From Escherichia coli (GTDB lineage Bacteria > Pseudomonadota > Gammaproteobacteria > Enterobacterales > Enterobacteriaceae): a stretch of 64,000 bases of DNA. The position numbers and the translations under genes are program-made. Of this stretch, positions 1 to 64,000 are shown in pieces. Numbering within the stretch: the stretch's first letter is position 1; each line of letters opens with the position of its first letter. The DNA lies in assembly GCF_041248615.1 (NCBI RefSeq), contig NZ_CP158426.1; one strand, written 5' to 3'. The notes beneath the pieces are model-generated. The model was not told the origin of the DNA and did not search any database. It was given only the letters and a program-made list of their open reading frames with translations.

Positions 1-882
1 TTCAAGGAAGTGATCAAAAAGAACATGATTGAACTTGGCTGCGGCGGCTGGATGGCTGACTTCGGCGAGTATCTGCCCACCGACACGTACCTGCATAACG
101 GCGTCAGCGCGGAAATTATGCATAACGCCTGGCCCGCGCTGTGGGCGAAATGTAACTACGAAGCCCTTGAAGAAACGGGCAAGCTCGGCGAGATCCTCTT
201 CTTTATGCGCGCCGGTTCTACCGGTAGCCAGAAATACTCCACCATGATGTGGGCGGGCGACCAGAACGTCGACTGGAGTCTCGACGATGGCCTGGCGTCG
301 GTTGTCCCGGCGGCGCTGTCGCTGGCAATGACCGGACATGGCCTGCATCACAGCGACATTGGCGGTTACACCACCCTGTTTGAGATGAAGCGCAGCAAAG
401 AGCTGCTGCTGCGCTGGTGCGATTTCAGCGCCTTCACGCCGATGATGCGCACCCACGAAGGTAACCGTCCTGGCGACAACTGGCAGTTTGACGGCGACGC
501 GGAAACCATCGCCCATTTCGCCCGTATGACCACCGTCTTCACCACCCTGAAACCTTATCTGAAAGAGGCCGTCGCGCTGAATGCGAAGTCCGGTCTGCCG
601 GTCATGCGCCCGCTGTTCCTGCATTACGAAGACGATGCGCACACTTACACCCTGAAATATCAGTACCTGTTAGGTCGCGACATTCTGGTCGCTCCGGTGC
701 ATGAAGAAGGCCGTAGCGACTGGACGCTCTATCTGCCGGAGGATAACTGGCTTCACGTCTGGACGGGTGAAGCGTTCCGGGGCGGGGAAGTTACCGTTAA
801 TGCGCCCATCGGCAAGCCGCCGGTCTTTTATCGCGCCGATAGCGAATGGGCGGCACTGTTCGCGTCGTTAAAAAGCATCTAA
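1..882 (+). CDS. yihQ: sulfoquinovosidase / GH31 alpha-glucosidase family, C-terminal part (5' end upstream of window)
   Basis: ORF open in frame to the window edge, stop at 880-882; GH31-like sequence; synteny with yihP and yihO. Confidence 0.85.
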   Translation, partial: FKEVIKKNMIELGCGGWMADFGEYLPTDTYLHNGVSAEIMHNAWPALWAKCNYEALEETGKLGEILFFMRAGSTGSQKYSTMMWAGDQNVDWSLDDGLASVVPAALSLAMTGHGLHHSDIGGYTTLFEMKRSKELLLRWCDFSAFTPMMRTHEGNRPGDNWQFDGDAETIAHFARMTTVFTTLKPYLKEAVALNAKSGLPVMRPLFLHYEDDAHTYTLKYQYLLGRDILVAPVHEEGRSDWTLYLPEDNWLHVWTGEAFRGGEVTVNAPIGKPPVFYRADSEWAALFASLKSI

Positions 883-906
883 TCACATCCGCCCGTGGGG
901 AAACTC

Positions 907-2313
907 ATGGGCAAAGGGAGAACATCGATGAGTCACATCACAACGGAAGATCCAGCAACTTTACGCCTGCCCTTTAAAGAGAAACTCTCTTACGGTATCG
1001 GCGATCTGGCCTCTAACATCCTGCTGGATATTGGTACGCTTTATCTTTTGAAGTTTTATACCGACGTTCTGGGGCTACCTGGTACCTATGGCGGCATTAT
1101 CTTTTTGATCTCGAAATTCTTTACCGCCTTTACCGATATGGGAACCGGCATCATGTTGGATTCCCGACGCAAGATCGGTCCAAAAGGTAAGTTCCGTCCT
1201 TTTATTCTGTATGCGTCATTCCCGGTCACCTTACTGGCGATCGCCAACTTTGTCGGCACACCGTTTGATGTCACCGGTAAAACGGTGATGGCCACTATTC
1301 TGTTTATGCTTTACGGACTGTTTTTCAGCATGATGAACTGCTCCTACGGCGCAATGGTCCCCGCTATCACCAAAAACCCCAACGAACGCGCCTCACTGGC
1401 GGCATGGCGTCAGGGCGGCGCTACGCTGGGCCTGCTGCTGTGCACGGTGGGATTCGTGCCGGTTATGAATCTTATCGAGGGGAATCAGCAACTTGGCTAT
1501 ATCTTCGCCGCCACGCTGTTTTCACTGTTCGGCCTGCTGTTTATGTGGATCTGCTACTCGGGCGTGAAAGAGCGTTATGTCGAAACCCAACCTGCTAATC
1601 CGGCGCAAAAGCCTGGCCTGTTGCAATCTTTCCGCGCAATTGCCGGTAACCGCCCGCTGTTCATTCTGTGTATTGCTAACCTCTGCACCTTAGGGGCGTT
1701 TAACGTCAAGCTCGCCATTCAGGTTTATTACACCCAGTACGTGCTTAACGATCCCATCCTGTTGTCATATATGGGATTTTTCAGCATGGGCTGTATTTTC
1801 ATCGGCGTGTTCCTGATGCCTGGCGCAGTCAGACGTTTTGGTAAGAAGAAGGTCTATATCGGCGGCCTGCTGATTTGGGTGCTTGGCGATCTGCTCAACT
1901 ATTTCTTTGGCGGCGGTTCGGTCAGCTTCGTGACGTTCTCCTGCCTGGCATTCTTCGGCTCAGCGTTTGTTAACAGCCTGAACTGGGCGCTGGTTTCCGA
2001 CACCGTGGAATATGGCGAATGGCGCACCGGCGTGCGTTCGGAAGGGACGGTCTACACCGGTTTCACCTTCTTTCGCAAAGTTTCTCAGGCGCTGGCTGGT
2101 TTCTTCCCCGGCTGGATGCTGACGCAAATCGGCTATGTGCCGAACGTCGCACAGGCTGACCACACCATTGAAGGGTTGCGCCAGCTGATCTTCATCTACC
2201 CAAGCGCACTGGCAGTAGTCACCATTGTGGCGATGGGTTGCTTCTACAGTCTGAACGAGAAGATGTACGTCCGCATTGTTGAAGAGATAGAAGCCCGTAA
2301 ACGCACGGCGTAA
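907..2313 (+). CDS. yihP: GPH-family sugar:cation symporter (sulfoquinovose cluster)
   Basis: ORF track 895..2313; multi-TM GPH-family sequence, paralog of the next gene; ATG at 907 chosen, alternative ATG at 928 has the better SD (GGGAG 916-920). Confidence 0.8.
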   Translation: MGKGRTSMSHITTEDPATLRLPFKEKLSYGIGDLASNILLDIGTLYLLKFYTDVLGLPGTYGGIIFLISKFFTAFTDMGTGIMLDSRRKIGPKGKFRPFILYASFPVTLLAIANFVGTPFDVTGKTVMATILFMLYGLFFSMMNCSYGAMVPAITKNPNERASLAAWRQGGATLGLLLCTVGFVPVMNLIEGNQQLGYIFAATLFSLFGLLFMWICYSGVKERYVETQPANPAQKPGLLQSFRAIAGNRPLFILCIANLCTLGAFNVKLAIQVYYTQYVLNDPILLSYMGFFSMGCIFIGVFLMPGAVRRFGKKKVYIGGLLIWVLGDLLNYFFGGGSVSFVTFSCLAFFGSAFVNSLNWALVSDTVEYGEWRTGVRSEGTVYTGFTFFRKVSQALAGFFPGWMLTQIGYVPNVAQADHTIEGLRQLIFIYPSALAVVTIVAMGCFYSLNEKMYVRIVEEIEARKRTA

Positions 2314-2355
2314 TTATAATAAACAACGCCCTGCGGGGCGTTATAAGGAGTGATT

Positions 2356-3759
2356 ATGTCTGACCATAATCCACTGACATTAAGACTGAATCTGCGGGAA
2401 AAAATCGCCTATGGTATGGGCGACGTCGGTTCGAATTTAATGCTCTGCATCGGTACTCTGTATCTCCTCAAATTTTATACCGATGAATTAGGGATGCCTG
2501 CTTACTATGGCGGGATTATCTTTCTGGTGGCGAAGTTTTTTACCGCGTTTACCGATATGCTCACCGGATTTTTACTCGACTCGCGGAAAAATATTGGGCC
2601 TAAAGGCAAATTTCGTCCCTTTATTTTATATGCAGCGGTTCCGGCGGCGTTAATTGCAACGCTCCAGTTTATCGCCACCACCTTTAGTTTGCCGGTTAAA
2701 ACGACGATTGCCACCGCACTGTTTATGATGTTTGGACTTTCATACAGTCTGATGAACTGCTCGTATGGTGCGATGATCCCGGCAATTACCAAAAACCCGA
2801 ATGAGCGCGCGCAGCTCGCGGCTTACCGCCAGGGTGGTGCAACCATAGGGCTATTGATTTGTACCGTGGCGTTTATTCCGTTGCAGTCGCTTTTTTCTGA
2901 CTCCACCGTCGGTTATGCCTGCGCGGCACTGATGTTCTCCATTGGTGGCTTTATTTTTATGATGCTGTGCTACAGAGGCGTCAAAGAGCATTATGTGGAC
3001 ACGACGCCAACCGGACATAAAGCCAGTATTCTCAAATCTTTTTGCGCGATATTTCGTAATCCGCCATTGCTGGTTTTGTGCATTGCTAACCTGTGTACCC
3101 TGGCGGCATTTAATATCAAACTGGCGATTCAGGTCTATTACACCCAATATGTGCTGAATGATATTAATTTATTGTCGTGGATGGGATTTTTCAGTATGGG
3201 ATGTATCCTCGTCGGCGTATTACTGGTGCCATTAACTGTAAAATGTTTTGGTAAAAAACAGGTTTATTTAGCTGGCATGGTGCTATGGGCGGTTGGTGAT
3301 ATCCTGAATTATTTCTGGGGAAGTAACTCTTTCACTTTCGTCATGTTCTCTTGTGTCGCCTTTTTTGGCACGGCCTTTGTGAACAGCCTGAACTGGGCGC
3401 TGGTACCAGATACCGTAGATTACGGTGAATGGAAAACCGGTATTCGTGCCGAAGGTTCTGTTTATACCGGTTATACCTTCTTTCGTAAAATTTCTGCCGC
3501 ACTTGCTGGCTTCTTGCCAGGCATTATGCTGACGCAAATCGGTTATGTTCCCAACATCGCGCAAAGTGATGCGACATTACAGGGTTTGCGTCAGCTCATT
3601 TTTATCTGGCCTTGTGCGCTGGCAATTATTGCTGCATTGACGATGGGATTCTTTTACACACTCAATGAAAAACGGTTTGCATTGATTATTGAGGAAATCA
3701 ACCAACGCAAAAATAAAGAGATGGCGACAGAAGAAAAAACAGCTTCCGTAACGTTATAA
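2356..3759 (+). CDS. yihO: GPH-family transporter (sulfoquinovose importer family)
   Basis: ORF track; ATG at 2356 preceded by AAGGAG (2345-2350); protein starts MSDHNPLTLRL. Confidence 0.88.
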   Translation: MSDHNPLTLRLNLREKIAYGMGDVGSNLMLCIGTLYLLKFYTDELGMPAYYGGIIFLVAKFFTAFTDMLTGFLLDSRKNIGPKGKFRPFILYAAVPAALIATLQFIATTFSLPVKTTIATALFMMFGLSYSLMNCSYGAMIPAITKNPNERAQLAAYRQGGATIGLLICTVAFIPLQSLFSDSTVGYACAALMFSIGGFIFMMLCYRGVKEHYVDTTPTGHKASILKSFCAIFRNPPLLVLCIANLCTLAAFNIKLAIQVYYTQYVLNDINLLSWMGFFSMGCILVGVLLVPLTVKCFGKKQVYLAGMVLWAVGDILNYFWGSNSFTFVMFSCVAFFGTAFVNSLNWALVPDTVDYGEWKTGIRAEGSVYTGYTFFRKISAALAGFLPGIMLTQIGYVPNIAQSDATLQGLRQLIFIWPCALAIIAALTMGFFYTLNEKRFALIIEEINQRKNKEMATEEKTASVTL

Positions 3760-3826
3760 ATGTCAATAGCCGCTATTTCCATCCTGGTGGGTGGCGGCCT
3801 CCCTACGTTTAAAAAATGGACTTATT

Positions 3827-4519
3827 ATGAAAAAGATTAATGCAATAATTTTATTATCTTCTCTGACCTCTGCCTCGGTATTTGCTGGCGCATACGTCGA
3901 AAACAGGGAGGCATATAATCTCGCCTCCGATCAGGGCGAGGTTATGCTACGTGTGGGTTATAACTTCGATATGGGCGCGGGTATTATGTTAACCAATACC
4001 TATAACTATCAGCGAGAAGATGAACTAAAACATGGATATAACGAAATCGAAGGTTGGTATCCTTTATTTAAACCAACCGATAAATTAACCATCCAGCCCG
4101 GTGGCTTAATTAATGATAAGAGTATCGGTTCGGGTGGTGCCGTTTATCTGGATGTTAACTACAAATTTACTCCGTGGTTTAACCTGACGGTGCGTAATCG
4201 CTATAACCATAATAATTACAGCTCTACAGATTTGAACGGCGAATTGGATAATAACGACACCTATGAAGTTGGCACCTACTGGAATTTTAAAATCACCGAG
4301 AAATTCTCCTATACATTTGAACCACATTACTTCATGCGAGTAAATGACTTTAATAGCAGCAATGGAAAAGATCATCACTGGGAAATCACTAACACCTTCC
4401 GTTATCGCATTAATGAACACTGGCTCCCTTATTTCGAATTACGCTGGTTAGATCGTAATGTCGAACCGTACCACCGCGAGCAAAACCAGATTCGTATCGG
4501 GACGAAGTATTTCTTCTGA
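3827..4519 (+). CDS. ompL: outer membrane porin OmpL
   Basis: ORF track 3791..4519; ATG at 3827 gives MKKINAIILLSSLTSASVFA signal peptide and a C-terminal aromatic beta-barrel ending (KYFF). Confidence 0.85.
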   Translation: MKKINAIILLSSLTSASVFAGAYVENREAYNLASDQGEVMLRVGYNFDMGAGIMLTNTYNYQREDELKHGYNEIEGWYPLFKPTDKLTIQPGGLINDKSIGSGGAVYLDVNYKFTPWFNLTVRNRYNHNNYSSTDLNGELDNNDTYEVGTYWNFKITEKFSYTFEPHYFMRVNDFNSSNGKDHHWEITNTFRYRINEHWLPYFELRWLDRNVEPYHREQNQIRIGTKYFF

Positions 4520-4528
4520 TGTAAAACT

Positions 4529-4606
4529 GCCGGATGCGGCGAAAACGCCTTATCCGGCCTACGGTTGATACGGTTTCCGTTGGCCGGATTAAGCCACATC
4601 CGGCCA
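4529..4606. repeat. REP / palindromic unit sequences downstream of ompL
   Basis: gccggatgcggcgaaaacgccttatccggcctac matches the REP consensus; a second degenerate palindrome follows. Confidence 0.7.
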
Positions 4607-4610
4607 TTAA

Positions 4611-5876
4611 TTAAGCTTCAGCCGCCAGCATCTCTTTCTTACGTTGGCTAATACGCTTAACCAGCATTACGGAAACCACCGCACCACAGAATGCGAAGCA
4701 GGCCATAATGCCAAACACGATTTTGTAGCCAATAATCCCCGGATTTAAATCCAGAATGTAGCCATACAGACTGAAGCAGAACATCGCCGGGGCGTAACCA
4801 ATAAAGCTACCCAACGCCATCGCCGCGCCTGTTTTATTTTCAGCAATTTTTGCTTCGCCGATAGGTGCAAAAAATACGGCTCGCTGTGTAAAGACTATAG
4901 CGCCAAAGCCCAGCGTACATGCCATCCCTAAATAAACCGGCATACTTTCGTGCGGCAGCATAATCAACAGTACGAGCGCAGCGGTACTGATGATAAAGGT
5001 GTAGCATAGATATTTACTCGGCGATTTCAGGATCTTATCTGAAATCATGCCACCAATCGGTCCACCAATCATTTTCAGACAGTATTGGTTAATGATGCCG
5101 TAAGCCCCCACCAGCGCAACGGGCAATAGATAGATGTTTTTCAGGAATGGAATGAAGAATGTCAGGCCACAGTAAACCGCGTAAACGAAGAAGACGTTGA
5201 AAGCGATAAGCCAGATAGTTTTGTCTTTCAGCACCGAGGTCATACTGGTGTTTTTCGATGCTCCGTCTTCTTTTTTCACCTCAACGGACGGTGCCTCTTC
5301 TTTGTCATTCAGAACAAAGAAAATGATAATGCCTACGGCAATCACAATAAGGGAATAGAACCAGATGCCTGCTTTAAAACCCAATAAGCCACTGCCAAAC
5401 CAGGTAAATACTGCCAACGCAGAAAATGCCACCACGGTATCGACAATGCCACGCCCTGTTTCGAAGAAGCCAAACAACCGACCTTGTTGTTCGCTATTGC
5501 CCAATCGACTTACCGACTTGAGCAAGACCGGCCAGTTCATCATGTCGCAAGTAACGCCAAATAGCGCCCAGACAAAGAGGATGCCCCAATACCCCGGCAT
5601 TGTCGTCAAATAAACACCCAGTAATCCTGTCGCAATGAGTGAGAATGACATGGTGTATCTGCGCGGTAGTTTATCGGCAAAATAAATAGACAGAAAAAAG
5701 CCCACTGTCGTGACAAATGAGTTTACCGACATAGCATTACCAATTTGACCATTGGTCAAATGGAAATATTCCTGCATCGGGATATAAAACGCATCTTTCA
5801 GCGACGGTAATTTATAAATTGTACCGCCACACAATGTTAATAGACTAAATAACGCCCATTTCTTTTTCGTGAGCAT
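4611..5876 (-). CDS. yihN: MFS transporter
   Basis: 421-aa ORF, multi-TM MFS-like; conserved position. Confidence 0.85.
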   Translation of the reverse strand: MLTKKKWALFSLLTLCGGTIYKLPSLKDAFYIPMQEYFHLTNGQIGNAMSVNSFVTTVGFFLSIYFADKLPRRYTMSFSLIATGLLGVYLTTMPGYWGILFVWALFGVTCDMMNWPVLLKSVSRLGNSEQQGRLFGFFETGRGIVDTVVAFSALAVFTWFGSGLLGFKAGIWFYSLIVIAVGIIIFFVLNDKEEAPSVEVKKEDGASKNTSMTSVLKDKTIWLIAFNVFFVYAVYCGLTFFIPFLKNIYLLPVALVGAYGIINQYCLKMIGGPIGGMISDKILKSPSKYLCYTFIISTAALVLLIMLPHESMPVYLGMACTLGFGAIVFTQRAVFFAPIGEAKIAENKTGAAMALGSFIGYAPAMFCFSLYGYILDLNPGIIGYKIVFGIMACFAFCGAVVSVMLVKRISQRKKEMLAAEA

Positions 5877-5977
5877 AACATCCCCTAAGCGATTTTTAAA
5901 ATCACTGTTTTAAAGGCAATAAGATACCGACCATTCATATGGAATGGTTTTATTAACTGCGTATGAGTTAAAACTTA

Positions 5978-6958
5978 TTAGTGGTTCAGAAGATGGTTTG
6001 CCTCTTGTTTGATTTGTTGTAGTACGTTACGCACATGATTTATCTGATTAATTGCATCTTCTTTTTCTTTACGTAACCGCGCATCCAGTAAATGATTTTC
6101 TGGCAATGGTGTTTCACTCATCTGGCGATAAGGGATCCACGGATTATCATCTTCGTCTTCAAAGCGGAACGCCGGCGCATAGTAATCAACCTCTTCTTCC
6201 AGGCCATATGCCGTCACCTGCGGCTCATCATCACCCAGGCAGATAAGGTGCGTTAATAACGCTTTGAACGGCATATCACCCTGACCTGAAATACAGGCTT
6301 TATGACCCAGGCCACCCTCTTCTTTAACGATCAAGGCATCTTTGATATGGACCTGGGTAATATGCGGTGCCATCGTTTTTAAAGCGTCGATGGGATGCTC
6401 ATTTGCATTGATCATGTTCGCAAAATCAAACAGTAAGGAAAGAGATTCCATCTTACTTTCTTTGACCAGCGACACCAGCTCATGGCTTTTTAAATCTTCA
6501 TGCTGTTCGATCGTAAAAGTCAGGCCGCTGTCCTGATACGTTTCCCGTACATAGGCAATGTCGTTAGCGATGATCGATAATACGTCGCGCAAATTACCTT
6601 CATAACGTGGATAAAAACGTACGGACGATGCCCCAGTTTTCAACGCAATGGCGACGGCTTCGTCAATAGATGCCTTATCTGAAGCGCTGGTTTCAATATG
6701 AATATCAAGGTTCAGACGGCGGGCTTTATCCCCAAAGGCAGAGAGTTCTTTATCGTCCATATTACCAAGAGAAAAACGCTCGCCATCTAGAACATGGATT
6801 TTGACGCCACGTAGATTATTTTCACTTGCGATATCAAGTAAATCAGCAGGCAACACTCTTTCCAGCCGCATATTTAAATGAAAGGCATAAGCATGTAAAT
6901 AAAGAGGAAGAGTGTCGACACGTTGTAGAATCTTTCTTGCGTTATTTATTGTCACCAT
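5978..6958 (-). CDS. yihM: sugar phosphate isomerase/epimerase family protein
   Basis: 326-aa ORF; conserved position. Confidence 0.8.
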   Translation of the reverse strand: MVTINNARKILQRVDTLPLYLHAYAFHLNMRLERVLPADLLDIASENNLRGVKIHVLDGERFSLGNMDDKELSAFGDKARRLNLDIHIETSASDKASIDEAVAIALKTGASSVRFYPRYEGNLRDVLSIIANDIAYVRETYQDSGLTFTIEQHEDLKSHELVSLVKESKMESLSLLFDFANMINANEHPIDALKTMAPHITQVHIKDALIVKEEGGLGHKACISGQGDMPFKALLTHLICLGDDEPQVTAYGLEEEVDYYAPAFRFEDEDDNPWIPYRQMSETPLPENHLLDARLRKEKEDAINQINHVRNVLQQIKQEANHLLNH

Positions 6959-6965
6959 AAAACAC

Positions 6966-7676
6966 CTACAGATTAATGATGAGGTCTACGGCCTCAAATC
7001 GCCAATATTCAATATCTATCTGGACAATATTGCCTTGCTGGTCGGCGCGATGCTTTTCAATTAAGATCGCTGGCATACCCGCAGAACCGCCAAGATACTT
7101 GCTGATATCGCCCGGCATTCTGACGGGTTTGAAAATCAATTTTTTTACTACCGTCTCTTTTTGGTAGCACTTTTCCCAGACTGCAGAAAATGAGTGGTTG
7201 TCAAGTTGTTCAATAAAACCCGGAGCAACTTCAGGATTAATATATGTTTCGTGATAGAAAACTTTATGTCCTTCCAGCGCCCCCCAGCCGGTGATGCGAT
7301 AGAGTTCAGTTGATGGTGTCACTGCAATCAGTGGCGCGAGCGTCTCGGGAATATCGCTGGTACGGTTTTTCTCGGTAAACCCCCAGGAAGGCTCTCGTCC
7401 TTGCTCAATTGCGGCCCGCTGAAAGCTCGCTGACAGCTCCGGACTGTAATTAAATCGCGGCTGGGTCACGAACCACCCCTTACGATCCTTACGGAAGATT
7501 TTGGATTCTGCCTCGAGGTTCAACAACGCCTGGCGCAGCGTCATACGTTTAATGCCCAGCAGTTCTCCCAGCTCTCTTTCTGAAGGGAGTTTTCCACCCG
7601 GCGTGGTGATGCCATCTTTCAACCACCGATCCAGTTTCTCTTTTGCATTTTCTACGGTGGATTGATTCTCCGCCAT
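6966..7676 (-). CDS. yihL: GntR-family transcriptional regulator
   Basis: 236-aa ORF; N-terminal HTH (ERELGELLGIKRMTLRQAL); conserved position. Confidence 0.8.
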   Translation of the reverse strand: MAENQSTVENAKEKLDRWLKDGITTPGGKLPSERELGELLGIKRMTLRQALLNLEAESKIFRKDRKGWFVTQPRFNYSPELSASFQRAAIEQGREPSWGFTEKNRTSDIPETLAPLIAVTPSTELYRITGWGALEGHKVFYHETYINPEVAPGFIEQLDNHSFSAVWEKCYQKETVVKKLIFKPVRMPGDISKYLGGSAGMPAILIEKHRADQQGNIVQIDIEYWRFEAVDLIINL

Positions 7677-7892
7677 TGTTTAATCCTTTTGGTTTAAACC
7701 AGATGAAGCATCTTACGCTTACGCCAAAAAAGAAAGCAATTAACGGTGTATGACTTTGCAGATAATTGTGACAAAGCTCTCTATTGACGTAATCACAGAC
7801 TTATAAGGGAGATACTCGCATTGGTGTGCGCTCACGACAGGTAAAAAAAAACCTGCCAGCGATGGCAGGTTTTTTATAACTAAAAAACGAAA

Positions 7893-9716
7893 TTAATCGT
7901 CTTTCGGTGCGCGGTTGGCGCGACGACGATCGTTTTCCGTCAGGTGACGTTTACGAATACGGATAGAGGTCGGAGTCACTTCTACCAGTTCGTCATCATC
8001 GATGAACTCCAGAGCTTGTTCCAGAGTCATGCGGATAGGCGGAACCAGAACAACGGCTTCGTCAGTACCGGAAGCACGCATGTTGGTCAGTTTCTTACCG
8101 GTCAGGCAGTTTACAGTCAGGTCGTTAGAGCGGCTATGAATACCGATAATCTGACCTTCGTAAACTTCTGCACCGTGACCGAGGAACAGCTTACCGCGAT
8201 CCTGCAGACCGAACAGCGCGAACGCTACCGCTTTACCCTGACCGTTAGAGATCAGTACGCCGTTCTGACGCTGACCCACTTCACCCGGACGTACGTCGTC
8301 GTAGTGGCTGAAGGTGGAGTACAGCAGACCCGTACCAGAAGTCATGGTCATGAACTCAGAACGGAAGCCAATCAGACCACGGCTTGGGATCACGTAGTCG
8401 AGACGTACGCGGCCTTTACCGTCTGGATTCATGTTTTTCAGGTCGCCTTTACGTTCGCCCAGCGCCTGCATCACAGAACCCTGATGCTGTTCTTCAACGT
8501 CCAGCGTCACGTTTTCATACGGCTCTTGTTTACGACCGTCGATTTCACGGAAGATTACTTTCGGACGGGATACCGCCAGTTCGAAACCTTCACGACGCAT
8601 GTTTTCGATAAGAACAGACAGGTGCAGTTCGCCACGACCAGAAACGCGGAACGCATCGGCGTCTTCGGTTTCTTCTACGCGCAGCGCAACGTTGTGTACC
8701 AGTTCTTTGTTCAGACGATCCAGGATCTGACGAGACGTTACGAACTTACCTTCTTTACCGCAGAACGGCGAGGTGTTAACGCAAAAGAACATAGAAACGG
8801 TCGGCTCATCAACGGAGAGTGCCGGCAGCGCTTCAACGTTTTGCGTGTCGCAAACGGTGTCAGAAATGTTCAGTTCGCCCAGGCCCGTGATCGCCACGAT
8901 ATCGCCAGCTTCCGCCAGATCGGTTTCAATACGTTCCAGACCGAGGTGGCCCAGCACTTTACCGACTTTCGCGTTACGGGTTTTGCCTTCGCTATCGATG
9001 ATAGTGACCTGCTGGTTCGGCTTCACTTTACCGCGCTTGATGCGGCCAATGCCGATAACGCCAACATAGCTGTTGTAATCGAGCTGAGAAATCTGCATCT
9101 GGAACGGACCGTCAAGGTCAACGTCCGGCGCAGGAACGTGGTCAACAATCGCCTGATACAGCGGGGTCATGTCTTCCGCCATATCTTCGTGGTCCAGACC
9201 CGCGATACCGTTCAGCGCAGAAGCGTAAACGATCGGGAAGTCCAGCTGCTCGTCGGTCGCGTCGAGGTTAACGAACAGATCGAATACCTGATCCACAACC
9301 CAATCAGGACGCGCGCCAGGGCGGTCAACTTTGTTGATAACAACAATCGGCTTCAGGCCGTAAGCAAACGCTTTTTTGGTTACGAAGCGCGTTTGCGGCA
9401 TCGGGCCGTCAAATGCGTCAACCACCAGCAGCACTGAGTCTACCATGGACATTACACGTTCAACTTCACCACCGAAGTCGGCGTGCCCCGGGGTATCAAC
9501 GATGTTGATACGGTAATCATTCCATTTGATAGCGGTGTTTTTCGCGAGGATGGTAATCCCACGCTCTTTCTCCAAATCGTTGGAGTCCATCACGCGCTCT
9601 TGGGTTTCGGCACGAGAGTCGAACGTACCGGATTGTTGGAGCAGCTTGTCTACCAGGGTGGTTTTACCATGGTCTACGTGCGCGATGATGGCGATATTAC
9701 GCAATTTTTCGATCAC
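7893..9716 (-). CDS. typA: ribosome-associated translational GTPase BipA/TypA
   Basis: 607-aa ORF; GTPase motifs AHVDHGKTT and DTPGH; EF-G-like architecture. Confidence 0.95.
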
Positions 9717-9867
9717 AACTTTGCCTCAGGCATTAGAAATAGCGCGTTATTGTACACGGATTAATCGCACTACAAAACAGGATCACAAACATCCTCCGCA
9801 AACAAGTATTGCAGAGTCCCTTTGTGATCGCTTTCACGGAGCATAAAAAGGGTTATCCAAAGGTCAT

Positions 9868-9916
9868 TGCACCAATATGGTGCTTAATGTTTCCATTGAA
9901 GCACTATATTGGTGCA
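9868..9916. promoter_or_regulatory. NtrC (NRI) enhancer binding sites upstream of glnA
   Basis: tgcaccaatatggtgc (9868-9883) and gcactatattggtgca (9901-9916) match the TGCACC-N-GGTGCA dyad. Confidence 0.6.
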
Positions 9917-9988
9917 ACATTCACATCATGGTGCAGCCCTTTTGCACGATGTTAAGCATGATAACGCCTTTTAGGGGCAATTTAAAAG

Positions 9989-10005
9989 TTGGCACAGTTT
10001 TCGCT
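9989..10005 (+). promoter_or_regulatory. sigma-54 promoter glnAp2
   Basis: ttGGcacagttttcGCt: GG at 9991-9992 and GC at 10003-10004 with canonical -24/-12 spacing, about 85 bp upstream of the glnA ATG. Confidence 0.65.
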
Positions 10006-10088
10006 TTATCTTTTTTACGGCGACACGGCCAAAATAATTGCAGATTTCGTTACCACGACGACAATGACCAATCCAGGAGAGTTAAAGT

Positions 10089-11498
10089 ATGTCCGCTGAA
10101 CACGTACTGACGATGCTGAACGAGCACGAAGTGAAGTTTGTTGATTTGCGCTTCACCGATACCAAAGGTAAAGAACAGCACGTCACTATCCCTGCTCATC
10201 AGGTGAATGCTGAATTCTTCGAAGAAGGCAAAATGTTTGACGGCTCCTCGATTGGCGGCTGGAAAGGCATTAACGAATCCGACATGGTGCTGATGCCAGA
10301 CGCATCCACCGCAGTGATTGACCCGTTCTTCGCCGATTCTACCCTGATTATCCGTTGCGACATCCTTGAACCTGGCACCCTGCAAGGCTATGACCGTGAC
10401 CCGCGCTCTATTGCGAAGCGCGCCGAAGATTACCTGCGTTCCACTGGCATTGCCGACACCGTACTGTTCGGGCCAGAACCTGAATTCTTCCTGTTCGATG
10501 ACATCCGTTTCGGATCTTCTATCTCCGGTTCCCACGTTGCTATCGACGATATCGAAGGCGCATGGAACTCCTCCACCCAATACGAAGGTGGTAACAAAGG
10601 TCACCGTCCGGCAGTGAAAGGCGGTTACTTCCCGGTTCCGCCGGTAGACTCTGCTCAGGATATTCGTTCTGAAATGTGTCTGGTGATGGAACAGATGGGT
10701 CTGGTGGTTGAAGCCCATCACCACGAAGTAGCGACTGCTGGTCAGAACGAAGTGGCTACCCGCTTCAATACCATGACCAAAAAAGCTGACGAAATTCAGA
10801 TCTACAAATATGTTGTGCACAACGTAGCGCACCGCTTCGGTAAAACTGCGACCTTTATGCCAAAACCGATGTTCGGTGATAACGGCTCCGGTATGCACTG
10901 CCACATGTCGCTGTCTAAAAACGGCGTCAACCTGTTCGCAGGCGACAAATACGCAGGTCTGTCTGAGCAGGCGCTGTACTATATTGGCGGCGTAATCAAA
11001 CACGCGAAAGCGATTAATGCCCTGGCAAACCCGACCACCAACTCTTACAAGCGTCTGGTCCCGGGCTACGAAGCACCGGTAATGCTGGCTTACTCTGCGC
11101 GTAACCGTTCTGCGTCTATCCGTATTCCGGTGGTTTCTTCTCCGAAAGCACGTCGTATCGAAGTACGTTTCCCGGACCCGGCGGCTAACCCGTACCTGTG
11201 CTTTGCTGCCCTGCTGATGGCCGGTCTTGACGGTATCAAGAACAAGATCCATCCGGGCGAAGCAATGGACAAAAACCTGTATGACCTGCCGCCGGAAGAA
11301 GCGAAAGAGATCCCACAGGTTGCTGGTTCTCTGGAAGAAGCACTGAACGAACTGGATCTGGACCGCGAGTTCCTGAAAGCCGGTGGCGTGTTCACGGATG
11401 AAGCGATCGATGCGTACATCGCTCTGCGTCGCGAAGAAGATGACCGCGTGCGTATGACTCCGCATCCGGTAGAGTTTGAGCTGTACTACAGCGTCTAA
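10089..11498 (+). CDS. glnA: glutamine synthetase
   Basis: 469-aa ORF starting [24 protein letters not shown]. Confidence 0.97.
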
Positions 11499-11558
11499 TA
11501 GTTGAAGTTGTACTACCCGGCGCAACAACGCCGGGATTTAGTTGCCGTGGAAACTTTC

Positions 11559-11584
11559 AGCCCATCTCTGCATGGGCTTTTTTC
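11559..11584 (+). terminator. rho-independent terminator after glnA
   Basis: hairpin agcccat...atgggct followed by a T-run (11578-11584). Confidence 0.6.
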
Positions 11585-11671
11585 TCCGTCAATTCTCTGA
11601 TGCTACGCGCTTTTTATCCGTAAAAAGCTATAATGCACTAAAATGGTGCAACCTGTTCAGGAGACTGCTTT

Positions 11672-12721
11672 ATGGCAACAGGCACGCAGCCCGATGCTGG
11701 GCAGATCCTCAACTCGCTGATTAACAGTATTTTGTTAATCGATGACAACCTGGCGATCCATTACGCCAACCCCGCCGCGCAACAACTGCTCGCCCAAAGC
11801 TCCCGCAAATTGTTTGGTACGCCGTTACCGGAACTGTTGAGCTACTTCTCATTAAATATCGAGCTGATGCAAGAAAGTCTGGAGGCGGGGCAAGGCTTTA
11901 CCGATAACGAAGTGACGCTGGTCATCGACGGGCGCTCGCATATCCTTTCTGTGACGGCCCAGCGTATGCCGGACGGCATGATCCTGCTGGAGATGGCTCC
12001 GATGGATAACCAGCGCCGCTTAAGTCAGGAACAGCTACAGCACGCCCAGCAGGTTGCTGCCCGTGATTTAGTGCGCGGCCTGGCACATGAGATTAAAAAT
12101 CCGCTTGGCGGTTTACGTGGCGCGGCGCAGCTGCTCAGCAAAGCATTACCTGACCCGTCACTACTCGAATATACCAAAGTGATTATCGAACAGGCGGACC
12201 GGCTGCGAAATCTGGTCGACCGTCTGTTGGGACCGCAACTGCCCGGTACGCGCGTTACCGAAAGTATTCATAAAGTGGCTGAACGCGTAGTGACGCTGGT
12301 GTCGATGGAACTGCCGGACAACGTGCGGTTGATTCGTGATTACGATCCCAGCCTGCCGGAACTGGCGCACGACCCGGATCAAATTGAACAGGTCTTGCTG
12401 AATATTGTGCGCAATGCGCTACAGGCGCTGGGGCCGGAAGGCGGTGAAATCATTCTGCGTACCCGCACCGCGTTTCAACTGACCTTACACGGCGAGCGCT
12501 ATCGGCTGGCGGCGCGAATTGATGTGGAAGATAACGGGCCGGGCATTCCGCCTCATTTGCAGGATACGCTGTTTTACCCGATGGTCAGTGGCCGCGAAGG
12601 TGGCACCGGGCTTGGCTTATCCATCGCCCGTAATTTGATTGATCAGCATTCAGGCAAAATTGAATTTACCAGTTGGCCTGGTCATACCGAGTTCTCGGTT
12701 TACCTGCCTATCAGGAAATAA
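11672..12721 (+). CDS. glnL: nitrogen regulation sensor histidine kinase NtrB (NRII)
   Basis: 349-aa ORF; H-box [11 protein letters not shown]. Confidence 0.93.
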
Positions 12722-12732
12722 AGGTGACGTTT

Positions 12733-14142
12733 ATGCAACGAGGGATAGTCTGGGTAGTCGATGACGATAGTTCCATCCGTTGGGTGCTTGAACGTGCGCT
12801 CGCTGGAGCGGGTTTAACCTGTACGACATTTGAGAACGGCGCGGAGGTACTGGAGGCGCTGGCGAGCAAAACGCCGGATGTGCTGCTTTCAGATATCCGT
12901 ATGCCGGGAATGGACGGGCTGGCGCTGCTCAAGCAGATTAAACAGCGCCATCCGATGCTTCCGGTCATCATTATGACCGCACATTCCGATCTGGATGCTG
13001 CCGTCAGCGCCTATCAACAAGGGGCGTTTGATTATCTGCCCAAACCGTTTGATATCGACGAAGCCGTGGCGCTGGTTGAGCGCGCCATCAGCCATTATCA
13101 GGAACAGCAGCAGCCGCGTAATGTTCAGCTTAACGGCCCAACGACCGATATCATCGGCGAAGCGCCAGCCATGCAGGACGTGTTCCGTATTATCGGTCGG
13201 CTTTCGCGTTCTTCTATTAGCGTGCTGATTAACGGCGAATCCGGCACCGGTAAAGAACTGGTCGCTCATGCCCTGCATCGCCACAGTCCGAGAGCCAAAG
13301 CGCCATTTATCGCGCTGAATATGGCGGCTATCCCGAAGGATTTGATCGAATCAGAACTGTTTGGTCACGAGAAAGGCGCGTTTACCGGCGCGAATACCAT
13401 TCGTCAGGGGCGTTTTGAACAGGCCGATGGCGGCACGTTATTTCTCGACGAAATTGGTGATATGCCGCTGGATGTGCAGACGCGTTTGCTGCGCGTGCTG
13501 GCAGACGGTCAGTTTTATCGCGTTGGCGGCTATGCGCCGGTGAAAGTGGATGTGCGGATTATCGCTGCCACTCACCAGAATCTTGAACAGCGGGTGCAGG
13601 AAGGTAAGTTCCGTGAGGATCTGTTCCACCGCCTGAACGTCATCCGCGTTCATCTGCCACCACTGCGTGAGCGTCGGGAAGATATTCCCCGCCTGGCACG
13701 CCATTTTTTACAGGTTGCCGCGCGCGAACTGGGCGTAGAAGCGAAGTTACTGCATCCGGAAACCGAAGCCGCGCTGACGCGTCTGGCGTGGCCAGGCAAC
13801 GTGCGCCAGCTGGAAAACACCTGCCGCTGGCTAACGGTAATGGCTGCCGGACAGGAAGTGTTGATTCAGGATTTGCCTGGCGAACTGTTTGAATCAACGG
13901 TTGCGGAGAGTACTTCGCAAATGCAACCGGACAGTTGGGCGACGCTGTTAGCGCAGTGGGCAGACAGAGCGCTGCGTTCCGGTCATCAAAACCTGCTTTC
14001 CGAAGCGCAGCCTGAGCTGGAACGGACGTTACTGACCACCGCGCTGCGACATACGCAGGGGCATAAACAGGAAGCGGCGCGGCTACTCGGCTGGGGGCGT
14101 AACACTCTGACGCGGAAGTTAAAAGAGCTGGGGATGGAGTGA
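12733..14142 (+). CDS. glnG: sigma-54-dependent response regulator NtrC (NRI)
   Basis: ORF track 12673..14142; ATG at 12733 gives [12 protein letters not shown]; AAA+ GESGTGKE motif and C-terminal HTH. Confidence 0.93.
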
Positions 14143-14253
14143 TTCACGGCTTGAGTGTAAAGATTGATTATTGAGCGCAAATTGCTGGTATTTTGCGCTT
14201 TACTGTTCCGATAAGTTCAGTATGATCTTGCCCGGAAAACGGGGAGAGTCATT

Positions 14254-14364
14254 ATGCTGGAATCAATAATTAATCTGGTATCGAGTGGCGCAGTTGACAG
14301 CCACACACCGCAAACTGCCGTTGCTGCCGTGCTGTGTGCCGCAATGATTGGGCTGTTTAGTTGA
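14254..14364 (+). CDS. yshB: small protein YshB (36 aa)
   Basis: atg at 14254, tga at 14362-14364; encodes MLESIINLVSSGAVDSHTPQTAVAAVLCAAMIGLFS; below the ORF-track size cutoff. Confidence 0.6.
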   Translation: MLESIINLVSSGAVDSHTPQTAVAAVLCAAMIGLFS

Positions 14365-14398
14365 GTTTCAGATTGCTGATGAAGTGCTCTTTGTTCAT

Positions 14399-14487
14399 GC
14401 CGGATGCGGCGTGAACGCCTTATCCGGTCTACAAAAGCAATATTTTCAACAGGTTTTGTAGGCCTGATAAGCGTAGCGCATCAGGCA
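14399..14487. repeat. BIME (two inverted REP units)
   Basis: gccggatgcggcgtgaacgccttatccggtctac and gtaggcctgataagcgtagcgcatcaggca. Confidence 0.75.
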
Positions 14488-14553
14488 ATCTTGTTCTCAG
14501 CACATTGATGGCGCTTTCGTTTTCTACTTTGTAAACGAAGCGCCATTCACTAT

Positions 14554-15927
14554 TTAAATCACCCGAGAGAACTGCTGCATCCGCGCTTTCTGGCGCAGAT
14601 AGGTATCAAAGCACATGCAAATGTTGCGGATCAGCAAGCGACCTTTCGCCGTCACCTGAATCCCCTTCTCATCCACATCCACCAGCCCATCTTTTGCTAA
14701 CGGGGCGAGCAGCTTGAGATCTTCCGCAAAGTAATCAGCGAAGTGCAAATCCCACTGTTGCTCAATGGGAGCGTAATCCAGACGGAAGTTGCAGATGAGC
14801 GACTTAATCACATCGCGGCGAATACAGTCATCACGCGTTAGCGCAATACCACGCCACAGCGCATTGCCTTGTTCATCCACTTGCTGATAGTAGTGCTTCA
14901 ACTCTTTCTGGTTCTGCGCATAGCAGTCGCCAATCATACTGATGGCGGAAACGCCCATCCCCAGCAGATCGGTATCGCCCTGAGTGGTGTAGCCCTGGAA
15001 GTTACGGTGCAGCACGCCTTCACGCTGGGCCACCGCCAGCTCGTCATCCGGACGGGCAAAGTGATCCATACCGATAAACTGATAGCCCGATTGCGTCAGG
15101 AAGGCGATGGTTTCCTGCAGGATATCGAGTTTTTGCTGCGGACTCGGCAGGTCAGCATCTTTGATTTTGCGCTGAGCAGCAAAAATGGTCGGCAGATGCG
15201 CATAGTTAAAGACGCTCAGACGATCGGGGTTCAGCTCCGCCACGCGTTTCAGGGTAAAAGCGAAACTCTCCGGCGTCTGTTTCGGCAGGCCGTAAATCAG
15301 GTCGATGTTGGTGGAGGTAAAACCAATCTCACGCGCATGGTTAAGCAGTGCAAAGATGAACTCTTCATCCTGCTCGCGGTTAACCAGACGTTGCACTTCT
15401 TTGTTGAAGTCCTGCACGCCCATGCTCAGGCGATTAAAGCCCTCGGCGCGTAAATGATCGAGTACATCCAGTTCGATTTCGCGCGGATCGACTTCGATCG
15501 AAATCTCCGCATCGGCATTGAACTGGAAGTTTTCGCGCAGCAGCTTCATCAGGCGGCTGATTTGCGCTTTGTTCAGATACGTCGGCGTACCACCGCCCCA
15601 GTGCAGCTGGCTCACCTTGCGCCCGGCAAAAAGCGGTGCACGATGGACGATTTCTTGCTCCAGCGCGTCCAGATACTGATCGGCCTTGTGCTGCTGGCGA
15701 GTAACAATCTTATTGCAACCGCAGAAGTAACAAAGCTTATGGCAGAACGGGATATGTACGTAGAGAGATAATGGACGCTCAGGATAGCGCGCCACGGCTT
15801 GTAAAAACGCCTGTTCGCCGAAGTCTTCTGAAAACTCCAGCGCGGTCGGGTACGAGGTGTATCGTGGCCCGGAATAGTTATATTTCTGGATCAGGGCCAG
15901 ATCCCAGTCGATTTGCTGTACAGACAT
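14554..15927 (-). CDS. hemN: oxygen-independent coproporphyrinogen III oxidase (radical SAM)
   Basis: ORF track 14554..15933; ATG (cat 15925-15927) gives MSVQQIDWDLALIQKY; CxxxCxxC radical SAM motif. Confidence 0.93.
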   Translation of the reverse strand: MSVQQIDWDLALIQKYNYSGPRYTSYPTALEFSEDFGEQAFLQAVARYPERPLSLYVHIPFCHKLCYFCGCNKIVTRQQHKADQYLDALEQEIVHRAPLFAGRKVSQLHWGGGTPTYLNKAQISRLMKLLRENFQFNADAEISIEVDPREIELDVLDHLRAEGFNRLSMGVQDFNKEVQRLVNREQDEEFIFALLNHAREIGFTSTNIDLIYGLPKQTPESFAFTLKRVAELNPDRLSVFNYAHLPTIFAAQRKIKDADLPSPQQKLDILQETIAFLTQSGYQFIGMDHFARPDDELAVAQREGVLHRNFQGYTTQGDTDLLGMGVSAISMIGDCYAQNQKELKHYYQQVDEQGNALWRGIALTRDDCIRRDVIKSLICNFRLDYAPIEQQWDLHFADYFAEDLKLLAPLAKDGLVDVDEKGIQVTAKGRLLIRNICMCFDTYLRQKARMQQFSRVI

Positions 15928-16115
15928 GCTCACTCCTTCCGATGGCGTCTCTGGCGGCTACGGCGTACCGGCGGATGCCCGTTTCGGGTCATCAGCCGGT
16001 TGCGCAGCCACTTTTGTCGCCGCGACAACCGCTGTAGTTTAACGAATAACCACACCAGATAACATATAACCGGAAGGGTTATCAGCAGAACGGGAAGGCC
16101 CACGGCGGCAATCCG

Positions 16116-16625
16116 TTAGTTGCCCCGCAGCAGACGCATCATATCTTCTTGCTTCTCGTCTTCTTCCTCTTCTTCGTCATCGTCATAAGAGAGGCCGAGT
16201 TTCTGCATCAACTCATCAATACGATCCAGTTTGGCATCCACCCAGGATTGCTCTTCGGCGCTCAGGGTTTCGCCTGCTTCCAGACGTTCCAGCAGCGCAT
16301 CCAGACGCTCATCCGTTTCCAGTAACTCCAACTCCGCCTGCGGTGAAAGCATAGGTTTCTCACTCTTCGGTTTGTGCTGTTTGGTGACTTTTTCAGTCAC
16401 GCCCAATGGAATAGGGGTTTTACTGCCAATACGTGGATCTTTCGGTGCGTTCTGGCCTTTGCTGCCTGACGTGGTGTTACCGCCCGCTGCGCGGCTGCCC
16501 GGCGCATGACCACGACGTTTTTTCTGACGCTTACGGTCACGAGCTTCCTGATCCAGCTCCTCGCGTGTTTTTCGACGCGCTTTTGCATGACCTTTGCTGC
16601 GTGAGTTTGAAGATGATGGTTTCAT
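16116..16625 (-). CDS. yihI: Der GTPase-activating protein YihI
   Basis: ORF track 16116..16688; ATG (cat 16623-16625) gives [19 protein letters not shown]; acidic C-terminus. Confidence 0.88.
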
Positions 16626-16691
16626 AATGGTTCGTCTTTTAGCCGTTTTATTCAGTATAGATTTGCGGCGGAATCTAACAGAAAGCAAGCA

Positions 16692-16936
16692 AAGAAAAAA
16701 GGCGACAGATTACTCTGTCGCCTTTTTTCCTGACTCATAACCCTTAACGGGTCTTACAATCCTTGCAGGCCGCCAACACACCCTGTTTTTCCATTAGCCG
16801 GAACAATCCGTGTTGATTCCATTTCCGTTTAATTACGTCTCCGGACGTTTGTCTTCCTGACAATCCTCTGTCTTCGCCTCCTGGCGCTCCTGACCCTCAT
16901 CCTGAGTCATTGTTCCTGTTAGCGTCCTCGCTCTAT
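16692..16936 (-). ncRNA. csrC: CsrC small RNA (CsrA-sequestering)
   Basis: minus-strand 5' ATAGAGCGAGGACGC at 16936; multiple GGA motifs; terminator hairpin ggcgacagagtaatctgtcgcc plus T-run at 16693-16722; lies between yihI and engB as in K-12. Confidence 0.8.
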
Positions 16937-17206
16937 GGGTGCTACTTTACGCCTTTGCTTTAAACAAACAATCAACCGCCATCAGTATTTGCACATTTTC
17001 AGAGTTTTATATAAAAGCAATTAACTGATTTATATAGCTTATTTGACATGCATCGCAGAATTTTCTCTGCTATTTCGCATAAAGACTATCGGCAATGTCT
17101 CACAAAGCGTATGGCTTTTACTTACAACGCTCACGCCGAAAAATCCGCCTTTTATTATGGTTCAGGTATAATCGCCGCAAAGCTTTGACTGACGGAGACG
17201 ACCGCT

Positions 17207-17839
17207 TTGACTAATTTGAATTATCAACAGACGCATTTTGTGATGAGTGCGCCTGATATTCGCCACCTACCTTCCGATACCGGAATTGAAGTGGCTTTTG
17301 CAGGCCGTTCCAACGCAGGTAAATCCAGCGCGCTGAACACGCTGACTAACCAGAAAAGCCTGGCGCGGACCTCAAAAACCCCAGGGCGCACCCAGCTTAT
17401 CAACCTGTTTGAAGTGGCTGACGGCAAGCGTCTGGTTGACCTGCCCGGCTATGGCTACGCGGAAGTCCCGGAAGAGATGAAGCGCAAATGGCAACGCGCG
17501 CTCGGCGAATACCTCGAAAAACGTCAGAGCCTGCAAGGTCTGGTGGTGCTAATGGATATTCGCCATCCGCTGAAAGATTTGGATCAGCAGATGATTGAGT
17601 GGGCGGTAGACAGCAATATCGCCGTGCTGGTGCTGCTGACCAAAGCGGACAAACTGGCAAGCGGCGCACGTAAAGCGCAATTGAATATGGTGCGTGAAGC
17701 GGTGCTGGCGTTTAACGGTGATGTGCAGGTTGAAACGTTCTCCTCACTGAAGAAACAAGGCGTGGACAAGCTGCGGCAGAAACTGGATACCTGGTTTAGC
17801 GAGATGCAGCCTGTAGAAGAAACGCAGGACGGCGAATAA
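17207..17839 (+). CDS. engB: ribosome biogenesis GTP-binding protein EngB (YihA)
   Basis: 210-aa ORF, TTG start at 17207; G1 motif GRSNAGKSS. Confidence 0.92.
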
Positions 17840-17860
17840 TTTTCTTGCCTTAATGCTTGT

Positions 17861-17940
17861 GCCGGATGTGGCGTATCCGGCCCGTAAATTCAATAGATTA
17901 CACTTCTACCGTTGGCCTGATAAACAGGGCGCATCAGGCA
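17861..17940. repeat. REP pair between engB and spf
   Basis: gccggatgtggcgtatccggc and cctgataaacagggcgcatcaggca. Confidence 0.65.
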
Positions 17941-17963
17941 TTACGGATCTTTTCTTTCGCCCA

Positions 17964-18073
17964 ATAAAAAACGCCCCAGTCATTACTGACTGGGGCGGCT
18001 AAAATATTCAGCCAAATCCGATTACGTGAAGTAAAAGGTCTGAAAGATAGAACATCTTACCTCTGTACCCTAC
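17964..18073 (-). ncRNA. spf: Spot 42 small RNA
   Basis: minus strand reads GTAGGGTACAGAGGTAAGATGTTCTATCTTTCAGACC...; terminator hairpin gccccagtcattactgactggggc plus U-run (17966-17996); immediately downstream of polA. Confidence 0.9.
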
Positions 18074-18220
18074 GCGACTAACTTTACTCTTTTTTGTTCA
18101 GTTCAGAAAGCATTTTTTGTAATTTTTTTTCAGTTGTTGCATAGGAATTTCTAATAGCCATCACAAAACGTGACAGCTTATGTTGCTTACTTACGAAAAA
18201 AGGGCATGTTCAGGCGAATC

Positions 18221-21007
18221 TTAGTGCGCCTGATCCCAGTTTTCGCCACTCCCCACTTCCACCAGCAACGGCACATCCAGACGGGTACAGTTTTCCATCA
18301 GTTGATGAATCTGCTTCGCGACGGCATCGACATCATCTTTATGAACTTCAAATACCAGTTCATCGTGTACCTGCATGATCATACGCACACGCGGTTGCTC
18401 AGCCTGTAGCCACGTATCAACGGCAATCATTGCCCGTTTGATAATGTCGGCGGCGGTTCCCTGCATTGGCGCGTTAATGGCTGCACGTTCAGCCGCTGCA
18501 CGACGAGCACCATTGCTGGATTTGATATCCGGCAGATACAGACGGCGTCCGTCCAGCGTTTCAACGTAGCCCTGCTCTTTCGCCTGAGCACGGGTGCGTT
18601 CCATATACTCCAGCACGCCAGGGTAGCGTTCGAAGTAAAGGTCCATGTACTTCTGCGCTTCTTTACGTGGAATGTTCAATTGCCGCGCCAGACCGAAAGC
18701 ACTCATGCCATAAATCAGACCAAAGTTGATCGCTTTCGCGCTACGGCGTTGCTCGCTGGTGACGGTTTCCAGTGGCAAACCAAACACTTCTGCCGCCGTT
18801 GCCCGGTGGATATCTTTTCCTTCCGCGAATGCGGTCAGCAAGCCTTTGTCACGCGAGAGATGCGCCATAATGCGCAGTTCAATCTGCGAGTAGTCCGCTG
18901 AGACAATCACATAATCCTCTGGCGCAATAAACGCCTGGCGGATACGACGACCTTCTTCGTTACGCACCGGAATGTTTTGCAGGTTAGGATCGGTTGACGA
19001 TAAACGTCCCGTTGCAGTTACTGCCTGGTGATAAGAGGTATGCACACGCCCGGTTTTCGGGTTGATCATCAGCGGCAGCTTGTCGGTGTAAGTCGATTTC
19101 AGCTTCGCCAGACCACGATACTCCAGAATCACTTTTGGCAACGGATAGTCCAGCGCCAGTTCTTCCAGTACCTCTTCCGACGTTGACGGCGCGCCACCTG
19201 GCGTTTTCTTCAGCGGTTTAATGCCCTGTTTTTCAAACAGAATGGTTTGTAACTGCTTGGTGGAAGAAAGGTTAAACTCCTCACCTGCAATTTCATGCGC
19301 TTTCTTTTCCAGCTCAGCCAGACGAAGAGTGAGCTCTTCAGAATGATTGTGCAGCACTTTCGGATCGATCTTCACACCGTTACGTTCAATGCGTGAAAGC
19401 ACCGGCACTAGCGGCATTTCGATATTCTCGAAGACGTTCAACGGCCCTTTGTGTTTTTGCAGATCCGGCCACATTTTCAGATGCAGCTGCAAGGTGACAT
19501 CTGCATCTTCGGCGGCGTAACGTCCGGCCTCTTCCAGGGCAATCTGGTTAAAGGTCAGTTGATTTTTACCTTTACCAGCAATCTCTTCAAAAGTGATGGT
19601 TTTGTGCTTCAACCAACGTTCCGCGAGGCTGTCCATATCGTGACGCCCGGCAACGCTATTGAGAATGTAGGACTCCAGCATGGTATCAAATGCAATCCCA
19701 CGCAGCTCAATGCCGTAATTCGCCAGAATACCGCGATCGTATTTCAGGTTTTGCCCAACCTTCAGCGCCTTTTCATCTTCCAGCAGCGGTTTTAGCAACT
19801 CGAGTGCACGCTCGCGAGAGATTTGATCGGGCGCATCAAGATAATCATGAGCAACCGGAATATATGCCGCTACGCCTGGCTCGATAGCAAAAGAAAGCCC
19901 GACCAGGTTAGCAGAGATGTTATCAAGGCTGTCGGTTTCGGTATCAAATGCAAATACCGGCGCTTTTTCCAGCTTCGCAATCCACGCTTTCAGTGTTTCT
20001 TCATCAAGGATGGTGACGTAGTTGTCATAAGAAATCACCGTTGCCGTCACCTCTGGCGCTTCGTCTGCAACACTGGTTTCCTGCGGCCTGGCTGCGGGTT
20101 TCGCCCCTTTAGCCTGTAACCATTTGCCCGCTTCGACATCAGCAGTCCAGCGTTTGAACTCATACTTTTTGAACAGCCCCAACAACTCTTCCGCCGCCGG
20201 TTGTTGCACTTCCAGTTGTTCACAGGTCAGCTCCAGTTCAACGTCGGTTTTAATCGTCGCCAGCTGGTATGAGAGATAAGCAACTTCTTTGTTTTGCTCG
20301 AGCTTCGCTGCCATTGTTTTCGCGCCACGGAAGCTCAACCCAGCAATTTTTTCTGGCTCGGCATATAGCGTATCCAGCCCGCCAAGACCTTGCAGCAATG
20401 CCTGCGCGGTTTTTTCACCGACGCCCGGTACGCCAGGGATGTTATCAGAGGAGTCACCCATCAGCGCCAGGAAGTCGATGATCAGTTCTGGCGGCACGCC
20501 GTACTTATTCACCACCTCTTCCGGGCCGAGGATGGTATTCGTCATGGTATTGATAAGCGTAATATTTGGCGTCACCAGCTGCGCCATATCTTTATCGCCA
20601 GTGCTGATCAGCACCGGACGCCCGGCTTTTTCGGCTTCCCGCGCCAGAGTACCGATAACGTCGTCCGCTTCTACGCCAGAAACCGCCAGCAGCGGCAGTC
20701 CCATCGCTTTAACCATCGCGTGTAAAGGTTCGATTTGTGCTCGCAGATCGTCCGGCATTGGCGGGCGATGTGATTTGTAATGTTCAAACAGTTCATCACG
20801 AAAGGTTTTTCCCTTGGCGTCAAATACCACCGCTGCATGCGTCGGTTTATATTGCATGATCAGACTGCGCAGCATGTTGAGGACACCATACATCGCACCG
20901 GTCGGCTCGCCTGCGCTGTTAGTCAGCGGGGGAAACGCGTGATATGCGCGATAAAGATAAGATGAACCATCTACAAGGATAAGTGGATTTTGGGGGATCT
21001 GAACCAT
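18221..21007 (-). CDS. polA: DNA polymerase I
   Basis: 928-aa ORF starting [25 protein letters not shown]; ends ...GENWDQAH. Confidence 0.97.
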
Positions 21008-21130
21008 AATGTCCGTGCCTGTTTATCAGATTATGGGTAAAGGATGCCACAGACAGGATGAAAACATGAGTTTTTCACCGCTTTTCGTGAAAATCTTTTG
21101 TAGATCTTCTGGATCGCTCGCAAATCGTCA

Positions 21131-21139
21131 TGTGGATAA
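21131..21139. promoter_or_regulatory. DnaA box in the polA / yihG divergent promoter region
   Basis: tgtggataa is the reverse complement of TTATCCACA; a second 8/9 match tgtggatag at 21272-21280. Confidence 0.5.
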
Positions 21140-21370
21140 CTTTGTGCATAAATTATTTACATCGCTTTTAATTTATTATCATGCTTTTTACAGCATGATG
21201 TTTGTCTTTGTTTTTCATGAAGTTAAAAATAAGACCATCCCTAATAATTGAGATAATGGGATTTTTTCTAATGTGGATAGATATGAATTATTTTTCTCCT
21301 TAAGGATCATCCGTTATTTGGGTCGTTTTCTGCTAAAATCTGCGCCTTGCGCTTCTTTAGCGCACTGTCT

Positions 21371-22303
21371 ATGGCTAACTTTTTGAATAAATTCATTATG
21401 ACGAGAATACTCGCTGCGATAACCCTTTTGCTGAGTATCGTATTGACCATTTTGGTCACTATTTTTTGCTCCGTCCCGATCATCATTGCCGGGATTGTAA
21501 AACTATTGCTTCCTGTGCCAGTCATTTGGCGAAAGGTTTCGCGTTTTTGTGATTTTATGATGTATTGCTGGTGCGAAGGTCTGGCGGTATTACTGCATCT
21601 GAACCCACACCTGCAATGGGAAGTTCACGGGCTGGAAGGGTTAAGTAAGAAGAACTGGTATCTGCTTATTTGTAACCACCGTAGTTGGGCAGATATTGTC
21701 GTACTGTGCGTGCTGTTTCGTAAGCACATTCCGATGAATAAATATTTCCTCAAGCAGCAGCTGGCCTGGGTGCCTTTTCTTGGCCTGGCATGCTGGGCGC
21801 TGGATATGCCGTTTATGAAGCGTTATTCCCGCGCTTATTTATTACGTCATCCGGAGCGACGTGGTAAAGATGTTGAAACCACTCGGCGTTCTTGTGAAAA
21901 GTTTCGCCTGCATCCCACCACCATTGTCAATTTCGTTGAAGGCTCCCGTTTCACGCAAGAAAAACATCAGCAAACCCACTCCACTTTTCAAAACTTGTTG
22001 CCACCAAAGGCGGCAGGCATTGCGATGGCGCTAAATGTACTGGGTAAACAATTCGATAAACTGCTTAATGTTACGCTGTGTTATCCGGACAATAACCGTC
22101 AGCCGTTCTTCGATATGTTAAGCGGTAAACTGACGCGGATTGTCGTACATGTGGATTTGCAGCCTATTTCCGATGAGTTACATGGCGACTACATCAATGA
22201 CAAAAGCTTTAAGCGCCATTTTCAGCAATGGCTGAACTCACTGTGGCAGGAAAAAGACCGACTTCTGACGTCGTTGATGTCATCACAGCGTCAGAATAAG
22301 TAA
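21371..22303 (+). CDS. yihG: PlsC-family acyltransferase (lysophospholipid acyltransferase)
   Basis: ORF track 21347..22303; ATG at 21371 gives [14 protein letters not shown]; NHRSWAD acyltransferase motif. Confidence 0.85.
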
Positions 22304-22343
22304 GTTTTACTCGCCTCTGAATGAGCAGAGGCGAGTGAGTATT

Positions 22344-23774
22344 TTAATGAACAATACGTCCGGCACGAGACATAAATTCTTCTTCGCTCATCTCCTGTCC
22401 GTTAAAAACAACTTTACCCGGTGTATAACGCAGTTGCAGCGAGGCGGTATTGTTGTCAATCGTGATTAACTGAAACATCTGACCTAAGGTCATCATCCCG
22501 CTGATTTGTTTATCAGCCTGCTTTTGCGCTTTTTCCGCATCCATTCCTTCAGATAAATTAAGCTGTTTTGCGATTTCTGTGGCGACATTAAGCGGTAATT
22601 TCACATCAAAATTGAGCGATTTAATATCTTTGTTTGTGGATGATGAAGATTTGGCTGGGTCGGCAATACTGATATCCAGATTGGCATTTAGTTCGCCGAG
22701 TGCATTCTTCCATCTTACCGGTTGTTTAATGGTCGGCTCACTTTTTTGTAATAACGGTAAATACTCTTTGAACAATGCAGTATTCACTTCTTGCAGAGCA
22801 ACTTCATCGTTTGCTAACTCAGGGTGTGCAGCAAGCTGCTTCTGCATCGCAATGTTATACTGGATGATAAATTGGCGCACCGCTGAGGGATCAATAGATT
22901 CAGCAATCAATGACCACTCACCACTACCGAGTTGCTGATTCCCTTTTGTTAACTTATCAAGTTCGTAGGTCAGATTGACATTGATATAATCTTTGTCTTT
23001 AACGCGATCCAGCCTGGTTTTTGCAACGAAAGCATCGATTTGGGCAACGTCTTCCCCGTGATTGATAATGTTAATCTGATTAAATTTCGACTCGCTTTCA
23101 CCAACCGGAAATTTCTTTTCTTCTAATCGCGCCAGAGAATCAATGGTAAAACTTTTCGCCGTTACTGTGTTCATTGGTGATAATTGCAGAACAATATCTT
23201 CGACTTTGCCTTCAATATCCAGGTTAGACAATGAACTACCATCACCATTAAAAGTAAACTGGCCCTCACCAAAAGAAAACTTTCCATACTCTGCAGGGGC
23301 AACATCTAATGTCGTAGAGAATGAGCCACCAAACGCGAATCGCAATGTCGCTTCCACGGGCGATTTATTTTTCGCGGCGATAAATAGCAGTTGTGTCAGT
23401 TCATTATTCACTAAGTTCACTTTTGCCGCTGCCAGTGCTGGGATGACATTACCACGCATTAACATTGTGATGGGCAACGGACCGTGCTCAACATCCACAT
23501 CAAATGCAACTTTCTGGCCTGGCTTGATATTGAGATCGGGTGCACCGTTATCGAATGTCATTTGCATTTGAAAACGGGAATTAAAAAAGCCTTTGTCAAA
23601 ATTTTGATAACTTAACGTCATATCGTAGGCATGTTCACCTTTCTTTTTAGCATCGTTAAAATCTTTAATAAATTTTTCGACACCAGGCTGAATTTGCGTA
23701 CCTGTGTACCATGTGCCACCACCCCAGATTACGGCTAACGCAACAATAACACCTGTAGCTGACTTACGTATCAT
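22344..23774 (-). CDS. yihF: DUF945-family protein YihF
   Basis: ORF track 22344..23816; ATG (cat 23772-23774) gives MIRKSATGVIVALAVIWGG. Confidence 0.8.
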   Translation of the reverse strand: MIRKSATGVIVALAVIWGGGTWYTGTQIQPGVEKFIKDFNDAKKKGEHAYDMTLSYQNFDKGFFNSRFQMQMTFDNGAPDLNIKPGQKVAFDVDVEHGPLPITMLMRGNVIPALAAAKVNLVNNELTQLLFIAAKNKSPVEATLRFAFGGSFSTTLDVAPAEYGKFSFGEGQFTFNGDGSSLSNLDIEGKVEDIVLQLSPMNTVTAKSFTIDSLARLEEKKFPVGESESKFNQINIINHGEDVAQIDAFVAKTRLDRVKDKDYINVNLTYELDKLTKGNQQLGSGEWSLIAESIDPSAVRQFIIQYNIAMQKQLAAHPELANDEVALQEVNTALFKEYLPLLQKSEPTIKQPVRWKNALGELNANLDISIADPAKSSSSTNKDIKSLNFDVKLPLNVATEIAKQLNLSEGMDAEKAQKQADKQISGMMTLGQMFQLITIDNNTASLQLRYTPGKVVFNGQEMSEEEFMSRAGRIVH

Positions 23775-23881
23775 ATAAATATTCCCTGATAAAACAGCAA
23801 AACTTTGAATATCCACTTATGCTGAAATAATGTCCAGCGGCAGGATGCATTATCAGAATGTATTTATATTTATTAAATAAT

Positions 23882-23911
23882 AAAAAAAGCCCGTGAATAT
23901 TCACGGGCTTT
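23882..23911 (-). terminator. rho-independent terminator downstream of dsbA
   Basis: hairpin gcccgtgaatattcacgggc flanked by a run of 7 A (+ strand), i.e. a U-run on the minus strand. Confidence 0.7.
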
Positions 23912-23928
23912 ATGTAATTTACATTGAA

Positions 23929-24555
23929 TTATTTTTTCTCGGACAGATATTTTACTGTATCAGCATACTGCTGCACAAAAACATCCATATTGCTGGTATC
24001 CATACCCTGCGGATTCAGCTGATATTTACCGTTAACAAACATCGCCGGAACACCACGCAATTGCACGTCAGCTGCAGCTTTTTCCTGCTGAGCGACCAGG
24101 GATTTCACCACGAAGCTGTTCCATGCCGCGTCGTACTCTTCACCTTTAATACCTGCGTTGATAAATACATCGCGGATATCAGATGCTGAACGAATGGTCT
24201 GGGTTTTCTGTACGCCTTCAAACAGCGGAACAGTGACTTTGTCTTCCACGCCCAGCGCCATCGCCACTGCCCATGCCTGAGTCAGATCTTTGCCCAGGTC
24301 ACCCCCCATGAAGTTGACGTGGTATTTAGTCATCTTCACGCCTTCCGGCAGTTTTTTCTTCACGTTATCAGAAATATGCAGAACTTCTTCAAACTGATAG
24401 CAGTGCGGGCAGAAGAAAGAGAAAAACTCCAGCACTTGCGGCGCGCCAGCAACTGGTTTTTCCAGGGTAGTGTACTGTTTACCATCTTCATACTGCGCCG
24501 CCGATGCGCTAAACGCTAAAACTAAACCAGCCAGCGCCAGCCAAATCTTTTTCAT
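23929..24555 (-). CDS. dsbA: periplasmic thiol:disulfide oxidoreductase DsbA
   Basis: 208-aa ORF; signal peptide and CPHC active site. Confidence 0.96.
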
Positions 24556-24571
24556 GATCTACTCTCTCCGA

Positions 24572-25558
24572 TTAATACATAGGTGTTAATTGCAAAGGGG
24601 GTTCTTGTAGAACTTTTGCCTGTTCTATAAAAGTCGCCGTCTGTCGCAGCCAGTAATCTTCCCCGGTTAACCACGGGAAATTTTTCGGGAACGCGGGATC
24701 AGCCCAACGCCGCATTAGCCAGGCAAGATAATAAACCAAACGCATGGCGCGTAAAGGTTCAATCAGTCCGATTTCAGCGGTGTCGAACTCGCTAAATTCT
24801 TCATAAGCTTCAATAATAGTTTCCAGTTGCATCCGCTGCTCGGCTTTATCGCCATTGAGCAACATCCACAAATCCTGAATAGCCGGACCATTACGTGCAT
24901 CATCCAGATCAACAAACATTGGACCATCGCGCCAGAGAATATTCCCAGCGTGGCAGTCTCCATGTAGCCGCAGAACGGTGAAATCTTCCCGCCAGTGTGC
25001 TGTAACGGCGGCGATCAGCTCATCTGTCGCTTTCAGAAATGCCGCTTTCAACCCGGAAGGTATCAGTGTAGCGTCCTCAAACAGCTTGCGAGGCTCAATG
25101 AGATATTCATTCAGACCGATGGTCGGGCGATGGATAAAAAGCTGTTTGCACCCCGTCTGGTGCATACGCCCTAAATAACGCCCAACCGCTTCCATCTGAT
25201 CGATATTATCAGCTTCGAACTGGCGACCACCGACGCTTGGAAAAACAGCGAAATAAAATCCCTGATGATTCAATAAAGTCTGACCGTTAAAGGCCACAGG
25301 TGCTGCGACCGGAACTTCATCATTTACCAACTGCAACGCAAATTGATGTTCTTCGAGGATTTGATCGGGTGTCCAACGTTCAGGACGATAAAATTTGACG
25401 ACAAAACGTCGACGATCTTCGTCCTGAAATTGATAGACACGGTTTTCATAGCTGTTAAGCGGGGTAAGACCGGAATCCACCCGGATCCCTTGCTCAAACA
25501 GAGCATCCATGATGGTATCCGGGTGTAGTGTCTGGAAAGTAAAAGCGCTGTTGTTCAT
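24572..25558 (-). CDS. srkA: stress response Ser/Thr kinase SrkA (YihE/RdoA)
   Basis: 328-aa ORF immediately upstream of dsbA. Confidence 0.9.
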   Translation of the reverse strand: MNNSAFTFQTLHPDTIMDALFEQGIRVDSGLTPLNSYENRVYQFQDEDRRRFVVKFYRPERWTPDQILEEHQFALQLVNDEVPVAAPVAFNGQTLLNHQGFYFAVFPSVGGRQFEADNIDQMEAVGRYLGRMHQTGCKQLFIHRPTIGLNEYLIEPRKLFEDATLIPSGLKAAFLKATDELIAAVTAHWREDFTVLRLHGDCHAGNILWRDGPMFVDLDDARNGPAIQDLWMLLNGDKAEQRMQLETIIEAYEEFSEFDTAEIGLIEPLRAMRLVYYLAWLMRRWADPAFPKNFPWLTGEDYWLRQTATFIEQAKVLQEPPLQLTPMY

Positions 25559-25634
25559 CCCATCATCCGGAAAACATTACGAATGATGAAGGATATCATT
25601 TCACGATGATTTTGGTGGCGCCGCTTACAAGCTT

Positions 25635-25904
25635 TTACTCTTTAATTACGCCGCGAGCGCGTAACAGCGCCGTTTTGAAATCTTCTTCATAATCTTTTTG
25701 CAAACCCGGGATCACCGCATCTTTCGCGGAATCACGCATTTTCAGGTGATAGATCAGAATGTCATCCGTCAAATCCGCCAGTTCGCCGTCAAAACCTGAC
25801 TCTTTCGCCAGTTTCTGCAAAAATTGCAGCAGGTTAAGGTCTGGCTCTTTTTGCCAGGCTGGCTGGAGGAGTTCAATAACTTCATTCAGACGTTTACATT
25901 TCAT
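25635..25904 (-). CDS. yihD: DUF1040 protein YihD
   Basis: ORF track 25635..25934; ATG (cat 25902-25904) gives [18 protein letters not shown]. Confidence 0.82.
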
Positions 25905-25973
25905 AGTAATGCTCCTTACTCTTGAGACAGACACGTTAGCAGGGTCAATCCCACAATAAAAGAGGCGATATCG

Positions 25974-26558
25974 GTGAATCTGATGACGACGATAACAGGC
26001 GTTGTGCTGGCGGGCGGTAAAGCCAGACGAATGGGCGGCGTAGATAAAGGATTGCTTGAATTAAACGGCAAACCATTATGGCAACATGTCGCTGACGCGC
26101 TTATGACGCAGCTTTCTCACGTCGTGGTTAATGCTAATCGTCATCAGGAAATCTATCAGGCAAGCGGTCTGAAAGTGATTGAAGATTCACTGGCGGATTA
26201 CCCAGGCCCTCTGGCAGGAATGCTTTCAGTAATGCAGCAGGAAGCTGGTGAGTGGTTTTTGTTTTGTCCGTGCGATACGCCTTACATTCCCCCTGATTTA
26301 GCCGCCCGGCTTAATCATCAGCGCAAAGATGCGCCTGTCGTGTGGGTCCATGACGGTGAACGCGATCACCCGACTATTGCTCTGGTAAACCGCGCTATTG
26401 AGCCTTTATTACTAGAATATCTGCAAGCAGGAGAACGCCGGGTAATGGCATTTATGCGTCTGGCTGGCGGGCATGCGGTTGATTTCAGCGATAATAAAGA
26501 TGCATTTATTAACGTGAATACGCCAGAGGAGCTTGCCCGATGGCAGGAAAAACGATGA
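25974..26558 (+). CDS. mobA: molybdenum cofactor guanylyltransferase MobA
   Basis: 194-aa ORF, GTG start; [14 protein letters not shown] motif. Confidence 0.9.
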
Positions 26559-27067
26559 TACCGTTACTCGCCTTTGCCGCGTGGAGTGGCACTGGAAAAA
26601 CTACGCTGCTGAAAAAACTGATCCCGGCATTATGCGCCAGAGGGATCCGTCCAGGGCTGATTAAGCATACGCACCATGATATGGATGTTGATAAACCGGG
26701 CAAAGATAGCTATGAGCTGCGCAAGGCTGGCGCGGCACAAACCATCGTTGCCAGCCAGCAGCGATGGGCCTTGATGACGGAAACACCAGACGAAGAAGAG
26801 CTGGATCTACATTTTCTCGCAAGTCGAATGGATACCTCAAAGCTGGATTTGATTCTGGTCGAAGGGTTTAAGCATGAAGAGATCGCAAAGATTGTGCTGT
26901 TTCGCGATGGAGCCGGACATCGACCTGAAGAATTAGTGATAGACAGGCATGTTATTGCTGTAGCCAGTGATGTGCCGCTTAATCTTGATGTCGCATTACT
27001 GGATATTAATGATGTTGAGGGGCTGGCTGATTTTGTGGTGGAGTGGATGCAAAAGCAGAACGGATAA
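26540..27067 (+). CDS. mobB: molybdopterin-guanine dinucleotide biosynthesis adapter MobB
   Basis: 175-aa ORF overlapping mobA by 19 nt; P-loop SGTGKTTL. Confidence 0.88.
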
Positions 27068-27095
27068 GCAAGAGTAGGCTGGATAAGACGCGCCA
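27068..27095. repeat. left half of a REP unit interrupted by the IS
   Basis: flank gtaggctggataagacgcgcca joins with 28528-28545 (gccagcgtcgcatccggc) to form one REP once the IS and one copy of GCCA are removed. Confidence 0.7.
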
Positions 27096-27619
27096 TGAAC
27101 TGCACCCCAAATGTTGGACATAATCTGACATCTGAAGGTGCAGTTTATGAAACATTCATTTGAAGTAAAACTTGCCGCTGTAAATCATTACCTGGCTGGT
27201 CAGGCAGGCATCATTTCTACGGCAAAACTCTTTCAACTTTCTCACACCAGCCTCTCACACTGGATTAATCTTTTTCTTCTTCACGGTCCTCGGGCACTGG
27301 ATTGCAGACACAAGCGTAGCTATTCTCCTGAAGATAAACTTTGCGTGGTTCTTTATGCTCTCGGGCATTCTGAGTCTCTACCCCGGGTAGCTGCCCGGTT
27401 TAACATTCCCAGCCACAACACGGTTAAAAACTGGATAAAAGGCTACCGCAAATCTGGTAATGAGGCCTTTATCAGGCGCAGGAAGGAGAAAAGCATGACC
27501 CGTTCTGATGATACCCATGAAAACGAGGCAAACATGACGCCGGAAGAGATGAAGAATGAGCTGCGTTATCTTCGCGCAGAAAATGCATATCTGAAAGCCA
27601 TGCAGGAGCATCTCCTGGA

Positions 27620-28527
<908 letters not shown>

Positions 28528-28545
28528 GCCAGCGTCGCATCCGGC
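28528..28545. repeat. right half of the REP unit interrupted by the IS
   Basis: gccagcgtcgcatccggc; see 27068-27095. Confidence 0.7.
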
Positions 28546-28562
28546 ATTTTTTTCACCAACGC

Positions 28563-28588
28563 AAAAAGGCCATCCGTCAGGATGGCCT
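28563..28588 (-). terminator. rrn operon terminator (T1-like)
   Basis: hairpin ggccatcctgacggatggcc followed by a U-run on the minus strand, just downstream of 5S. Confidence 0.75.
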
Positions 28589-28601
28589 TCTGCTTAATTT
28601 G

Positions 28602-28721
28602 ATGCCTGGCAGTTCCCTACTCTCGCATGGGGAGACCCCACACTACCATCGGCGCTACGGCGTTTCACTTCTGAGTTCGGCATGGGGTCAGGTGGGACCA
28701 CCGCGCTAAGGCCGCCAGGCA
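28602..28721 (-). rRNA. rrfA: 5S ribosomal RNA
   Basis: reverse complement reads TGCCTGGCGGCC...GGGAACTGCCAGGCAT, 120 nt. Confidence 0.97.
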
Positions 28722-28814
28722 AATTCTGTTTTATCAGACCGCTTCTGCGTTCTGATTTAATCTGTATCAGGCTGAAAATCTTTCTCTCATCCGCCAAAAC
28801 ATCTTCGGCGTTGT

Positions 28815-31729
<2,915 letters not shown>

Positions 31730-31902
31730 AAGATGTTTCTTTCGATTCATCATCGTGTTGCGAAAATTTGAGAGACTCACGAACAACTTTCATTGTTCAG
31801 TGTTTCAATTTTCAGCTTGATCCAGATTTTTAAAGAGCAAAACTTCGCAGTGAACCTTTGCAGGTACACTCTGAAGTATTTTTTATTTAATCACTACAGA
31901 GA

Positions 31903-31978
31903 TGGTGGAGCTATGCGGGATCGAACCGCAGACCTCCTGCGTGCAAAGCAGGCGCTCTCCCAGCTGAGCTATAGCCCC
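31903..31978 (-). tRNA. alaT: tRNA-Ala (UGC), rrn spacer tRNA
   Basis: reverse complement GGGGCTATAGCTCAGCTGGGAGAGCGCCTGCTTTGCACGCAGGAGGTCTGCGGTTCGATCCCGCATAGCTCCACCA. Confidence 0.97.
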
Positions 31979-32020
31979 ATAACATGTAGTTAAAACCTCT
32001 TCAAATTTGCGGTGCAAATT

Positions 32021-32097
<77 letters not shown>

Positions 32098-32165
32098 GTA
32101 GAGGTTTTACTGCTCATTTTCATCAGACAATCTGTGTGAGCACTGCAAAGAACGCTTCTTTAAGG

Positions 32166-33707
<1,542 letters not shown>

Positions 33708-33840
33708 AAAAGTTTGATGCTCAAAGAATTAAACTTCGTAATGAATTACGTGTTCACTCTTGAGACTTGGTATTCATTTATCGTCTTGCGACGTTAAGAA
33801 TCCGTATCTTCGAGTGCCCACACAGATTGTCTGATAAATT

Positions 33841-33851
33841 GTTAAAGAGCA
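33841..33851 (-). promoter_or_regulatory. boxA antitermination element in the rrn leader
   Basis: gttaaagagca is the reverse complement of TGCTCTTTAAC. Confidence 0.7.
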
Positions 33852-33884
33852 GTGCCGCTTCGCTTTTTCTCAGCGGCGCGGGGT

Positions 33885-33918
33885 GTGCATAATACGCTTT
33901 CCCGCTACAGAGTCAAGC
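33885..33918 (-). promoter_or_regulatory. rrn P2 promoter
   Basis: minus strand TTGACT (33911-33916) ... TATTATG (33888-33894). Confidence 0.7.
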
Positions 33919-34004
33919 ATTTTTTTGCTTTTCCCTGTTGAGATTCTCAGGAGAACCCCGCTGACCCGGCGGCGTGTTTGCCGTTGTTCCGTGTCAGTGG
34001 TGGC

Positions 34005-34060
34005 GCATTATAGGGAGTTATTCCGGCCTGACAAGAGGAAATTTAAAATAATTTTCTGAC
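34005..34060 (-). promoter_or_regulatory. rrn P1 promoter with UP element
   Basis: minus strand TTGTCA (34029-34034) ... TATAAT (34007-34012), preceded by an AT-rich UP-like tract. Confidence 0.7.
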
Positions 34061-34083
34061 CGCGCATTTTTTATTCTTTATGC

Positions 34084-34629
34084 TTATTTCAGCGTCGGTT
34101 TGTCGGTTAAATGGGCGATTTCTCGGGCGAAATTCGCCACCTGCTCCCAATCGGTATAGACAACTTCTTTGCGCGTATCCGTTTCACCGCCTGACATCTT
34201 CATAATTAACTTGATCATAAAACGGTCATACCAGCGATAACGTGGGTAACGCAGCGCCCCGGCAATGACCGCGCAGCGATCGGGACGCCATTGTGAACTC
34301 ATCAGAAACTTCCGCGCGTAGCTGTTGGTCTGTGGAGTACGCTTCTCAGGTTTACGCGCCACCAGGTTTACGGAGTAAAAGGCGCTCGGCATCGAATTCA
34401 GCCGCGTCGCATGCTTTTTGACAAATTCCTGGAACGCAGAGTGGTAGTGACCATAGCGAATAGAAGCACCAATGACCACACGGTCGTAGTTTTCCCACTG
34501 TGGTTCTTCAATGCGGTGCACATTGGCGACATCCGCCTGGATCCCCAGTTCTTTCAGTTCCGAAGCCAGGTAGGAGGCAATCTCGCGCGTTTGTCCGTCC
34601 CTTGTTGAGAAAAGAATTAATGTTTTCAC
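34084..34629 (-). CDS. hemG: protoporphyrinogen IX oxidase (flavodoxin-like) HemG
   Basis: 181-aa ORF starting [18 protein letters not shown]. Confidence 0.93.
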
Positions 34630-34640
34630 GTATTACTCCA

Positions 34641-36092
34641 TCATTCACGCCAGAAAGTCGGGGTAAAGAGCACCAGCAATGTAAAGACCTCAAGACGACC
34701 AAACAGCATGTTGGCAATCAGGATCCATTTAGCCACCGGGTTCATACTGGTAAAGTTATCAGCAACCACGCCAAGCCCTGGCCCCAGGTTATTCAATGTC
34801 GCAACAACTGAGGCAAAGGCAGAAAAGTCATCCACGCCCGTGGCGATAATCGCCAGCATACTGACAATAAACACCAATGCATAGGCGGAGAAAAATCCCC
34901 AAACGGCTTCGAGGATACGTTCCGGCAGTGCGCGATTCCCCAGCTTAATGCTATAGACGGCGTTCGGATGCACCAGTCGTTTCAGCTCACGGTTCCCCTG
35001 CTTAAACAGCAGCAGGATGCGGATCACTTTCAGGCCACCGCCCGTTGACCCGGCACAACCGCCGATAAAAGCTGAACATAAGAGCAGTACCGGCAAAAAG
35101 AGCGGCCAGCGGGCAATGCTGTCAGTCGTAAACCCGGCGGTTGTCGCCATCGACACCACCTGGAAAAACGCCTGGTTAATTGTCATCAGCGCCGAACTAT
35201 AGACATTATGAAACCACAGCACGAGGGTACAAATAATCACCAGCGTAAACTGTACGCCGATAAACATGCGAAATTCCGGATCGCGCCAATAAACCTTCAG
35301 ACTACGCCCACTTAACAGCGAAAAGTGCAGACCGTAGTTACAGCCGGAGATCAACAGGAAGATAGCAATGATAGTGTTAATTGTCGGGCTGTCGAAATAA
35401 CCGATACTGGCATCATGTGTCGAGAAGCCGCCAATAGCGATAGTCGCAAAGCTATGGCCGATGGCATCAAAGGCATCCATTCCGGCAAACCACAACGCCA
35501 GCGCACAGGCGACGGTCAGCAAGACATAAATCAACCACAGGGTTTTCGCCGTTTCCGCAATTCGCGGGCGCATTTTGTTATCTTTCAGCGGGCCGGGCAT
35601 TTCTGCGCGATAGAGCTGCATCCCACCCACGCCGAGGATAGGCAGTATCGCAACCGCCAACACGATGATCCCCATCCCGCCAAACCATTGCAGCATCTGG
35701 CGATAAAAGAGGATGGCGTGAGGGAGCGAATCCAGCCCCACCAGCGTAGTGGCCCCCGTGGTGGTCAGGCCAGAGAAAGATTCAAAAAACGCATCGGTAA
35801 TCGTGAGGTTCGGGCTTTCCGAGAAGATAAAAGGGAGCGCACCGACGCTACCCAGCACGGTCCAGAACAGCACCACTATCAGAAACCCCTCACGGGATTT
35901 CAGTTCGCCCTTCTCTTTGCGGTTCGGCCACCACAGCATAGAGCCAATGGCGAGGGCGACAAAAAAGGTCTGGGTAAAAGCGCGGCCCGCTCCATCCCGG
36001 TAGATGAGTGCTACCAGCCCAGGGATAATCATGGTCCCTGAAAATAAGATGACCAGTAGTCCAACGATTCGGGTAATGGCGCGAAAATGCAT
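34641..36092 (-). CDS. trkH: Trk system potassium uptake protein TrkH
   Basis: 483-aa multi-TM ORF. Confidence 0.93.
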   Translation of the reverse strand: MHFRAITRIVGLLVILFSGTMIIPGLVALIYRDGAGRAFTQTFFVALAIGSMLWWPNRKEKGELKSREGFLIVVLFWTVLGSVGALPFIFSESPNLTITDAFFESFSGLTTTGATTLVGLDSLPHAILFYRQMLQWFGGMGIIVLAVAILPILGVGGMQLYRAEMPGPLKDNKMRPRIAETAKTLWLIYVLLTVACALALWFAGMDAFDAIGHSFATIAIGGFSTHDASIGYFDSPTINTIIAIFLLISGCNYGLHFSLLSGRSLKVYWRDPEFRMFIGVQFTLVIICTLVLWFHNVYSSALMTINQAFFQVVSMATTAGFTTDSIARWPLFLPVLLLCSAFIGGCAGSTGGGLKVIRILLLFKQGNRELKRLVHPNAVYSIKLGNRALPERILEAVWGFFSAYALVFIVSMLAIIATGVDDFSAFASVVATLNNLGPGLGVVADNFTSMNPVAKWILIANMLFGRLEVFTLLVLFTPTFWRE

Positions 36093-36130
36093 CTCTGCCG
36101 CTTCCTTAGTTCTGCAAAACGAAGTGGGGA

Positions 36131-36745
36131 TTATTCTTCAATCGCTAACAATTGCAATGAACCACGGCTAAAATCCGCCAGCTTTGCGGAAAATTCAGCC
36201 ACTTTCGCCGCCGGAAGCGCCACCCGCAGCAGAACGAATGCCTGATAATCACTGTTGATAATTTTGCCGTCACACTGCCCCAGCAACGCTTCAATGCCGG
36301 TTAACTGACTATATTCACATTGCAAAGTATATTCGGTTAATGGCGTCTTGCGTTGGGTCGTTAGCTGGCGCAGCGCCTGATTCACTCCGCCGCCATACGC
36401 TTTCACTAACCCACCGGTGCCAAGCAATATGCCGCCGTAGTAGCGCACCACCACAGCGGTAATTTCCCCGACGCCGCTGCCCATTAGCTGAGCGAGCATC
36501 GGTTTACCTGCCGTTCCCGCCGGCTCCCCATCGTCAGAGAAACCCAGCTGTTGTGAATCGTCAGGCGCACCCGCCACCCACGCCACGCAATGGTGGCGGG
36601 CATCGGGGTGTTCTGCCCGTACCGATTCAACAAACGCTTTCGCCGCCTCAACGCCATCGGTATGCGCCAACATCGTTATGAAGCGGCTTTTTTTGATCTC
36701 TTCAACGACCGTGACCGGTGCCGCAGGAATTAACCAGCTTTCCAT
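36131..36745 (-). CDS. yigZ: IMPACT-family protein YigZ
   Basis: ATG (cat 36743-36745) overlaps the pepQ stop by 1 nt; the track ORF starts one codon earlier on GTG. Confidence 0.85.
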   Translation of the reverse strand: MESWLIPAAPVTVVEEIKKSRFITMLAHTDGVEAAKAFVESVRAEHPDARHHCVAWVAGAPDDSQQLGFSDDGEPAGTAGKPMLAQLMGSGVGEITAVVVRYYGGILLGTGGLVKAYGGGVNQALRQLTTQRKTPLTEYTLQCEYSQLTGIEALLGQCDGKIINSDYQAFVLLRVALPAAKVAEFSAKLADFSRGSLQLLAIEE

Positions 36746-38076
36746 CACGCCAGTTTCAGATCCCGGGTCATGTTTTCCACGTTGTTTTCGTGGATCACCA
36801 CGTTGTCTTCGATACGAATGCCGCCGAACGGTTTCAGTGCTTCAATTTTCTGCCAGTTAAAGTGTTTACTGAACTGCCCTTCACGCCACGGTGCCAGTAG
36901 CGATTCGATGAAGTAGATACCCGGCTCGATGGTTAACACCATGCCCGGCTGGAGAATACGGGTGCAGCGCAGGTACGGATATTTTGCCGGTGCCGCGAGG
37001 TGCGTACCGCTATCATCCTGCATAAAACCGGCTACGTCATGCACCTGCAGGCCCAGCGGATGGCCGATACCGTGCGGCATAAACGGTCCGGTGAGATCGT
37101 TTTCGACCATCGCTTCTTCACTCATATCGGTGATGATTTGATGTTTACGCAGCAGTTTGGCGATGCGCTGATGGAACTGGATGTGGTAATCCACATAGCT
37201 GACGCCTGCTTTCATGGTGGCGATCAGCGCCAGTTGTTCATCATTTACGTCTTTCACCAGCTGTGCGTAGTCGTTGTCGCTTTTTGCCGACCAGGTACGG
37301 GTCAGGTCAGCCGCATAGCCGTTATATTCGGCCCCGGCATCCAGCAGGAAGCTGCGCATCTCTTCCGGTGCCTGGTGGTCCAGTTTGGTGTAATGCAACA
37401 CCGCAGCGTGTTCGTTAAGCGCCACAATGTTGCTGTAAGGTACGTCGGTATCACGATGACCGGTCGCGGTCAGATAGGCAATATTGATATCGAACTCGCT
37501 CATGCCAGAACGGAACGCTTCTTCTGCCGCGCGATGACCGTTGACCGCCATTTTCTGCGCTTCACGCATACAGGCCAGTTCGTACTCGGTTTTGAAGGAG
37601 CGGTAGTAATGCAGGTAGTCGATCACCCCTTTCGGGTTGATATTGCTGGCCTCAATACCCAGTTGCAGCGCACGCTCCGGCACCGGACCGATATAACCGA
37701 TATTCCCGCGCGCAGCAGGCAGCAGGCTACCAATGCCATCGGCTTTCGGCAGCGCGATCACTTCTACATCTTCAGTGCAGAAGGAGGTCGGCAGCGGTTC
37801 GACGTTGTGCCAGTAATCAACCGGCAGATAAAACCACAGTTTCGGCTTGTTCACGCCATCCACCAACAGCCAGCAGTTTGGCACCTGAGTTACCGGCACC
37901 CACGCTTTGAATTGCGGATTCACTTTAAACGGATAGGGATGATCGTCGAGAAAAACGTTGAACAGTTCGCCGGAGTGAATAAGTAACGCATCCAGCTTGA
38001 AGCGCGCCAGCGCATCGCGAGTCCGTTCTTGTAAGGTAGCTATATGATTTTTATAGAGTGAGGCCAGTGATTCCAT
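36745..38076 (-). CDS. pepQ: Xaa-Pro dipeptidase (prolidase)
   Basis: 443-aa ORF; M24 metallopeptidase-like. Confidence 0.93.
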
Positions 38077-38223
38077 TTTTTACCCTTCTGTTTTATTGAC
38101 CTTAAGTCTCCGCATCTTAGCACATCGTTCATCCAGAGCGTGATTTCTGCCGAGCGTGATCAGATCGGCATTTCTTTAATCTTTTATTTGCATATTTTTA
38201 ACACAAAATACACACTTCGATGC

Positions 38224-38240
38224 ATCTGGTACGACCAGAT
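38224..38240. promoter_or_regulatory. FadR operator in the fadBA promoter
   Basis: palindrome atctggtacgaccagat about 25 bp upstream of the fadB ATG. Confidence 0.65.
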
Positions 38241-38265
38241 CACCTTGCGGATTCAGGAGACTGAC

Positions 38266-40455
38266 ATGCTTTACAAAGGCGACACCCTGTACCTTGACTG
38301 GCTGGAAGATGGCATTGCCGAACTGGTATTTGATGCCCCAGGTTCAGTTAATAAACTCGACACTGCGACCGTCGCCAGCCTCGGCGAGGCCATCGGCGTG
38401 CTGGAACAGCAATCAGATCTAAAAGGGCTGCTGCTGCGTTCGAACAAAGCAGCCTTTATCGTCGGTGCTGATATCACCGAATTTTTGTCCCTGTTCCTCG
38501 TTCCTGAAGAACAGTTAAGTCAGTGGCTGCACTTTGCCAATAGCGTGTTTAATCGCCTGGAAGATCTCCCGGTGCCGACCATTGCTGCCGTCAACGGCTA
38601 TGCGCTGGGCGGTGGCTGCGAATGCGTGCTGGCGACCGATTATCGTCTGGCGACGCCGGATCTGCGCATCGGTCTGCCGGAAACCAAACTGGGCATCATG
38701 CCGGGCTTTGGCGGTTCTGTACGTATGCCACGTATGCTGGGCGCTGACAGTGCGCTGGAAATCATTGCCGCCGGTAAAGATGTCGGCGCGGATCAGGCGC
38801 TGAAAATCGGTCTGGTGGATGGTGTAGTCAAAGCAGAAAAACTGATTGAAGGGGCGATGGCGATTTTACGCCAGGCCATTAACGGCGACCTCGACTGGAA
38901 AGCGAAACGTCAGCCGAAGCTGGAACCGCTAAAACTGAGCAAGATTGAAGCCATCATGAGCTTCACCATCGCTAAAGGGATGGTCGCACAAACGGCGGGG
39001 AAACATTATCCGGCCCCCATCACCGCAGTAAAAACCATTGAAGCTGCGGCCCGTTTTGGTCGTGAAGAAGCCCTAAACCTGGAAAACAAAAGTTTTGTCC
39101 CGCTGGCGCATACCAACGAAGCTCGCGCATTGGTCGGCATATTCCTTAACGATCAATATGTAAAAGGCAAAGCGAAGAAACTCACCAAAGACGTTGAAAC
39201 GCCGAAACGGGCCGCTGTGCTGGGCGCAGGCATTATGGGCGGCGGCATCGCTTACCAGTCTGCGTGGAAAGGCGTGCCGGTTGTCATGAAAGATATCAAC
39301 GACAAGTCGTTAACCCTCGGCATGACCGAAGCCGCGAAACTGCTGAACAAGCAGCTTGAGCGCGGCAAGATCGATGGTCTGAAACTGGCTGGCGTGATCT
39401 CCACGATCCACCCAACGCTCGATTACTCTGGTTTTGACCGCGTAGATGTTGTGGTAGAAGCGGTTGTCGAAAACCCGAAAGTGAAAAAAGCCGTACTGGC
39501 AGAAACCGAACAAAAAGTACGCCCGGATACCGTGCTTGCGTCTAACACTTCAACCATTCCTATCAGCGAACTGGCCAACGCGCTGGAGCGTCCGGAAAAC
39601 TTCTGCGGGATGCACTTCTTTAACCCGGTCCACCGAATGCCGTTGGTGGAAATTATTCGCGGCGAGAAAAGCTCCGACGAAACCATCGCGAAAGTTGTCG
39701 CCTGGGCGAGCAAGATGGGCAAAACGCCGATTGTGGTTAACGACTGCCCCGGATTCTTCGTTAACCGCGTGCTGTTCCCCTACTTCGCGGGTTTCAGCCA
39801 GCTGCTGCGCGACGGCGCGGATTTCCGCAAGATCGATAAAGTGATGGAAAAACAGTTTGGCTGGCCGATGGGGCCGGCATATCTGCTGGACGTTGTGGGG
39901 ATTGATACCGCGCATCACGCTCAGGCGGTGATGGCAGCAGGCTTCCCGCAGCGGATGCAGAAAGATTACCGCGATGCCATCGACGCGCTGTTTGATGCCA
40001 ACCGCTTTGGTCAGAAGAACGGCCTCGGTTTCTGGCGTTATAAAGAAGACAGTAAAGGCAAGCCGAAGAAAGAAGAAGATGCCGTCGTTGACGACCTGCT
40101 GGCAGAAGTGAGCCAGCCGAAGCGCGATTTCAGCGAAGAAGAGATTATCGCCCGCATGATGATCCCGATGGTCAACGAAGTGGTGCGCTGTCTGGAAGAA
40201 GGCATTATCGCCACTCCGGCAGAAGCGGATATGGCGCTGGTCTACGGACTGGGTTTCCCTCCGTTCCACGGCGGCGCGTTCCGCTGGCTGGACACCCTCG
40301 GTAGCGCAAAATACCTCGATATGGCACAACAATATCAGCACCTCGGCCCGCTGTATGAAGTGCCGGAAGGTCTGCGTAATAAAGCGCGTCATAACGAACC
40401 GTACTATCCCCCGGTTGAGCCAGCCCGTCCGGTTGGCGACCTGAAAACGGCTTAA
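38266..40455 (+). CDS. fadB: fatty acid oxidation complex alpha subunit (enoyl-CoA hydratase / 3-hydroxyacyl-CoA dehydrogenase)
   Basis: ATG at 38266 with AGGAGA SD gives [23 protein letters not shown]; 729 aa. Confidence 0.95.
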
Positions 40456-41628
<1,173 letters not shown>

Positions 41629-41633
41629 CCACT

Positions 41634-41745
41634 TGCCGGATGCGGCGTGAACGCCTTATCCGGTCTACCGATCCGGCACCAATGTAGGCCTGATAAGACG
41701 CGCCAGCGTCGCATCAGGCATCGTGCACCAATTGCCGGATGCGAC
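41634..41745. repeat. BIME (multiple REP units) downstream of fadA
   Basis: tgccggatgcggcgtgaacgccttatccggtctac / gtaggcctgataagacgcgccagcgtcgcatcaggca / ttgccggatgcgac. Confidence 0.75.
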
Positions 41746-41788
41746 ATAGATCTAAATGCCACTGAATAAAGTTTTAGTTGCCGTTCTT

Positions 41789-41814
41789 CCCGCCTGTCAG
41801 GGGCGGGTTTTTTA
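41789..41814 (+). terminator. rho-independent terminator (fadBA side)
   Basis: cccgcctgtcaggggcggg followed by a T-run. Confidence 0.6.
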
Positions 41815-41818
41815 TATC

Positions 41819-42520
41819 TCAGATAAATGCAAACGCATCGCCAAACAGGCGATCTTCCCGTGCATTACGCTCACTGCAAAACAGGTCACGGGCAATTTTC
41901 GCCATCTCAAAACGTCCGGCAATATAGATATCATGCTCTGCCAGCGTACCGTGATCCTGCAATACCGCCGTTAACACGGTGCCAGTACGCCCACGCCAGC
42001 CCGCTTCCGGTTGTTCAACCACCGGCACCACTTGCAGACCAGGGTGCTTTAACGAAAGCGCTTCAAGCTCGGAGAGATCATAAAGATGCTGCTCTTCACG
42101 CCCGCCCCAGTAAATGGTGATATCACGGTTTGGGTTACGCGCCAGCGCCGTCAGCAAAATCGAGCGCGCATAAGAGAACCCGGTGCCGCCCGCAATCAAA
42201 ATCATCGGACGCTCTTCATCATCGCGCAGCCACGCTTCTCCGTGGGGAATATCGACCACGATTTGATGATCTTTGAGGATGCGGTCCATGACTGCTTTCG
42301 CGTAAAGGTTGATTTCAGAAGCGCCAATATGCAGCTCGATAAACCCTTTTTCATCCGGCGTCGAGGCCATTGAGAACGGACGTTTGTCGCGCTCATCCAT
42401 CACTACCATCAAATACTGACCAGCACGAAAAGAAAAGGCCGCGTCTGGCACGATGCGGACACGATATACGGTATCCGTGATAGCTTCTACCGAGGTCACT
42501 TTACAGCTTAAGGTTGTCAT
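41819..42520 (-). CDS. fre: NAD(P)H-flavin reductase
   Basis: ORF track 41819..42553; ATG (cat 42518-42520) gives [21 protein letters not shown]; 233 aa. Confidence 0.9.
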
Positions 42521-42565
42521 GCGCTTTCTCTGTCGGATCGATAAATAGGGCAAAACAAACGCGCA

Positions 42566-44059
42566 TCAGGCGCTTTTACCGTTGTTAAAAATAGCCAGTT
42601 CATCCCAGATGGCGTCAATATGCGCGACAACATCTGGATCTTTTTTGATGGGACGTCCCCATTCACGCTGGGTTTCTCCCGGCCATTTATTCGTGGCATC
42701 CAGCCCCATTTTTGAACCCAGCCCGGAGACAGGCGAGGCAAAATCCAGATAATCAATAGGCGTATTTTCTACCAGAACAGTATCCCGCGCCGGGTCCATA
42801 CGGGTAGTAATCGCCCAAATCACATCGTTCCAGTCGCGTGCGTTGACGTCATCATCGCAAACGATCACAAACTTAGTGTACATAAACTGGCGTAAGAACG
42901 ACCAGACGCCCATCATGACGCGCTTCGCGTGTCCGGCGTACTGTTTTTTGATCGTCACTACCGCCAGACGATAAGAACAGCCTTCCGGCGGCAGGTAAAA
43001 ATCGACAATTTCCGGGAACTGTTTTTGCAGAATCGGCACAAACACTTCGTTCAACGCCACGCCCAGTACCGCAGGCTCATCAGGCGGACGCCCGGTATAG
43101 GTGGAATGGTAAATCGCATCTTCACGCTGGGTAATATGCGTCACGGTGAATACCGGGAAACTATCAACTTCGTTATAGTAACCGGTGTGGTCGCCATACG
43201 GCCCTTCCGGCGCAGTTTCGCCTTGTTCGATATACCCTTCCAGCACAATCTCCGCACTGGCGGGCACTTCGAGATCATTGGAAATACACTTTACTACTTC
43301 GGTTTTGGTGCCGCGTAGCAATCCGGCAAACGCATACTCTGAAAGCGTATCCGGAACGGGGGTGACTGCACCGAGAATCGTGGCGGGATCGGCACCCAGC
43401 GCCACAGAAACCGGGAAACGTTCGCCCGGATGCGCCGCACACCACTCCTGGAAATCCAGCGCGCCGCCGCGATGCGACAGCCAGCGCATAATCAATTTGT
43501 TTTTACCAATCAGCTGCTGGCGATAAATGCCCAGATTCTGCCGCTCTTTATGCGGGCCGCGCGTCACGGTCAACCCCCAGGTAATCAGCGGCGCGGCATC
43601 TTCCGGCCAGCAGGTCATAATGGGGATACGGTGAAGATCGACGTCATCGCCGGAGATAATTTTTTGCTGACACGGCGCACCACGCAGTCGCTTTGTCGGC
43701 ATGTTCAACACCTGCTTAAACTGCGGCAGTTTATCAAACAGGTCGCGAAAACCTTTTGGCGGTTCAGGTTCCTTGAGAAAGGCTAATAATTTACCGACTT
43801 CACGCAGCGCAGAAACATCTTCCTGCCCCATGCCCATCGCCACGCGCTTTGGCGTACCGAACAGGTTGCACAGCACCGGCATTGAGTAGCCTTTAGGGTT
43901 TTCGAACAACAGCGCAGGCCCACCGGCACGCAAAGTGCGGTCAGCAATTTCAGTGATTTCCAGATGCGGATCCACCGGGAGCGTGATACGTTTTAGCTCA
44001 CCCTGCTGTTCAAGCAGCGTCAGGAAGTCGCGTAAATCGTTATATTTCATGGCGTCCAT
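42566..44059 (-). CDS. ubiD: 3-octaprenyl-4-hydroxybenzoate decarboxylase
   Basis: 497-aa ORF starting [25 protein letters not shown]. Confidence 0.95.
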
Positions 44060-44180
44060 TGTAGCCTCTTAATCTGCGCCCATTATACGGCGTTCATCTT
44101 TGCGATGCTGTAAATTTGTTAAATTAGCGTGAACTCTGACGGTATAACGCAAACCGGGGAATATAATTAACTTAGCGTAA

Positions 44181-45493
<1,313 letters not shown>

Positions 45494-45534
45494 CCTGCAC
45501 TCCATATGACAACCGCCCTGACGGGCGGTTGAAT

Positions 45535-46311
45535 TTATTCTTCAGTTTTTTCGCTTTCTGCTTCAGCGTCGTTTTCTTCTTCCCGGTTTCGACCCTTACC
45601 AACGTAAAAGCGTGAGAAGAAGACACCGATTTCAAACAGGCAGTACATCGGGATCGCCAGCAGCGTTTGCGAGAAGACATCCGGCGGCGTCAGCAGCATC
45701 CCGACAACAAATGCGCCAACCAGCACATACGGACGTTTTTTGCGTAAGTCTTCTGGCGAGGTAATTCCCATCCAGCACAGCAGCACAATTGCCACCGGCA
45801 CTTCAAAGGAGACACCAAACGCCATAAACAGCGCCATAACGAAGCTTAAATAGCTGGCGATGTCGGTGGATACCTGTACCCCTTCCGGCGCGGTATTGGC
45901 AAGGAAGCCAAATGCCAGCGGAAAGACCACAAAGTAGGCGAACGCCATGCCGATATAAAACAACAGAGAGCTGGAAACCAGCAGCGGCACCACCAGGCGA
46001 CGTTCATGCTTATACAGCGCTGGGGCGATAAACGCCCACACCTGATAGAGAATCACCGGCGCTGACAGAATCAGCGACACCATAAAGGTCAGCTTGATCG
46101 GCGTAAAGAACGGCGAGGCCACGTCGGTGGCGATCATCGTTGAACCTTGCGGCAACTGCTTGATCAATGGCGCGGATACCAGGTGATAGATGTCATTGGC
46201 GAAATAGACCAGACACAGGAATATCACGATCACCGCGATAATGCAGTTCAGCAGACGCTTACGCAGCTCAATCAGATGCGTGATAAGCGGTTGAGTATCT
46301 TCTACAGACAT
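45535..46311 (-). CDS. tatC: twin-arginine translocase subunit TatC
   Basis: 258-aa multi-TM ORF. Confidence 0.95.
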
Positions 46312-46313
46312 GT

Positions 46314-46829
46314 TTACGGTTTATCACTCGACGAAGGGGAAGGTGCAGCGGTTTTCGGTTCAGCGTCCGCAGCAGGTTTTACCACCGGCTCTGGCGTGGT
46401 TTCTGGCTTCTGTTCCGGCGAACTGGCCTGCGTTTGTGCAGCAGCAGGCGTTACGCCTTCATGCGCAGCTTCATTGTCTTTCACCACCGGGTTGTGGATG
46501 GTGTGCGCTTCATCGCTCGCCTTTTCAGGATCGTTTGCAACGTAGGAACGCTTCATCGACTCCGCGGCCTGGCGTAGTTCATCCATCGACGCTTTCAGTT
46601 CGGGCGTCAGGTTAGTGAGGCTCGCCTTTTCAACCTTTTTCAGACTGTCCTGAAACTCCTGGAGTTTTAACTCCTGGGTCAGTTCGTTCTGCACCGTTGT
46701 CGCCAGTGAACGCAACGCGCGAATCCAGCCCGCGACCGTTTTTACCGCCACAGGCAGTCGTTGCGGCCCCAGAACAACGAGGCCGATGATGAACACCAAT
46801 AGCAGTTCGCTAAAACCGATATCAAACAC
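46314..46829 (-). CDS. tatB: twin-arginine translocase subunit TatB
   Basis: 171-aa ORF starting [26 protein letters not shown]. Confidence 0.95.
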
Positions 46830-46832
46830 GGA

Positions 46833-47102
46833 TTACACCTGCTCTTTATCGTGGCGCTTCGCGTCTTCTGTTTTAGCCTGTTCCTGATTCGTATCCGCCT
46901 GCTTATCGGCGATAGTTTTCGCAGTAAAATCAGCATCCTGACTGGTTTTATCCTGCTTTGGTTCATCATCGCTCATTGCTTTTTTAAAGCCTTTGATCGA
47001 CGCACCAAGATCGGAACCGATGGAGCCGAGCTTTTTGGTGCCAAAAAGCAGTACAACGATGACGGCAATAATCAATAACTGCCAAATACTGATACCACCC
47101 AT
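46833..47102 (-). CDS. tatA: twin-arginine translocase subunit TatA
   Basis: ORF track 46833..47144; ATG (cat 47100-47102) gives [27 protein letters not shown]; 89 aa. Confidence 0.93.
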
Positions 47103-47180
47103 ACATGTTCCTCTGTGGTAGATGATGATTAAACAAGGCCGCATTATACGTTACACGGCCCGCCTTGAGCGATGAAAAAA

Positions 47181-49423
<2,243 letters not shown>

Positions 49424-49436
49424 TTCCGGTCTCCTG

Positions 49437-50192
49437 TCAGAACTTATAACCACGATGCAGCGCCACAACCCCTGCCGTCAGATTGTAGTAGTCGACACTT
49501 TCGAATCCGGCATCCTGCATCATGGCTTTCAGGGTATCCTGATCGGGATGCATACGGATGGATTCTGCCAGATAACGGTAGCTGTCGGCGTCGTTCGCGA
49601 CCAATGAGCCAATACGCGGCAGCACATGGAAGGAGTATGCATCATAGGCTTTGCTCAGCGGCTCGATAATTGGCTTCGAGAACTCAAGCACCAGCAGGCG
49701 GCCGCCGGGTTTCAGCACGCGATACATTGAACGCAGTGCTTTATCTTTGTCGGTGACGTTACGCAGACCAAACGAAATAGTGATGCAATCAAAGGTGTTA
49801 TCCGGGAACGGCAGCGCCTCAGCGTTCGCCTGAACATACTCAACGTTGCCAATCACACCGATATTACGCAGCTTCTCGCGGCCCATTTTGAGCATGGATT
49901 CATTGATATCAGCAAGGACCACTTTGCCAGTTTCTCCGACCAGGCGGGAGAATTTCGCTGTCAGGTCGCCGGTGCCACCAGCCAGATCCAGCACGGTCTG
50001 CCCACGGCGTACGCCGCTGCAATCAATCGTGAATCGCTTCCACAAACGATGAATACCAAATGACATCAAATCATTCATGACATCGTATTTTGATGCCACG
50101 GAATGGAAAACGTGGGCGACCATATCCGCTTTTTGTTCCTTCGCGACGGTCTGAAAACCAAAGTGCGTCGTTTCTTGTGACTTATCCACCAT
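49437..50192 (-). CDS. ubiE: ubiquinone/menaquinone C-methyltransferase UbiE
   Basis: 251-aa ORF; SAM-binding LDLAGGTGD. Confidence 0.95.
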
Positions 50193-50286
50193 CTCAATGC
50201 CTGCTCATCAAAAAATTGTTCCAGAAGTGTAACAGATTGGGCGTCGATGCCCTAGATTTCTACCCGGCTTAACTACCCCCAATGGG

Positions 50287-51714
50287 CTAGCGCGACTGCT
50301 GATTATATTCATCATCGCGTTGATAAGCTTCATCATTCGGCTGCTCCGGAACCGACCGCAGTCGATACTCTTCATCCTGGCTCACCGCTTGTTCAGCCAA
50401 ATCCGGATTAATCTCGCGTTTAATTTCTACCCCTAAACCGCGAAACGCTTCTGCCTGCGCCAGCACATTTCCGCGACCTGAAGAGAGTTTTTTCATTGCC
50501 TGGCGATAGTTATCCTGCGCTTTGTCGAGACTTTGACCAATCGCTGACATGTCATCGACGAACAAACGCATCTTGTCGTACAGCTTGCTGGCGCGATCGG
50601 CTATTTTCTGGGCGTTACGACTTTGATGCTCATAGCGCCAGAGGTTGGCGATAGTGCGCAGCGCCACCAGCAGCGTGGTCGGGCTAACCAGCATGATATT
50701 GTTTTTCAACGCTTCGGTGATCAGCTCCGGCTGGCGGTCAAGCGCCAGTAAAAAAGCGGGTTCAACGGGAATAAACATCAGCACGTAATCCAGGGTTCGC
50801 AGCCCCGGCAGCTGTTGATAATCTTTGCGTCCCAGCAAACGGATATGGTTACGCACCGACGCGATATGTTCCTGTAGCGCGCTTTCGCGGGTGTAGTCAT
50901 CTTCGGCGTTGAAATAGCGTTCATAGGCGACCAGCGTCATTTTGGCGTCGATCACCACATCTTTTCCCTGCGGCAACCGCACGATGACATCCGGCTGCAT
51001 CCGCGAGCGGGCGTCATTTTCGATGCTGACCTGGGTTTCATATTCATACCCTTCACGCAGACCGGAAGCCTCCAGCACCCGCGTCAATACTACCTCGCCC
51101 CAGTTGCCCTGGGTTTTATTGTCGCCTTTCAGCGCGCGCGTCAGGTTGATCGCTTCCTGGGCCATTTGCGCGTTGAGCTGCTGGAGATTGCGAATTTCGT
51201 GGGTCAGGGTATGGCGTTCTTGTGCTTCTTTACCAAAGCTGTCCTGAACCTGACGGCGGAAACCGTCCAGTTGTTCACGTAGCGGCGACAACAGGCTGTT
51301 CAGACTCTGACGGTTTTGCTCATCAACCCGGCGATTGCTGTGCTCAAAAATACGGTTGGCGAGGTTTTCAAACTGCTCACTGAGGCGCTGCTCACTGTTA
51401 ATCATCTGGCGAATTTTATCGTCAGCATGTTGCTGTGCGGCTTCCATCCGCGTGGTTACTTCACGCAGATCGGCCTCCAGAGAGGTGTTAATACTTTGCA
51501 GGCTGCGCACTTCGTTATTGAGTAACTCGCACTCAGCGCGCCAGTGCTCGCTTTGGGTAATTTGTTGTTTTGCCGCGCTTAACTCCGCGACCATCTCTTC
51601 ACGTTCAGCTAATTGCTCGGCTTTTTGCTGCGCATGTTGATAACTGGCAAACAGCCAGCCAATTGCCACACCCACCAACGCAATAACTGCGTAAACCATG
51701 ATTGAGAAATCCAC
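50287..51714 (-). CDS. rmuC: DNA recombination protein RmuC
   Basis: 475-aa ORF; N-terminal TM followed by long coiled coil. Confidence 0.9.
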   Translation of the reverse strand: MDFSIMVYAVIALVGVAIGWLFASYQHAQQKAEQLAEREEMVAELSAAKQQITQSEHWRAECELLNNEVRSLQSINTSLEADLREVTTRMEAAQQHADDKIRQMINSEQRLSEQFENLANRIFEHSNRRVDEQNRQSLNSLLSPLREQLDGFRRQVQDSFGKEAQERHTLTHEIRNLQQLNAQMAQEAINLTRALKGDNKTQGNWGEVVLTRVLEASGLREGYEYETQVSIENDARSRMQPDVIVRLPQGKDVVIDAKMTLVAYERYFNAEDDYTRESALQEHIASVRNHIRLLGRKDYQQLPGLRTLDYVLMFIPVEPAFLLALDRQPELITEALKNNIMLVSPTTLLVALRTIANLWRYEHQSRNAQKIADRASKLYDKMRLFVDDMSAIGQSLDKAQDNYRQAMKKLSSGRGNVLAQAEAFRGLGVEIKREINPDLAEQAVSQDEEYRLRSVPEQPNDEAYQRDDEYNQQSR

Positions 51715-51806
51715 AACGCCTCCTGACGCAACAACTTACCCGCACAAAATAGAATTGTGCTGTACAAACGTCCAGTTGGAAAGGCATTTCCTGCGAGGCG
51801 CTACGC

Positions 51807-51837
51807 AAAAATACAAAAGGCCGAACGCGTCGGCCTT
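51807..51837 (-). terminator. rho-independent terminator downstream of udp
   Basis: hairpin aaggccgaacgcgtcggcctt with a U-run on the minus strand. Confidence 0.65.
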
Positions 51838-51854
51838 CAGACAGGAGAAGAGGA

Positions 51855-52616
51855 TTACAGCAGACGACGCGCCGCTTCCACCACGATTTTCACCGCTTGG
51901 CTTTCAGTTTGTTTCATCGTCTCAGCATTCGGGATCTCTTGCTGGGTGCGGTTAACGATAACACCCGCTACCATACCGGCACGTAGGCCCTGACTTGCAC
52001 ACATGGTCAGCAGGGTTGCAGATTCCATTTCATAGTTCATTACGCCCATCGCCTGCCACTCTTCCATAGAACCTTTAAAGTGACGAACTACGCGACCAGA
52101 GTAAGTATCGTAACGTTCCTGACCTGGGTAGAAGGTATCAGAAGAAGCCGTCACGCCAACGTGAGTCGTCGCGCCGATGGATTTCGCAGCCTCAACCAGC
52201 GCAGTCGTACATTCGAAATCAGCGACAGCCGGGAATTCCAGCGGTGCGAAGTGCAGGCTCGCGCCATCCAGACGAACAGACGCCGTGGTAACCAGGACAT
52301 CACCCACATTAATATGCGGCTGAATAGCGCCCGTTGTACCGATACGCAGGAAGGTGCGAATGCCCAGCTGTGCCAGCTCTTCAACAGCAATAGAGGTAGA
52401 CGGGCCGCCGATACCGGTAGAGCAGACGATAACAGGTTTACCATCCAGCTCTGCACGCCAGGTGGTGAATTCGCGGTGAGATGCCAGCTTAACCGGCTTA
52501 TCCATCAGCGCGGCGATCTTTTCCACACGATCCGGGTCGCCAGGGACGATGGCAAGCGTAGCCCCTTGTAAATCGTTTTTAGTGAGGCCGAGATGAAAAA
52601 CATCAGACTTGGACAT
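51855..52616 (-). CDS. udp: uridine phosphorylase
   Basis: ORF track 51855..52622; ATG (cat 52614-52616) gives [31 protein letters not shown]. Confidence 0.95.
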
Positions 52617-52877
52617 ATACAACTCCTCTGTGAATCGGTTTAGTCAGAAGAAGCAAAAAGACACTTTACCGAAGGGTTTAACATTTTTTCGTGATACTCA
52701 TCACCATGACGCAAATGCGTTGCATAAATTTACCCACCAAAAGTGATGCAAATCACATAAATCACTCTTCATTCTGCAGGACTGCATAAAAGATGAGCCG
52801 ATTCAGGCAATGTGATTTGTTGCATGCTGACTATAGTTAACATTGCGCAACATTTTTATAAGGGTACGGAGAATACC

Positions 52878-53690
52878 ATGGCAACAACACAACAATCTGG
52901 ATTTGCACCTGCTGCATCGCCTCTAGCTTCGACCATCGTTCAGACCCTGGACGACGCGATTGTGGCGGGCTTCACCTCTATCCCTTCACAAGGGGATAAC
53001 ATGCCTGCTTACCATGCCAGACCAAAGCAAAGCGATGGCCCACTGCCAGTGGTCATTGTAGTGCAGGAAATTTTTGGCGTGCATGAACATATCCGCGACA
53101 TTTGTCGCCGTCTGGCGCTGGAGGGGTATCTGGCTATCGCACCTGAACTTTACTTCCGCGAAGGCGATCCGAATGATTTTGCCGATATCCCCACGTTACT
53201 TAGCGGTCTGGTAGCAAAAGTGCCTGACTCGCAGGTGCTGGCCGATCTCGATCATGTCGCCAGTTGGGCTTCCCGCAACGGCGGCGATGTTCATCGTTTA
53301 ATGATCACCGGATTCTGCTGGGGTGGACGTATCACCTGGCTGTATGCTGCGCATAACCCGCAACTGAAAGCGGCGGTGGCATGGTACGGCAAACTGACAG
53401 GCGATAAGTCGCTGAATTCACCGAAACAACCTGTTGATATCGCAACCGATCTTAACGCGCCGGTTCTCGGCTTATATGGTGGTCAGGATAACAGCATTCC
53501 GCAGGAGAGCGTTGAAACCATGCGCCAGGCGCTGCGGGCTGCTAATGCGAAAGCAGAGATTATCGTCTACCCGGATGCCGGGCATGCATTCAACGCCGAT
53601 TATCGCCCGAGCTATCATGCCGAATCTGCGAAAGATGGCTGGCAGCGTATGCTGGAGTGGTTTAAGCAGTATGGTGGGAAGCGGAATTAG
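52878..53690 (+). CDS. ysgA: dienelactone hydrolase family protein (carboxymethylenebutenolidase-like)
   Basis: ORF track 52812..53690; ATG at 52878 gives MATTQQSGFAPAASP. Confidence 0.85.
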   Translation: MATTQQSGFAPAASPLASTIVQTLDDAIVAGFTSIPSQGDNMPAYHARPKQSDGPLPVVIVVQEIFGVHEHIRDICRRLALEGYLAIAPELYFREGDPNDFADIPTLLSGLVAKVPDSQVLADLDHVASWASRNGGDVHRLMITGFCWGGRITWLYAAHNPQLKAAVAWYGKLTGDKSLNSPKQPVDIATDLNAPVLGLYGGQDNSIPQESVETMRQALRAANAKAEIIVYPDAGHAFNADYRPSYHAESAKDGWQRMLEWFKQYGGKRN

Positions 53691-54081
53691 TTTCCTCTTA
53701 GTCTATATTTGAGATGGTGAGTGAACGAGTGCGTTTTGCTGCCATCTCTGTCCCCCAAAAAATAATCAGTATGAATTGATTGGAGAGCACGACTCCGCTA
53801 TTTGACCTTAAGAAAGTCGGCAAGTAATAGTCATAAGTGAGTCTCTTCACTGGCAGACACCTTAGAGATTTACCATCAACTCCCATTCTCAAACAAACAT
53901 TAATTATTATCAACACATTCACATTAATTATAAATTATCTCAGACCTTCCTGATAAAAAGATATTAAAGTGAAACATTTTGTTTTTCACATTTTAGTTCA
54001 TCCCTTTTAGGCGTAAATAAAGGTAAAAAATAACAATACTATTTTTCTTTCACAAAAGAATTAACAAAAGGTTTTTCAAGG

Positions 54082-55215
54082 ATGAGTGATATTATTTACC
54101 TGAACATAACCGGAGAACAACAAGGATGTATTTCCTCTCGTTGTGGAACGAGCGCATCAATAGGTAATCGCTGGCAGATTGGCCATGAAGATGAAATCTT
54201 CGCGTTCTCGCTCTCTAATAGTATTACGAATACAGGCAAAGGGTCACAATTGCATGGCCTTAGTTTCTGTAAATTGATTGACAAAAGCTCCCCGTTACTT
54301 ATTAACGCTATTAACAATAACGAGCAGTTGTTCATGGAGTTTGACTTCTATCGGATCAATAGATTTGGTCGATGGGAGAAATATTACAACATTCAACTTC
54401 GCGGCGCGCTCTTATCAGCAATCAATCACCTGTTTACTGAGAACAATCTGGATACAGAAACCATCACTGTCAGTTATGAATATATACTCTCCAGGCATCT
54501 GATTGCTAATACTGAATTTAGTTATTTGGCATTTCCCGATAACTACAACCGTCTGTTTATACCACGGCCAAAAACTAAAGATGATAATGGCCTCAAAACA
54601 CTCAATAGTAAAGCGGTTGGCAGACTGCTTGCTGCTGGCGGCATATACAATGGGAATATCGAAGGATTCAGGGAAACAGCAAACAAGTTGGGAGGAGATG
54701 CACCTGCTGGTTACGATCAAGTTATGGATAACAAAGGGTTACTCATCGCTGGTGCTTCAATAGTTGCTGGAGTTGTTCTGGGAAGAATGAGATTCCCTGA
54801 TTTGGAATCACTTGAGCATTTCGGAGCCAGAGGAGCAGTATCAGGAAGACCATTTAATCCCGACCTTGCCGGTGGTCCAATTGAAAACCTGACGATAGAT
54901 GGCGTAACAATCAACAGGGAAGGTATCGCTATTGTTGAAAAGCATATCTCCAGATTTGATCATGATCCAGCTAATGATGTAATGATTTCAAGGCTAAAGA
55001 AAATAGCAAATAAAGAATTGCTTCCTGAAAAATACGATCTGAACTACTATACTCATGAATGTCGCGAGTATCAGCGTTATTGTAATTTAGGATGGGAAAC
55101 AGGTGAACCGAAAGGTTTAGATGGATATGAATTATGGAATAATGTACATACTGCAACTCTAGAAGACTTTAAAATTAAAGATACTGACTTATTTCATCCG
55201 GATGCAACAAAATGA
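54082..55215 (+). CDS. Hcp (TssD) domain fused to a C-terminal extension of about 210 aa: putative orphan T6SS Hcp-ET effector
   Basis: ATG at 54082 with AAGGA SD; residues 1 to about 150 match the Hcp family (IYLNITGEQQGCI..SIGNRWQIGHEDEIFAFS..LSFCKLIDKSSPLLINA..FYRIN); Gly/Ala-rich linker with a short hydrophobic stretch (LLIAGASIVAGVVLG), then a domain with no motif I can assign. Confidence 0.8.
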   Translation: MSDIIYLNITGEQQGCISSRCGTSASIGNRWQIGHEDEIFAFSLSNSITNTGKGSQLHGLSFCKLIDKSSPLLINAINNNEQLFMEFDFYRINRFGRWEKYYNIQLRGALLSAINHLFTENNLDTETITVSYEYILSRHLIANTEFSYLAFPDNYNRLFIPRPKTKDDNGLKTLNSKAVGRLLAAGGIYNGNIEGFRETANKLGGDAPAGYDQVMDNKGLLIAGASIVAGVVLGRMRFPDLESLEHFGARGAVSGRPFNPDLAGGPIENLTIDGVTINREGIAIVEKHISRFDHDPANDVMISRLKKIANKELLPEKYDLNYYTHECREYQRYCNLGWETGEPKGLDGYELWNNVHTATLEDFKIKDTDLFHPDATK

Positions 55216-55469
55216 CGATTACGATAGTTGAATTTAACGTGCTGAAAGTTATGGCTGAGAAAGATATTGACTGGAGCTGGATGGTGCTGGATCGTACTTT
55301 AGCTATACGAAATATTCCAGGATTTGGCAACGTAGCGAATATCGTAACAAAGCTGGTTAATCATGGGTTGGTTGATATCGTAAATGGTGAGGGCAACTCT
55401 AGACCACGCTACAGAGTTTCTCAATATGGATTGAATCTTATCAAAGAACAACAAGACAACCTCTTCTGA
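55212..55469 (+). CDS. putative cognate immunity protein, copy 1 (85 aa)
   Basis: ATG at 55212 overlaps the toxin stop (ATGA at 55212-55215), implying translational coupling; paralogous to the next ORF. Confidence 0.6.
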   Translation: MTITIVEFNVLKVMAEKDIDWSWMVLDRTLAIRNIPGFGNVANIVTKLVNHGLVDIVNGEGNSRPRYRVSQYGLNLIKEQQDNLF

Positions 55470-55528
55470 TCCAGCCATTACAGGAGCATGATTTACATTG
55501 TGATCTTTCAATAAGATACTCATCAATT

Positions 55529-55789
55529 TTGGTACAGAATATCGTGATCACTAAAAATGAACTTAACGTGCTGAACGTTATGACTGAGAAAGATATAAAC
55601 TGGAACTGGATGAATCTCGATCGCACACTATCCATAAGGCAAATTCCAGGATTCGGGAATGTTGTTAACATTGTTAACAAATTAGCTAACGAAGGTTTGG
55701 TTATTATTGAGGATAGCGGGAATAAGTCTATGCCTCACTACCACGTTAGTGAAAAGGGATACAATCTCGTGCAACGTGAGAATAAATAA
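55529..55789 (+). CDS. putative immunity protein, copy 2 (paralog, 86 aa as drawn)
   Basis: about 60% identical to copy 1 over ~74 aligned residues (by eye), including IPGFGNV.NIV.KL...GLV; begins on TTG (55529) or GTG (55544), no ATG before the conserved core, no obvious SD. Confidence 0.5.
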   Translation: MVQNIVITKNELNVLNVMTEKDINWNWMNLDRTLSIRQIPGFGNVVNIVNKLANEGLVIIEDSGNKSMPHYHVSEKGYNLVQRENK

Positions 55790-55957
55790 CGTAGCGTTGA
55801 TTACTGAACGGAATCACTCAAAACTGTGTTTTGCGAAAAAAACGATTCGGTTATTTCTGCTCCTGAAGATCAGCTTCAATCTGGCACTCATGCAAAATGG
55901 CTTCCAGTGCTGGAAGCCATTATCGTACTGCAATTTACAGTGACTCGTTAATATTCG

Positions 55958-58219
55958 TCATCCCCGACGCAAATTCTGCGCCGCCTGCACCATGTTCGCC
56001 AGTGCCGCGCGGGTTTCTGGCCAGCCGCGCGTTTTCAGGCCACAGTCCGGGTTGACCCACAGACGCTCTGCCGGAATGCGTTTTGCCGCTTTCTTCAGCA
56101 AGGCTTCAATCCATTCTACGCTCGGTACGTTTGGCGAGTGAATGTCATAGACGCCAGGACCGATTTCATTTGGATAATCAAACTCTTCAAACGACTCCAG
56201 CAACTCCATGTCGGAACGCGAGGTTTCGATGGTGATGACGTCTGCGTCCAGCGCCGCAATCGAATCCATGATGTCGTTGAACTCGCAGTAACACATGTGA
56301 GTGTGGATTTGTGTGTCATCTTTCGCCACGGCGGCGTTGATACGGAAAGCCTCCACGCCCCACTGGAGATAGGCATCCCAGTCGCCGCGACGCAGCGGTA
56401 AACCTTCGCGCAGTGCCGGTTCATCAATCTGGATGATGCCAATTCCAGCGGCTTCCAGGTCCGCCACTTCATCACGCAGCGCCAGCGCAATTTGTTTGGC
56501 GATGGTTTCACGGCTGACATCTTCACGCGGGAACGACCAGCAGAGAATAGTCACCGGGCCGGTCAACATCCCTTTCACCGGTTTATCAGTCAGGGATTGC
56601 GCATACTTCGCCCACTCAACGGTAATCGGTGCCGGGCGGCTAACGTCACCAATAACAATCGGTGGCTTCACGCAGCGTGAACCGTAGCTCTGTACCCAAC
56701 CGTTTTGCGTAAAGACAAAACCGTCGAGGTGCTCGCCAAAGTATTCCACCATGTCATTACGCTCGGCCTCGCCATGTACCAGCACATCCAGTCCCAAACG
56801 TTCCTGCTCAACAATGGCCTGCTTGATATGTTCCGCAATGCCCGTGCGGTAGTTATTGGCGTCGAGATTACCCTTTTTAAAATCCAGACGCAGGGTACGA
56901 ATCTCCGTGGTTTGCGGGAAGGAACCAATCGTGGTGGTCGGCCACGCGGGCAGTTTAAAACGCGCACGCTGGGCTTCAGCACGCACTTCATAGACATTCG
57001 CACGCTGACTGTCCTGGGCGGTGATCGCCGCCAGACGCTTTTCTACTGCCGGATTATGAACACGAGTAGAGTGACGACGCGCCTGAATCGGAGCGCTCCA
57101 CTCTGCCAGAGCAGCCGTGTCACCACTGTTCAGCGCATCGCGCAGCAGTGCCAGTTCATGACATTTTTGCAGGGCGAAGGCAAACCAGCTTTTCACTTCT
57201 GCATCAAGACGCGTTTCCACGCTCAGGTCGATGGGGCTGTGCAGCAGTGAGCAGGAAGATGCCACCCACAAATCGCGTTTGCCGACAATGTCCTTAATTT
57301 GCGCATACTTCTCGGTAAGATCGGCGCGCCAGACGTTACGACCATTGATCAGACCCGCAGACAGCAGCCAGTCAGAAGGCAGACGCTTGTGCAGTTCAGC
57401 AACGTCATCTTTACCATGTACAAGATCGACATGCAGACCCTGAACAGGCAGCGCAGTAATCGTGTCGAGATTTGGCGTTACGCCTTCAAAATAGGTGGTC
57501 AGCAGCAGTTTCACCTGTCCCTGGAGCGCGTCGTAAGCGGGTTTGTATGCGTCCAGCCACGCCTGCGGCAGTTCCAGTACCAGCGCGGGTTCATCAATCT
57601 GTACCCACTCAATGCCGCGTTTTGCCAGTTCTGCCAGCACTTGCTGATAAATCGGAAGAATGTCGTTCAGCAGGCTCAGGCGATCAAACTGTTCACCTTT
57701 CACTTTACCCAGCCACAGGTAGGTAACCGGCCCCAGCAGCACAGGTTTCACCTTGTGGCCCAGCGCCAGCGCCTCGTCCACTTCGTCCAGCAGCTGCGTC
57801 CAGGTCAGTTTGAACTGTTGGCCTTTAACGAATTCCGGCACCATGTAGTGATAGTTGGTATTAAACCATTTGGTCATTTCCGCTGCCGCCGCAGGTTCGC
57901 CAGTCGGCGCACGTCCACGACCAATACGGAACAGGGTGTCGATATCTACCGAACCATCTTTGTTCTGATGACGCGCCGGAACGTTACCCAGCAGCAGACT
58001 GGTGGTCAGTACATGATCGTACCAGGCAAAATCGCCCACCGGCAGCAGGTCGATACCCGCTTGCTTTTGTTGATCCCAGTGACGAGCACGCAATTCACGC
58101 CCTACCGCCAGCAGTTCTTCACGCGTGGAGTTCCCCGCCCAATAACTCTCTTGCGCTTTTTTCAGCTCGCGACGCAGGCCAACGCGAGGGAAACCGAGGG
58201 TGTGATTAAGAATTGTCAT
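55958..58219 (-). CDS. metE: cobalamin-independent methionine synthase
   Basis: 753-aa ORF starting [29 protein letters not shown]. Confidence 0.97.
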
Positions 58220-58324
58220 TATATGCCCCTTATGGAATTTTTAGTATTTAGCCGTCCAGATGTTTACACATCCATAATTGGCGGTTACTGTATATTCCTC
58301 AAGCGCAAATTATTCATGCCGAAG

Positions 58325-58337
58325 TGAAGGACTTTCA
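58325..58337. promoter_or_regulatory. MetR binding site in the metE/metR divergent region
   Basis: tgaaggactttca matches TGAA-N5-TTCA; overlaps the metR start codon. Confidence 0.55.
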
Positions 58338-59290
58338 TGATCGAAGTAAAACATCTGAAAACGCTACAAGCGTTGCGGAACTGCGGCTCGCTCGCAGCCG
58401 CTGCGGCGACGTTGCATCAGACGCAATCCGCCCTGTCTCACCAGTTTAGCGATCTGGAACAACGCCTTGGCTTCCGGCTATTTGTGCGTAAGAGCCAGCC
58501 GCTTCGCTTTACACCGCAGGGAGAAATCCTGTTGCAACTGGCAAACCAGGTGCTGCCACAAATTAGCCAGGCACTGCAAGCCTGCAATGAACCGCAGCAG
58601 ACGCGTCTGCGCATCGCCATTGAGTGCCATAGCTGTATTCAGTGGCTGACGCCCGCGTTAGAAAATTTCCATAAGAACTGGCCGCAGGTCGAGATGGACT
58701 TTAAATCGGGCGTGACGTTTGACCCGCAGCCTGCGTTGCAACAGGGCGAGCTGGATCTGGTGATGACGTCAGATATTCTGCCGCGCAGTGGCCTGCATTA
58801 TTCGCCGATGTTCGATTATGAAGTGCGTCTGGTGTTGGCACCTGACCATCCGCTGGCGGCAAAAACGCGTATTACACCGGAAGATCTCGCCAGCGAGACG
58901 CTGTTGATTTATCCGGTGCAGCGTAGCCGACTGGATGTCTGGCGGCATTTTCTTCAGCCGGCAGGCGTCAGCCCGTCACTGAAAAGCGTCGATAACACCT
59001 TATTGTTGATTCAGATGGTTGCCGCGCGGATGGGTATTGCCGCCCTGCCGCATTGGGTAGTAGAGAGTTTTGAGCGCCAGGGTCTGGTGGTGACCAAAAC
59101 CCTGGGCGAAGGCTTGTGGAGCCGACTGTACGCCGCCGTGCGCGATGGCGAGCAGCGTCAGCCGATTACTGAAGCGTTTATTCGCTCAGCGCGCAATCAC
59201 GCCTGCGATCATCTGCCGTTTGTGAAGAGCGCGGAGCGACCCACTTACGATGCACCCACAGTGAGGCCAGGATCACCAGCGCGCCTGTAA
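58337..59290 (+). CDS. metR: LysR-family transcriptional activator MetR
   Basis: 317-aa ORF starting [37 protein letters not shown]. Confidence 0.95.
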
Positions 59291-60077
59291 TGAACGTTGG
59301 CCAGTGCGGCTGTTGGTGCCAGATAGCCAGGTTTACCAGCAGCCCTGCCGGAACGTGCATATTATTCATAATACCCAGCGTTCCGGCGTCTACTTGGGTT
59401 GCGCCGTAGTTCCACATAAAGTAGCCAATCCCGGAAGCCACCACGCCAAGAAACACCAGAATGCCCCATTGCAACGTGGTTTGTGGCATTTTCTGCGCAT
59501 TTCCCAGCAAGAACCATGCAATCACCGCCACCAGGAACGCGCCAAGATAGAACCACGCAAAGGCGTTATGCTGCGGCATCGGGCGAGTTTCCATCAGACG
59601 TTTGTAACCCACCATGCCGATGGCAAAAGTGATATTGGAGAGCTGCACCAGCAGCAGGCCAATCCAGAAGTGGTCGGTGACCTGATCATAGCGAATAATC
59701 CCGGCACCAATCACCGCCAACAAGGCGCTAAAAGCATAGCCCCAGCGCAGACGGCGCTTACTCATGATGTCATAAATCAACGTAATGTAGAGCGGCGTCA
59801 GTACGGTGAACAGCAACAATTCGGAGACCGTCAGGTAGAGATAGGCGCGAAAACTCAGCATATACATCACGCCGAGCTGCATCGCGCCCACCAGCATATA
59901 CAGGCCGACCGTTTTCAGGCTATTGCCACGGGTACGCAGAAACGGCAGAAAAACGAGTGCCGCCAGGCCAACGCGCACCAGCACCGCAAAATAGCTATCG
60001 ACGTGCCCCGCAAGGTACTCGCCATAAAAGCTAAAGGAGAAGGCCCACAGAATCGTGGTGATGATAAGTAGCGCCAC
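59178..60077 (-). CDS. yigM: EamA/DMT-family transporter (biotin uptake, BioP)
   Basis: 299-aa multi-TM ORF; 3' end overlaps the metR 3' end by 113 bp on the opposite strand. Confidence 0.85.
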
Positions 60078-60152
60078 AATGGAAAACTCTTTGATTAACG
60101 AGTATCCATTGTAGCGAAGTATCAGGTTGACAACTGGCCAAATAAAGAACGA

Positions 60153-60953
60153 TTACGATAAATAGAGCTTACGCAGATAATGCGGCACCGCGTCGTCGGC
60201 ATTAGTACCAATCACTTCCAGCTCCGGATGCAGATCTTTCAGACGCTGGTGCGCACTGCCCATAATGCAGCCTTTCCCCGCCATCGACAGCATTTCGGCG
60301 TCGTTCATCCCGTCACCAAACGCAATACAATCCTTCAGGCTGTAGCCCAGTTTCTTCGCCACTGCTTCCAACGCATGGCCTTTCGACACGCCGCCCGCCA
60401 TCACTTCCAGACAGGTTAAGGTAGAGAAACTGACGTTGACGCGATCGCCCCAGCGAGCGTTAATCGCCTGCTCCAGCGGCAGCAGTTGTTCATGGGAATC
60501 GCAGGTGAAGAACACTTTGCTGACGCCTTCCGGCTCCAGTAATCCAGGCTCATACAGCGCATATTTGAACACCGCTTCTTTAAAAAAGCGCATCTCTTCC
60601 GGGCGATGGCGATTCATAAACCATTCGTCGTCGCGATAAACGTTAGTAATGATGTCCGGATTGTCGTTGACTACGCCAAACAGATCGCTGGCAATGTCGC
60701 GATCCAGGTTATGAGCAAAAATCAGATTGCCATCCAGATCGTGAACGCGCGCGCCATTGGAGGTAATCATGTAAGACTTAATCTCCAGATTATCGCGAAT
60801 TTGCCCCACATCAACGTGGTGACGACCGGTCGCAAACACAAAGTTGATGCCGCGCGCGGTGAGCAGCTTCAGAGTTTCTTTGGCGTAAGGGGATAACGTA
60901 TGGTCGGGAGAAAGTAACGTGCCATCTAAATCAGACGCAACAACCTGGTACAT
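60153..60953 (-). CDS. yigL: HAD-family (Cof-like) sugar phosphatase YigL
   Basis: ORF track 60153..61079; ATG (cat 60951-60953) gives MYQVVASDLDGTLL; 266 aa. Confidence 0.88.
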   Translation of the reverse strand: MYQVVASDLDGTLLSPDHTLSPYAKETLKLLTARGINFVFATGRHHVDVGQIRDNLEIKSYMITSNGARVHDLDGNLIFAHNLDRDIASDLFGVVNDNPDIITNVYRDDEWFMNRHRPEEMRFFKEAVFKYALYEPGLLEPEGVSKVFFTCDSHEQLLPLEQAINARWGDRVNVSFSTLTCLEVMAGGVSKGHALEAVAKKLGYSLKDCIAFGDGMNDAEMLSMAGKGCIMGSAHQRLKDLHPELEVIGTNADDAVPHYLRKLYLS

Positions 60954-60960
60954 AAGAAAT

Positions 60961-61983
60961 TTAAACCTCTGTAGAGCGGTTTCCGCTGGGTGAGTTATGC
61001 CTGTTGAAAAAATCAACGATGGCGTGGAGCGCGACTGAGCGCATTGCGTCCTTTTCAAAAAGGATCTCATGGTACGCACCTTTAATTACCAACGGCCGTC
61101 CTCCTTCGACAGGATGGCCCGCAGCGGTGCGGAGTTCACAAAAACGGTCATGCATGCGGTTATCCACCACGCGTTCCTCTTCAGCTTGTAAGAGAAGCGT
61201 TGGCGTGGTGTCATCACCCGCACCGGCTAACACCTGTTCGCCAGCCAGAATACTTTCGCGTACCCAATGGTAGGTCGGCCCACCGACGCGAATCGTTGGG
61301 TCATCAGCATAAAAGCGTAAGTTACGTCGATATCGCTGTCTGCTGTGGGTCAGTACGTTGATAGCAAACGGCAACGCGCGCCAGCGCCCGGTGCCTATTG
61401 CATAGCCATCACGGAAACGTGGATGCGCTTCGGCCCAGTTGAGGATCTGCCGTGCCATAAATGACGGCATACGAATCACGATCCCAAACATTGGCGCAGT
61501 TAGCGCAATGGCGTCACATACACCTGGATGGCGTTGCAGAAATAATGTGGAGATCGCACCGCCCATCGAATGTGCCAGTATATAACGTTTACGCCACGGA
61601 CCGGGCTGAACTTCCTGTTGCCAGAATGCCGCCAGATCATCAACATAATCATTAAAGCGATTAACATGCCCGAGATGCGGATCGGCTAACAGGCGACCGG
61701 AACGTCCCTGCCCGCGATGGTCGATGATTAAGACATCAAACCCCAAATGGAACAGGTCGTAGGCCAGTTCCGCATATTTTACGTAGCTCTCAATACGCCC
61801 CGGGCAGATGACTACCACCCGGTCATGGTGCTGTGCGCGAAAACGGACAAAGCGCACCGGAATGTCATCCACACCAGTAAACTCTGCTTCATCTCGCTGA
61901 CGCCAGAAATCAGTCAGCGATCCCATGGTAAAAGCAGCAAACGCGTTTTCTCTTGTTTCCCAGTCTTTTTGCTGCTGAAACAT
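60961..61983 (-). CDS. pldB: lysophospholipase L2
   Basis: 340-aa ORF; alpha/beta hydrolase with HSMGG nucleophile elbow. Confidence 0.93.
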   Translation of the reverse strand: MFQQQKDWETRENAFAAFTMGSLTDFWRQRDEAEFTGVDDIPVRFVRFRAQHHDRVVVICPGRIESYVKYAELAYDLFHLGFDVLIIDHRGQGRSGRLLADPHLGHVNRFNDYVDDLAAFWQQEVQPGPWRKRYILAHSMGGAISTLFLQRHPGVCDAIALTAPMFGIVIRMPSFMARQILNWAEAHPRFRDGYAIGTGRWRALPFAINVLTHSRQRYRRNLRFYADDPTIRVGGPTYHWVRESILAGEQVLAGAGDDTTPTLLLQAEEERVVDNRMHDRFCELRTAAGHPVEGGRPLVIKGAYHEILFEKDAMRSVALHAIVDFFNRHNSPSGNRSTEV

Positions 61984-62093
61984 CGGGTAATCTGCCTCTT
62001 AAACCACGTAAAATCGTTTTTTTAAGCGTGCCTGACACAACGCTGCGACAGTAGCGTATTGTGGCACAAAAATAGACACACCGGGAGTTCATC

Positions 62094-62714
62094 ATGACCT
62101 TAGAATGGTGGTTTGCCTACCTGCTGACATCGATCATTTTAAGCCTGTCGCCAGGCTCTGGCGCAATCAACACCATGACCACCTCGCTCAACCATGGTTA
62201 TCGCGGCGCGGTGGCGTCTATTGCTGGGCTTCAGACCGGACTGGCGATTCATATTGTGCTGGTTGGCGTGGGTTTAGGGACGCTATTTTCCCGCTCAGTG
62301 ATTGCGTTTGAAGTGTTGAAGTGGGCGGGCGCAGCTTATCTGATTTGGCTTGGGATTCAGCAGTGGCGCGCCGCTGGCGCAATTGATCTTAAATCGCTGG
62401 CCTCTACTCAATCGCGTCGACATTTGTTCCAGCGCGCAGTTTTTGTGAATCTCACCAATCCCAAAAGTATTGTGTTTCTGGCGGCGCTATTTCCGCAATT
62501 CATCATGCCGCAACAGCCGCAGCTGATGCAGTATATCGTGCTCGGCGTCACGACTATTGTGGTCGATATTATTGTGATGATCGGTTACGCCACCCTTGCT
62601 CAACGGATTGCTCTATGGATTAAAGGACCAAAGCAGATGAAGGCGCTGAATAAGATTTTCGGCTCGTTGTTTATGCTGGTGGGAGCGCTGTTAGCATCGG
62701 CGAGGCATGCGTGA
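62094..62714 (+). CDS. rhtB: homoserine/homoserine lactone efflux protein (LysE family)
   Basis: 206-aa ORF starting [27 protein letters not shown]. Confidence 0.93.
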
Positions 62715-62722
62715 AAAATAAT

Positions 62723-62752
62723 GTCGGATGCGGCGTAAACGCCTTATCCGAC
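62723..62752. repeat. REP unit between rhtB and rhtC
   Basis: gtcggatgcggcgtaaacgccttatccgac. Confidence 0.7.
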
Positions 62753-62775
62753 TTACTCTGATGACGCGTCTGGCA

Positions 62776-63396
62776 TCAACGCGAAATAATCAAATGAATG
62801 CCAAATCCGGCAAATAACGCCCCGGCAAAACCATCAATCCACTTCGCCAGACGTTGATAACCACGGCGCATTTGCGGCAGGGCAAACAGGCTGGCAACGA
62901 CGGTAAACCACGCCAGTGTTTCGATAATAATCAACGCGAAAATGCCCCAGCGCTCAGTGGTGCCGACGTTATCGCCGACAAACAGCGAGAATACCGAACC
63001 AAAGTAGATAATCGCTTTCGGATTGGCGAGATTGGTCAGTAAGCCTTTCAGGAAACTGCGTCCGCTTTTTGCCAGTTCTACCTGTGGCGCAGGCGCAGAA
63101 ACGACCTCTTTTTTCAGTGCGCTACGCAGCATCTGATAACCCATCCAGCAGAGATACAGGCCACCGCCCACCATAATCAGTGTATGCAGCCAGGCCATTT
63201 TTTCGATAATCAAATGCAGGCCAAGCAACGCAATCCCAGCCCAAACCATTACGCCGCAGGTAATGCCCAGCACGCCCATCATCGCTTCTTTACGGGAACG
63301 ACTGACAGCGGTCTGAGAGACAAAAAAGAAATCGGGACCGGGGCTCATAAGCGCCACAATGTGCACCATGGCGACGGTGAGGAATAACATCAACAT
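62776..63396 (-). CDS. rhtC: threonine efflux protein (LysE family)
   Basis: 206-aa ORF starting MLMLFLTVAMVHIVALMSPGPDFFFV. Confidence 0.93.
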   Translation of the reverse strand: MLMLFLTVAMVHIVALMSPGPDFFFVSQTAVSRSRKEAMMGVLGITCGVMVWAGIALLGLHLIIEKMAWLHTLIMVGGGLYLCWMGYQMLRSALKKEVVSAPAPQVELAKSGRSFLKGLLTNLANPKAIIYFGSVFSLFVGDNVGTTERWGIFALIIIETLAWFTVVASLFALPQMRRGYQRLAKWIDGFAGALFAGFGIHLIISR

Positions 63397-63459
63397 ACAT
63401 TAGACTCGCGGGGGAAACGTTTACGGAGTCTTCATCCTGGCACTTTTTTATCCTGCTGA

Positions 63460-64000
63460 CTACTCTTCGTCATCGCCATCAACATGTGCACGAATCAGCG
63501 CCATAAACGGTTTGCCAAAGCGTTCCAGCTTGCGCATCCCAACGCCGTTAACGCTGAGCATTTCGCTGGCAGTGATCGGCATCTGTTCCGCCATCTCAAT
63601 CAAGGTTGCGTCGTTAAACACCACGTACGGCGGGACATTGCTTTCATCGGCAATCGATTTACGCAGTTTGCGTAATTTGGCGAACAGTTTGCGATCGTAG
63701 TTGCCGCCGAAGGATTTCTGCATCGCTTTCGGTTTGAGCGCCACGATACGTGGCACGGCAAGTTGCAAAGAGGATTCGCCGCGCAGCACCGGACGCGCAG
63801 CCTCTGTCAGTTGTAGGGCAGAATGCTGGGCAATATTTTGCGTCACCAGGCCGAGGTGAATCAGCTGGCGGATCACGCTCACCCAATGTTCATGGCTTTT
63901 ATCACGGCCCATGCCATAGACTTTCAGTTTGTCATGACCATAGTCGCGGATACGCTGGTTATTAGCGCCACGAATCACTTCCACCACATAACCCATCCCA
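63460..64000 (-). CDS. recQ: ATP-dependent DNA helicase RecQ, C-terminal part (5' end beyond window)
   Basis: ORF open to the window edge; C-terminal HRDC-like region ending ...RAHVDGDDEE. Confidence 0.88.
   Translation of the reverse strand, partial: GMGYVVEVIRGANNQRIRDYGHDKLKVYGMGRDKSHEHWVSVIRQLIHLGLVTQNIAQHSALQLTEAARPVLRGESSLQLAVPRIVALKPKAMQKSFGGNYDRKLFAKLRKLRKSIADESNVPPYVVFNDATLIEMAEQMPITASEMLSVNGVGMRKLERFGKPFMALIRAHVDGDDEE

What the first reader, a model, noticed from the sequence alone, without database searches (positions are those of the whole stretch)
3827..7676. ompL-yihN-yihM-yihL module beside the sulfoquinovose cluster has no assigned substrate
yihQ/yihP/yihO belong to the sulfoquinovose catabolic cluster. 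The adjacent porin (ompL), MFS transporter (yihN), sugar-phosphate isomerase/epimerase-like enzyme (yihM) and GntR-family regulator (yihL) form a compact unit whose physiological substrate is, to my knowledge, not established. The regulator sits next to typA and may control the divergent module.
Basis: inference. Interest (0 to 1): 0.35.

Follow-up and report, generated by a model that had tools for sequence, protein, structure and literature searches.

The report
Orphan yihLMN sugar-like uptake operon
Next to the E. coli sulfoquinovose genes sits a separate, self-repressed three-gene unit (regulator YihL, enzyme YihM, transporter YihN) whose nutrient is still unknown; the neighbouring porin gene ompL belongs to the sulfoquinovose genes instead.

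Summary
ompL (3827-4519, +) is the last gene of the published sulfoquinovose cassette ompL-yihOPQRSTUVW and is induced on sulfoquinovose. yihL>yihM>yihN (7676 down to 4611, - strand) is one co-directional operon. It is not divergent from its regulator.

No published substrate for yihLMN was found, so that part of the claim stands.

New here:
- The strongest published YihL ChIP-exo peak maps onto a perfect palindrome, TGGTTTAAACCA (7690-7701), just after a predicted promoter.
- That exact 12-mer lies before almost every yihL orthologue checked, from Enterobacterales to Aeromonas, Photobacterium, Neisseriaceae and Acinetobacter.
- A CRP-like site sits at a fixed distance upstream of the palindrome.
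- The regulator-enzyme-transporter cassette occurs in at least 12 different genomic neighbourhoods, and is gained and lost independently of the sulfoquinovose genes.
- YihM is a confident xylose-isomerase-like TIM barrel in a very small family with no characterised close relative.
- YihN is a remodelled relative of organophosphate antiporters.

Accessory genes elsewhere (RidA, a HisN-like phosphatase, PhnS-like binding proteins, MocR regulators) hint at an amino- and/or phospho-substituted sugar-like substrate. That hint is inference only.

Verdict: an ordinary type of catabolic operon, truly orphan, and now readily testable.

The parts
3827..4519 (+). ompL, a KdgM-family outer-membrane porin. 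It is the last gene of the sulfoquinovose cassette and is NOT part of the yihLMN unit.
   Evidence: PF06178 300 bits and NF007434 471 bits against a cutoff of 288. PMC12608037 defines the cassette as ompL-yihOPQRSTUVW and reports ompL at log2FC 7.29 on sulfoquinovose.
4520..4610 (.). Convergent ompL/yihN spacer made of REP-type palindromic units. It probably ends both transcripts.
   Evidence: The sequence holds GCCGGATG...CATCCGGC units. It folds at -42.3 kcal/mol, z -4.6. A sub-threshold match to naRNA4, which I take to be a REP-derived family (own knowledge), scores 38 bits against a gathering score of 59.5.
4611..5876 (-). yihN, an MFS transporter and third gene of the operon. It is a distant, remodelled relative of the organophosphate:phosphate antiporters.
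   Evidence: MFS_1 95 bits. A family profile matches only GlpT (E 1e-9, full length) and SLC37A4 among solved structures. GlpT R45, R269 and H165 align with S/P/A, Y and R in YihN. The gene sits next to the YihM gene in 62 of 82 loci.
5877..5977 (-). yihM-yihN spacer of 101 nt with no operator copy and no significant structure.
   Evidence: No match to the operator in this spacer with up to 2 mismatches. Fold z-score -1.4. No Rfam match.
5978..6958 (-). yihM, a xylose-isomerase-like TIM-barrel enzyme and the only enzyme of the cassette.
6966..7676 (-). yihL, a GntR/HutC-type (UTRA domain) repressor and first gene of the operon.
   Evidence: GntR 70 bits and UTRA 77 bits. Its closest curated family is PhnR at 183 bits, below the cutoff of 297. 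The closest solved relatives are NagR/YvoA and DasR. The top ChIP-exo peak lies at its own promoter.
7690..7701 (.). YihL operator, the perfect palindrome TGGTTTAAACCA.
   Evidence: It is the only exact copy in the 64-kb window. It lies inside the published ChIP-exo footprint, which converts to window 7687-7710 with signal/noise 60. The same 12-mer lies 13-31 nt before the called start of nearly all yihL orthologues.
7710..7739 (-). Predicted sigma-70 promoter of yihLMN: -35 TTGCTT (7734-7739), an 18-nt spacer, and -10 TAAGAT (7710-7715). The inferred start is about 7703-7704, so the operator covers roughly +2 to +14.
   Evidence: Read directly from the sequence. A TTG... -35 element and a TA...T -10 element recur at the same spacing in other genera. 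The consensus scan did not list it, so this is inference.
7767..7782 (-). CRP-like site AGAGAGCTTTGTCACA, centred about 71 nt upstream of the inferred start (a class I position).
   Evidence: It matches 8 of the 10 specified bases of TGTGA-N6-TCACA. A site scoring 7-9 of 10 is centred 72-76 nt before the operator in all 21 gammaproteobacterial loci checked. Binding was not tested.
7846..7875 (-). typA/bipA intrinsic terminator, which separates typA from the yihLMN promoter.
   Evidence: A 13-bp stem followed by a U-run, -18.7 kcal/mol, z -6.1. It overlaps the Rfam STnc370 match at 7840-7908.

Best explanation
yihL-yihM-yihN is a self-contained, substrate-inducible uptake-and-conversion operon. 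It is unrelated in function to the neighbouring sulfoquinovose cassette, to which ompL belongs.

Proposed mechanism:
- Without inducer, the HutC-type repressor YihL sits on the palindrome TGGTTTAAACCA. This lies immediately downstream of a CRP-assisted sigma-70 promoter in the typA-yihL spacer, so YihL shuts off its own operon. Binding is shown by published ChIP-exo; repression and the CRP role are inferred.
- When the nutrient or its product binds the UTRA domain, YihL leaves the DNA.
- YihN, an MFS carrier distantly related to the organophosphate:phosphate antiporters but with a rebuilt binding site, then imports the compound (inferred).
- YihM, a metal-dependent xylose-isomerase-like TIM barrel, converts it in a single enolisation-type step (isomerisation, epimerisation, or isomerisation coupled to elimination) into a metabolite that existing pathways can use (inferred from fold and from the one-enzyme architecture).

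The substrate is not identified. My best guess is a small sugar-like compound carrying an amino group and/or a phosphate group, for example an amino-sugar or ketosamine (phosphate). This rests on accessory genes in other lineages and is inference only; I would put it at roughly 40%.
For: **Operon and regulation**
- A strong typA terminator lies upstream.
- The top YihL ChIP-exo peak has signal/noise 60, against about 5 for the two other sites. It lies at K-12 (older coordinate version) 4058436-4058459, which is -34 to -11 of the yihL ATG, or window 7687-7710.
- The footprint contains the only exact TGGTTTAAACCA in the window.
- The identical 12-mer lies 13-31 nt before the called yihL start in 41 of the 54 loci in which my ORF clustering called a yihL orthologue. 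A further 10 hold the site within or at the start of an over-extended ORF call, 6 of them as the variant TGGTTTATACCA. These include Aeromonas, Photobacterium and Neisseriaceae; the site also lies before yihL copies in Acinetobacter and Marinobacterium that the ORF caller missed.
- Flanking sequence is not conserved.
- Marinobacterium and Oceanospirillaceae have four tandem copies, and a Rhodobacterales genome has two.
- A CRP-like site sits at a fixed offset in 21 of 21 loci checked.

**Independence from the sulfoquinovose (SQ) cassette**
- The ompL-to-yihL stretch is contiguous in 3485 of 5426 complete E. coli genomes, whereas yihLMN is present in 4238.
- Strain WB61 keeps the whole long SQ cassette but has a clean 3065-bp deletion of window 4677-7741.
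- Raoultella and Pseudocitrobacter have typA-yihLMN with no SQ genes. The cassette occupies at least 12 unrelated neighbourhoods.
- The literature defines the SQ cassette as ompL through yihW.

**The genes are functional**
- dN/dS is about 0.02-0.06 where dS is not saturated.

**Enzyme class**
- The AlphaFold model has pLDDT 95.7.
- A distant family member lies between an FGGY kinase and a class II aldolase.

**Substrate hints**
- RidA lies inside the operon in Photobacterium and next to YihM in Proteus.
- A HisN-like phosphatase (255 bits against a cutoff of 275) lies directly after YihM in alpha-proteobacteria. In Marinobacterium it lies in the divergent operon that shares the operator-bearing spacer.
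- PhnS-like binding proteins and MocR regulators accompany YihM in alpha-proteobacteria.
- A Na/Pi-cotransporter-PhoU protein lies beside YihM in Pseudogulbenkiania.
- YihL is closest to PhnR. Salmonella FraR is 45% identical to PhnR. By my own recollection, the effectors of PhnR and FraR are amino-phosph(on)ate compounds.
- The only solved relatives of YihN are GlpT and SLC37A4.
Against: - No inducer, substrate or reaction has been tested by anyone, as far as I could find.
- YihN lacks both signature arginines of the organophosphate antiporters.
- YihL lacks the two arginines that I recall binding the sugar phosphate in NagR: R133 and R135 align with glycines. This weakens the phosphate idea.
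- The accessory genes differ between lineages, so the family may not act on one substrate. Three paralogous cassettes coexist in some Citrobacter and Buttiauxella genomes.
- The promoter hexamers and the CRP site are sequence predictions only. The consensus scan did not list this promoter.
- The cassette is absent from about a fifth of E. coli genomes, so it is dispensable.
- Secondary sources report that deleting yihL raises tryptophan titre by 16% and call YihL a repressor of tryptophan synthesis. My model can explain this only as an indirect effect.
Confidence: 0.6

Rival explanations
1. yihLMN, together with ompL, is an accessory branch of sulfoquinovose or sulfosugar catabolism. For example, it might take up and convert a second sulfosugar, or a sulfonate product such as sulfolactaldehyde or a DHPS-related compound.
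For: The genes lie directly beside the SQ cassette in E. coli and some Citrobacter. YihM belongs to a sugar isomerase/epimerase fold class. YihN looks like a carrier for anionic substrates.
Against: - The two units vary independently in E. coli. Strain WB61 has the SQ cassette without yihLMN, and about 750 genomes have yihLMN without a contiguous ompL.
- The cassette occurs in at least 12 neighbourhoods without SQ genes, including Aeromonas, Photobacterium, Serratia and Morganella.
- It has its own repressor, operator and terminator-insulated promoter.
- The authors of the SQ transcriptome define the cassette as ompL-yihW. yihL, yihM and yihN do not appear in the held part of their table of differentially expressed genes. 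That table may be truncated, so this last point is weak.
Confidence: 0.07
2. The cassette scavenges an aminophosphonate or a simple amino-organophosphate (2-aminoethylphosphonate-like, phosphoethanolamine-like or a glycerophosphodiester) as a phosphorus or nitrogen source. In this reading YihM acts on the phosph(on)ate-bearing carbon skeleton, or works as a phosphodiesterase.
For: - YihL's best curated match is the 2-aminoethylphosphonate regulator PhnR, at 183 bits.
- The binding proteins next to YihM in alpha- and beta-proteobacteria best match PhnS.
- A HisN-like phosphatase and a Na/Pi-cotransporter-PhoU protein are neighbours.
- An MFS carrier related to GlpT, named AepP, is a proven 2-aminoethylphosphonate transporter (PMC8316502).
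- The xylose-isomerase-like superfamily includes the phosphodiesterase endonuclease IV.
Against: - All these matches fall well below the family cutoffs: PhnR 183 against 297, and PhnS 56-71 against 310-395.
- PhnR-likeness is not specific. The fructose-asparagine regulator FraR is 45% identical to PhnR.
- No PhnW, PhnX, PhnA or C-P lyase genes accompany the cassette.
- YihM is structurally nearer to the sugar isomerases and epimerases than to endonuclease IV.
- The promoter carries a CRP-like site. I did not look for a Pho box.
- YihN lacks the phosphate-binding arginine pair.
Confidence: 0.15
3. The cassette is a plain rare-sugar salvage unit. YihN imports an uncharged rare ketose or aldose, and YihM epimerises or isomerises it into a common sugar. 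The amino and phospho hints from other lineages would then be irrelevant to the enterobacterial cassette.
For: - The nearest characterised folds are ketose 3-epimerases, IolI and an isomerase.
- A one-enzyme pathway fits an epimerase that feeds an existing route.
- Paralogous cassettes with slightly different operators (TGGTTTATACCA) suggest stereoisomeric substrates.
- The CRP-like site is typical of sugar operons.
Against: - Among solved structures, the transporter's only relatives carry organophosphates.
- RidA, the HisN-like phosphatase, MocR regulators and PhnS-like binding proteins recur around YihM.
- Sequence identity to any epimerase is only 11-20%.
Confidence: 0.12
4. YihL is mainly a trans-acting regulator of other pathways, for example aromatic amino-acid synthesis as claimed in strain-engineering work. 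In this reading yihM and yihN are incidental or cryptic passengers.
For: Secondary sources state that a yihL deletion raised L-tryptophan titre by 16.3%, and they call YihL a repressor of tryptophan biosynthesis. ChIP-exo lists two further weak sites, near yqcC and yifB.
Against: - The own-promoter peak is 12-fold stronger than the other two sites (60 against about 5), and neither of those is a trp or aro gene.
- The operator, yihL and yihM travel together across classes of bacteria.
- The genes are under strong purifying selection.
- The primary paper was not in the library, so the claim could not be examined.
Confidence: 0.04

Closest known systems
NagR(YvoA)/DasR-type HutC repressors with dre-like operators
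   Same: YihL has the same GntR winged-helix plus UTRA architecture, and NagR/YvoA and DasR are its closest solved relatives. By my recollection of the DasR site TGGTCTAGACCA, its operator has the same TGGT-N4-ACCA palindromic form. It autoregulates a small catabolic operon.
   Different: The central bases differ (TTAA). The two arginines that I recall binding the sugar phosphate in NagR align with glycines in YihL. The effector is unknown.
PhnR (Salmonella 2-aminoethylphosphonate regulator) and FraR (fructose-asparagine regulator)
   Same: PhnR is by far the best curated family match for YihL: 183 bits, against no more than 51 bits for any other family. FraR is 45% identical to PhnR. By my own recollection, both sense compounds that carry an amine and a phosph(on)ate group.
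   Different: The score is below the PhnR cutoff of 297, so YihL is not a PhnR. No phnSTUV/phnWX or fraBDAE genes are present.
frl operon of E. coli (fructoselysine: FrlR regulator, FrlA transporter, FrlC TIM-barrel epimerase, FrlB deglycase, FrlD kinase)
   Same: By my own knowledge of that operon (not tested here), it also combines a HutC-type repressor, a transporter and a xylose-isomerase-like TIM-barrel enzyme that acts on an amino-substituted ketose.
   Different: yihLMN has no kinase and no SIS-domain deglycase. Its transporter belongs to a different family. The similarity of YihM to FrlC was not measured.
Ketose 3-epimerases, IolI and the Art22 isomerase (xylose-isomerase-like TIM barrels)
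   Different: Sequence identity is only 14-20%. YihM has an extra beta-hairpin (residues 207-222) and a long C-terminal helix (288-325). It also has invariant H153, E154, K206, R265 and S281, which known subfamilies do not explain. All curated subfamily models score far below their cutoffs.
Organophosphate:phosphate antiporters (GlpT, UhpT, SLC37A4) and the 2-aminoethylphosphonate permease AepP
   Same: These are the only solved structures matched by a YihN family profile, and the GlpT match runs the full length. AepP shows that this clade can carry amino-phosphonates.
   Different: Identity to GlpT and UhpT is 17-20%. GlpT R45 aligns with S/P/A, R269 with Y, and H165 with R. Invariant K22, K27, D111, E139, R142 and R332 suggest a different binding site.

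Membership tests
GntR family, HutC subfamily (YihL) | N-terminal GntR winged-helix domain plus C-terminal UTRA effector domain | tested here: met
   PF00392 scores 70.2 bits (cutoff 27) and PF07702 scores 76.8 bits (cutoff 23.8). NagR/YvoA and DasR are the closest solved chains.
GntR family, HutC subfamily (YihL) | Binds a short palindromic operator near the regulated promoter | tested here: met
   The published ChIP-exo peak (signal/noise 60) maps onto the perfect palindrome TGGTTTAAACCA at 7690-7701. The palindrome is conserved before yihL orthologues across several bacterial classes.
PhnR equivalog (TIGR03337) | Score at or above the curated cutoff, and linkage to phnSTUV/phnWX | tested here: not met
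   183.3 bits against a cutoff of 296.75. No phn genes lie in any of the 80 loci examined.
Xylose-isomerase-like TIM barrel, AP_endonuc_2 (YihM) | Pfam match and (beta/alpha)8 fold | tested here: met
Xylose-isomerase-like TIM barrel, AP_endonuc_2 (YihM) | Conserved acidic/His metal site (Glu-Asp-His-Glu) | tested here: inconclusive
   E151, D178 and H204 are invariant in 25 family members. The fourth position (E254, by my own numbering) is Glu in most members but Gln in the four most distant ones. The correspondence to metal ligands is inferred from alignment; no coordinates were inspected.
Characterised TIM-barrel subfamilies (IolE, UlaE/SgbU-type L-ribulose-5-P 3-epimerase) | Score at or above the curated cutoff | tested here: not met
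   IolE scores 17 bits against 290, and PRK13210 scores 17 bits against 200.
Organophosphate:phosphate antiporter family (YihN) | Curated family score, and the arginine pair that binds phosphate (GlpT R45 and R269) | tested here: not met
   TIGR00881 scores 72 bits against 408. R45 aligns with S/P/A and R269 with Y, both in MAFFT and in profile alignments. GlpT and SLC37A4 are nevertheless the only solved relatives, so the relation is distant.
Sulfoquinovose (sulfo-EMP) cassette: membership of yihLMN | Co-inheritance with yihOPQRSTUVW | tested here: not met
   Presence and absence are independent in E. coli. The cassette occurs without SQ genes in many genera.
Sulfoquinovose (sulfo-EMP) cassette: membership of yihLMN | Induction by sulfoquinovose or control by CsqR | tested here: inconclusive
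   yihL, yihM and yihN do not appear in the held supplement of the SQ RNA-seq paper, whereas ompL and yihO-W do. The held table may be incomplete. CsqR binding was not examined.
Sulfoquinovose (sulfo-EMP) cassette: membership of ompL | Induction by sulfoquinovose, and position in the cassette | tested here: met
   Published read counts are 0/0 on glucose against 25/13 on SQ, with log2FC 7.29. ompL lies co-directionally 67 nt after yihO. Its transport substrate has not been shown biochemically.

The most novel reading that the evidence does not exclude
YihM may found a new functional subfamily of the xylose-isomerase-like superfamily that catalyses a reaction not yet described for this fold. 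One example would be a cofactor-independent deaminating isomerase or deglycase acting on an amino-sugar or ketosamine (phosphate), with RidA clearing the imine product. In that case yihLMN would be a one-enzyme route for a gut and marine metabolite not currently counted among E. coli nutrients.
Probability: 0.2. Interest if true: 0.6.

Novelty: new member of a known kind. Interest (0 to 1): 0.3.

Why it matters
About a third of E. coli K-12 genes still lack a tested function. yihLMN is one of the cleanest remaining cases: one repressor, one enzyme and one transporter.

The operator is now mapped to the base and conserved from Enterobacterales to marine gamma- and alpha-proteobacteria. That makes deorphanisation practical. 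A yihL-promoter reporter, or a YihL thermal-shift or gel-shift assay, can be screened directly against compound libraries. The substrate-binding proteins linked to YihM in Ensifer and Marinobacterium offer an independent way to find the ligand.

If the substrate proves to be an amino- or phospho-substituted sugar, it would add a nutrient and possibly a new reaction type. If it is a rare sugar, the result is routine.

The analysis also corrects the idea that these genes extend the sulfoquinovose pathway.

Tried and rejected
- **Published assignment.** Eight of the nine full-text searches looked for one. I read the papers that mention yihL, yihM or yihN. None assigns a substrate. The uses found were: yihL::kan as a linked marker, dye-uptake phenotypes of a yihN deletion, and a second-hand claim about tryptophan titre.
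- **A second operator before yihM or yihN.** None was found with up to 2 mismatches.
- **An RNA element in the spacers.** Nothing relevant turned up: no riboswitch or leader, only STnc370 at the typA terminator and REP-like matches. The yihM-yihN spacer fold is not significant.
- **YihN as a canonical organophosphate antiporter.** Rejected at residue level.
- **YihL binding a sugar phosphate as NagR does.** The NagR arginines are not conserved.
- **A link between YihN and a glycerophosphodiester-uptake family (GlpU), recalled from memory.** No paper in the library connects them, so the idea was dropped.
- **Contexts of very distant homologues.** One contig was too short to help. The others gave mixed contexts: sugar-phosphate in one case and amino-acid ABC transporter in another.
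- **Gene calling.** My first ORF-based calls failed in high-GC loci and were redone with a GC3 filter. Some yihL genes were still missed and were recovered by translating the gap upstream of yihM.

Full report
**1. What is in the sequence**

The window is E. coli chromosome; positions 3500-8000 are 100% identical to NZ_OW967178. The ORF list and the RefSeq annotation of that record give this layout:
- yihQ' (partial at the window edge), yihP and yihO on the + strand
- ompL at 3827-4519 (+)
- yihN at 4611-5876 (-), yihM at 5978-6958 (-), yihL at 6966-7676 (-)
- typA/bipA at 7893-9716 (-), then glnA

- OmpL is a KdgM-family porin.
- YihN is an MFS carrier.
- YihM is a xylose-isomerase-like TIM barrel.
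- YihL is a GntR regulator with a UTRA domain.

yihL, yihM and yihN point the same way, with gaps of 7 and 101 nt. They lie downstream of typA and are convergent with ompL. Nothing is divergent from the regulator.

**2. ompL belongs to the sulfoquinovose (SQ) cassette**

[quoted passage not shown] It reports ompL among the most strongly SQ-induced genes, with 0/0 reads on glucose against 25/13 on SQ and log2FC 7.29 (PMC12608037). The authors do not include yihL, yihM or yihN. These names do not occur in the held supplement, though that text may be truncated.

**3. yihLMN is a separate unit**

Within E. coli:
- The ompL-to-yihL stretch is contiguous in 3485 of 5426 complete genomes.
- yihLMN alone is present in 4238 genomes and absent from about 1000.
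- Strain WB61 retains the entire long SQ cassette including ompL, but has a clean 3065-bp deletion of window 4677-7741. This removes the promoter core, yihL, yihM and all but the last 66 nt of yihN.

Across species:
- I scanned one genome for each of 100,044 species with a YihM family profile. This gave 220 relatives, of which 80 loci were fetched.
- My ORF clustering found the YihM gene next to a YihN-type carrier in 62 of 82 loci and a YihL-type regulator in at least 54. More yihL copies were recovered by translating gaps.
- The three-gene order yihL>yihM>yihN sits in at least 12 unrelated neighbourhoods: Buttiauxella, Serratia, Morganella, Edwardsiella, Aeromonas, Photobacterium, Uruburuella and others.
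- Raoultella and Pseudocitrobacter have typA-yihLMN with no SQ genes.
- Some Citrobacter and Buttiauxella genomes carry two or three paralogous cassettes.

dN/dS between E. coli and Citrobacter or Raoultella is 0.02-0.06 where synonymous sites are not saturated. These are maintained, functional genes.

**4. Regulation**

*The published binding site.* Gao et al. 2021 tagged YihL and list three ChIP-exo sites. One has signal/noise 60.5 and lies at 4058436-4058459 beside yihL; the other two score about 5 (PMC8464067 supplement). Their cspA site shows that they used the older K-12 coordinate version. In that version yihL starts at 4058470, which I derived from the current record and a 1977-bp offset recalled from memory. 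The peak is therefore -34 to -11 of the yihL ATG, or window 7687-7710.

*The operator.* That stretch reads TGCTTCATC-TGGTTTAAACCA-AAA. The 12-mer is a perfect palindrome and the only exact copy in the 64-kb window. By my recollection it has the TGGT-N4-ACCA form of the DasR and NagR operators, and NagR/YvoA and DasR are YihL's closest solved relatives.

*Conservation.* The identical 12-mer lies 13-31 nt before the called start of yihL in 41 of the 54 loci where an orthologue was called. Another 10 hold the site, or the one-base variant below, within or at the start of an over-extended ORF call. These include Aeromonas, Photobacterium and Neisseriaceae. The flanking sequence diverges freely. 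The site also precedes yihL copies in Acinetobacter and Marinobacterium that the ORF caller missed.
- One paralogue group uses TGGTTTATACCA.
- Marinobacterium and an Oceanospirillaceae genome have four tandem copies 19-27 nt apart. These lie in the divergent spacer between a Dpp-type ABC operon that ends in a HisN-like phosphatase and yihL-yihM-(NCS1 permease).
- A Rhodobacterales genome has two copies before yihL-yihM-(HisN-like phosphatase).

*Promoter and CRP (predicted).* Upstream in E. coli I read a plausible promoter: -35 TTGCTT at 7734-7739, an 18-nt spacer, and -10 TAAGAT at 7710-7715. This places the operator at about +2 to +14, a repressor position. A CRP-like site, AGAGAGCTTTGTCACA (7767-7782), is centred about 71 nt upstream of the inferred start. 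A site scoring 7-9 of 10 lies 72-76 nt before the operator in all 21 gamma-proteobacterial loci checked. The promoter and the CRP site are predictions; the consensus scan did not list this promoter.

*Insulation from typA.* A strong intrinsic terminator (7846-7875, z -6.1) closes typA. No operator copy, Rfam element or significant structure lies in the yihM-yihN spacer.

**5. The enzyme, YihM**

- YihM has very few relatives. Only 46 cluster representatives reach E<=1e-30 among 1.84 billion, many of them fragments. About 25 are full-length clusters at 29-45% identity.
- An alignment of 25 members has these invariant residues: R13, R114, E151, H153, E154, E160, D178, N181, H204, K206, Q247, R265, S281 and E298.
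- The AlphaFold model is confident: pLDDT 95.7, pTM 0.93. It shows a TIM barrel with an extra beta-hairpin and a long C-terminal helix.
- Every curated subfamily model scores far below its cutoff.

Homology therefore gives only the reaction class: metal-assisted proton abstraction next to a carbonyl group, which covers isomerase, epimerase, dehydratase and lyase activities.

A distant member (36% identity) lies between an FGGY kinase and a class II aldolase under a DeoR regulator, a sugar-phosphate context. Another lies beside an amino-acid-type ABC system and an aminotransferase-domain protein.

**6. The transporter, YihN**

- Curated models give only weak matches: PgtP at 72 bits against a cutoff of 408.
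- A profile of 13 YihN orthologues matches only GlpT (E 1e-9, full length) and the glucose-6-phosphate exchanger SLC37A4 among all solved structures.
- GlpT's phosphate-binding R45 and R269 align with S/P/A and Y, and H165 aligns with an invariant Arg.

YihN is thus a distant offshoot of the organophosphate antiporters with a rebuilt binding site. AepP, an MFS carrier related to GlpT, carries 2-aminoethylphosphonate (PMC8316502). This shows that such offshoots can take amino-phosph(on)ates. The relation of YihN to AepP was not tested.

**7. Hints to the substrate (inference only)**

Genes that accompany YihM elsewhere:
- A RidA imine/enamine deaminase lies inside the operon in three Photobacterium species and next to YihM in Proteus.
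- In many alpha-proteobacteria, a HisN-like phosphatase (255 bits against a cutoff of 275) lies directly after YihM. There the transporter is an ABC system whose binding protein best matches the 2-aminoethylphosphonate binder PhnS (56-71 bits, weak), and the regulator is of the MocR type.
- A Na/Pi-cotransporter-PhoU protein lies beside YihM in Pseudogulbenkiania.
- An iron-dependent alcohol dehydrogenase is a neighbour in Acinetobacter and Pragia. A choline-dehydrogenase-like GMC enzyme is a neighbour in Ensifer and relatives. An agmatinase is a neighbour in one Rhodobacteraceae genome.

YihL's best curated match is PhnR: 183 bits, below the cutoff, against no more than 51 bits for any other family. 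The Salmonella fructose-asparagine regulator FraR is 45% identical to PhnR (PMC5351497). Likeness to PhnR therefore does not point specifically to phosphonates. By my own recollection, both relatives sense compounds bearing an amine and a phosph(on)ate group.

Points against a phosphate group:
- YihN lacks the arginine pair.
- YihL lacks the arginines that I recall binding the sugar phosphate in NagR.

I therefore rate 'a sugar-like compound with an amino and/or phosphate substituent' as the leading guess, at about 40%. It is not a finding.

**8. Literature status**

- The K-12 RefSeq record still says 'putative' for all three products.
- YihL is listed among transcription factors of unknown function in 2016 and 2022.
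- YihN is called a transporter of unknown function in 2021; its deletion lowers uptake of many dyes.
- Only seven papers in the library contain both yihM and E. coli, and none assigns a role.
- Two 2025 papers cite a study in which yihL deletion raised tryptophan titre by 16.3% and call YihL a repressor of tryptophan synthesis. I could not read the primary paper. The ChIP-exo data show no trp or aro target, so I treat the effect as indirect.

It is met only at the level of regulon membership for ompL.

**9. Verdict**

It is partly wrong: ompL does not belong to the unit, the layout is not divergent, and the operator lies before yihL and has already been detected by ChIP-exo.
- The object is an ordinary kind of system, a repressor-controlled and probably catabolite-sensitive uptake-plus-one-enzyme operon, with an unknown substrate and an unusually small enzyme family.
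- It is a new member of a known kind. It is of modest interest, but now very easy to test.

Noticed in passing
window 7840-7908 (- strand): An Rfam match to the enterobacterial sRNA candidate STnc370 (54.9 bits against a gathering score of 54). It covers the last codons of typA/bipA and its terminator, so it may be a 3'-UTR-derived small RNA of typA.
   Followed up: partly
window 4677-7741: E. coli WB61 carries a clean 3065-bp deletion. It removes the yihL promoter core, yihL, yihM and all but 66 nt of yihN, while the full sulfoquinovose cassette is kept. About 1000 of 5426 complete E. coli genomes lack yihLMN. The ompL side of the WB61 junction is only 93% identical to the window, against 99.3% on the typA side, which suggests recombination between lineages.
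   Followed up: partly
window 4520-4610: The convergent ompL/yihN spacer consists of REP-type palindromic units. It folds strongly (-42 kcal/mol, z -4.6) and gives a sub-threshold match to the nucleoid-associated RNA family naRNA4.
   Followed up: partly
L063 7125-7209, L066 7116-7197, L076 7128-7212 (Marinobacterium and Oceanospirillaceae): Four tandem copies of the 12-bp YihL operator, spaced 19-27 nt apart, lie in a divergent spacer. On one side is a Dpp-type ABC operon ending in a HisN-like phosphatase; on the other is yihL-yihM-NCS1 permease. This is a much more elaborate control region than the single site in enterobacteria.
   Followed up: partly
L048, L052, L053, L054, L056, L057 (Citrobacter, Buttiauxella, Entomohabitans): A paralogous yihLMN cassette (about 60% identical YihM) uses a one-base operator variant, TGGTTTATACCA. 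It coexists with the main cassette in the same genome, for example Citrobacter sp. R56 (L011 and L048). This suggests related but separately sensed substrates.
   Followed up: no
window 7767-7782 (- strand): A CRP-like site (AGAGAGCTTTGTCACA) lies at a class I distance from the predicted yihL promoter. Its position is conserved in 21 of 21 gamma-proteobacterial loci. I did not find it described in the papers read.
   Followed up: partly
yihL (window 6966-7676); literature: Two 2025 papers cite a strain-engineering study in which yihL deletion raised L-tryptophan titre by 16.3%, and they describe YihL as a repressor of tryptophan biosynthesis. This does not match the ChIP-exo target list, and the primary paper was not available.
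   Followed up: partly
L005/L006 (Proteus mirabilis) 7486-10975: In Proteus the YihL regulator is replaced by a divergent YheO-like (PAS_6 plus HTH_22) regulator. The gene order is RidA, MFS carrier, YihM, and no TGGTTTAAACCA site is present. The regulator has been swapped around a conserved enzyme-transporter core.
   Followed up: no

What the first reader, a model, noticed from the sequence alone, without database searches (positions are those of the whole stretch)
11499..11590. glnA 3' UTR with two hairpins: candidate 3'-UTR-derived sRNA (GlnZ-type)
Downstream of the glnA stop there is a GC-rich hairpin (cccggcg...cgccggg, 11516-11535) followed by a second hairpin with a T-run (11559-11584). 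This two-hairpin arrangement in a long 3' UTR is typical of processed 3'-UTR sRNAs, and a glnA-derived sRNA has been reported in enterobacteria.
Basis: partly seen in the sequence, partly recalled or inferred. Interest (0 to 1): 0.3.

Follow-up and report, generated by a model that had tools for sequence, protein, structure and literature searches.

The report
Known GlnZ small RNA, short allele

Summary
After the glnA stop (11496-11498) there is a GC-only hairpin at 11516-11535. A second hairpin at 11559-11578 is followed by six U (11578-11583). Window 11499-11583 is identical to the glnA 3' UTR of E. coli O157:H7. That sequence is published as the 85-nt "O157-type" or "Class I" GlnZ, also called EsrF, with RACE-mapped ends and northern, Hfq and reporter data. 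This linker pairs in silico with the published sucA, glnP and aceE sites (-18 to -21 kcal/mol). In a scan anchored only on glnA's last codons, 82 of 118 species carry the seed, 79 of them directly before a near-invariant terminator. The stop-to-seed spacer, which holds hairpin 1, varies from 1 to 320 nt. Hairpin 1 recurs only in the Enterobacter cloacae complex. Among 5,426 complete E. coli genomes this short allele is the commonest (2,856), ahead of the K-12 type (1,571) and O111 type (993). Novelty: already known. Interest is low.

The parts
9869..9915 (+). Two NtrC enhancer half-palindrome sites (GCACCAATATGGTGC at 9869-9883, GCACTATATTGGTGC at 9901-9915) upstream of glnA. They are inferred to drive nitrogen-limitation induction of the parent mRNA.
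   Evidence: Exact matches to GCAC-N5-TGGTGC. Their positions, about -140 and -108 from glnAp2, fit established knowledge of glnA regulation. Their function was not tested here.
9990..10005 (+). glnAp2-like sigma-54 promoter (TGGCAC-N5-TCGCT).
   Evidence: One-mismatch match to TGGCAC-N5-TTGCW, placed 84 nt upstream of the glnA ATG. The motif alone is not significant in the window (4 matches found against 3.3 expected). The assignment rests on its position and on established knowledge.
10089..11498 (+). glnA coding sequence (469 aa glutamine synthetase), the parent mRNA from which the sRNA is released.
   Evidence: ORF list. The RefSeq annotation of the 100%-identical strain 7/2 names glnA, glnL and glnG.
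11499..11583 (+). GlnZ, O157-type / Class I allele (= EsrF), the 85-nt form that spans the whole glnA 3' UTR.
   Evidence: Identical to O157:H7 in A1. The published length is 85 nt, with the 5' end at the T next to the glnA stop and the 3' end in the poly-T (PMC8092317; PMC9731577).
11516..11535 (+). Hairpin 1 (7 G-C pairs, loop CAACAA), a lineage-specific 5' stem-loop in the variable spacer.
   Evidence: z = -4.5; P(unpaired) of the arms is 0.01 or less. A homologous hairpin occurs only in the Enterobacter cloacae complex (L011, L052, L100). It is absent from the K-12-type allele (A1).
11533..11541 (+). GGGAUUUAG motif, reported by Jia et al. to pair with the flhB 5' UTR. Its AUUUAG part also extends the pairing with aceE.
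   Evidence: The motif is quoted in PMC8092317. Its complement CUAAAUCCC sits 85-93 nt upstream of the flhB start in K-12. The GGG is sequestered in hairpin 1. Pairing with aceE uses 11537-11549.
11542..11553 (+). Seed 5'-UUGCCGUGGAAA-3', the target-pairing region.
   Evidence: Exact match to the published seed (PMC9731577). It is present with at most 1 mismatch in 82 of 118 glnA 3' regions. The aligned columns are invariant or at least 90% conserved in 77 sequences (A2). Mean P(unpaired) is 0.61. It pairs with sucA, glnP and aceE.
11559..11583 (+). Rho-independent terminator (stem 11559-11565 / 11572-11578, then six U). [quoted passage not shown]
   Evidence: In 77 sequences 98.8% of cells are paired, 4 of 8 pairs never vary and 2 pairs show compensatory changes. 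Hfq dependence of the identical RNA is reported in PMC8092317.
11629..11650 (+). TATAAT box (11629-11634) and overlapping NtrC operator TGCACTAAAATGGTGCA (11634-11650) of the glnL promoter. This is not part of the sRNA; it shows that the sRNA ends before the next transcription unit begins.
   Evidence: Sequence read. The operator half-sites match. The block is at least 90% conserved in 77 species. The function is from established knowledge of glnLp.

Best explanation
[quoted passage not shown] Under nitrogen limitation, NtrC and sigma-54 induce glnA transcription, which stops at the intrinsic terminator (11559-11583). RNase E then cuts the mRNA around the stop codon and releases the 85-nt RNA, and probably also a shorter form of about 48 nt cut after hairpin 1. 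Hfq binds the terminator and its U-tail. The single-stranded linker 11536-11558, with the seed UUGCCGUGGAAA, base-pairs with the 5' leaders of sucA, glnP and aceE and represses them. This diverts 2-oxoglutarate from the TCA cycle toward glutamate and glutamine synthesis and lowers glutamine import.

Shown here: the anatomy, the sequence identity to the characterised allele, the conservation of the seed and terminator, and the in-silico pairing.

Taken from the literature for the identical sequence: accumulation under low nitrogen, Hfq dependence, and repression of glnP, sucA and aceE.

Inferred: RNase E release in this allele (shown for K-12 and Salmonella), the 48-nt short form, and any role for hairpin 1.
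For: - **Gene context.** The order is typA(-), glnA, glnL, glnG.
- **Identity.** The 3' UTR is identical to O157:H7 (A1).
- **Seed.** The published seed is present exactly at 11542-11553 (PMC9731577).
- **Length and ends.** They match the RACE-mapped 85-nt EsrF (PMC8092317).
- **Expression and targets of this allele.** O157 GlnZ/EsrF is induced by nitrogen limitation and represses glnP, sucA and aceE through the seed.
- **Pairing computed here.** The window's linker pairs with the K-12 leaders: sucA -20.4, glnP -18.4 and aceE -20.8 kcal/mol. Shuffled sRNAs do as well in 8, 15 and 1 of 500 trials.
- **Conservation.** In an unbiased scan, 82 of 118 glnA 3' regions carry the seed and 79 have it directly before the terminator. 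The seed-plus-terminator module has 87% mean identity (A2).
- **Terminator structure.** 98.8% of cells are paired across the alignment.
- **Annotation.** MG1655 RefSeq annotates glnZ (b4836) at the same locus.
Against: - No expression data exist for this particular strain.
- P(unpaired) of the seed is only 0.61 in the 85-nt form, because weak alternative pairings with the 5' tail compete.
- Jia et al. reported that the same RNA is a primary transcript from its own promoter, is higher in high ammonium and activates flhB. This conflicts with the processing and low-nitrogen model.
- The duplex energies are modestly, not overwhelmingly, better than those of shuffled controls for sucA and glnP.
Confidence: 0.93

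Rival explanations
1. EsrF model (Jia et al. 2021). The 85-nt RNA is an independently transcribed primary sRNA with its own promoter inside the 3' end of glnA. NtrC represses it, so it is higher at high ammonium. It acts mainly through GGGAUUUAG (11533-11541), pairing with the flhB 5' UTR to relieve Rho termination and so promote motility and virulence.
For: [quoted passage not shown] The motif is present in the window. Its complement CUAAAUCCC lies 85-93 nt upstream of flhB, and the local duplex is -19.1 kcal/mol.
Against: Two independent groups found that the O157 RNA is induced by low, not high, nitrogen, and they explicitly disagree with Jia et al.. GlnZ production from the glnA mRNA requires RNase E in K-12 and Salmonella. 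The sigma-70 consensus scan found no promoter-like site on the + strand upstream of 11499. The GGG of the motif is locked in hairpin 1, with P(unpaired) 0.01. The motif lies in the non-conserved spacer, whereas the seed is invariant across the order.
Confidence: 0.1
2. Nothing but a 3' UTR. The two hairpins serve only in cis, as a transcription terminator and an mRNA-stabilising stem for glnA, with no trans-acting RNA function.
For: Hairpin 2 is a textbook intrinsic terminator. Deleting the terminator slightly lowers GlnA in K-12 (PMC9731577). Hairpin 1 could block 3'-to-5' exonucleases.
Against: A purely structural terminator would not keep a 12-nt single-stranded sequence invariant across Enterobacteriaceae, Erwiniaceae, Yersiniaceae, Pectobacteriaceae and Hafniaceae while the neighbouring spacer varies from 1 to 320 nt. 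Published compensatory-mutation experiments show trans regulation by this allele.
Confidence: 0.03
3. Hairpin 1 is a remnant or target of a small mobile or repetitive element. It marks an insertion hotspot rather than a functional RNA module.
For: The other two E. coli alleles differ by insertions in this UTR. The 145-nt O111-type insertion starts at the 3' edge of hairpin 1 (A1; direct repeats AGGUUCAAA). The K-12 type carries a REP element. Spacer length varies from 1 to 320 nt between species.
Against: The same hairpin, with its flanks (ACCCGGCG...CGCCGGGA.UAG), is retained in the Enterobacter cloacae complex. There the loops differ and G-U changes preserve the stem, which suggests maintenance rather than decay. 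The junction query is single-copy in every genome, so the sequence is not repeated elsewhere.
Confidence: 0.1

Closest known systems
GlnZ, O157-type (Miyakoshi et al. 2022, eLife, PMC9731577) = Class I GlnZ (Walling et al. 2022, bioRxiv 10.1101/2022.04.01.486790)
   Same: The sequence is identical over the 85-nt 3' UTR. It has the same seed, the same terminator, and the same locus between glnA and glnL.
   Different: Nothing in the sRNA differs. The only difference from O157:H7 in the intergenic region is one base downstream of the terminator (A at 11605 instead of T; A1).
EsrF sRNA of EHEC O157:H7 EDL933 (Jia et al. 2021, mBio, PMC8092317)
   Same: It is the same 85-nt molecule, with its 5' end at the T after the glnA stop and its 3' end in the poly-T. 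It contains the GGGAUUUAG motif.
   Different: The difference is one of interpretation, not sequence. EsrF was described as a primary transcript induced by high ammonium that activates flhB. Later work describes an RNA processed from the glnA mRNA, induced by low nitrogen, that represses sucA, glnP and aceE.
GlnZ of E. coli K-12 (glnZ, b4836, 194 nt) and the O111-type allele (230-nt UTR)
   Same: All share the seed and terminator sequences, the parent gene and the targets.
   Different: In K-12 the seed sits 10 nt after the stop codon and a REP element separates it from the terminator; hairpin 1 is absent. The O111 type is the window's allele plus a 145-nt insertion after hairpin 1 (A1). Allele counts in 5,426 genomes are 2,856 for the window type, 1,571 for the K-12 type and 993 for the O111 type.
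Rfam RF02766 Ysr49 (Yersinia sRNA 49)
   Same: Ysr49 covers exactly the glnA 3' UTR of Yersinia. In L101 it starts at the first base after the stop codon and scores 151 bits. It contains the same seed and terminator, so it is the Yersinia orthologue of GlnZ.
   Different: The window scores only 34.1 bits against a gathering score of 95. Only the last 45 nt or so align, and the upstream 80 nt of the model have no counterpart.
Other RNase E-released 3' UTR sRNAs (SroC from gltI, CpxQ from cpxP, SdhX from sdhCDAB-sucABCD)
   Same: These share the general architecture: an mRNA terminator reused as the Hfq module, a seed upstream of it, and release by RNase E.
   Different: They have different parent genes, seeds and targets. 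They are analogues, not homologues.

Membership tests
GlnZ (glnA 3' UTR-derived sRNA) | [quoted passage not shown] | tested here: met
   glnA is 10089-11498 and glnL is 11672-12721. RefSeq names the same genes in the identical strain 7/2.
GlnZ (glnA 3' UTR-derived sRNA) | Conserved seed 5'-UUGCCGUGGAAA-3' | tested here: met
   Exact match at 11542-11553. The seed is defined in PMC9731577.
GlnZ (glnA 3' UTR-derived sRNA) | Conserved Rho-independent terminator (GCCCAU...AUGGGC followed by U6) at the 3' end | tested here: met
   Located at 11559-11583. It aligns to 76 other species with 98.8% of cells paired.
GlnZ (glnA 3' UTR-derived sRNA) | Seed complementarity to the validated targets sucA, glnP and aceE | tested here: met
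   RNAduplex gives -20.4, -18.4 and -20.8 kcal/mol at the sites described in the papers. Shuffled sRNAs reach the observed value in 8, 15 and 1 of 500 trials. K-12 target sequences were used, not those of the window's own strain.
GlnZ (glnA 3' UTR-derived sRNA) | A stable RNA accumulates under nitrogen limitation, depends on Hfq and is released by RNase E | not testable with these tools
   Reported for the identical O157 sequence: northern blots and low-nitrogen induction and Hfq dependence. RNase E dependence was shown for the K-12 and Salmonella alleles only.
O157-type / Class I allele of GlnZ (= EsrF) | 85-nt UTR with the seed adjacent to the terminator and no REP or 145-nt insertion | tested here: met
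   Column-for-column identity with O157:H7 Z892 (A1). The junction 11518-11560 is 100% identical to O157:H7 PV15-279 and is found in 2,856 genomes.
EsrF as defined by Jia et al. | Own sigma-70 promoter inside the 3' end of glnA (primary transcript) | tested here: inconclusive
   The consensus scan found no promoter-like site on the + strand near 11460-11499. The scan is crude, and the claim is experimental and disputed.
Rfam RF02766 Ysr49 | Covariance-model score at or above the gathering threshold (95 bits) | tested here: not met
   The window scores 34.1 bits, E = 3.4e-4, and aligns only in the seed and terminator. The Yersinia similis locus scores 151.4 bits. The window is homologous in its 3' module but is not a member by Rfam's own criterion.

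The most novel reading that the evidence does not exclude
The allele-specific 5' module of this short GlnZ has a function of its own that the K-12-type allele lacks. The module is hairpin 1 plus GGGAUUUAG, 11516-11541. It is conserved with stem-preserving changes in the Enterobacter cloacae complex. One possible function is to position an RNase E cut at GG|AUUUAG, which would release a 48-nt GlnZ2-like form and leave glnA mRNA with a protective 3' stem. Another is to supply a second pairing surface for allele-specific targets such as flhB. Either would mean that the three-way glnZ polymorphism of E. coli (53%, 29% and 18% of genomes) has regulatory consequences.
Probability: 0.15. Interest if true: 0.3.

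Novelty: already known. Interest (0 to 1): 0.08.

Why it matters
GlnZ links nitrogen status to carbon flux. When glutamine synthetase is induced, its own mRNA sheds an sRNA that throttles 2-oxoglutarate dehydrogenase, pyruvate dehydrogenase and glutamine import. That biology has been published since 2021-2022, including for exactly this allele, so the finding adds no new knowledge.

Three practical points come out of this check:
- The short O157-type allele, not the textbook K-12 form, is the majority allele among complete E. coli genomes.
- Genomes annotated by the PGAP pipeline carry no ncRNA feature here.
- The only Rfam model covering the locus (Ysr49) is Yersinia-specific and misses E. 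coli and most other Enterobacterales. A family built on the seed-plus-terminator module would annotate it across the order.

Tried and rejected
- **Rfam at permissive threshold.** No GlnZ family exists. The only relevant hit is a sub-threshold match to Ysr49. The other hits (miRNA families, rliD, anti-hemB and similar) are noise.
- **Internal promoter for an independent transcript.** The sigma-70 scan found none on the + strand, so the primary-transcript reading is not favoured. The scan is too crude to exclude it.
- **Is a stable hairpin just upstream of the seed a general GlnZ feature?** Only partly. Of 64 loci with a spacer of at least 30 nt, 20 have z below -2 for the last 50 nt of the spacer (median z -0.83). 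Another 16 loci have spacers too short for any hairpin. I therefore do not claim hairpin 1 as a family feature.
- **Targets inside the window.** The only seed-complement site with at most 1 mismatch, other than the seed's own locus, is 27214-27225, inside an IS3-family transposase ORF. The chance expectation is 0.53 per window, so I treat it as chance.
- **ORF 11542-11724 (60 aa, TTG start) across the terminator and glnL promoter.** I treated this as a mechanical artefact because it spans a terminator and a promoter. It was not tested for coding conservation.
- **Full-length GlnZ against the flhB leader.** The -48 kcal/mol duplex is an artefact of allowing both highly structured RNAs to unfold. 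It was not used as evidence.

Full report
**1. What is in the sequence**

The window is E. coli chromosome. typA lies on the minus strand (7893-9716). It is followed on the plus strand by glnA (10089-11498, 469 aa), glnL (11672-12721) and glnG. RefSeq gives the same gene names in strain 7/2, which is 100% identical over 11440-11700. The finding interval 11499-11590 is therefore the glnA 3' UTR plus a few bases beyond it.

- **Hairpin 1** is CCCGGCG/CAACAA/CGCCGGG at 11516-11535. It has seven G-C pairs and folds at -14.9 kcal/mol (z = -4.5; 0 of 200 dinucleotide shuffles fold as well).
- **Hairpin 2** is AGCCCAU/CUCUGC/AUGGGCU at 11559-11578, running into UUUUUU at 11578-11583. It folds at -10.1 kcal/mol (z = -3.1).

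Hairpin 2 is a canonical intrinsic terminator. Hairpin 1 is not, because no U-run follows it.

**2. What it is**

Over the whole 3' UTR the window is identical, column for column, to E. coli O157:H7 (A1; 100% across 11518-11560). Three papers in the library describe exactly this RNA.
- Jia et al. 2021 (PMC8092317) mapped it by 5'/3' RACE in EDL933. It is an 85-nt, Hfq-dependent RNA, named EsrF, that starts at the T adjacent to the glnA stop and ends in the terminator poly-T. In the window that corresponds to 11499-11583.
- Miyakoshi et al. 2022 (PMC9731577) classify E. coli glnA 3' UTRs into K-12 type (197 nt), O157 type (85 nt) and O111 type (230 nt). They detected the O157 RNA and its processed species by northern blot under nitrogen limitation. 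They define the seed as 5'-UUGCCGUGGAAA-3'.
- Walling et al. 2022 (bioRxiv 10.1101/2022.04.01.486790) call it Class I GlnZ. They show that it is induced by nitrogen deprivation and that it represses glnP, sucA and aceE through the seed, including with compensatory mutants for glnP.

The seed is present exactly at 11542-11553, in the linker between the two hairpins. The curated MG1655 record annotates glnZ (b4836) at the equivalent K-12 locus.

**3. Independent checks made here**

*(a) Allele frequencies.* Junction-specific megablast queries found the window's allele in 2,856 of 5,426 complete E. coli genomes, the K-12 type in 1,571 and the O111 type in 993. That accounts for 5,420 genomes. The window carries the majority allele.

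*(b) Conservation.* I scanned one genome per GTDB species with a degenerate DNA pattern for the last 11 codons of glnA ([11 protein letters not shown]).
- Of 118 loci with enough downstream sequence, 82 carry the seed with at most 1 mismatch within 450 nt of the stop.
- 79 of these have the seed directly before the terminator.
- 3 have the K-12 geometry: E. albertii, a Citrobacter and S. enterica arizonae.
- Most of the 36 loci without the seed are outside Enterobacterales (Cellvibrio, Vibrio, Aeromonas, Marinobacter and others). The few Enterobacterales among them include insect symbionts, Rosenbergiella and one Enterobacter isolate.
- The aligned seed-plus-terminator module (A2, 77 sequences) has 87% mean identity and 24 invariant columns.
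- The terminator stem is paired in 98.8% of cells. Four of its 8 pairs never vary and two show compensatory changes.
- The spacer between the stop codon and the seed varies from 1 to 320 nt.
- Hairpin 1 lies in that spacer. A clearly homologous hairpin (ACCCGGCG...CGCCGGGA.UAG, with different loops and G-U changes that keep the stem) is seen only in the Enterobacter cloacae complex.
- A significantly stable hairpin just upstream of the seed is present in only 20 of 64 loci with a spacer of at least 30 nt.

The feature that carries the conservation signal is the seed.

*(c) Target pairing.* The linker 11536-11558 pairs with the K-12 leaders at the positions the papers describe.

| Target leader | Duplex energy (kcal/mol) | Position | Shuffled sRNAs as good (of 500) |
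|---|---|---|---|
| sdhB-sucA | -20.4 | not assessed | 8 |
| glnP | -18.4 | ends 10 nt before the start codon, just upstream of the SD | 15 |
| pdhR-aceE | -20.8 | about 90-105 nt upstream of the start codon | 1 |

The aceE duplex uses UUUAG upstream of the seed. That is consistent with the published effect of the U41G change.

*(d) Accessibility.* In the 85-nt form the hairpin arms are essentially always paired (P(unpaired) 0.05 or less). The seed is mostly open (0.61) and the U-tail is free (1.00).

*(e) Parent promoter.* A sigma-54-type element (9990-10005) and two NtrC sites (9869-9883, 9901-9915) lie upstream of glnA. An NtrC operator overlaps the glnL -10 box (11629-11650). This is the classical glnALG arrangement. 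The motifs alone are not statistically significant in 64 kb, so their assignment rests on position and established knowledge.

**4. Mechanism**

The best-supported account is as follows. NtrC and sigma-54 induce glnA under nitrogen limitation. Transcription terminates at 11583. RNase E releases the 3' UTR. Hfq binds the terminator and its U-tail. The seed then represses sucA, glnP and aceE.

For this allele, induction, Hfq dependence and target repression are published. RNase E dependence is published for the K-12 and Salmonella alleles and is inferred here.

Salmonella makes a GlnZ2 of about 50 nt that suffices for sucA repression. The O157 northern blot showed 'processed species'. I therefore infer that a cut in the AU-rich stretch right after hairpin 1 (GG|AUUUAG, 11535/11536) would give a 48-nt form with the seed near its 5' end. 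This is not shown.

**5. Rival explanations**

*The EsrF reading.* This holds that the RNA is a primary transcript, induced by high ammonium, that activates flhB through GGGAUUUAG.
- In its favour, the motif is present at 11533-11541 and its complement lies 85-93 nt upstream of flhB.
- Against it, two later studies contradict the expression pattern.
- My promoter scan finds no sigma-70-like site upstream of 11499.
- The GGG of the motif is locked in hairpin 1.

*A purely cis-acting 3' UTR.* This is incompatible with a 12-nt single-stranded sequence staying invariant across five families while the flanking spacer varies freely.

*Hairpin 1 as an insertion-hotspot remnant.* This remains possible, because the O111-type insertion starts at the 3' edge of hairpin 1 (A1). 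Its retention in Enterobacter argues for some constraint.

**6. Comparison with known families**

By every testable feature the window is a member of GlnZ, specifically the O157-type / Class I allele, which is the same molecule as EsrF.

It is not a member of Rfam RF02766 (Ysr49) by Rfam's threshold: it scores 34 bits against a gathering score of 95. Ysr49 is nevertheless the Yersinia orthologue. In Yersinia similis the model starts at the first base after the glnA stop and scores 151 bits.

**7. Verdict**

The element is already known and experimentally characterised, so interest is low. The only open points are minor: the role, if any, of hairpin 1, and the disputed flhB activity.

Noticed in passing
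window 9798-9905 (- strand): Rfam ES222 sRNA (RF02755) matches at 133 bits against a gathering score of 62, over the full length of the model. It lies in the typA-glnA intergenic region on the typA strand, so it looks like a typA 5' leader or sRNA. It overlaps the two NtrC enhancer sites of glnA (9869-9883, 9901-9915).
   Followed up: no
L101 5303-5426 (Yersinia similis); window 11479-11583: Rfam Ysr49 (RF02766) is the Yersinia glnA 3' UTR and starts at the first base after the stop codon. It is therefore GlnZ under another name. The model is too Yersinia-specific to detect E. coli GlnZ (34 bits), and PGAP-annotated E. coli genomes carry no ncRNA feature here.
   Followed up: partly
window 11584-11587 (and 11660-11664): The four bases CUCC immediately after the terminator U-run are mostly at least 90% conserved (one column at least 70%) across 77 Enterobacterales, although they lie beyond the sRNA 3' end. 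UCUCC (11583-11587) is complementary to the glnL Shine-Dalgarno GGAGA (11660-11664). This raises the untested idea of SD occlusion in read-through glnALG transcripts. Both blocks are near-invariant, so covariation cannot test it.
   Followed up: no
window 11565-11572: In most Enterobacterales the terminator is GCCCAUC-UYCG-GAUGGGC, a C(UUCG)G-type tetraloop hairpin. E. coli alleles have G changed to C at the closing position (11571), which gives a 6-nt loop CUCUGC and one fewer pair (A2).
   Followed up: partly
window 11499-11583, compared with 5,426 E. coli genomes: The glnZ locus is trimorphic in E. coli. The short O157 type is in 2,856 genomes, the K-12 type (REP-containing) in 1,571 and the O111 type (145-nt insertion) in 993. 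Together these are 5,420 of 5,426, and the laboratory K-12 form is a minority allele.
   Followed up: yes
window 27138-27668 (+), site 27214-27225: An IS3-family transposase orfA-like ORF follows mobB (26540-27067). It contains the only other near-complement to the GlnZ seed in the window (UUUCUACGGCAA, where the single mismatch would be a G-U pair). The chance expectation is 0.53 per window, so this is probably fortuitous.
   Followed up: partly
window 11605: There is a single-base difference, A here against T in K-12, O157:H7 Z892 and ESBL15, between the terminator and the glnL promoter. It is shared with strain 7/2 (A1).
   Followed up: no

Follow-up and report, generated by a model that had tools for sequence, protein, structure and literature searches.

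The csrC small RNA gene between engB and yihI in an Escherichia coli chromosome segment, and the conserved DNA beside its terminator

CsrC and its closest described relatives

The gene csrC of Escherichia coli, which encodes the CsrA-sequestering small RNA CsrC, has been characterised since 2003. The K-12 gene (b4457; SraK/RyiB; Rfam family RF00084) is annotated at 4049059..4049303; published K-12 RNA-seq data place the ends of csrC at 4049059..4049300 (241 nt), and an assembled K-12 transcript of the gene ends at 4049307. In Shigella, csrC is listed at 245 nt between yihI and yihA and has been checked by Northern blot, and in the literature its location is always near yihA/engB and yihI. According to the Csr literature, the synthesis of CsrC is under the control of BarA-UvrY, PhoP and CRP. 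The closest described counterpart is CsrB, which is grouped with RsmB, RsmY and RsmZ in clan CL00106. Like CsrC, CsrB presents GGA repeats in loops that titrate CsrA/RsmA, and BarA-UvrY activates it from an inverted repeat located far upstream (PMC4682653). CsrB differs in its locus, which adjoins syd, in its greater length (360 nt), and in requiring IHF if UvrY is to bind and activate it optimally, a requirement that csrC does not share (PMC4682653). Two regulator sites of E. coli csrC have been placed in published work: a UvrY footprint on the inverted repeat, together with the spacing of its half-site (Zere et al. 2015, PMC4682653), and a PhoP box at K-12 4,050,995-4,051,012 (PMC11230228).

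Two further kinds of element are relevant to the DNA downstream of the gene. Bidirectional intrinsic terminators are found between convergent genes and consist of a hairpin that is flanked by an A-tract and a U-tract and forms on both strands. The combination of an extended -10 element with a GC-rich discriminator is a layout seen in promoters under stringent control, rrnB P1 being an example.

The window, by which we mean the whole stretch of 64,000 nucleotides of E. coli DNA that was analysed, contains a csrC locus that has the flanking genes, orientation, UvrY and PhoP sites and terminator of the K-12 locus, and whose RNA differs from that of K-12 by a single base (nt 144, A in K-12 and U in the window). 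We consider the minus strand of 16692..16936 to be csrC with a probability of about 97%. The identification made in the preliminary description is therefore correct, and it is an ordinary one that concerns an already known gene: the finding of csrC is of little importance on its own, the window copy departing from K-12 by one apparently neutral base.

The csrC gene in the window

The gene, its neighbours and its upstream control sites are as follows.

16692..16936, minus strand: csrC as annotated in K-12 (245 nt), with its 5' end ATAGAGCG at 16936
16793, minus strand: sole difference from K-12 within csrC (nt 144; A in K-12, U in the window), immediately 5' to the GGA at nt 145
16730..16927, minus strand: 14 GGA motifs, presumed CsrA-binding sites (from counts, shuffles and structural context)
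16116..16625, minus strand: yihI, Der GTPase-activating protein, downstream neighbour (ATG at 16625..16623; ORF and RefSeq annotation)
17207..17839, plus strand: engB/yihA, divergent upstream neighbour (TTG start at 17207; ORF and RefSeq annotation)
16944..16949, minus strand: candidate csrC -10 hexamer TAAAGT, at -13..-8 (read from the sequence)
16960..16977, minus strand: PhoP box of csrC (GGTTGATTGTTTGTTTAA), at -41..-24 (coordinates of PMC11230228 mapped onto the window)
17087..17104, minus strand: UvrY-binding inverted repeat TGTGAGACATTGCCGATA, 18 nt, at -168..-151 (exact match to the footprinted sequence)
17126..17121, minus strand: TGTAAG half-site, 16 bp upstream of the UvrY repeat, spaced as published (PMC4682653)

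From 16936, the minus-strand sequence reads ATAGAGCGAGGACGC. An Rfam scan of the whole window matched CsrC (RF00084) at 16683..16936 on the minus strand over model positions 1-255, with a covariance-model score of 277.9 bits against a gathering score of 61 (E = 1.2e-87), and CsrC was kept as the best match there after competition within clan CL00106. Alignment with the csrC of K-12 BW25113 gave identity at 244 of 245 nt. These are the two checks on sequence that the preliminary description had proposed, and both agree with its reading. It had also named the lack of a transcript of this size as a ground for abandoning that reading; the published K-12 RNA-seq and Shigella Northern data give 241-245 nt, and the RNA-seq 3' end maps to window position 16695, which is the final U in the U6 tract of the terminator. 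An additional cross-check of 16936 as the annotated +1 is offered by a Term-seq entry at K-12 4,051,237, which the consulted part of the published lists places 110 nt ahead of the yihI ORF and whose context fits CsrC nt 202. None of the tests that were run produced evidence against the identity with CsrC.

As in K-12, csrC sits between engB/yihA and yihI, on the strand of yihI. The preliminary description had estimated the interval between the two genes at about 580 bp and free of ORFs; the region counts 581 bp and holds only mechanical ORFs of at most 48 aa. A 701-nt region differs from K-12 BW25113 at three positions, one of them in csrC, and is found in 5425 of 5426 complete E. coli genomes, several of them 100% identical to it. 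The difference in csrC appears to be a common, neutral polymorphism, since the 61-mer with the window allele (U at nt 144) occurs exactly in 2515 of 5422 E. coli genomes (~46% of complete genomes) and the corresponding column varies freely between genera in the homologue alignment.

The arrangement extends well beyond E. coli. In a sample of 80 engB loci drawn from a genome collection, one per species, nhmmer found csrC between engB and yihI, upstream of engB, in 78; of the two loci without it, one has only 44 nt of sequence upstream of engB and the other is missing yihI too. The locus of Enterobacteriaceae bacterium LSJC7, in which spf and engB are present and neither csrC nor yihI lies within 2.5 kb upstream of engB, breaks the otherwise constant engB-csrC-yihI arrangement. 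In the Rfam scans, CsrC reached at least the gathering score in 16 of the 20 genera covered, extending to Atlantibacter and one Pantoea; three Pantoea loci scored below it. Pantoea is the furthest taxon examined, because the search with the YihI protein, whose homologues carry PF04220, gave only close Enterobacteriaceae relatives among the 120 matches listed, and no more distant YihI loci. The spf gene for Spot 42 is located on the minus strand of the window at 17965..18083, roughly 1 kb away from csrC, and adjoins engB in each of the 20 genera that were scanned. In Salmonella, Spot 42 is reported to increase the level of CsrC.

The preliminary description noted many GGA motifs and suggested counting those in loops. 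There are 14 GGA in the 245 nt of csrC, compared with 8.9 +/- 2.0 in dinucleotide shuffles, of which 27 out of 2000 reach 14, and with a background of 3.3 +/- 1.9 per 245 nt in the window; the count is the highest on either strand of the whole 64 kb. The first G of each motif lies on the minus strand at window positions 16927, 16916, 16902, 16890, 16881, 16866, 16857, 16842, 16826, 16820, 16809, 16792, 16762 and 16730, which correspond to CsrC nt 10, 21, 35, 47, 56, 71, 80, 95, 111, 117, 128, 145, 175 and 207. When the Rfam consensus structure is projected onto the window sequence, six motifs fall in hairpin loops (nt 10, 35, 56, 71, 95 and 175) and five in single-stranded linkers (nt 21, 47, 80, 111 and 117), so that 11 of the 14 are in loops or linkers; the remaining ones are located at a bulge (nt 128), in a weakly supported stem (nt 145) and at the base of the terminator (nt 207).

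The RNA folds at -87.4 kcal/mol (z = -6.8), and its structure is also visible in a MAFFT alignment of 79 distinct csrC homologues, which carry 10-17 GGA each (median 14). In these homologues, 83.4% of the cells in Rfam helices are paired, against 40-48% when the partners are slid by one to three columns, and 31 pairs are changed on both sides, against 17-24 for slid partners. The weakly supported stem is helix 7 (UCC135-137 with GGA145-147, window 16790..16802), in which no double changes occur and pairing reaches 66%. It should be noted that the GGA at nt 145 is kept in 75 of the 79 homologues; given a helix that is without compensatory change and incompletely paired around a near-invariant motif, this GGA is more likely to be unpaired.

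Upstream of the gene, the site predicted from the published BarA-UvrY footprint is present in the window as an exact copy of the far-upstream inverted repeat, with its half-site at the expected spacing. The candidate csrC -10 hexamer is not accompanied by a good -35, and a scan for two-hexamer sigma-70 consensus promoters returned no sites in 16100..17300, which is as expected for an activator-dependent promoter. Such a promoter would make CsrC, with phospho-UvrY acting at -168..-151 and PhoP at -41..-24, and the RNA would fold into a row of short hairpins that display GGA in loops and linkers. CsrA dimers would bind paired GGA sites, and CsrC would in this way titrate CsrA off its mRNA targets, its own transcription ending at the strong intrinsic terminator. 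Membership by sequence and structure, synteny, the placement of the GGA motifs, the regulator sites and the terminator are established for the csrC of the window itself; CsrA binding, expression and decay of CsrC in the window strain would be as the literature describes for CsrC.

The terminator

16692..16731, minus strand: intrinsic terminator, a 40-nt element (from a terminator scan and folding)

The preliminary description spoke of a strong 3' hairpin with a U-run, and this is what the element contains: an A6 tract (16728..16723), a GC-rich stem of 9 bp formed by GGCGACAGA and UCUGUCGCC around a GUAA loop (16722..16701), and a U6 run (16700..16695). The folding energy of the 40-nt element is -27.2 kcal/mol for the minus strand and -25.0 for the plus strand; that of the core hairpin is -15.9 and -15.0 kcal/mol, respectively. 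The plus strand of the terminator even matches CsrC model positions 200-244 at 42.9 bits. Owing to the symmetry of the A6 and U6 tracts, which is conserved from Escherichia to Pantoea, the hairpin can form on either strand. Helix 10, the A:U extension of the stem, is paired at 97.3% in the 79 sequences, with six pairs changed on both sides.

The description of the terminator as bidirectional-looking holds for the sequence, which is symmetric and folds on both strands, and termination in both directions is at most putative. Unlike the bidirectional terminators found between convergent genes, the csrC terminator has no convergent gene and no known plus-strand transcript: the ORF list holds no plus-strand gene that ends at it, and the upstream DNA on that strand is yihI antisense. 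The part of the Term-seq lists consulted contains no opposite-strand 3' end at this position, and the csrC terminator is likewise not represented in it by a 3' end. For csrC it gives a single 3' end, an internal one at nt 202 (window 16735), just past the ACCCGUUAAGGGU hairpin; one may speculate that a paired csrC 3' end escapes the Term-seq method. Rather than serving a convergent gene, the A-tract probably pairs with the U-tail, which would make the terminator stronger and the 3' end fully paired. Such an end would be appropriate for an RNA whose degradation begins at internal sites and not at the 3' terminus.

The conserved flank and the candidate yihI promoters

The distance between the annotated 3' end of csrC (16692) and the yihI ATG is 66 nt, one less than the 67 bp given in the preliminary description, and in most species it is about 53-62 nt when measured from model position 254. 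In 77 species, no part of the intergenic region is better conserved than the stretch made up of the terminator and the following ~45 nt (16726..16647). In seven of its eight 10-nt bins the majority fraction is 0.89-0.99, and it is 0.84 in the bin of the hairpin loop; for comparison, it is 0.75 in the CsrC body, 0.59-0.70 in the upstream intergenic DNA and 0.89 in the first 20 codons of engB. The conserved features of the flank, taken from alignments of 73-77 species, are listed below.

16651..16684, minus strand: near-invariant block 3' of the terminator, putative yihI promoter(s)
16680..16672, minus strand: extended -10 element TGnTAGATT of a candidate yihI promoter, its TG closing a TTTCTG run
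16671..16665, minus strand: GC-rich discriminator CCGCCGC, which varies at three columns
16664..16663, minus strand: invariant AA (77-species alignment)
16660..16654, minus strand: second candidate -10, CTATACT, with C at -13, 17 bp downstream of the first

Within the block, T16684 is present in 72 of 77 species, TTCTG (16683..16679) is fully invariant and TAGATT (16677..16672) is invariant in 76-77 of 77, with position 16678 varying between them (C in 68, T in 5, A in 4). CTGnTAGATT at 16681..16672 fits the test for an extended -10 element, having TG at -15/-14, A at -11 and T at -7, and only the 'n' varies. On the evidence of these alignments, we infer that the block contains an extended -10 promoter with a GC-rich discriminator and an A start, followed by a second -10, and that these would be the promoter or promoters of yihI. 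The predicted starts lie near window positions 16664 and 16647 (K-12 U00096.3 4,051,308 and 4,051,325). The loci of Atlantibacter and two Pantoea carry an additional 65-90 nt directly behind ...CAATTCT, so that the left half of the block has remained by the terminator and TATACT and the leader have remained by yihI; that both halves were kept when parted fits two separable promoters. Neither candidate has a good -35, and as the two-hexamer scan found no sites, the proposed promoters are based on conservation and on the features of extended -10 elements. No mapped yihI start was found in five supplementary data sets of published studies, and the promoter of yihI seems not to have been mapped so far. 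The spacer shows no sign of RNA structure, its minus-strand fold having z = -0.47 and no covarying columns being seen.

The layout has the TGn and -10, the CCGCCGC and the invariant A residues in common with promoters of the rrnB P1 type, and differs from them in a -10 that matches at four of six positions (TAGATT) and in the second -10 17 bp downstream. A link of the yihI promoter to control by ppGpp or sigma-S could be envisaged. The claim that the 3' flank alone is free to serve as the yihI promoter region agrees with the very high conservation and the promoter-like motifs found there; the flank would not strictly be the only DNA involved, because RNA polymerase at the distal candidate would cover the U-tract of the terminator. 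This conserved block next to the terminator is a modest by-product of the analysis, and it provides two precise candidate starts for yihI.

Other sigma factors and operators were compared with the block by eye through their consensus sequences (sigma-E, sigma-32, sigma-54, sigma-28; FNR, CRP, ArcA, LexA, TrpR), which is not a formal test, and none fitted. An N-terminal extension of YihI was considered and rejected: spacer lengths vary by non-multiples of three, and substitutions occur at codon positions 1 and 2. The yihI frame is open as far as a TTG at 16688, which makes an ORF of 190 aa (16116..16688, minus strand); YihI versions of 194-197 aa occur in some GenBank records of E. coli.

Two other readings concern the nature of the transcribed region itself. 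The RefSeq/PGAP records of BW25113 and of a strain identical to the window carry no csrC feature; they carry instead, on the minus strand at 16744..16910, a pseudo-CDS described as 'hypothetical protein; frameshifted; internal stop', a label that also stands under every other genome match listed, and taken at face value the region would be a decayed protein-coding gene. This reading is effectively refuted and we give it practically no credence: there is no intact ORF longer than 48 aa, a 39-aa ORF inside csrC is absent from a collection of 15 billion proteins, and the full-length match to an RNA family, the covariation of its helices and the conservation of GGA fit an RNA gene. The pseudo-CDS is an annotation artefact, and since it takes the place of csrC in the records inspected, scans based on annotation will miss the gene. 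It could also be argued that yihI has a long structured 5' leader, co-transcribed with it by read-through, and that this leader, and not an independent small RNA, is what the transcript mainly represents, given that csrC and yihI are on the same strand, 66 nt apart, at a distance held in most species. We regard this as extremely improbable in view of the very strong terminator (-27.2 kcal/mol with U6), at which the published assemblies stop csrC (4049300 and 4049307 in K-12 v2 coordinates), and of the conserved promoter-like block between the terminator and yihI, both halves of which persist when inserts of 65-90 nt separate them in Atlantibacter and two Pantoea.

The remaining readings concern the block, which is partly palindromic (TAGATT-N8-AATCTA), and both of the following are less likely than a yihI promoter. 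A plus-strand -10 at 16658..16663 could direct a ~60-nt RNA that starts near 16670 and is ended by the terminator acting in the other direction, which would explain the conserved A-tract together with the conserved block. The plus-strand hairpin (-25.0 kcal/mol) is followed by T6, conservation ends near 16650, just upstream of the hexamer, and the hexamer itself (TAGATT here, TAGAAT in most species) shows the usual -10 pattern, with positions 1, 2, 4 and 6 invariant and positions 3 and 5 variable. This hexamer, however, has no -35 and no TG extension, the -35 region being poorly conserved (0.68-0.71); its T1 is lost in Atlantibacter and one Pantoea, Citrobacter species have a 5-nt deletion in the body of the supposed RNA, and the consulted part of the Term-seq lists, from which the csrC terminator end is likewise missing, has no matching 3' end. 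The conservation of these columns is also accounted for by elements oriented towards yihI. We consider such an RNA very improbable. The block might, on the other hand, chiefly be an operator for a DNA-binding protein that controls yihI and not a core promoter. The inverted repeat is perfect over 6 bp in E. coli and matches at five of six positions in most species, and the conservation of the block is above what is usual for a bare promoter; the repeat nevertheless is not known to match any operator consensus, the sole variable base in CTGnTAGATT is exactly the 'n' of an extended -10, and the TATACT half parts from the other half in the insertion lineages with both persisting, which fits two promoters better than one dimer site. 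An operator is therefore unlikely, although it deserves some weight.

A yihI promoter or promoters remains our preferred reading of the block, and a further question is whether the terminator and the ~45-nt near-invariant block constitute one compact terminator-promoter module instead of two independent signals, an idea that we hold to be rather improbable. If it were true, polymerase released at the csrC terminator might be handed to the yihI promoter 14 nt downstream, or might block it, which would connect the output of the Csr system with the brake that acts on ribosome assembly through the Der GTPase. The unusual conservation and the arrangement of the motifs speak neither for nor against such coupling. 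In another version, an antisense RNA of ~60 nt would be encoded by the plus strand of the block and would end at this hairpin, used in the other direction.

17167..17172, plus strand: candidate engB promoter, an invariant TATAAT followed by CGCCGC (from the conservation table)

Upstream of engB, the TATAAT and CGCCGC (17167..17176, plus strand) have the same -10/discriminator layout as the yihI block. It is suggested that yihI and engB, both of which are ribosome-assembly genes, share a layout typical of growth-rate-controlled promoters. Elsewhere in the window, further Rfam matches on the minus strand at 28604..33707, 48818..49069, 9798..9905 and 7840..7908 represent a complete rrn operon with two tRNAs and StyR-44, and the small RNAs Erse, ES222 and STnc370; the rrn operon and the small-RNA matches fit an ordinary segment of the E. 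coli chromosome.

What the first reader, a model, noticed from the sequence alone, without database searches (positions are those of the whole stretch)
17840..18220. Spot 42 (spf) downstream of polA, separated from engB by a REP pair
spf is intact on the minus strand (17964-18073) with its terminator. Between the spf 3' end and the engB stop there are about 120 bp containing two REP-like palindromes (17861-17940). These may insulate the convergent engB and spf transcripts, and they are a region where strains can differ.
Basis: partly seen in the sequence, partly recalled or inferred. Interest (0 to 1): 0.25.

Follow-up and report, generated by a model that had tools for sequence, protein, structure and literature searches.

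The report
Spot 42 gene and decayed REP293
This is the well-known E. coli polA–spf–engB locus, and the two palindromes between the Spot 42 RNA gene and engB are the already catalogued repeat REP293, a worn-out immobile mosaic repeat present in nearly every E. coli, so the finding is correct but ordinary.

Summary
Spot 42 (spf) is intact on the minus strand (18073→17965) with its terminator and the 15-aa SpfP ORF. The 123–125 bp between it and the engB/yihA stop holds two REP-type palindromes (17861–17881, 17915–17939), far above chance.

The pair is already catalogued in K-12 as REP293. It is a decayed BIME:
- a y-type REP with a 9-nt internal deletion;
- a remnant of the long "L" linker with its IHF-like core (17886–17902);
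- an inverted z2-like REP.

Both GTAG/CTAC feet are mutated, so it is probably immobile.

It sits where most other Enterobacteriaceae carry a canonical engB intrinsic terminator hairpin. Only that terminator's T-tract survives in E. coli.

Of 5,426 complete E. coli genomes, 5,421 keep the spacer at the same length (95.5–100% identity). Three carry a 58-bp deletion between the two REP arms, and one lacks the whole region.

Published data do not support real insulation. The only mapped 3' end is Spot 42's own. Rho sites lie beyond REP293 on both strands, and dsRNA is captured inside spf.

Verdict: already known, low interest.

The parts
17207..17839 (+). engB/yihA CDS (210 aa, TTG start, TAA stop at 17837-17839)
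   Evidence: ORF list. K-12 annotation yihA 4050133-4050765. Translation used as query.
17861..17881 (+). REP 1: y-type REP remnant GCCGGATGTGGCGTATCCGGC. It has a 9-nt internal deletion and one substitution relative to the canonical y copies in the window. Its CTAC foot is replaced by CCGT (17882-17885).
   Evidence: Inverted repeat I3. Pattern count 3 vs 0.03 expected. Compared with the canonical copy at 4529-4558 and with alignment A1.
17882..17914 (+). Remnant of the BIME-1 'L' linker. The core AAATTCAATAGATTACA (17886-17902) carries the IHF-like TTCAAnnnnATTR motif. The linker is 10 bp shorter than in E. albertii and in canonical copies. The GTAG foot of REP 2 is mutated to GTTG (17911-17914).
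   Evidence: Single window match to the L core with 2 mismatches. Ungapped 54-nt alignment of L plus z REP to a BIME consensus, E 5e-6. The consensus was validated as a repeat with >=40 places per genome. Alignment to the real nagD-asnB BIME and to E. albertii.
17915..17939 (+). REP 2: z2-like REP GCCTGATAAACAGGGCGCATCAGGC, inverted relative to REP 1. It is 21/25 identical to the canonical z2 copy at 14462-14486; the four changes lie in the inner stem.
   Evidence: Inverted repeat I4. Pattern count 3 vs 0.00 expected..
17950..17965 (+). Conserved block TTTTCTTTCGCCCAAT. This is the T-tract and distal part of the ancestral engB intrinsic terminator. In E. coli it lies 10 nt from the nearest hairpin.
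   Evidence: Cross-species spacers. In Superficieibacter, Phytobacter, Pluralibacter and Pseudocitrobacter a GC hairpin abuts this tract. Enterobacter cloacae terminator.
17965..18073 (-). spf (Spot 42 sRNA, 109 nt). Terminator stem 17972-17997, U-tract 17966-17971.
   Evidence: Rfam. Terminator scan. Term-seq 3' end 4050007. Invariant in 8 diverse E. coli.
18008..18055 (-). spfP ORF inside Spot 42 (15 aa, MFYLSDLLLHVIGFG)
   Evidence: Translation. K-12 annotation b4837. RefSeq spfP annotations.
18074..18220 (-). polA-spf intergenic region with the spf promoter. A CRP-like half-site lies at 18150-18165.
   Evidence: Sequence. The CRP-like match has 2 mismatches and is not above chance on its own. 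1 variable site in 147 among 8 strains. CRP repression of spf is from my own knowledge of the literature and was not tested here.
18221..21007 (-). polA CDS (928 aa)
   Evidence: ORF list. Annotations.

Best explanation
The region is the standard E. coli polA - spf - engB(yihA) locus.

Shown: spf is an intact, invariant Spot 42 gene with its own strong intrinsic terminator and the embedded SpfP ORF.

Shown: the 'REP pair' is K-12's catalogued REP293. Anatomically it is a decayed BIME made of a truncated y REP, a shortened L-linker remnant with an IHF-like core, and an inverted z2-like REP. The two feet face each other across the linker, as in BIME-1.

Shown plus inferred: both GTAG/CTAC tetranucleotides are mutated. 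By the published requirements of the REP transposase TnpA_REP, the element should therefore be immobile.

Shown: it was present in the common ancestor of E. coli and E. albertii. It occupies the place where most other Enterobacteriaceae have a GC hairpin plus T-tract terminator for engB. Only that T-tract survives in E. coli.

Inferred mechanism: REP293 is now a largely passive 3'-UTR passenger of engB.
- engB transcription is not stopped by an intrinsic terminator. It runs through REP293 and the back of the spf terminator, and Rho ends it in the region antisense to spf.
- The REP hairpins can at most slow polymerase or 3' exonucleases.
- In the other direction, insulation is done by the Spot 42 terminator itself, with Rho mopping up read-through inside antisense engB.

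Shown: the two similar REP arms occasionally recombine or slip, giving a 58-bp deletion.
For: Identity of spf and SpfP.

REP identity:
- REP-specific stems are far above chance.
- The z copy is 21/25 identical to the canonical z2 copy, and the y copy carries a 9-nt deletion.
- L plus z align ungapped to a BIME consensus at E 5e-6. That consensus is itself present at >=40 places in every E. coli genome.
- Alignment with the real nagD-asnB BIME and with the fuller E. albertii spacer.
- REP293 coordinates.
- BIME-1 definition and the GTAG requirement: PMC3333891.

Ancestral terminator:
- Spacer sequences of 26 Enterobacteriaceae.
- 24 of 39 loci with EngB >=84% identity have a canonical engB-strand terminator. 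E. coli, E. albertii, five Citrobacter and Kluyvera have none. Tool confirmation in Enterobacter cloacae.
- No such site in the window.

Relaxed constraint:
- 15 variable sites in 125 bp of spacer, against 12/280 in engB, 0/109 in spf and 1/147 in the promoter region.
- Both stems have a change in E. albertii.
- The 58-bp deletion is tolerated in 3 genomes.

Rho and overlap:
- In-vitro Rho-binding regions on both strands just beyond REP293.
- Bicyclomycin-sensitive region at 4050432(+), antisense to yihA.
- The only Term-seq 3' end in the interval is Spot 42's.
- p19-captured dsRNA within spf.
Against: - The element is fixed at constant length in 5,421 of 5,426 genomes.
- None of the 15 variable sites in my 8-strain sample falls in the 28 outer-stem positions (my hypergeometric estimate is about 0.02). 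Some purifying selection or REP-to-REP gene conversion on the hairpins is therefore possible.
- The absence of an engB-strand Term-seq 3' end may only reflect low engB expression and calling thresholds.
- The Rho sites are from an in-vitro screen.
- The 800-nt upstream window of the bicyclomycin score includes Spot 42 itself, so the amount of read-through is not known.
- The dsRNA coordinates are in an older genome version, and my mapping of them is inferred.
Confidence: 0.7

Rival explanations
1. REP293 is a selected, functional insulator. Its hairpins would act in both directions as a (partly Rho-dependent) terminator and as a 3'-exonuclease block. This would keep engB and spf transcripts apart and stabilise engB mRNA.
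For: - Fixed in 5,421 of 5,426 genomes at the same length.
- Outer stems invariant in the 8-strain sample: 0 of 28 positions variable against 15 of 97 elsewhere in the spacer.
- General findings for REPs between convergent genes and for REP325.
- Rho-binding regions lie within 36-53 bp of REP293.
Against: - No hairpin-plus-U-tract on the engB strand.
- No engB-strand 3' end called in the spacer.
- dsRNA within spf implies antisense read-through.
- Highest SNP density of the locus.
- Inner stems destroyed.
- Stems altered in E. albertii.
- The deletion is tolerated.
- REP 1 starts 21 nt after the stop codon, outside the 15-nt class linked to translational effects (abstract of PMC12306157).
Confidence: 0.2
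2. The element works at the DNA level. As a BIME-1/RIP-like site it would bind IHF (and perhaps gyrase or Pol I), acting as a topological buffer where two convergent transcription units meet.
For: - The L-linker core keeps the same TTCAAnnnnATTR motif as canonical L linkers.
- The BIME-1 L linker frequently carries an IHF site, and REPs bind IHF, Pol I and gyrase (PMC3333891).
Against: - The linker has lost 10 bp relative to E. albertii and canonical copies.
- It has 2 core substitutions and further SNPs among strains (17902, 17903, 17906).
- The K-12 catalogue names it REP293. That REP293 is not one of the catalogue's IHF-site (RIP) elements is my own recollection of K-12 naming and was not checked.
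- I could not reach any IHF ChIP table.
- The three deletion strains lack the linker altogether.
Confidence: 0.07
3. The palindromes are chance inverted repeats, or the spacer encodes a small protein (the 49-aa ORF at 17853-18002, + strand).
For: 7-bp inverted repeats are individually common, and an ATG ORF of 49 aa spans the spacer.
Against: - The stems are the REP-specific heptamers and are far above chance.
- The linker and z REP align in register with the BIME consensus.
- The ORF is broken by the 10-bp length difference in E. albertii and by the 58-bp deletion, and it runs antisense through the spf terminator.
Confidence: 0.02

Closest known systems
Spot 42 sRNA (spf, Rfam RF00021) with the dual-function small protein SpfP
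   Same: - Full-length covariance-model match above the gathering score.
- Same terminator, same 15-aa ORF and same polA-spf-engB synteny as K-12 b3864/b4837.
- Sequence identical in 8 diverse E. coli.
   Different: Nothing. It is the gene itself.
REP293 of E. coli K-12 MG1655 (4050034-4050112)
   Same: Same position between yihA and spf, and same extent when mapped (window 17860-17938). The K-12 spacer differs from the window by 3 SNPs.
   Different: Nothing structural. The window is another strain's allele.
BIME-1 / IHF-site-bearing REP pairs (y REP - L linker - z1 REP), e.g. the nagD-asnB copy
   Same: - Two inverted REPs whose GTAG/CTAC feet face a long linker.
- The linker core AAATTCAATAnATTnCA is in the same register relative to the z REP.
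- Single copy at the locus (definition in PMC3333891).
   Different: - The y REP has lost 9 nt.
- The z REP has z2 length rather than z1, which makes it 'atypical' by the published scheme.
- The linker is 10 bp shorter.
- Both tetranucleotides are mutated.
- The inner stems are disrupted.
Canonical engB intrinsic terminator of other Enterobacteriaceae (e.g. Enterobacter cloacae GGGCGCGGCGATGACCGCGC + T8)
   Same: Same position directly after the engB stop and back-to-back with the spf terminator. The distal T-rich block TTTTCTTTCGCCCAAT is shared.
   Different: In Escherichia and Citrobacter the GC hairpin is gone and REP sequence stands in its place. The T-tract is no longer adjacent to a hairpin.
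REP325 (yjdM-yjdN), the model dual terminator/stabiliser REP
   Same: A REP array in a 3' UTR with Rho engagement nearby.
   Different: REP325 is a multi-hairpin array of well-preserved REPs between tandem genes. REP293 has two degraded hairpins between convergent genes, and no functional test exists for it.

Membership tests
Spot 42 RNA (RF00021) | Covariance-model score above the curated gathering threshold over the full model | tested here: met
   122.8 bits against a gathering score of 80, model positions 1-115, E 9e-25
Spot 42 RNA (RF00021) | Rho-independent terminator at the 3' end | tested here: met
   11-bp stem (8 GC) plus U6 at 17997-17966. Term-seq 3' end at the equivalent of 17965.
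Spot 42 RNA (RF00021) | Synteny: downstream of polA, convergent with engB/yihA | tested here: met
   The spf-engB half (engB convergent with spf) was found in 104 of the 120 species loci. The other 16 gave no EngB match, many because the stored DNA ends close to spf. polA was not checked in those loci.
Spot 42 RNA (RF00021) | Embedded 15-aa SpfP ORF | tested here: met
   MFYLSDLLLHVIGFG*, matching the position of the spfP annotation in K-12
REP (y / z2 types of E. coli) | Extragenic imperfect palindrome with the family-specific outer stems GCCGGAT/ATCCGGC (y) or GCCTGAT/ATCAGGC (z) | tested here: met
   Both outer stems are perfect. Shuffle expectation is 0.03 and 0.00.
REP (y / z2 types of E. 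coli) | Full-length 30-40 nt element with the inner stem preserved | tested here: not met
   The y copy is 21 nt (9-nt deletion). The z copy has 4 substitutions in the inner stem, 21/25 identical to the copy at 14462-14486.
REP (y / z2 types of E. coli) | Conserved GTAG (or its complement CTAC) tetranucleotide at the foot, required for TnpA_REP binding and cleavage | tested here: not met
   CCGT at 17882-17885 and GTTG at 17911-17914. Requirement as stated in PMC3333891.
BIME-1 | One y and one z1 REP in inverse orientation | tested here: inconclusive
   The orientation is inverse and a y REP is present. The z copy has z2 length (25 nt between and including the outer stems), so by the published scheme this would be an 'atypical' y-L-z2 BIME.
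BIME-1 | Long, conserved L linker between the two REPs | tested here: met
   L core matches at 15 of 17 positions. Ungapped alignment of L plus z at E 5e-6. E. albertii keeps the 10 bp that E. coli lacks. The linker is degraded but recognisable.
BIME-1 | IHF binding to the L linker | not testable with these tools
   The motif TTCAAtagaTTA is present. No ChIP table could be read.
Intrinsic (Rho-independent) terminator for engB | GC-rich hairpin immediately followed by a U-tract on the engB strand | tested here: not met
   None in the window. Present in 24 of 39 related loci.
Bidirectional intrinsic terminator (spf hairpin serving engB too) | Hairpin flanked by an A-tract upstream and a U-tract downstream, so that both strands read hairpin plus U-tract | tested here: not met
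   On the + strand the hairpin 17972-17997 is followed by GCTAAAATATTC, and the scan found no + strand site.

The most novel reading that the evidence does not exclude
Replacement of engB's intrinsic terminator by a BIME in the Escherichia/Citrobacter lineage made engB read-through a lineage-specific antisense input to Spot 42. engB transcripts would run across the spf terminator, pair with Spot 42, and trigger RNase III cleavage before Rho stops them. Expression of a ribosome-assembly GTPase would then be coupled to the level of a catabolite-repression sRNA in E. coli, but not in Enterobacter or Kosakonia, which keep the terminator.
Probability: 0.1. Interest if true: 0.45.

Novelty: already known. 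Interest (0 to 1): 0.1.

Why it matters
It matters little. spf, SpfP and REP293 are all catalogued in K-12, and the spacer is fixed core DNA.

The modest additions are these:
- REP293 is a fossil y-L-z BIME rather than two unrelated REPs.
- It replaced an ancestral engB terminator.
- Its two arms recurrently delete 58 bp.

Together with published Rho and dsRNA data, these points give a small, testable case of how REP insertion can convert intrinsic termination of a convergent pair into Rho-dependent, overlapping termination.

Tried and rejected
1. K-12 RefSeq annotation as a check for REPs. The copy served by the tool shows no repeat_region feature anywhere in 50 kb, not even at canonical REPs. 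Its silence is therefore uninformative. REP293 was recovered instead from a preprint's supplementary table.
2. IHF ChIP evidence. No supplementary tables are held for PMC3333857, and PMC8407004 has no hit.
3. engB 3'-end data.
   - No supplements are held for Dar & Sorek 2018.
   - SMRT-Cappable-seq tables have no yihA or spf entry.
   - The paper on bidirectional terminators is not in the library.
4. A compound hairpin CCGTAA...TTACGG (17882-17887 / 17941-17946) ending 3 nt before the T-tract, considered as a cryptic engB terminator. I rejected it: it encloses 53 nt, is broken in O157 (17884 G>A) and in E. albertii, and shows no compensatory change.
5. The 49-aa ORF at 17853-18002. Rejected because it is frameshifted in relatives.
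6. CRP consensus scan. One 2-mismatch site lies in the spf promoter region, but the count across the window equals chance, so it adds nothing beyond the literature.
The date of the insertion is therefore bounded only by E. albertii and Citrobacter.

Full report
**1. What is there**

The window is E. coli. A 531-bp query across the finding is 100% identical to NZ_OW967178.1, and 5,424 of 5,426 complete genomes hold a place covering at least 80% of the query. It is reversed relative to K-12.

- engB/yihA is at 17207-17839 (+) and polA at 21007->18221 (-).
- Spot 42 matches Rfam RF00021 on the minus strand at 122.8 bits against a gathering score of 80.
- The Spot 42 terminator is an 11-bp stem at 17997-17972 followed by U6.
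- The 5' end GUAGGG is at 18073. The published Term-seq 3' end, K-12 4050007, maps to 17965.
- The embedded SpfP ORF is intact (K-12 b4837).
- The spacer to the engB stop is 125 bp, or 123 bp by the K-12 annotation.

**2. The palindromes are REPs, above chance, and already catalogued**

The two inverted repeats are GCCGGAT/ATCCGGC (17861-17881) and GCCTGAT/ATCAGGC (17915-17939). These are the family-specific outer stems of E. coli y and z REPs. Each pattern occurs three times in the window against 0.03 and 0.00 expected from shuffles, and the other copies are canonical REPs.

A supplementary table of a 2026 preprint lists K-12 REP293 at 4050034-4050112, classed 'Convergent, yihA | spf'. That maps to window 17860-17938. 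The K-12 record served by the tool lists no repeat features at all, so its silence says nothing.

**3. Anatomy: a decayed BIME, not two independent REPs**

- **REP 1** is a y REP that has lost 9 internal nucleotides. Compare GCCGGATGTGGCG-TATCCGGC with GCCGGATGCGGCGAAAACGCCTTATCCGGC at 4529-4558.
- **REP 2** has the length of a z2 REP. It is 21/25 identical to the canonical copy at 14462-14486, and all four changes lie in the inner stem.
- **Orientation:** the two are inverted, with their feet facing each other.
- **Linker:** the 33 bp between them contain AAATTCAATAGATTACA. This is the only window match to the core of the BIME-1 'L' linker, with 2 mismatches.

I wrote a 98-nt y-L-z consensus from memory and then validated it. 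It matches E. coli genomes at 97-98% over its full length, at 40 or more places per genome. Its best copy is the nagD-asnB intergenic BIME. This consensus aligns ungapped from the L core through the z REP to 17886-17939 (E 5e-6 within the window).

E. albertii has a 136-bp spacer that keeps 10 further linker bases (CCCATAAAATCATGCAAATTTAATAAATTACA...). It aligns along the whole linker of the real BIME. E. coli has therefore suffered a 10-bp deletion in L.

According to PMC3333891:
- BIME-1 is y plus z1 with a conserved long L linker that often carries an IHF site.
- Combinations with z2 are called atypical.
- The GTAG tetranucleotide is required for binding and cleavage by TnpA_REP.

Here the two tetranucleotides read CCGT and GTTG. 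I infer that the element can no longer be mobilised.

**4. Evolutionary context**

A scan of one genome per species with a Spot 42 core returned 120 loci. A convergent engB was found downstream of spf in 104 of them, across Enterobacterales, Vibrionales and Aeromonadales. In the other 16 there was no EngB match, many because the stored DNA ends close to spf.

- **Most Enterobacteriaceae** have a 40-57 bp spacer. It consists of a GC hairpin plus T-tract in the engB direction, back-to-back with the spf terminator.
- **Terminator counts:** my scan finds such a terminator in 24 of 39 loci with EngB >=84% identity. The tool confirms it in Enterobacter cloacae.
- **No terminator:** E. coli, E. albertii, five Citrobacter and Kluyvera have none.
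- **Citrobacter** carries one full y REP at the same place. Kluyvera carries a different palindrome.
- **Shared T-tract:** the block TTTTCTTTCGCCCAAT (17950-17965) is shared. In several genera it directly abuts the hairpin, so it is the T-tract of the ancestral engB terminator. In E. coli it is stranded 10 nt from REP 2.

I infer that a REP/BIME replaced the terminator hairpin before the E. coli / E. albertii split.

**5. Variation within E. coli**

- **Conservation of architecture:** a 156-bp query over the spacer finds 5,421 of 5,426 genomes at 80% or more coverage, and identity is 95.5-100%. Every listed full-coverage hit spans the same 156 bp.
- **SNP density among 8 sequences picked across that range:** spacer 15 variable sites in 125 bp; last 280 bp of engB 12; spf 0 of 109; spf promoter region 1 of 147. 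The spacer is the least constrained part of the locus.
- **Stems:** none of the 15 variable sites falls in the 28 outer-stem positions. My hypergeometric estimate is about 0.02. This is a weak hint of constraint or of gene conversion on the hairpins. E. albertii has one change in each stem.
- **58-bp deletion:** three genomes (2012C-4502, JNE23-011, JNE112863) carry a clean deletion joining the 5' arm of REP 1 to the 3' arm of REP 2.
- **A similar but independent event:** a divergent 'E. coli' species representative (L114) has a 68-bp spacer with one REP and a slightly different junction. This looks like an independent deletion of the same kind.
- **Loss of the whole region:** strain ST2747 lacks window 17797-18251, including spf. 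Its record is full of frameshifts, so this may be an assembly fault.

**6. Does it insulate?**

*Sequence evidence*
- There is no hairpin-plus-U-tract on the engB strand.
- The spf hairpin is not bidirectional. On the + strand it is followed by GCTAAAAT.

*Published data*
- In Adams et al. 2021, the only 3' end between K-12 4,049,800 and 4,050,199 is Spot 42's, at 4050007.
- The same study reports a bicyclomycin-sensitive Rho region peaking at 4050432 on the spf strand, antisense to yihA (score 2.5, p 4e-9).
- The preprint's table of in-vitro Rho-binding regions places one at 4049844-4049998 on the engB strand, antisense to spf and 36 bp from REP293. It places another at 4050164-4050279 on the spf strand, antisense to yihA and 52 bp from REP293.
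- Huang et al. 2020 captured abundant RNase III-type dsRNA within spf and concluded that an overlapping antisense transcript exists.

*Reading of these data*

Together these fit a picture in which transcripts from both sides pass REP293 and are ended by Rho beyond it. Spot 42's own terminator does most of the work in its direction. This is inference, with these caveats:
- The Rho sites are from an in-vitro screen.
- The bicyclomycin score's upstream window contains Spot 42 itself.
- engB may be too weakly expressed for its 3' end to be called.
- I mapped the dsRNA coordinates from an older genome version.

General work on REPs between convergent genes, and on REP325 as a dual terminator/stabiliser, keeps a modest 3'-UTR role possible. 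REP 1 begins 21 nt after the stop codon, outside the 15-nt class linked to translational effects.

**7. Verdict**

The identification is right. The functional speculation is not supported by the data I could reach, and the 'strains differ' expectation is met only by SNPs and a very rare deletion.

The feature is already known (spf, spfP, REP293). What this analysis adds is small: the BIME anatomy, the replacement of an ancestral terminator, and the recurrent 58-bp deletion. Interest is low.

Noticed in passing
L124 (NZ_CP007394.1, E. coli ST2747), equivalent to window 17797-18251: A 455-bp deletion fuses the 3' ends of engB and polA. It removes the REP293 spacer, spf and the spf promoter. The record has many frameshifted genes, so this may be an assembly fault rather than a natural strain lacking Spot 42.
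   Followed up: partly
L114 (NZ_JAATUR010000054.1, labelled E. coli SCPM-O-B-8794), spacer between engB and spf: The spacer is 68 bp with a single perfect REP-like palindrome, GCCGGATATCGCGTATCCGGC. A 5-bp hairpin (ATCCG/CGGAT) abuts the T-tract. Flanking DNA is about 10% diverged from E. coli, so this is probably a cryptic Escherichia clade. It looks like an independent REP-to-REP deletion.
   Followed up: partly
window 17838 (locus L126, strain EC21): The engB stop codon is TGA instead of TAA in strain EC21.
   Followed up: no
window 14399-14486, 41635-41719, 4529-4604, 62725-62756: Well-preserved REP/BIME copies elsewhere in the window: y plus z2 downstream of hemN, y plus z1 at about 41.6 kb, y plus a truncated REP at 4.5 kb, and a single y at 62.7 kb. 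They were used here as internal references.
   Followed up: partly
window 16683-16936 (-): CsrC sRNA matches Rfam RF00084 at 277.9 bits, just upstream of engB, as in K-12.
   Followed up: no
L026, L106 (Pseudescherichia), L115 (Enterobacter sp. ENT03): The engB stop codon lies 0-6 bp from the spf terminator T-run. In these species the two genes have no separate spacer, and the spf hairpin may have to serve both.
   Followed up: no
Vibrionales and Aeromonadales loci (e.g. L003, L016, L082, L087, L093): The spf-engB spacer is 370 to about 1,800 bp there, long enough to hold another gene or sRNA. Its content was not examined.
   Followed up: no
window 18210-18233: A 7-bp inverted repeat (TCAGGCG/CGCCTGA) brackets the polA stop codon. 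On the minus strand it is followed, 8 nt later, by a T6 run. It was not called as a terminator by the scan.
   Followed up: no
L055 (Kluyvera genomosp. 1) spacer: The spacer is 116 bp with a different GC-rich palindrome (CCCGGA...TCCGGG type) in place of the engB terminator. This suggests independent colonisation of the same site by another repeat family.
   Followed up: no

Follow-up and report, generated by a model that had tools for sequence, protein, structure and literature searches.

A double DnaA box and a distal DnaA box at conserved spacing in the polA upstream region of Escherichia coli and related gammaproteobacteria

DnaA binding in E. coli K-12 has been mapped by ChIP-seq to 16 bound regions (PMC11317965). 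Solitary DnaA boxes are mostly unbound in vivo, and only 13 of the 32 perfect boxes in the genome are bound; at purH, binding needs both half-sites of a double box and a spacing of 2-3 bp between them (PMC11317965). One of the strongest E. coli peaks lies at polA (MG1655 4046831, 123-fold coverage) on the double DnaA box tTTATGCACAaagTTATCCACAt (PMC11317965), and the occupancy of this double box by DnaA in K-12 in vivo is thereby established. DnaA is also known to activate or stimulate polA, in stationary phase according to reviews (Quinones et al. 1997, as cited). Since the proteins of the DnaA regulon, including that of polA, remained largely as abundant as in the wild type in strains deleted for datA, DARS1 and DARS2, the amplitude of this regulation may be small. 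The core finding, namely DnaA binding and control at polA, is thus already known at textbook level. A full-text literature search for DnaA at the polA promoter gave no match.

A double DnaA box upstream of a replication or nucleotide-metabolism gene is a feature that polA shares with nrdA, mioC, dnaA and purH. At dnaA and mioC, as at polA, GATC sites are found near the double boxes. A more extended layout, by our measurements, characterizes datA, where TTATCCACA, with a weak partner 3 bp upstream, is followed by the IBS TATCAATAGGTTA, on the opposite strand and 65 bp further, and then by TTATTCACA in the same orientation as the first box, with 162 bp start-to-start. Here, we compare the polA upstream region of an E. 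coli chromosome with these loci and with its counterparts in other gammaproteobacteria.

The region is the 363-bp polA/yihG intergenic gap (21008-21370; Table 1) in a stretch of 64,000 nucleotides, which we call the window and to which all positions refer unless MG1655 is named. The annotated ATG of yihG lies 24 nt inside a TTG-started open reading frame (ORF) of the ORF list. The gap is collinear with MG1655 4046603-4046965, with four substitutions over 401 aligned bases, all of them outside the boxes; a window position w converts to the MG1655 position x = 4046966 - (w - 21007). The 601 bases around the boxes have a counterpart in 5425 of the 5426 complete E. coli genomes, where the annotation reads "yihG: acyltransferase" and "polA: DNA polymerase I", and the identity over these 601 bp is at least 99% in only 3963 of the 5426. 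In 5401 of these genomes, the 41 nt surrounding the distal box show no difference, and the same is true of the 41 nt around the double box in 5386. On the MG1655 map, the window lies ~80-140 kb from oriC.

Table 1. Features of the polA/yihG region in window coordinates.
Feature	Position	Strand	Description
polA (DNA polymerase I, 928 aa)	18221-21007	-	CDS; gene regulated by the box module
TGGCATCCT	21041-21049	-	Conserved; 42 nt upstream of polA ATG; putative extended -10 (TG-G-CATCCT)
GATC (Dam) pair	21103-21106 and 21112-21115		9 bp apart, between double box and polA promoter; first inside AGATCT (21102-21107)
Perfect DnaA box TTATCCACA (plus strand TGTGGATAA)	21131-21139	-	9/9; downstream half of double box; 132-124 nt upstream of polA ATG
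Partner DnaA box TTATGCACA	21143-21151	-	8/9; 3 bp (AAG) upstream of perfect box
IHF-consensus-like site TTTCATGAAGTTA	21213-21225	+ (opposite to boxes)	7/9 specified positions of WATCAANNNNTTR; starts 55 nt after first base of distal box
Distal solitary DnaA box CTATCCACA (plus strand TGTGGATAG)	21272-21280	-	8/9; 141 bp start-to-start upstream of perfect box, same orientation
yihG (acyltransferase, 310 aa)	21371-22303	+	CDS; divergent neighbour of polA

The gap contains three DnaA boxes, all of which read 5'-3' on the sense strand of polA. The two that lie closest to the gene, TTATGCACA-AAG-TTATCCACA, agree with the published definition of a double box as two boxes in the same orientation and 2-3 bp apart (PMC11317965), and window 21130-21152, when reverse-complemented, gives the reported sequence tTTATGCACAaagTTATCCACAt. 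The ChIP-seq peak at MG1655 4046831 converts to window position 21142, the centre of this double box (21131-21151). The footnote to Table 1 of that study names NC_000913.2, and the value 4046831 fits the double box only in the numbering of NC_000913.3, where polA starts at 4046966 (PMC11317965). As far as citations convey the earlier work, the polA DnaA box of Quinones et al. 1997 and the ChIP-seq double box correspond to the same locus and the same sequence as our proximal pair, with no difference.

A first-pass annotation of this DNA had located the perfect box and the distal box exactly, with 9/9 and 8/9 matches, and had suggested that DnaA modulates polA expression, with ChIP as a check. 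The suggestion had been anticipated in print (Quinones et al. 1997, via review, and the 123-fold peak on the double box), and the published peak provides the occupancy data it called for. However, that annotation paired the perfect box with the distal box and missed the box at 21143-21151; the functionally important partner of the perfect box is this adjacent box, with which the ChIP-seq study pairs it, and not the distal one. For the polA region, the ChIP-seq study lists one peak, centred on the double box; the listing does not resolve the distal box, 135 bp away, for which it gives no signal of its own (PMC11317965).

Finding one perfect box in 64 kb would not be surprising (0.49 expected; at least one in 41 of 100 shuffles), and its non-chance nature rests on its conservation and its published ChIP-seq occupancy. 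The window as a whole contains 27 boxes with at most one mismatch to TTATCCACA, compared with 12.5 expected and a number not reached in any of 100 shuffles, in line with published reports that DnaA boxes are enriched near oriC. At this density, three such boxes in one orientation within 363 bp have a Poisson probability of ~5e-4. The partner box fits the relaxed consensus TTWTNCACA, which the distal box fails at position 1 (C).

For the comparative analysis, the 700 nt upstream of polA were aligned from 80 gammaproteobacterial loci and scanned for boxes. A perfect box is present in 36 of the 80, distributed over three orders (Enterobacterales, Vibrionaceae and Alteromonadales): it was found in all 13 named Enterobacterales genera or species sampled and in all six Vibrionaceae, as well as in Shewanella, Pseudoalteromonas, Idiomarina-type genomes, Rheinheimera, Bowmanella, Lacimicrobium and one of two Psychromonas MAGs. 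Among the 80 loci, no perfect box was found upstream of polA in Pasteurellaceae, Pseudomonas, Halomonas or Cellvibrio-type genomes. The partner box is kept across the three orders, in at least 30 taxa, in the form nTAnnCACA with an AAG, GAG or GAC spacer. Together with the window, the box-bearing loci give 37 sequences, 32 of which also contain a distal box that follows the pattern nTnTCCACA, always in the orientation of the perfect box. The start-to-start distance between the two is 141-143 bp in 21 taxa, including all 14 Enterobacterales (the window among them) and five of six Vibrionaceae, the sixth (Salinivibrio) having too short an upstream sequence; in 11 further taxa it is 127-148 bp. 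No conserved partner box accompanies the distal box in the aligned box-bearing loci.

The distal box occurs in several lineage-specific variants: CTATCCACA in Escherichia and Citrobacter, ATATCCACA in other Enterobacterales, TTTTCCACA or TTGTCCACA in Vibrionaceae, the perfect sequence TTATCCACA in Bowmanella and Lacimicrobium, and AAATCCACA, at 144 bp, in one Shewanella and one Parashewanella genome. The 9-mers CTATCCACA and ATATCCACA are also found in the known DnaA loci DARS2 and datA, with CTATCCACA in the DARS2 double box; our designed mutant form of CTATCCACA is CTATGGTGA. Among 16 genus-level representatives, the mean pairwise identity is 1.00 for the perfect box, 0.71 for the partner box with its spacer (against ~0.32 in the flanks) and 0.88 for the distal box (against ~0.30), with spacers and flanks overall at 0.30-0.34. 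These comparisons demonstrate, at the level of sequence, that the three-box layout is under selection and tied to polA. The first-pass annotation had named poor conservation in close relatives as grounds for giving up its proposal; the boxes are instead retained across Enterobacterales, Vibrionaceae and Alteromonadales.

The spacer between the distal and perfect boxes is 58-80% A+T and unconserved, apart from one short site that resembles the IHF consensus. At an offset of 55-56 nt from the start of the distal box, and consistently on the strand opposite to the boxes, this site has no more than one mismatch in nine of 32 taxa and at most two in 16 of 32, all within one 3-nt bin; neither count was reached in any of 500 shuffles, which ignore the shared ancestry of the taxa. 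The match is perfect in one Enterobacter-type genome, two Photorhabdus, Providencia, Acerihabitans, Aliivibrio and Enterovibrio; Escherichia and Citrobacter carry the two-mismatch form TTTCAKNNNNTTA. The information content peaks here as TAA....TGA. The E. coli copy alone is not significant, as the AT-rich gap contains several equally good two-mismatch matches, and Kasho 2021 gave no match for polA or yihG. We therefore treat IHF binding at the E. coli site as a working hypothesis. A hairpin is also present between the boxes (21177-21210, plus strand), with a 9-bp stem (ATCATGCT / AGCATGAT) followed by a T-rich run. Reading it as a terminator or as the end of a small RNA was rejected, as E. 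albertii has a disrupted stem, Citrobacter has none and no Rfam family matches; the hairpin is probably fortuitous.

On the polA side of the double box, the most prominent conserved element is TGGCATCCT. In the form TGGCATnCT, it occurs in 34 taxa (33 loci and the window), 36-70 nt from the start of the polA match; all of them have a perfect box, so that the element is present in 34 of the 37 box-bearing sequences. Lineages that lack it carry TATAAT-like hexamers at the same place. We infer that TGGCATCCT is a candidate extended -10 of the polA promoter. A simple sigma-70 scan of the gap found no promoter, and sigma-54, sigma-32 and LexA readings of the element do not fit, as judged by eye. 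In five Alteromonadales loci (L020, L024, L027, L028 and L031), a second motif, TGGCTGA, lies 13-14 nt upstream of TGGCATnCT, where E. coli has TCATGT.

The distances between the perfect box and TGGCATnCT fall at 47-52, 58-61, 69-72, 82, 88-92 and 137 bp, with a best period of ~10.9 bp (Rayleigh p ~0.006-0.02, 15 distinct values). This suggests, and does not prove, that the helical phase between the box and the -10-like element is preserved. Between the two, E. albertii, three Enterobacter-type genomes and Superficieibacter share the GATC pair, at +24/25 and +33/34 relative to the perfect box, whereas Vibrionaceae have their GATC pair after the distal box. The AGATCT hexamer that contains the first of these sites was considered as an ATP-DnaA 6-mer and set aside: because relatives keep only its GATC core, a Dam/SeqA role seems more likely than a conserved 6-mer box.

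Several of these features recall datA. Both loci have same-orientation boxes that flank an opposite-strand site matching or resembling the IHF consensus, over ~150 bp; at both, a perfect box has a weak partner 3 bp upstream, and both are located near oriC and strongly bound by DnaA. However, the double box lies downstream of the bend site at polA and upstream of it at datA, the polA IHF-like site of E. coli is degenerate (two mismatches) whereas the datA IBS is perfect, and the polA module abuts a promoter. By analogy, the likeness may thus indicate a possible way of working rather than membership of the datA/DARS family. At purH (L082, MG1655 4207742-4207762, ChIP coverage ~124-fold), the double box TTACGCACA-gag-TTATCCACA is preceded at 135 bp by nothing better than a two-mismatch box, TGATTCACA, lacks any IHF match with fewer than two mismatches, and is not convincing as a second case of the three-part layout. 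Since purH is without them, a distal box and a bend site are not general to double-box sites. The DnaA literature consulted here, in which Quinones et al. 1997 is represented through citations only, mentions neither the distal box nor its fixed spacing, and neither the IHF-like site in mid-spacer nor the conservation across orders.

Taken together, the 363-bp gap is best explained as the polA upstream control region with a three-box DnaA-binding module, in which the distal box is an auxiliary site acting across a bend and not a yihG operator; for this reading as a whole, we estimate a probability of about 0.7. Bound to the double box some 90 bp upstream of the -10-like element, DnaA would modulate polA transcription in a manner that probably depends on the helix face. 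The distal box would be expected to bind DnaA poorly on its own. A bend at the IHF-like site of the AT-rich spacer, with its centre ~57 bp away from the distal box and ~84 bp away from the perfect one, could bring the distal box beside the double box and stabilise a higher-order DnaA complex, and we infer that the DnaA complex at polA may accordingly be bent or looped. Through the same complex, the locus would rank among the strongest DnaA sinks near oriC. To the known core, this adds a modest extension, namely a distal box at a conserved, fixed distance and a bend-like site. If functional, these two elements could help explain why polA, once oriC, datA and DARS2 are set aside, ranks with the sites most heavily occupied by DnaA, and long-range DnaA-DnaA cooperation at a promoter could be studied in them as a simple and conserved system. 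A strong role is argued against by the single listed ChIP peak, the tendency of solitary boxes to be unbound, the departure of the distal box from TTWTNCACA, the weakness of the E. coli IHF-like site and the largely unaltered protein levels of the DnaA regulon in the datA/DARS deletion strains. A more far-reaching version, which we consider doubtful, is that the polA region forms a conserved looped DnaA module (solitary box, IHF-type bend and double box over ~142 bp) like datA, DARS2 and the left half of oriC, and represents either an unrecognised polA activation complex or a fourth DnaA-buffering or DnaA-modulating locus.

The module could also be mainly a chromosomal DnaA-handling locus, either a titration sink or a datA/DARS-like nucleotide-state site, with the adjacency to polA being secondary. 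The 123-fold ChIP coverage speaks for this, as it is far above that of promoter sites (dnaA 5, nrdA 14, mioC 25) and approaches that of DARS2, datA and oriC (78-218), and so do the succession of box, opposite-strand IHF-like site and box over ~141 bp that mirrors datA (162 bp), the conserved GATC sites and the location in the oriC-proximal zone of high box density. On the other hand, the boxes co-occur with TGGCATnCT and are apparently phased with it on the helix, which argues for a transcriptional role; genetic work is not known to have revealed a fourth locus of this kind, and the E. coli IHF-like site is weak. On balance, we consider a primary role in DnaA handling unlikely.

Divergent yihG is found upstream of polA only in Escherichia, Citrobacter and some Enterobacter- and Klebsiella-type genomes. 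The polA control region directly follows dsbA in Providencia, Photorhabdus, Acerihabitans and one Enterobacter-type genome, and Superficieibacter has yihF and no divergent yihG; both yihF and yihG intervene between dsbA and polA (window 21371-23816) only in some Enterobacteriaceae.

The first-pass annotation had proposed that the distal box could couple yihG to DnaA, which would make it a separate operator of the divergent yihG promoter and link the acyltransferase to the DnaA signal. In E. coli, the position of the box would allow this, as it is found 91-99 nt ahead of the yihG ATG, ~70 nt before what could be a yihG extended -10 (TGCTAAAAT, 21331-21339), and the start of the gene overlaps with TTATTCAAA-aag-TTAGCCATA, a degenerate double box. 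However, the upstream gene is a co-oriented dsbA in four box-bearing loci (L009, L012, L013 and L014) and a yihF homologue in a fifth (L006), and the distal box lies at 142 bp in all five; all three boxes persist in several genomes without yihG at this place. Among the genera that do have yihG, the distance from the box to the yihG start drifts from ~90 to 139 bp while that to the polA box stays at 141-142 bp. Because the spacing to the polA box is fixed whatever gene lies upstream, the distal box belongs to the polA module, and the comparison lends no support to coupling with yihG. We also found no report of DnaA control of yihG, with zero mentions of the gene in the DnaA ChIP-seq and titration papers. 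A yihG operator is thus quite improbable and yihG probably lies outside the DnaA-box module, although in E. coli the distal box could conceivably have a side effect on yihG. As for the degenerate double box, it is found on the minus strand of the first yihG codons (21370-21390), with two 7/9 matches that have the AAG spacer and the orientation of the real double box; it belongs to a direct repeat of 27 nt shared with 21133-21159 (81%) and is not kept in Enterobacter-type yihG. It may reflect chance or coding constraint.

The simpler gene order, in which the distal box lies between a co-oriented dsbA and polA, raises the alternative that the box serves as a DnaA roadblock or insulator against read-through into polA from co-oriented dsbA and yihF. 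DnaA roadblock termination is known from the literature, but this function would leave both the fixed 141-143 bp spacing and the conserved mid-spacer motif unexplained, and the box is unchanged in E. coli, where the neighbouring yihG is divergent; we regard it as very unlikely. That the distal box is a functionless chance 8/9 match can practically be dismissed: the window does contain 27 one-mismatch boxes and no separate ChIP peak is listed for this one, but its identity of 0.88 in a background of 0.30 extends over three orders at fixed spacing, and a pattern match within a 26-nt window, expected in ~0.3% of loci, is seen in 32 of 37.

An 80-aa ORF with an ATG start runs antisense through the polA control region (21009-21251, plus strand), over spacer sequence that is not conserved, and can almost certainly be discounted as a gene. 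At the Rfam gathering threshold, no match falls within the polA-yihG gap; elsewhere in the window, the matches comprise STnc370, ES222, CsrC, Spot 42, a complete rrn operon with two tRNAs and the Erse sRNA, at 7840-7908, 9798-9905, 16683-16936, 17965-18083, 28604-33707 and 48818-49069.

What the first reader, a model, noticed from the sequence alone, without database searches (positions are those of the whole stretch)
27617..27630. Programmed -1 frameshift signal A AAA AAG at the orfA/orfB overlap
In the orfA frame the heptamer reads A AAA AAG (27620-27626). The -1 frame is open from here through the DDE domain to 28495, so a fused OrfAB transposase would be made by slippage. The first Met of the orfB frame (27773) is well downstream of the HTH-like segment, which argues that frameshifting rather than independent initiation makes the active enzyme. 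This suggests the element is intact.
Basis: partly seen in the sequence, partly recalled or inferred. Interest (0 to 1): 0.3.

Follow-up and report, generated by a model that had tools for sequence, protein, structure and literature searches.

The report
IS1397 transposase frameshift site, confirmed
The A AAA AAG motif is the already-annotated ribosomal frameshift site of an intact copy of the known E. coli insertion sequence IS1397, so the finding is correct but ordinary; the only twist is that this lineage uses a site 27 bases downstream of the one its wider relatives use.

Summary
A AAA AAG sits at 27620-27626 in the orfA frame (GAA AAA AAG). It is the only canonical X XXY YYZ heptamer in the 109-nt orfA/orfB overlap, and the -1 frame is open from 27560 to 28495.

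The element is IS1397 (IS3 family, IS150 group), 27096-28527, 1432 bp. It has TG...CA inverted repeats and a 4-bp GCCA duplication, and it lies in the centre of a REP palindrome between mobB and the 5S rRNA gene. It is 100% identical to a RefSeq copy at the same locus annotated [quoted passage not shown]. The fused 449-aa protein matches the IS3 transposase model end to end, and D295, D355 and E392 fit the expected DDE motif contexts.

One correction: 27773 is a GTG codon. The first ATG in the orfB frame is at 27893.

One addition: in 55 wider relatives the heptamer follows the OrfA motif ENAYL and is followed by a covarying 11-bp stem. IS1397 and three intermediates carry it 27 nt further downstream, with GGAAAAAAAGCGCC invariant. 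IS1397's own flanking hairpins are predicted but not supported by comparison.

Verdict: already known, low interest.

The parts
27096..28527 (+). IS1397 insertion sequence, 1432 bp, complete
   Evidence: 100% identical over 1432 nt to NZ_LT599825.1, annotated IS3-like element IS1397 family transposase. 1711 E. coli records carry a copy covering at least 80% of the element.
27096..27120 (+). Left terminal inverted repeat (TGAACTGCACCCCAAATGTTGGACA)
   Evidence: Inverted repeat I1 and the sequence itself. It starts with TG and matches IRR at 21 of 25 positions by eye.
28503..28527 (+). Right terminal inverted repeat (TGTCCAGGTTTTGGGGTTCAGTTCA), ending in CA
27092..27095 (.). Target-site duplication GCCA, left copy
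   Evidence: Read from the sequence. The empty site ...gacgcGCCAgcgtc... is contiguous in strain 33F4.
28528..28531 (.). Target-site duplication GCCA, right copy
27147..27668 (+). orfA (173 aa, HTH DNA-binding protein), frame 0
   Evidence: Pfam HTH_28, HTH_Tnp_1, HTH_29 and HTH_23.
27604..27608 (+). Shine-Dalgarno-like AGGAG, 11 nt upstream of the heptamer
   Evidence: [quoted passage not shown] 31 of 55 relatives have the same spacing at their own site. It is absent in L087 and in the rare A..T haplotype.
27603..27617 (+). Small hairpin CAGGAG-cau-CUCCUG ending 2 nt before the heptamer; role unknown
   Evidence: dG -6.6 kcal/mol, z -3.9. The pair 27606-27614 occurs as G-C (644 records), G-U (1037) and A-U (5), with A-C in at most 1. 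It is not supported by covariation in the clade alignment.
27620..27626 (+). Slippery heptamer A AAA AAG, the proposed site of -1 tandem tRNA-Lys slippage
   Evidence: GGAAAAAAAGCGCC is invariant in L087, L088 and L089 at 45-56% OrfA identity. The RefSeq CDS junction lies 1 nt after it.
27630..27667 (+). Predicted downstream hairpin (CAGG-AG-CUGGA / UCCGG-AG-CCUG, 16-nt loop); candidate stimulator
   Evidence: dG -12.4 kcal/mol, z -3.4. It passes the published hairpin rule, starting at +4, which is the lower limit. Only the lower CAGG/CCUG stem is kept in relatives and there is no significant covariation.
27641..27647 (+). Second A-run, G AAA AAA in frame; a weaker alternative slip site
27626..28495 (+). 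orfB reading frame (-1 relative to orfA) from the slip point to the TAA stop; DDE catalytic domain
   Evidence: Pfam HTH_21, rve, rve_2 and rve_3. D295, D355 and E392 were assigned from the motif contexts WVTD, HSD and AVME.
27094..27149 (+). Fold-back hairpin pairing the left end with the orfA ribosome-binding site and ATG
   Evidence: Inverted repeat I5. dG -28.5 kcal/mol, z -5.5, 0 of 200 shuffles as stable.
27078..27095 (.). Left half of the REP palindrome split by the insertion
   Evidence: Inverted repeat I1 extends beyond the IS ends. The palindrome is intact in the empty site.
28528..28545 (.). Right half of the split REP palindrome

Best explanation
The heptamer is the programmed -1 ribosomal frameshift site of an intact IS1397. 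Most ribosomes translating orfA (27147-27668) terminate at the TGA and make the 173-aa OrfA. A minority slip back one base when the P and A sites hold AAA (27621-23) and AAG (27624-26). Both tRNA-Lys then re-pair on AAA AAA (27620-25), and decoding resumes at GCG (27626). The product is the 449-aa OrfAB transposase, ...LLEKK-A-PGAGEKTKV..., carrying HTH, HTH_21 and DDE domains. Likely but unproven enhancers are the AGGAG 11 nt upstream, which could pair with 16S rRNA as in dnaX, and a hairpin starting 4 nt downstream (27630-27667). What is shown: the sequence, the frames, the identity of the element, its completeness, conservation of the site, and the database annotation. What is inferred: that slippage occurs here, that it is translational, and that the flanking elements stimulate it.
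For: - **Heptamer and frames:** the heptamer is in the orfA frame and is the only canonical motif in the 109-nt overlap.
- **Fusion product:** it is colinear with the IS3 transposase model, 387 bits over profile positions 1-369 of 369. It also has the Pfam HTH and rve domains.
- **Annotation:** The RefSeq protein equals my fusion except residue 161, which places the junction 1 nt after the heptamer.
- **Clade conservation:** L087, L088 and L089 (OrfA 45-56% identical, OrfB 55-67%) keep GGAAAAAAAGCGCC invariant at the same place. They also conserve the -1-frame peptide KKAPG(A/S)GEK(T/A).
- **Frame constraint after the site:** of 6 variable columns between the heptamer and the second A-run, 4 are synonymous in the -1 frame against 1 in frame 0.
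- **Motif efficiency:** A_AAA_AAG is among the three most efficient motifs in E. coli. Together with A_AAA_AAA it makes up 72% of the heptamers in IS1 and IS3 elements (PMC4066793).
- **Flanking elements:** the SD-like sequence and the hairpin both pass that paper's criteria.
- **Intact and multicopy:** inverted repeats, target duplication and empty site are present. The identical genome record holds 12 matching places, and some genomes hold up to 40.
Against: - No frameshift measurement for IS1397 could be read. The primary IS1397 papers (PMC94167, PMC95333, PMC169884) are not held.
- The 55 wider relatives place their heptamer 27 nt upstream, so homology to the broad family does not point to 27620.
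- The downstream hairpin starts only 3 nt after the heptamer, at the lower limit of known spacings. It shows no significant covariation.
- Longer folds are unremarkable, with z of -1.1 and -1.5.
- The SD-like sequence is missing in L087 and in the A..T haplotype.
- A second A-run and transcriptional slippage would give the same or a nearly identical product.
Confidence: 0.85

Rival explanations
1. The shift happens at the second A-run, GAG AAA AAA CGA (G AAA AAA, 27641-27647). The product would be ...EKKRQELEKK-TKVIRSLR..., also 449 aa.
For: - The A-run is roughly conserved in the clade, as G AAA AAA or G AAA AAG.
- A GGAG lies 6 nt before its second base, inside the permitted window.
- The predicted product keeps EK(K)TKVIRSLR, so homology cannot exclude this site.
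Against: - It is not an X XXY YYZ motif, because the P-site tRNA would have to re-pair on GAA.
- The tetramer A_AA.A is the weakest of the shift-prone tetramers. Tetramers reach about one tenth of the best heptamer (PMC4066793).
- No hairpin starts 4-10 nt downstream. The next one begins about 20 nt away.
- Between the two sites, substitutions are mostly synonymous in the -1 frame (4 synonymous, 2 not) and non-synonymous in frame 0 (1 synonymous, 5 not). The peptide APG(A/S)GEK is conserved, so the -1 frame appears to be read already upstream of site 2. The numbers are small.
Confidence: 0.06
2. OrfAB comes from transcriptional slippage. RNA polymerase adds one A in the run of 7 A's (27619-27625), giving an mRNA that encodes the same OrfAB in a single frame.
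For: - The run is 7 A's and is preceded by a small hairpin (27603-27617).
- In the IS3-family element IS1447, a run of nine A's following a stem-loop undergoes transcriptional slippage, and seven A's suffice (PMC6211511).
- The product would be identical, so sequence analysis cannot separate the two routes.
Against: - PMC6211511 quotes earlier work for a usual minimum of about nine A or T for efficient transcriptional realignment, and states that the well-characterised IS3 subgroups use translational -1 frameshifting within an A6G/C/A motif.
- The motif is kept strictly as A AAA AAG in frame. The terminal G favours ribosomal slippage in E. coli but is irrelevant to polymerase slippage.
- The phase of the motif relative to orfA is conserved in all 59 elements examined.
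Confidence: 0.06
3. No recoding occurs. OrfB is made separately from GTG 27773 (or a later start), and the heptamer is a by-product of a Lys-rich coding region.
For: - E-K-K readily encodes A AAA AAG.
- The heptamer is common in the window, 31 copies.
- A 240-aa ORF from GTG 27773 contains the whole rve domain.
Against: - The -1-frame sequence from 27626 to 27772 is conserved as protein in relatives down to about 50% identity.
- The IS3 transposase model aligns across the junction in one stretch.
- The heptamer is invariant at the nucleotide level where flanking codons vary.
- By my recollection of the IS3 literature, not checked here, the active transposase of IS3-family elements is the OrfAB fusion.
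Confidence: 0.03

Closest known systems
IS1397 (E. coli; IS3 family, IS150 group), as annotated in RefSeq
   Same: The window element is 100% identical over all 1432 nt to an annotated copy at the same mobB/rrf locus. It shares the two-frame organisation, the 'programmed frameshift' note, and insertion into the centre of a REP palindrome. REP targeting is the published hallmark of IS1397, as cited in PMC1525189.
   Different: Nothing of substance. The RefSeq conceptual protein has Pro at residue 161, where tandem slippage on the heptamer predicts Ala.
ISKpn1 and other IS150-group relatives (55 distinct elements from Bacillota, Bacteroidota and Gammaproteobacteria)
   Same: They share the orfA/orfB layout and use an A AAA AAG or A AAA AAA heptamer in the overlap. 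OrfB is 49-58% identical. A GGAG lies 11 nt upstream of the heptamer in 31 of the 55.
   Different: Their heptamer directly follows the OrfA motif ENAYL. After a fixed 6-nt spacer comes an 11-bp stem, GCCUUAGUUCA...UGAACUAAGGC. That stem is 95.6% paired, 5 of its 11 pairs show compensatory changes, and 0 of 500 shuffles score as high. IS1397 reads CTG AAA GCC at that position, has its heptamer 27 nt downstream in what is the A-rich loop of the relatives' hairpin, and lacks the conserved stem.
E. coli dnaX and IS911 frameshift signals
   Same: All combine A AAA AAG with an upstream Shine-Dalgarno-like sequence at about 10-11 nt and a downstream RNA structure. The general rules are in PMC4066793. 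The dnaX and IS911 spacings are from my own recollection.
   Different: Those signals have been measured experimentally. Here the stimulators are only predicted, and the hairpin spacer (3 nt) is shorter than usual.
IS150 (the group's type element)
   Same: It belongs to the same group and uses the same A AAA AAG heptamer. High-level ribosomal frameshifting in IS150 was shown by Vogele et al. 1991, cited as reference B58 in PMC4066793.
   Different: By my recollection, IS150 OrfB has its own ATG start. At the corresponding place IS1397 has ACG (T168), so no separate full-length OrfB is expected. This comparison was not tested here.

Membership tests
IS3 family insertion sequence | Two consecutive ORFs with orfB in the -1 frame relative to orfA and overlapping it | tested here: met
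   orfA is 27147-27668. The -1 frame is open 27560-28495, giving a 109-nt overlap.
IS3 family insertion sequence | DDE (rve) transposase domain in OrfB and an HTH domain in OrfA; match to the curated IS3 transposase model | tested here: met
   NF033516 scores 387 bits against a cut-off of 160, covering profile positions 1-369 of 369. Pfam rve, rve_2, HTH_21 and HTH_28 match. D295, D355 and E392 were assigned by motif context.
IS3 family insertion sequence | Imperfect terminal inverted repeats beginning 5'-TG and ending CA-3' | tested here: met
   TGAACTGCACCCC... at 27096 and ...GGGGTTCAGTTCA ending at 28527.
IS3 family insertion sequence | Short (3-4 bp) target-site duplication | tested here: met
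   GCCA lies on both sides. It is single in the uninterrupted site of strain 33F4, and at least 80% of the reconstructed empty site is covered in 5279 genomes.
IS3 family insertion sequence | Copy-out/paste-in transposition through a circular intermediate | not testable with these tools
   This needs an experiment.
IS1397 (the specific element) | Near-identity to the named element over its full length | tested here: met
   100% over 1432 nt to NZ_LT599825.1. 1370 records have a best match of at least 99%. RefSeq names the product IS1397 family transposase. The ISfinder reference sequence itself was not available.
IS1397 (the specific element) | Insertion into the central part of a REP (palindromic unit) | tested here: met
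   The flanks rebuild aggctggataagacgcGCCAgcgtcgcatccggca. A second copy, L084, sits in another REP with the duplication GTCA. The published specificity is cited in PMC1525189.
Programmed -1 ribosomal frameshift signal (bacterial type) | X XXY YYZ slippery heptamer in the upstream frame | tested here: met
   A AAA AAG at 27620-27626, in frame.
Programmed -1 ribosomal frameshift signal (bacterial type) | Downstream hairpin starting 4-10 nt after the motif, closed by a G-C pair plus at least 3 further pairs, with unfolding dG of at least 7.6 kcal/mol (PMC4066793) | tested here: inconclusive
   The rule is met at its lower limit: start +4, 38 nt, -12.4 kcal/mol, 0.33 kcal/mol per nt. Comparison across the 4-member clade gives no significant covariation, with 384 of 500 shuffles as high. 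The MFE partners also differ between members.
Programmed -1 ribosomal frameshift signal (bacterial type) | [quoted passage not shown] | tested here: met
   GGAG at 27605-27608, spacing 12. It is not universal: L087 has AGGCG and the A..T haplotype has AGAAG.
Programmed -1 ribosomal frameshift signal (bacterial type) | Measured production of the trans-frame protein | not testable with these tools
   The IS1397 primary papers are not held.
Canonical IS150-group frameshift cassette (as in ISKpn1 and 54 others) | Heptamer immediately after ENAYL, a 6-nt spacer, then a conserved 11-bp long-range stem | tested here: not met
   IS1397 has CTG AAA GCC at that place and no equivalent stem. It works like these elements but does not share their cassette.

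The most novel reading that the evidence does not exclude
The IS1397 lineage (IS1397, L087, L088, L089) has moved its recoding site 27 nt downstream, into the A-rich loop of the stimulatory hairpin that its relatives in several phyla conserve. In doing so it lost that 11-bp stem. It regained a GGAG at the same 11-nt spacing and acquired new local hairpins. One of these lies just upstream of the heptamer and shows a G-C / G-U / A-U series. It might attenuate frameshifting or promote polymerase slippage. The relocation itself is well supported. Whether the new flanking elements are functional, and whether this changes frameshift efficiency, is open.
Probability: 0.4. Interest if true: 0.3.

Novelty: already known. 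Interest (0 to 1): 0.12.

Why it matters
It matters little beyond correct annotation. The window carries an intact, probably active IS1397 between mobB and an rRNA operon. Its OrfAB transposase depends on a frameshift that public databases already annotate.

Two minor points may be useful. The RefSeq conceptual translation probably has one wrong residue at the junction (Pro instead of Ala at position 161). The IS1397 lineage also shows that a recoding site can migrate within an overlap window while the protein architecture is kept. That is of modest interest to people studying the evolution of frameshift signals.

Tried and rejected
- **Primary IS1397 papers:** PMC94167, PMC95333 and PMC169884 are not held. 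I could not learn whether the frameshift was ever measured.
- **Rfam:** no RNA family matches the frameshift region. Only the 5S and 23S rRNA genes were found.
- **Folds of 111-114 nt around the site:** they are not more stable than shuffles, with z of -1.1 and -1.5. Only the isolated hairpins stand out.
- **Covariation test of IS1397's hairpins in the 4-member clade:** no signal.
- **Compensatory pair 27606/27614:** the four haplotype counts fit an RNA pair. However, they reflect few independent events, and one carrier of the A..T form is a truncated pseudogene. I treat this as suggestive only.
- **Tandem duplication as the origin of the site (27603-29 against 27630-50):** considered because CAGGAGC recurs. 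An ungapped alignment with relatives explains the region equally well by point changes in the ancestral loop. I left it open.
- **Intermediates in plasmids and in GTDB species genomes:** none between 58% and 98% identity were found. They turned up only in the exhaustive protein search.
- **IRL-like match at 48741-48756:** 2 mismatches. Matches at up to 3 mismatches number 0.59 by chance per window, so I dismissed it.

Full report
**Observation.** The sequence at 27618-27629 reads GAA AAA AAG CGC in the frame of orfA (ATG 27147, TGA 27666-27668). The -1 frame is free of stops from 27560 to the TAA at 28493-28495, which gives a 109-nt overlap. A mechanical scan found no other in-frame X XXY YYZ motif in that overlap (rows L001 and WIN).

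The bare heptamer is not rare. The window holds 31 copies on both strands against 16.8 expected. The local protein sequence E-K-K also makes it easy to obtain. Its weight therefore comes from its phase, its position and its conservation, not from its mere presence.

One detail is wrong. 27773 is GTG, not a Met codon, and the first ATG in the orfB frame is at 27893.

**What the element is.** The ends are TGAACTGCACCCC... at 27096 and ...GGGGTTCAGTTCA at 28527, giving 1432 bp. GCCA flanks both ends.

Joining the flanks with one GCCA rebuilds a sequence that is contiguous in other strains. It reads ...aggctggataagacgcGCCAgcgtcgcatccggca... in strain 33F4, between mobB and rrf. At least 80% of this reconstructed site is covered in 5279 genomes. 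The element is thus inserted, with a 4-bp duplication, in the centre of a REP palindrome.

The 1432 bp are 100% identical to a copy in E. coli NRZ14408 at the same mobB/rrf locus. Of 5426 complete E. coli genomes, 1707 carry a copy covering at least 80% of the element, with up to 40 matching places per genome. REP-specific insertion is the published hallmark of IS1397, as cited in PMC1525189.

**The fusion protein.** Slipping at the heptamer gives a 449-aa protein.
- It matches NCBIfam NF033516 (IS3 family transposase) at 387 bits over the whole profile in one stretch.
- It matches Pfam HTH_28, HTH_21, rve and rve_2.
- D295, D355 and E392 lie in the expected motif contexts.

The RefSeq protein is identical to this fusion except at residue 161, where it has Pro and I predict Ala. 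That corresponds to a join one base after the heptamer. It is an annotation convention, not a different site.

**Comparison with relatives.** A scan of one genome per species returned 80 loci with OrfB 49-58% identical, from Bacillota, Bacteroidota and Gammaproteobacteria, including ISKpn1-like copies in Klebsiella. Two plasmid copies from Pantoea ananatis and Citrobacter braakii were added.

In all 55 distinct elements an in-frame A AAA AAG or A AAA AAA lies in the overlap, always directly after the OrfA motif ENAYL. After a fixed 6-nt spacer comes an 11-bp stem, GCCUUAGUUCA...UGAACUAAGGC. On a 50-sequence alignment this stem is 95.6% paired. Five of its 11 pairs show changes on both sides, no shuffle out of 500 reaches the observed covariation, and sliding the partner drops pairing to 20-48%.

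IS1397 does not fit this pattern. At the homologous place it reads CTG AAA GCC. Its heptamer lies 27 nt further downstream, aligned with the A-rich loop of the relatives' hairpin, and the conserved stem is not recognisable.

An exhaustive protein search then found intermediates.

| Locus | OrfA identity to IS1397 | OrfB identity to IS1397 |
|---|---|---|
| L087 | 56% | 66% |
| L088 | 53% | 67% |
| L089 | 45% | 55% |

All three share IS1397's arrangement.
- The 14 nt GGAAAAAAAGCGCC are invariant, although 44% of the columns just upstream vary.
- The heptamer is in the orfA frame in each.
- The -1-frame peptide KKAPG(A/S)GEK(T/A) is conserved.
- Between the heptamer and the second A-run, 4 of 6 variable columns are synonymous in the -1 frame, against 1 of 6 in frame 0. 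The numbers are small but point the right way.

The 27620-type site is therefore a conserved feature of a sub-lineage, not an accident of this copy.

**Stimulatory elements.** I applied the published criteria of Sharma et al. 2014 (PMC4066793).
[quoted passage not shown] This is the same spacing as in 31 of 55 relatives at their own site.
- **Downstream hairpin.** A 38-nt hairpin (27630-27667, -12.4 kcal/mol, z -3.4) starts at +4, the lower limit of the rule.

The support is thin. Across the four clade members only the CAGG/CCUG base of the hairpin persists, and there is no significant covariation. L087 lacks the SD-like sequence. Longer folds are unremarkable. Rfam has no matching family.

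A small hairpin just upstream (27603-27617) is intriguing. The pair 27606-27614 occurs as G-C in 644 records, G-U in 1037 and A-U in 5, with A-C in at most one. These are few independent events, and one carrier of the A-U form is a truncated pseudogene. Upstream hairpins are known to attenuate -1 frameshifting in viral and eukaryotic systems (PMC3639245). Whether that applies here is speculation.

**Mechanism and rivals.** The best explanation is tandem -1 slippage of two tRNA-Lys on A AAA AAG. This motif is among the three most efficient in E. coli, and with A AAA AAA it makes up 72% of the heptamers in IS1 and IS3 elements. The product would be OrfAB with the junction ...LLEKK-A-PGAG.... My confidence is about 0.85.

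There are three rivals.
- **Slippage at G AAA AAA (27641-27647).** This is not a canonical motif and has no suitably placed hairpin. The -1-frame constraint upstream of it argues against it.
- **Transcriptional insertion of an A in the 7-A run.** Seven A's after a stem-loop suffice in IS1447 (PMC6211511). The strict phase and the terminal G argue for the ribosomal route.
- **Separate initiation of OrfB.** This is contradicted by the conserved -1-frame peptide upstream of any start codon and by the colinear match to the transposase model.

None of the rivals changes the conclusion that the element encodes a fused transposase through recoding at or near this site.

**Verdict.** The feature is already known and annotated. 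The lineage-specific relocation of the site is a small evolutionary footnote.

Noticed in passing
window 27626-27629; proteins P0001-P0120: RefSeq's fused IS1397 proteins mostly read ...LLEKK-P-PGAG.... That corresponds to a join that reads base 27627 twice. Tandem slippage on A AAA AAG predicts Ala (GCG) at residue 161. Of the 114 full-length (449-aa) variants retrieved, 109 have Pro and 4 have Ala.
   Followed up: yes
window 27094-27149: The left end (2 flanking bases plus the first 11 nt of IRL) pairs with the orfA ribosome-binding site and ATG. The fold is strong: -28.5 kcal/mol, z -5.5, and 0 of 200 shuffles are as stable. On transcripts reading in from mobB this would hide the orfA start. 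It looks like protection against outside activation.
   Followed up: partly
L087 (about 195-205 and 1603-1625); L088 (about 1940-1950 and 3387-3400): The two closest non-E. coli relatives also sit inside palindromes. L087 lies in a REP-like GTAGCCCGGATAAG...CTTATCCGGGCTAC. L088 lies in the loop of a terminator-like hairpin, AAAACGGCTCC-tgaa-GGAGCCGTTTTTTT, between amtB and tesB-like genes, with an apparent GAA duplication. Targeting of hairpin loops may be a trait of the whole lineage.
   Followed up: partly
window 27606 and 27614; L084; L086: The commonest IS1397 haplotype in E. coli has T at 27614 (1037 records), against C as in this window (644 records). A rare A..T form changes OrfA E154K and removes the SD-like AGGAG. 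One carrier is a truncated copy next to a truncated ssuD in strain ST2747.
   Followed up: partly
(E. coli genome collection): 3485 of 5426 complete E. coli genomes match part of IS1397, but only 1707 have a copy covering at least 80% of it. About 1780 genomes therefore carry only fragments of the element.
   Followed up: no
window 48741-48756 (- strand): TGAACTGATCCCCAAA resembles the IS1397 end with 2 mismatches. Matches at up to 3 mismatches are expected 0.59 times per window by chance, and nothing IS-like was seen in 48600-48900.
   Followed up: partly
whole window: AAAAAAG occurs 31 times on both strands, against 16.8 +/- 4.1 in dinucleotide-preserving shuffles. None of 100 shuffles reached 31.
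   Followed up: no
window 28566-28589 and 28604-29000 (- strand): The IS lies just downstream of an rRNA operon on the - strand. The 5S gene is at 28604-28719 and the 3' end of the 23S gene starts at 28815. A perfect 10-bp hairpin (AAGGCCATCC/GGATGGCCTT) between the 5S gene and the IS looks like the operon terminator.
   Followed up: no
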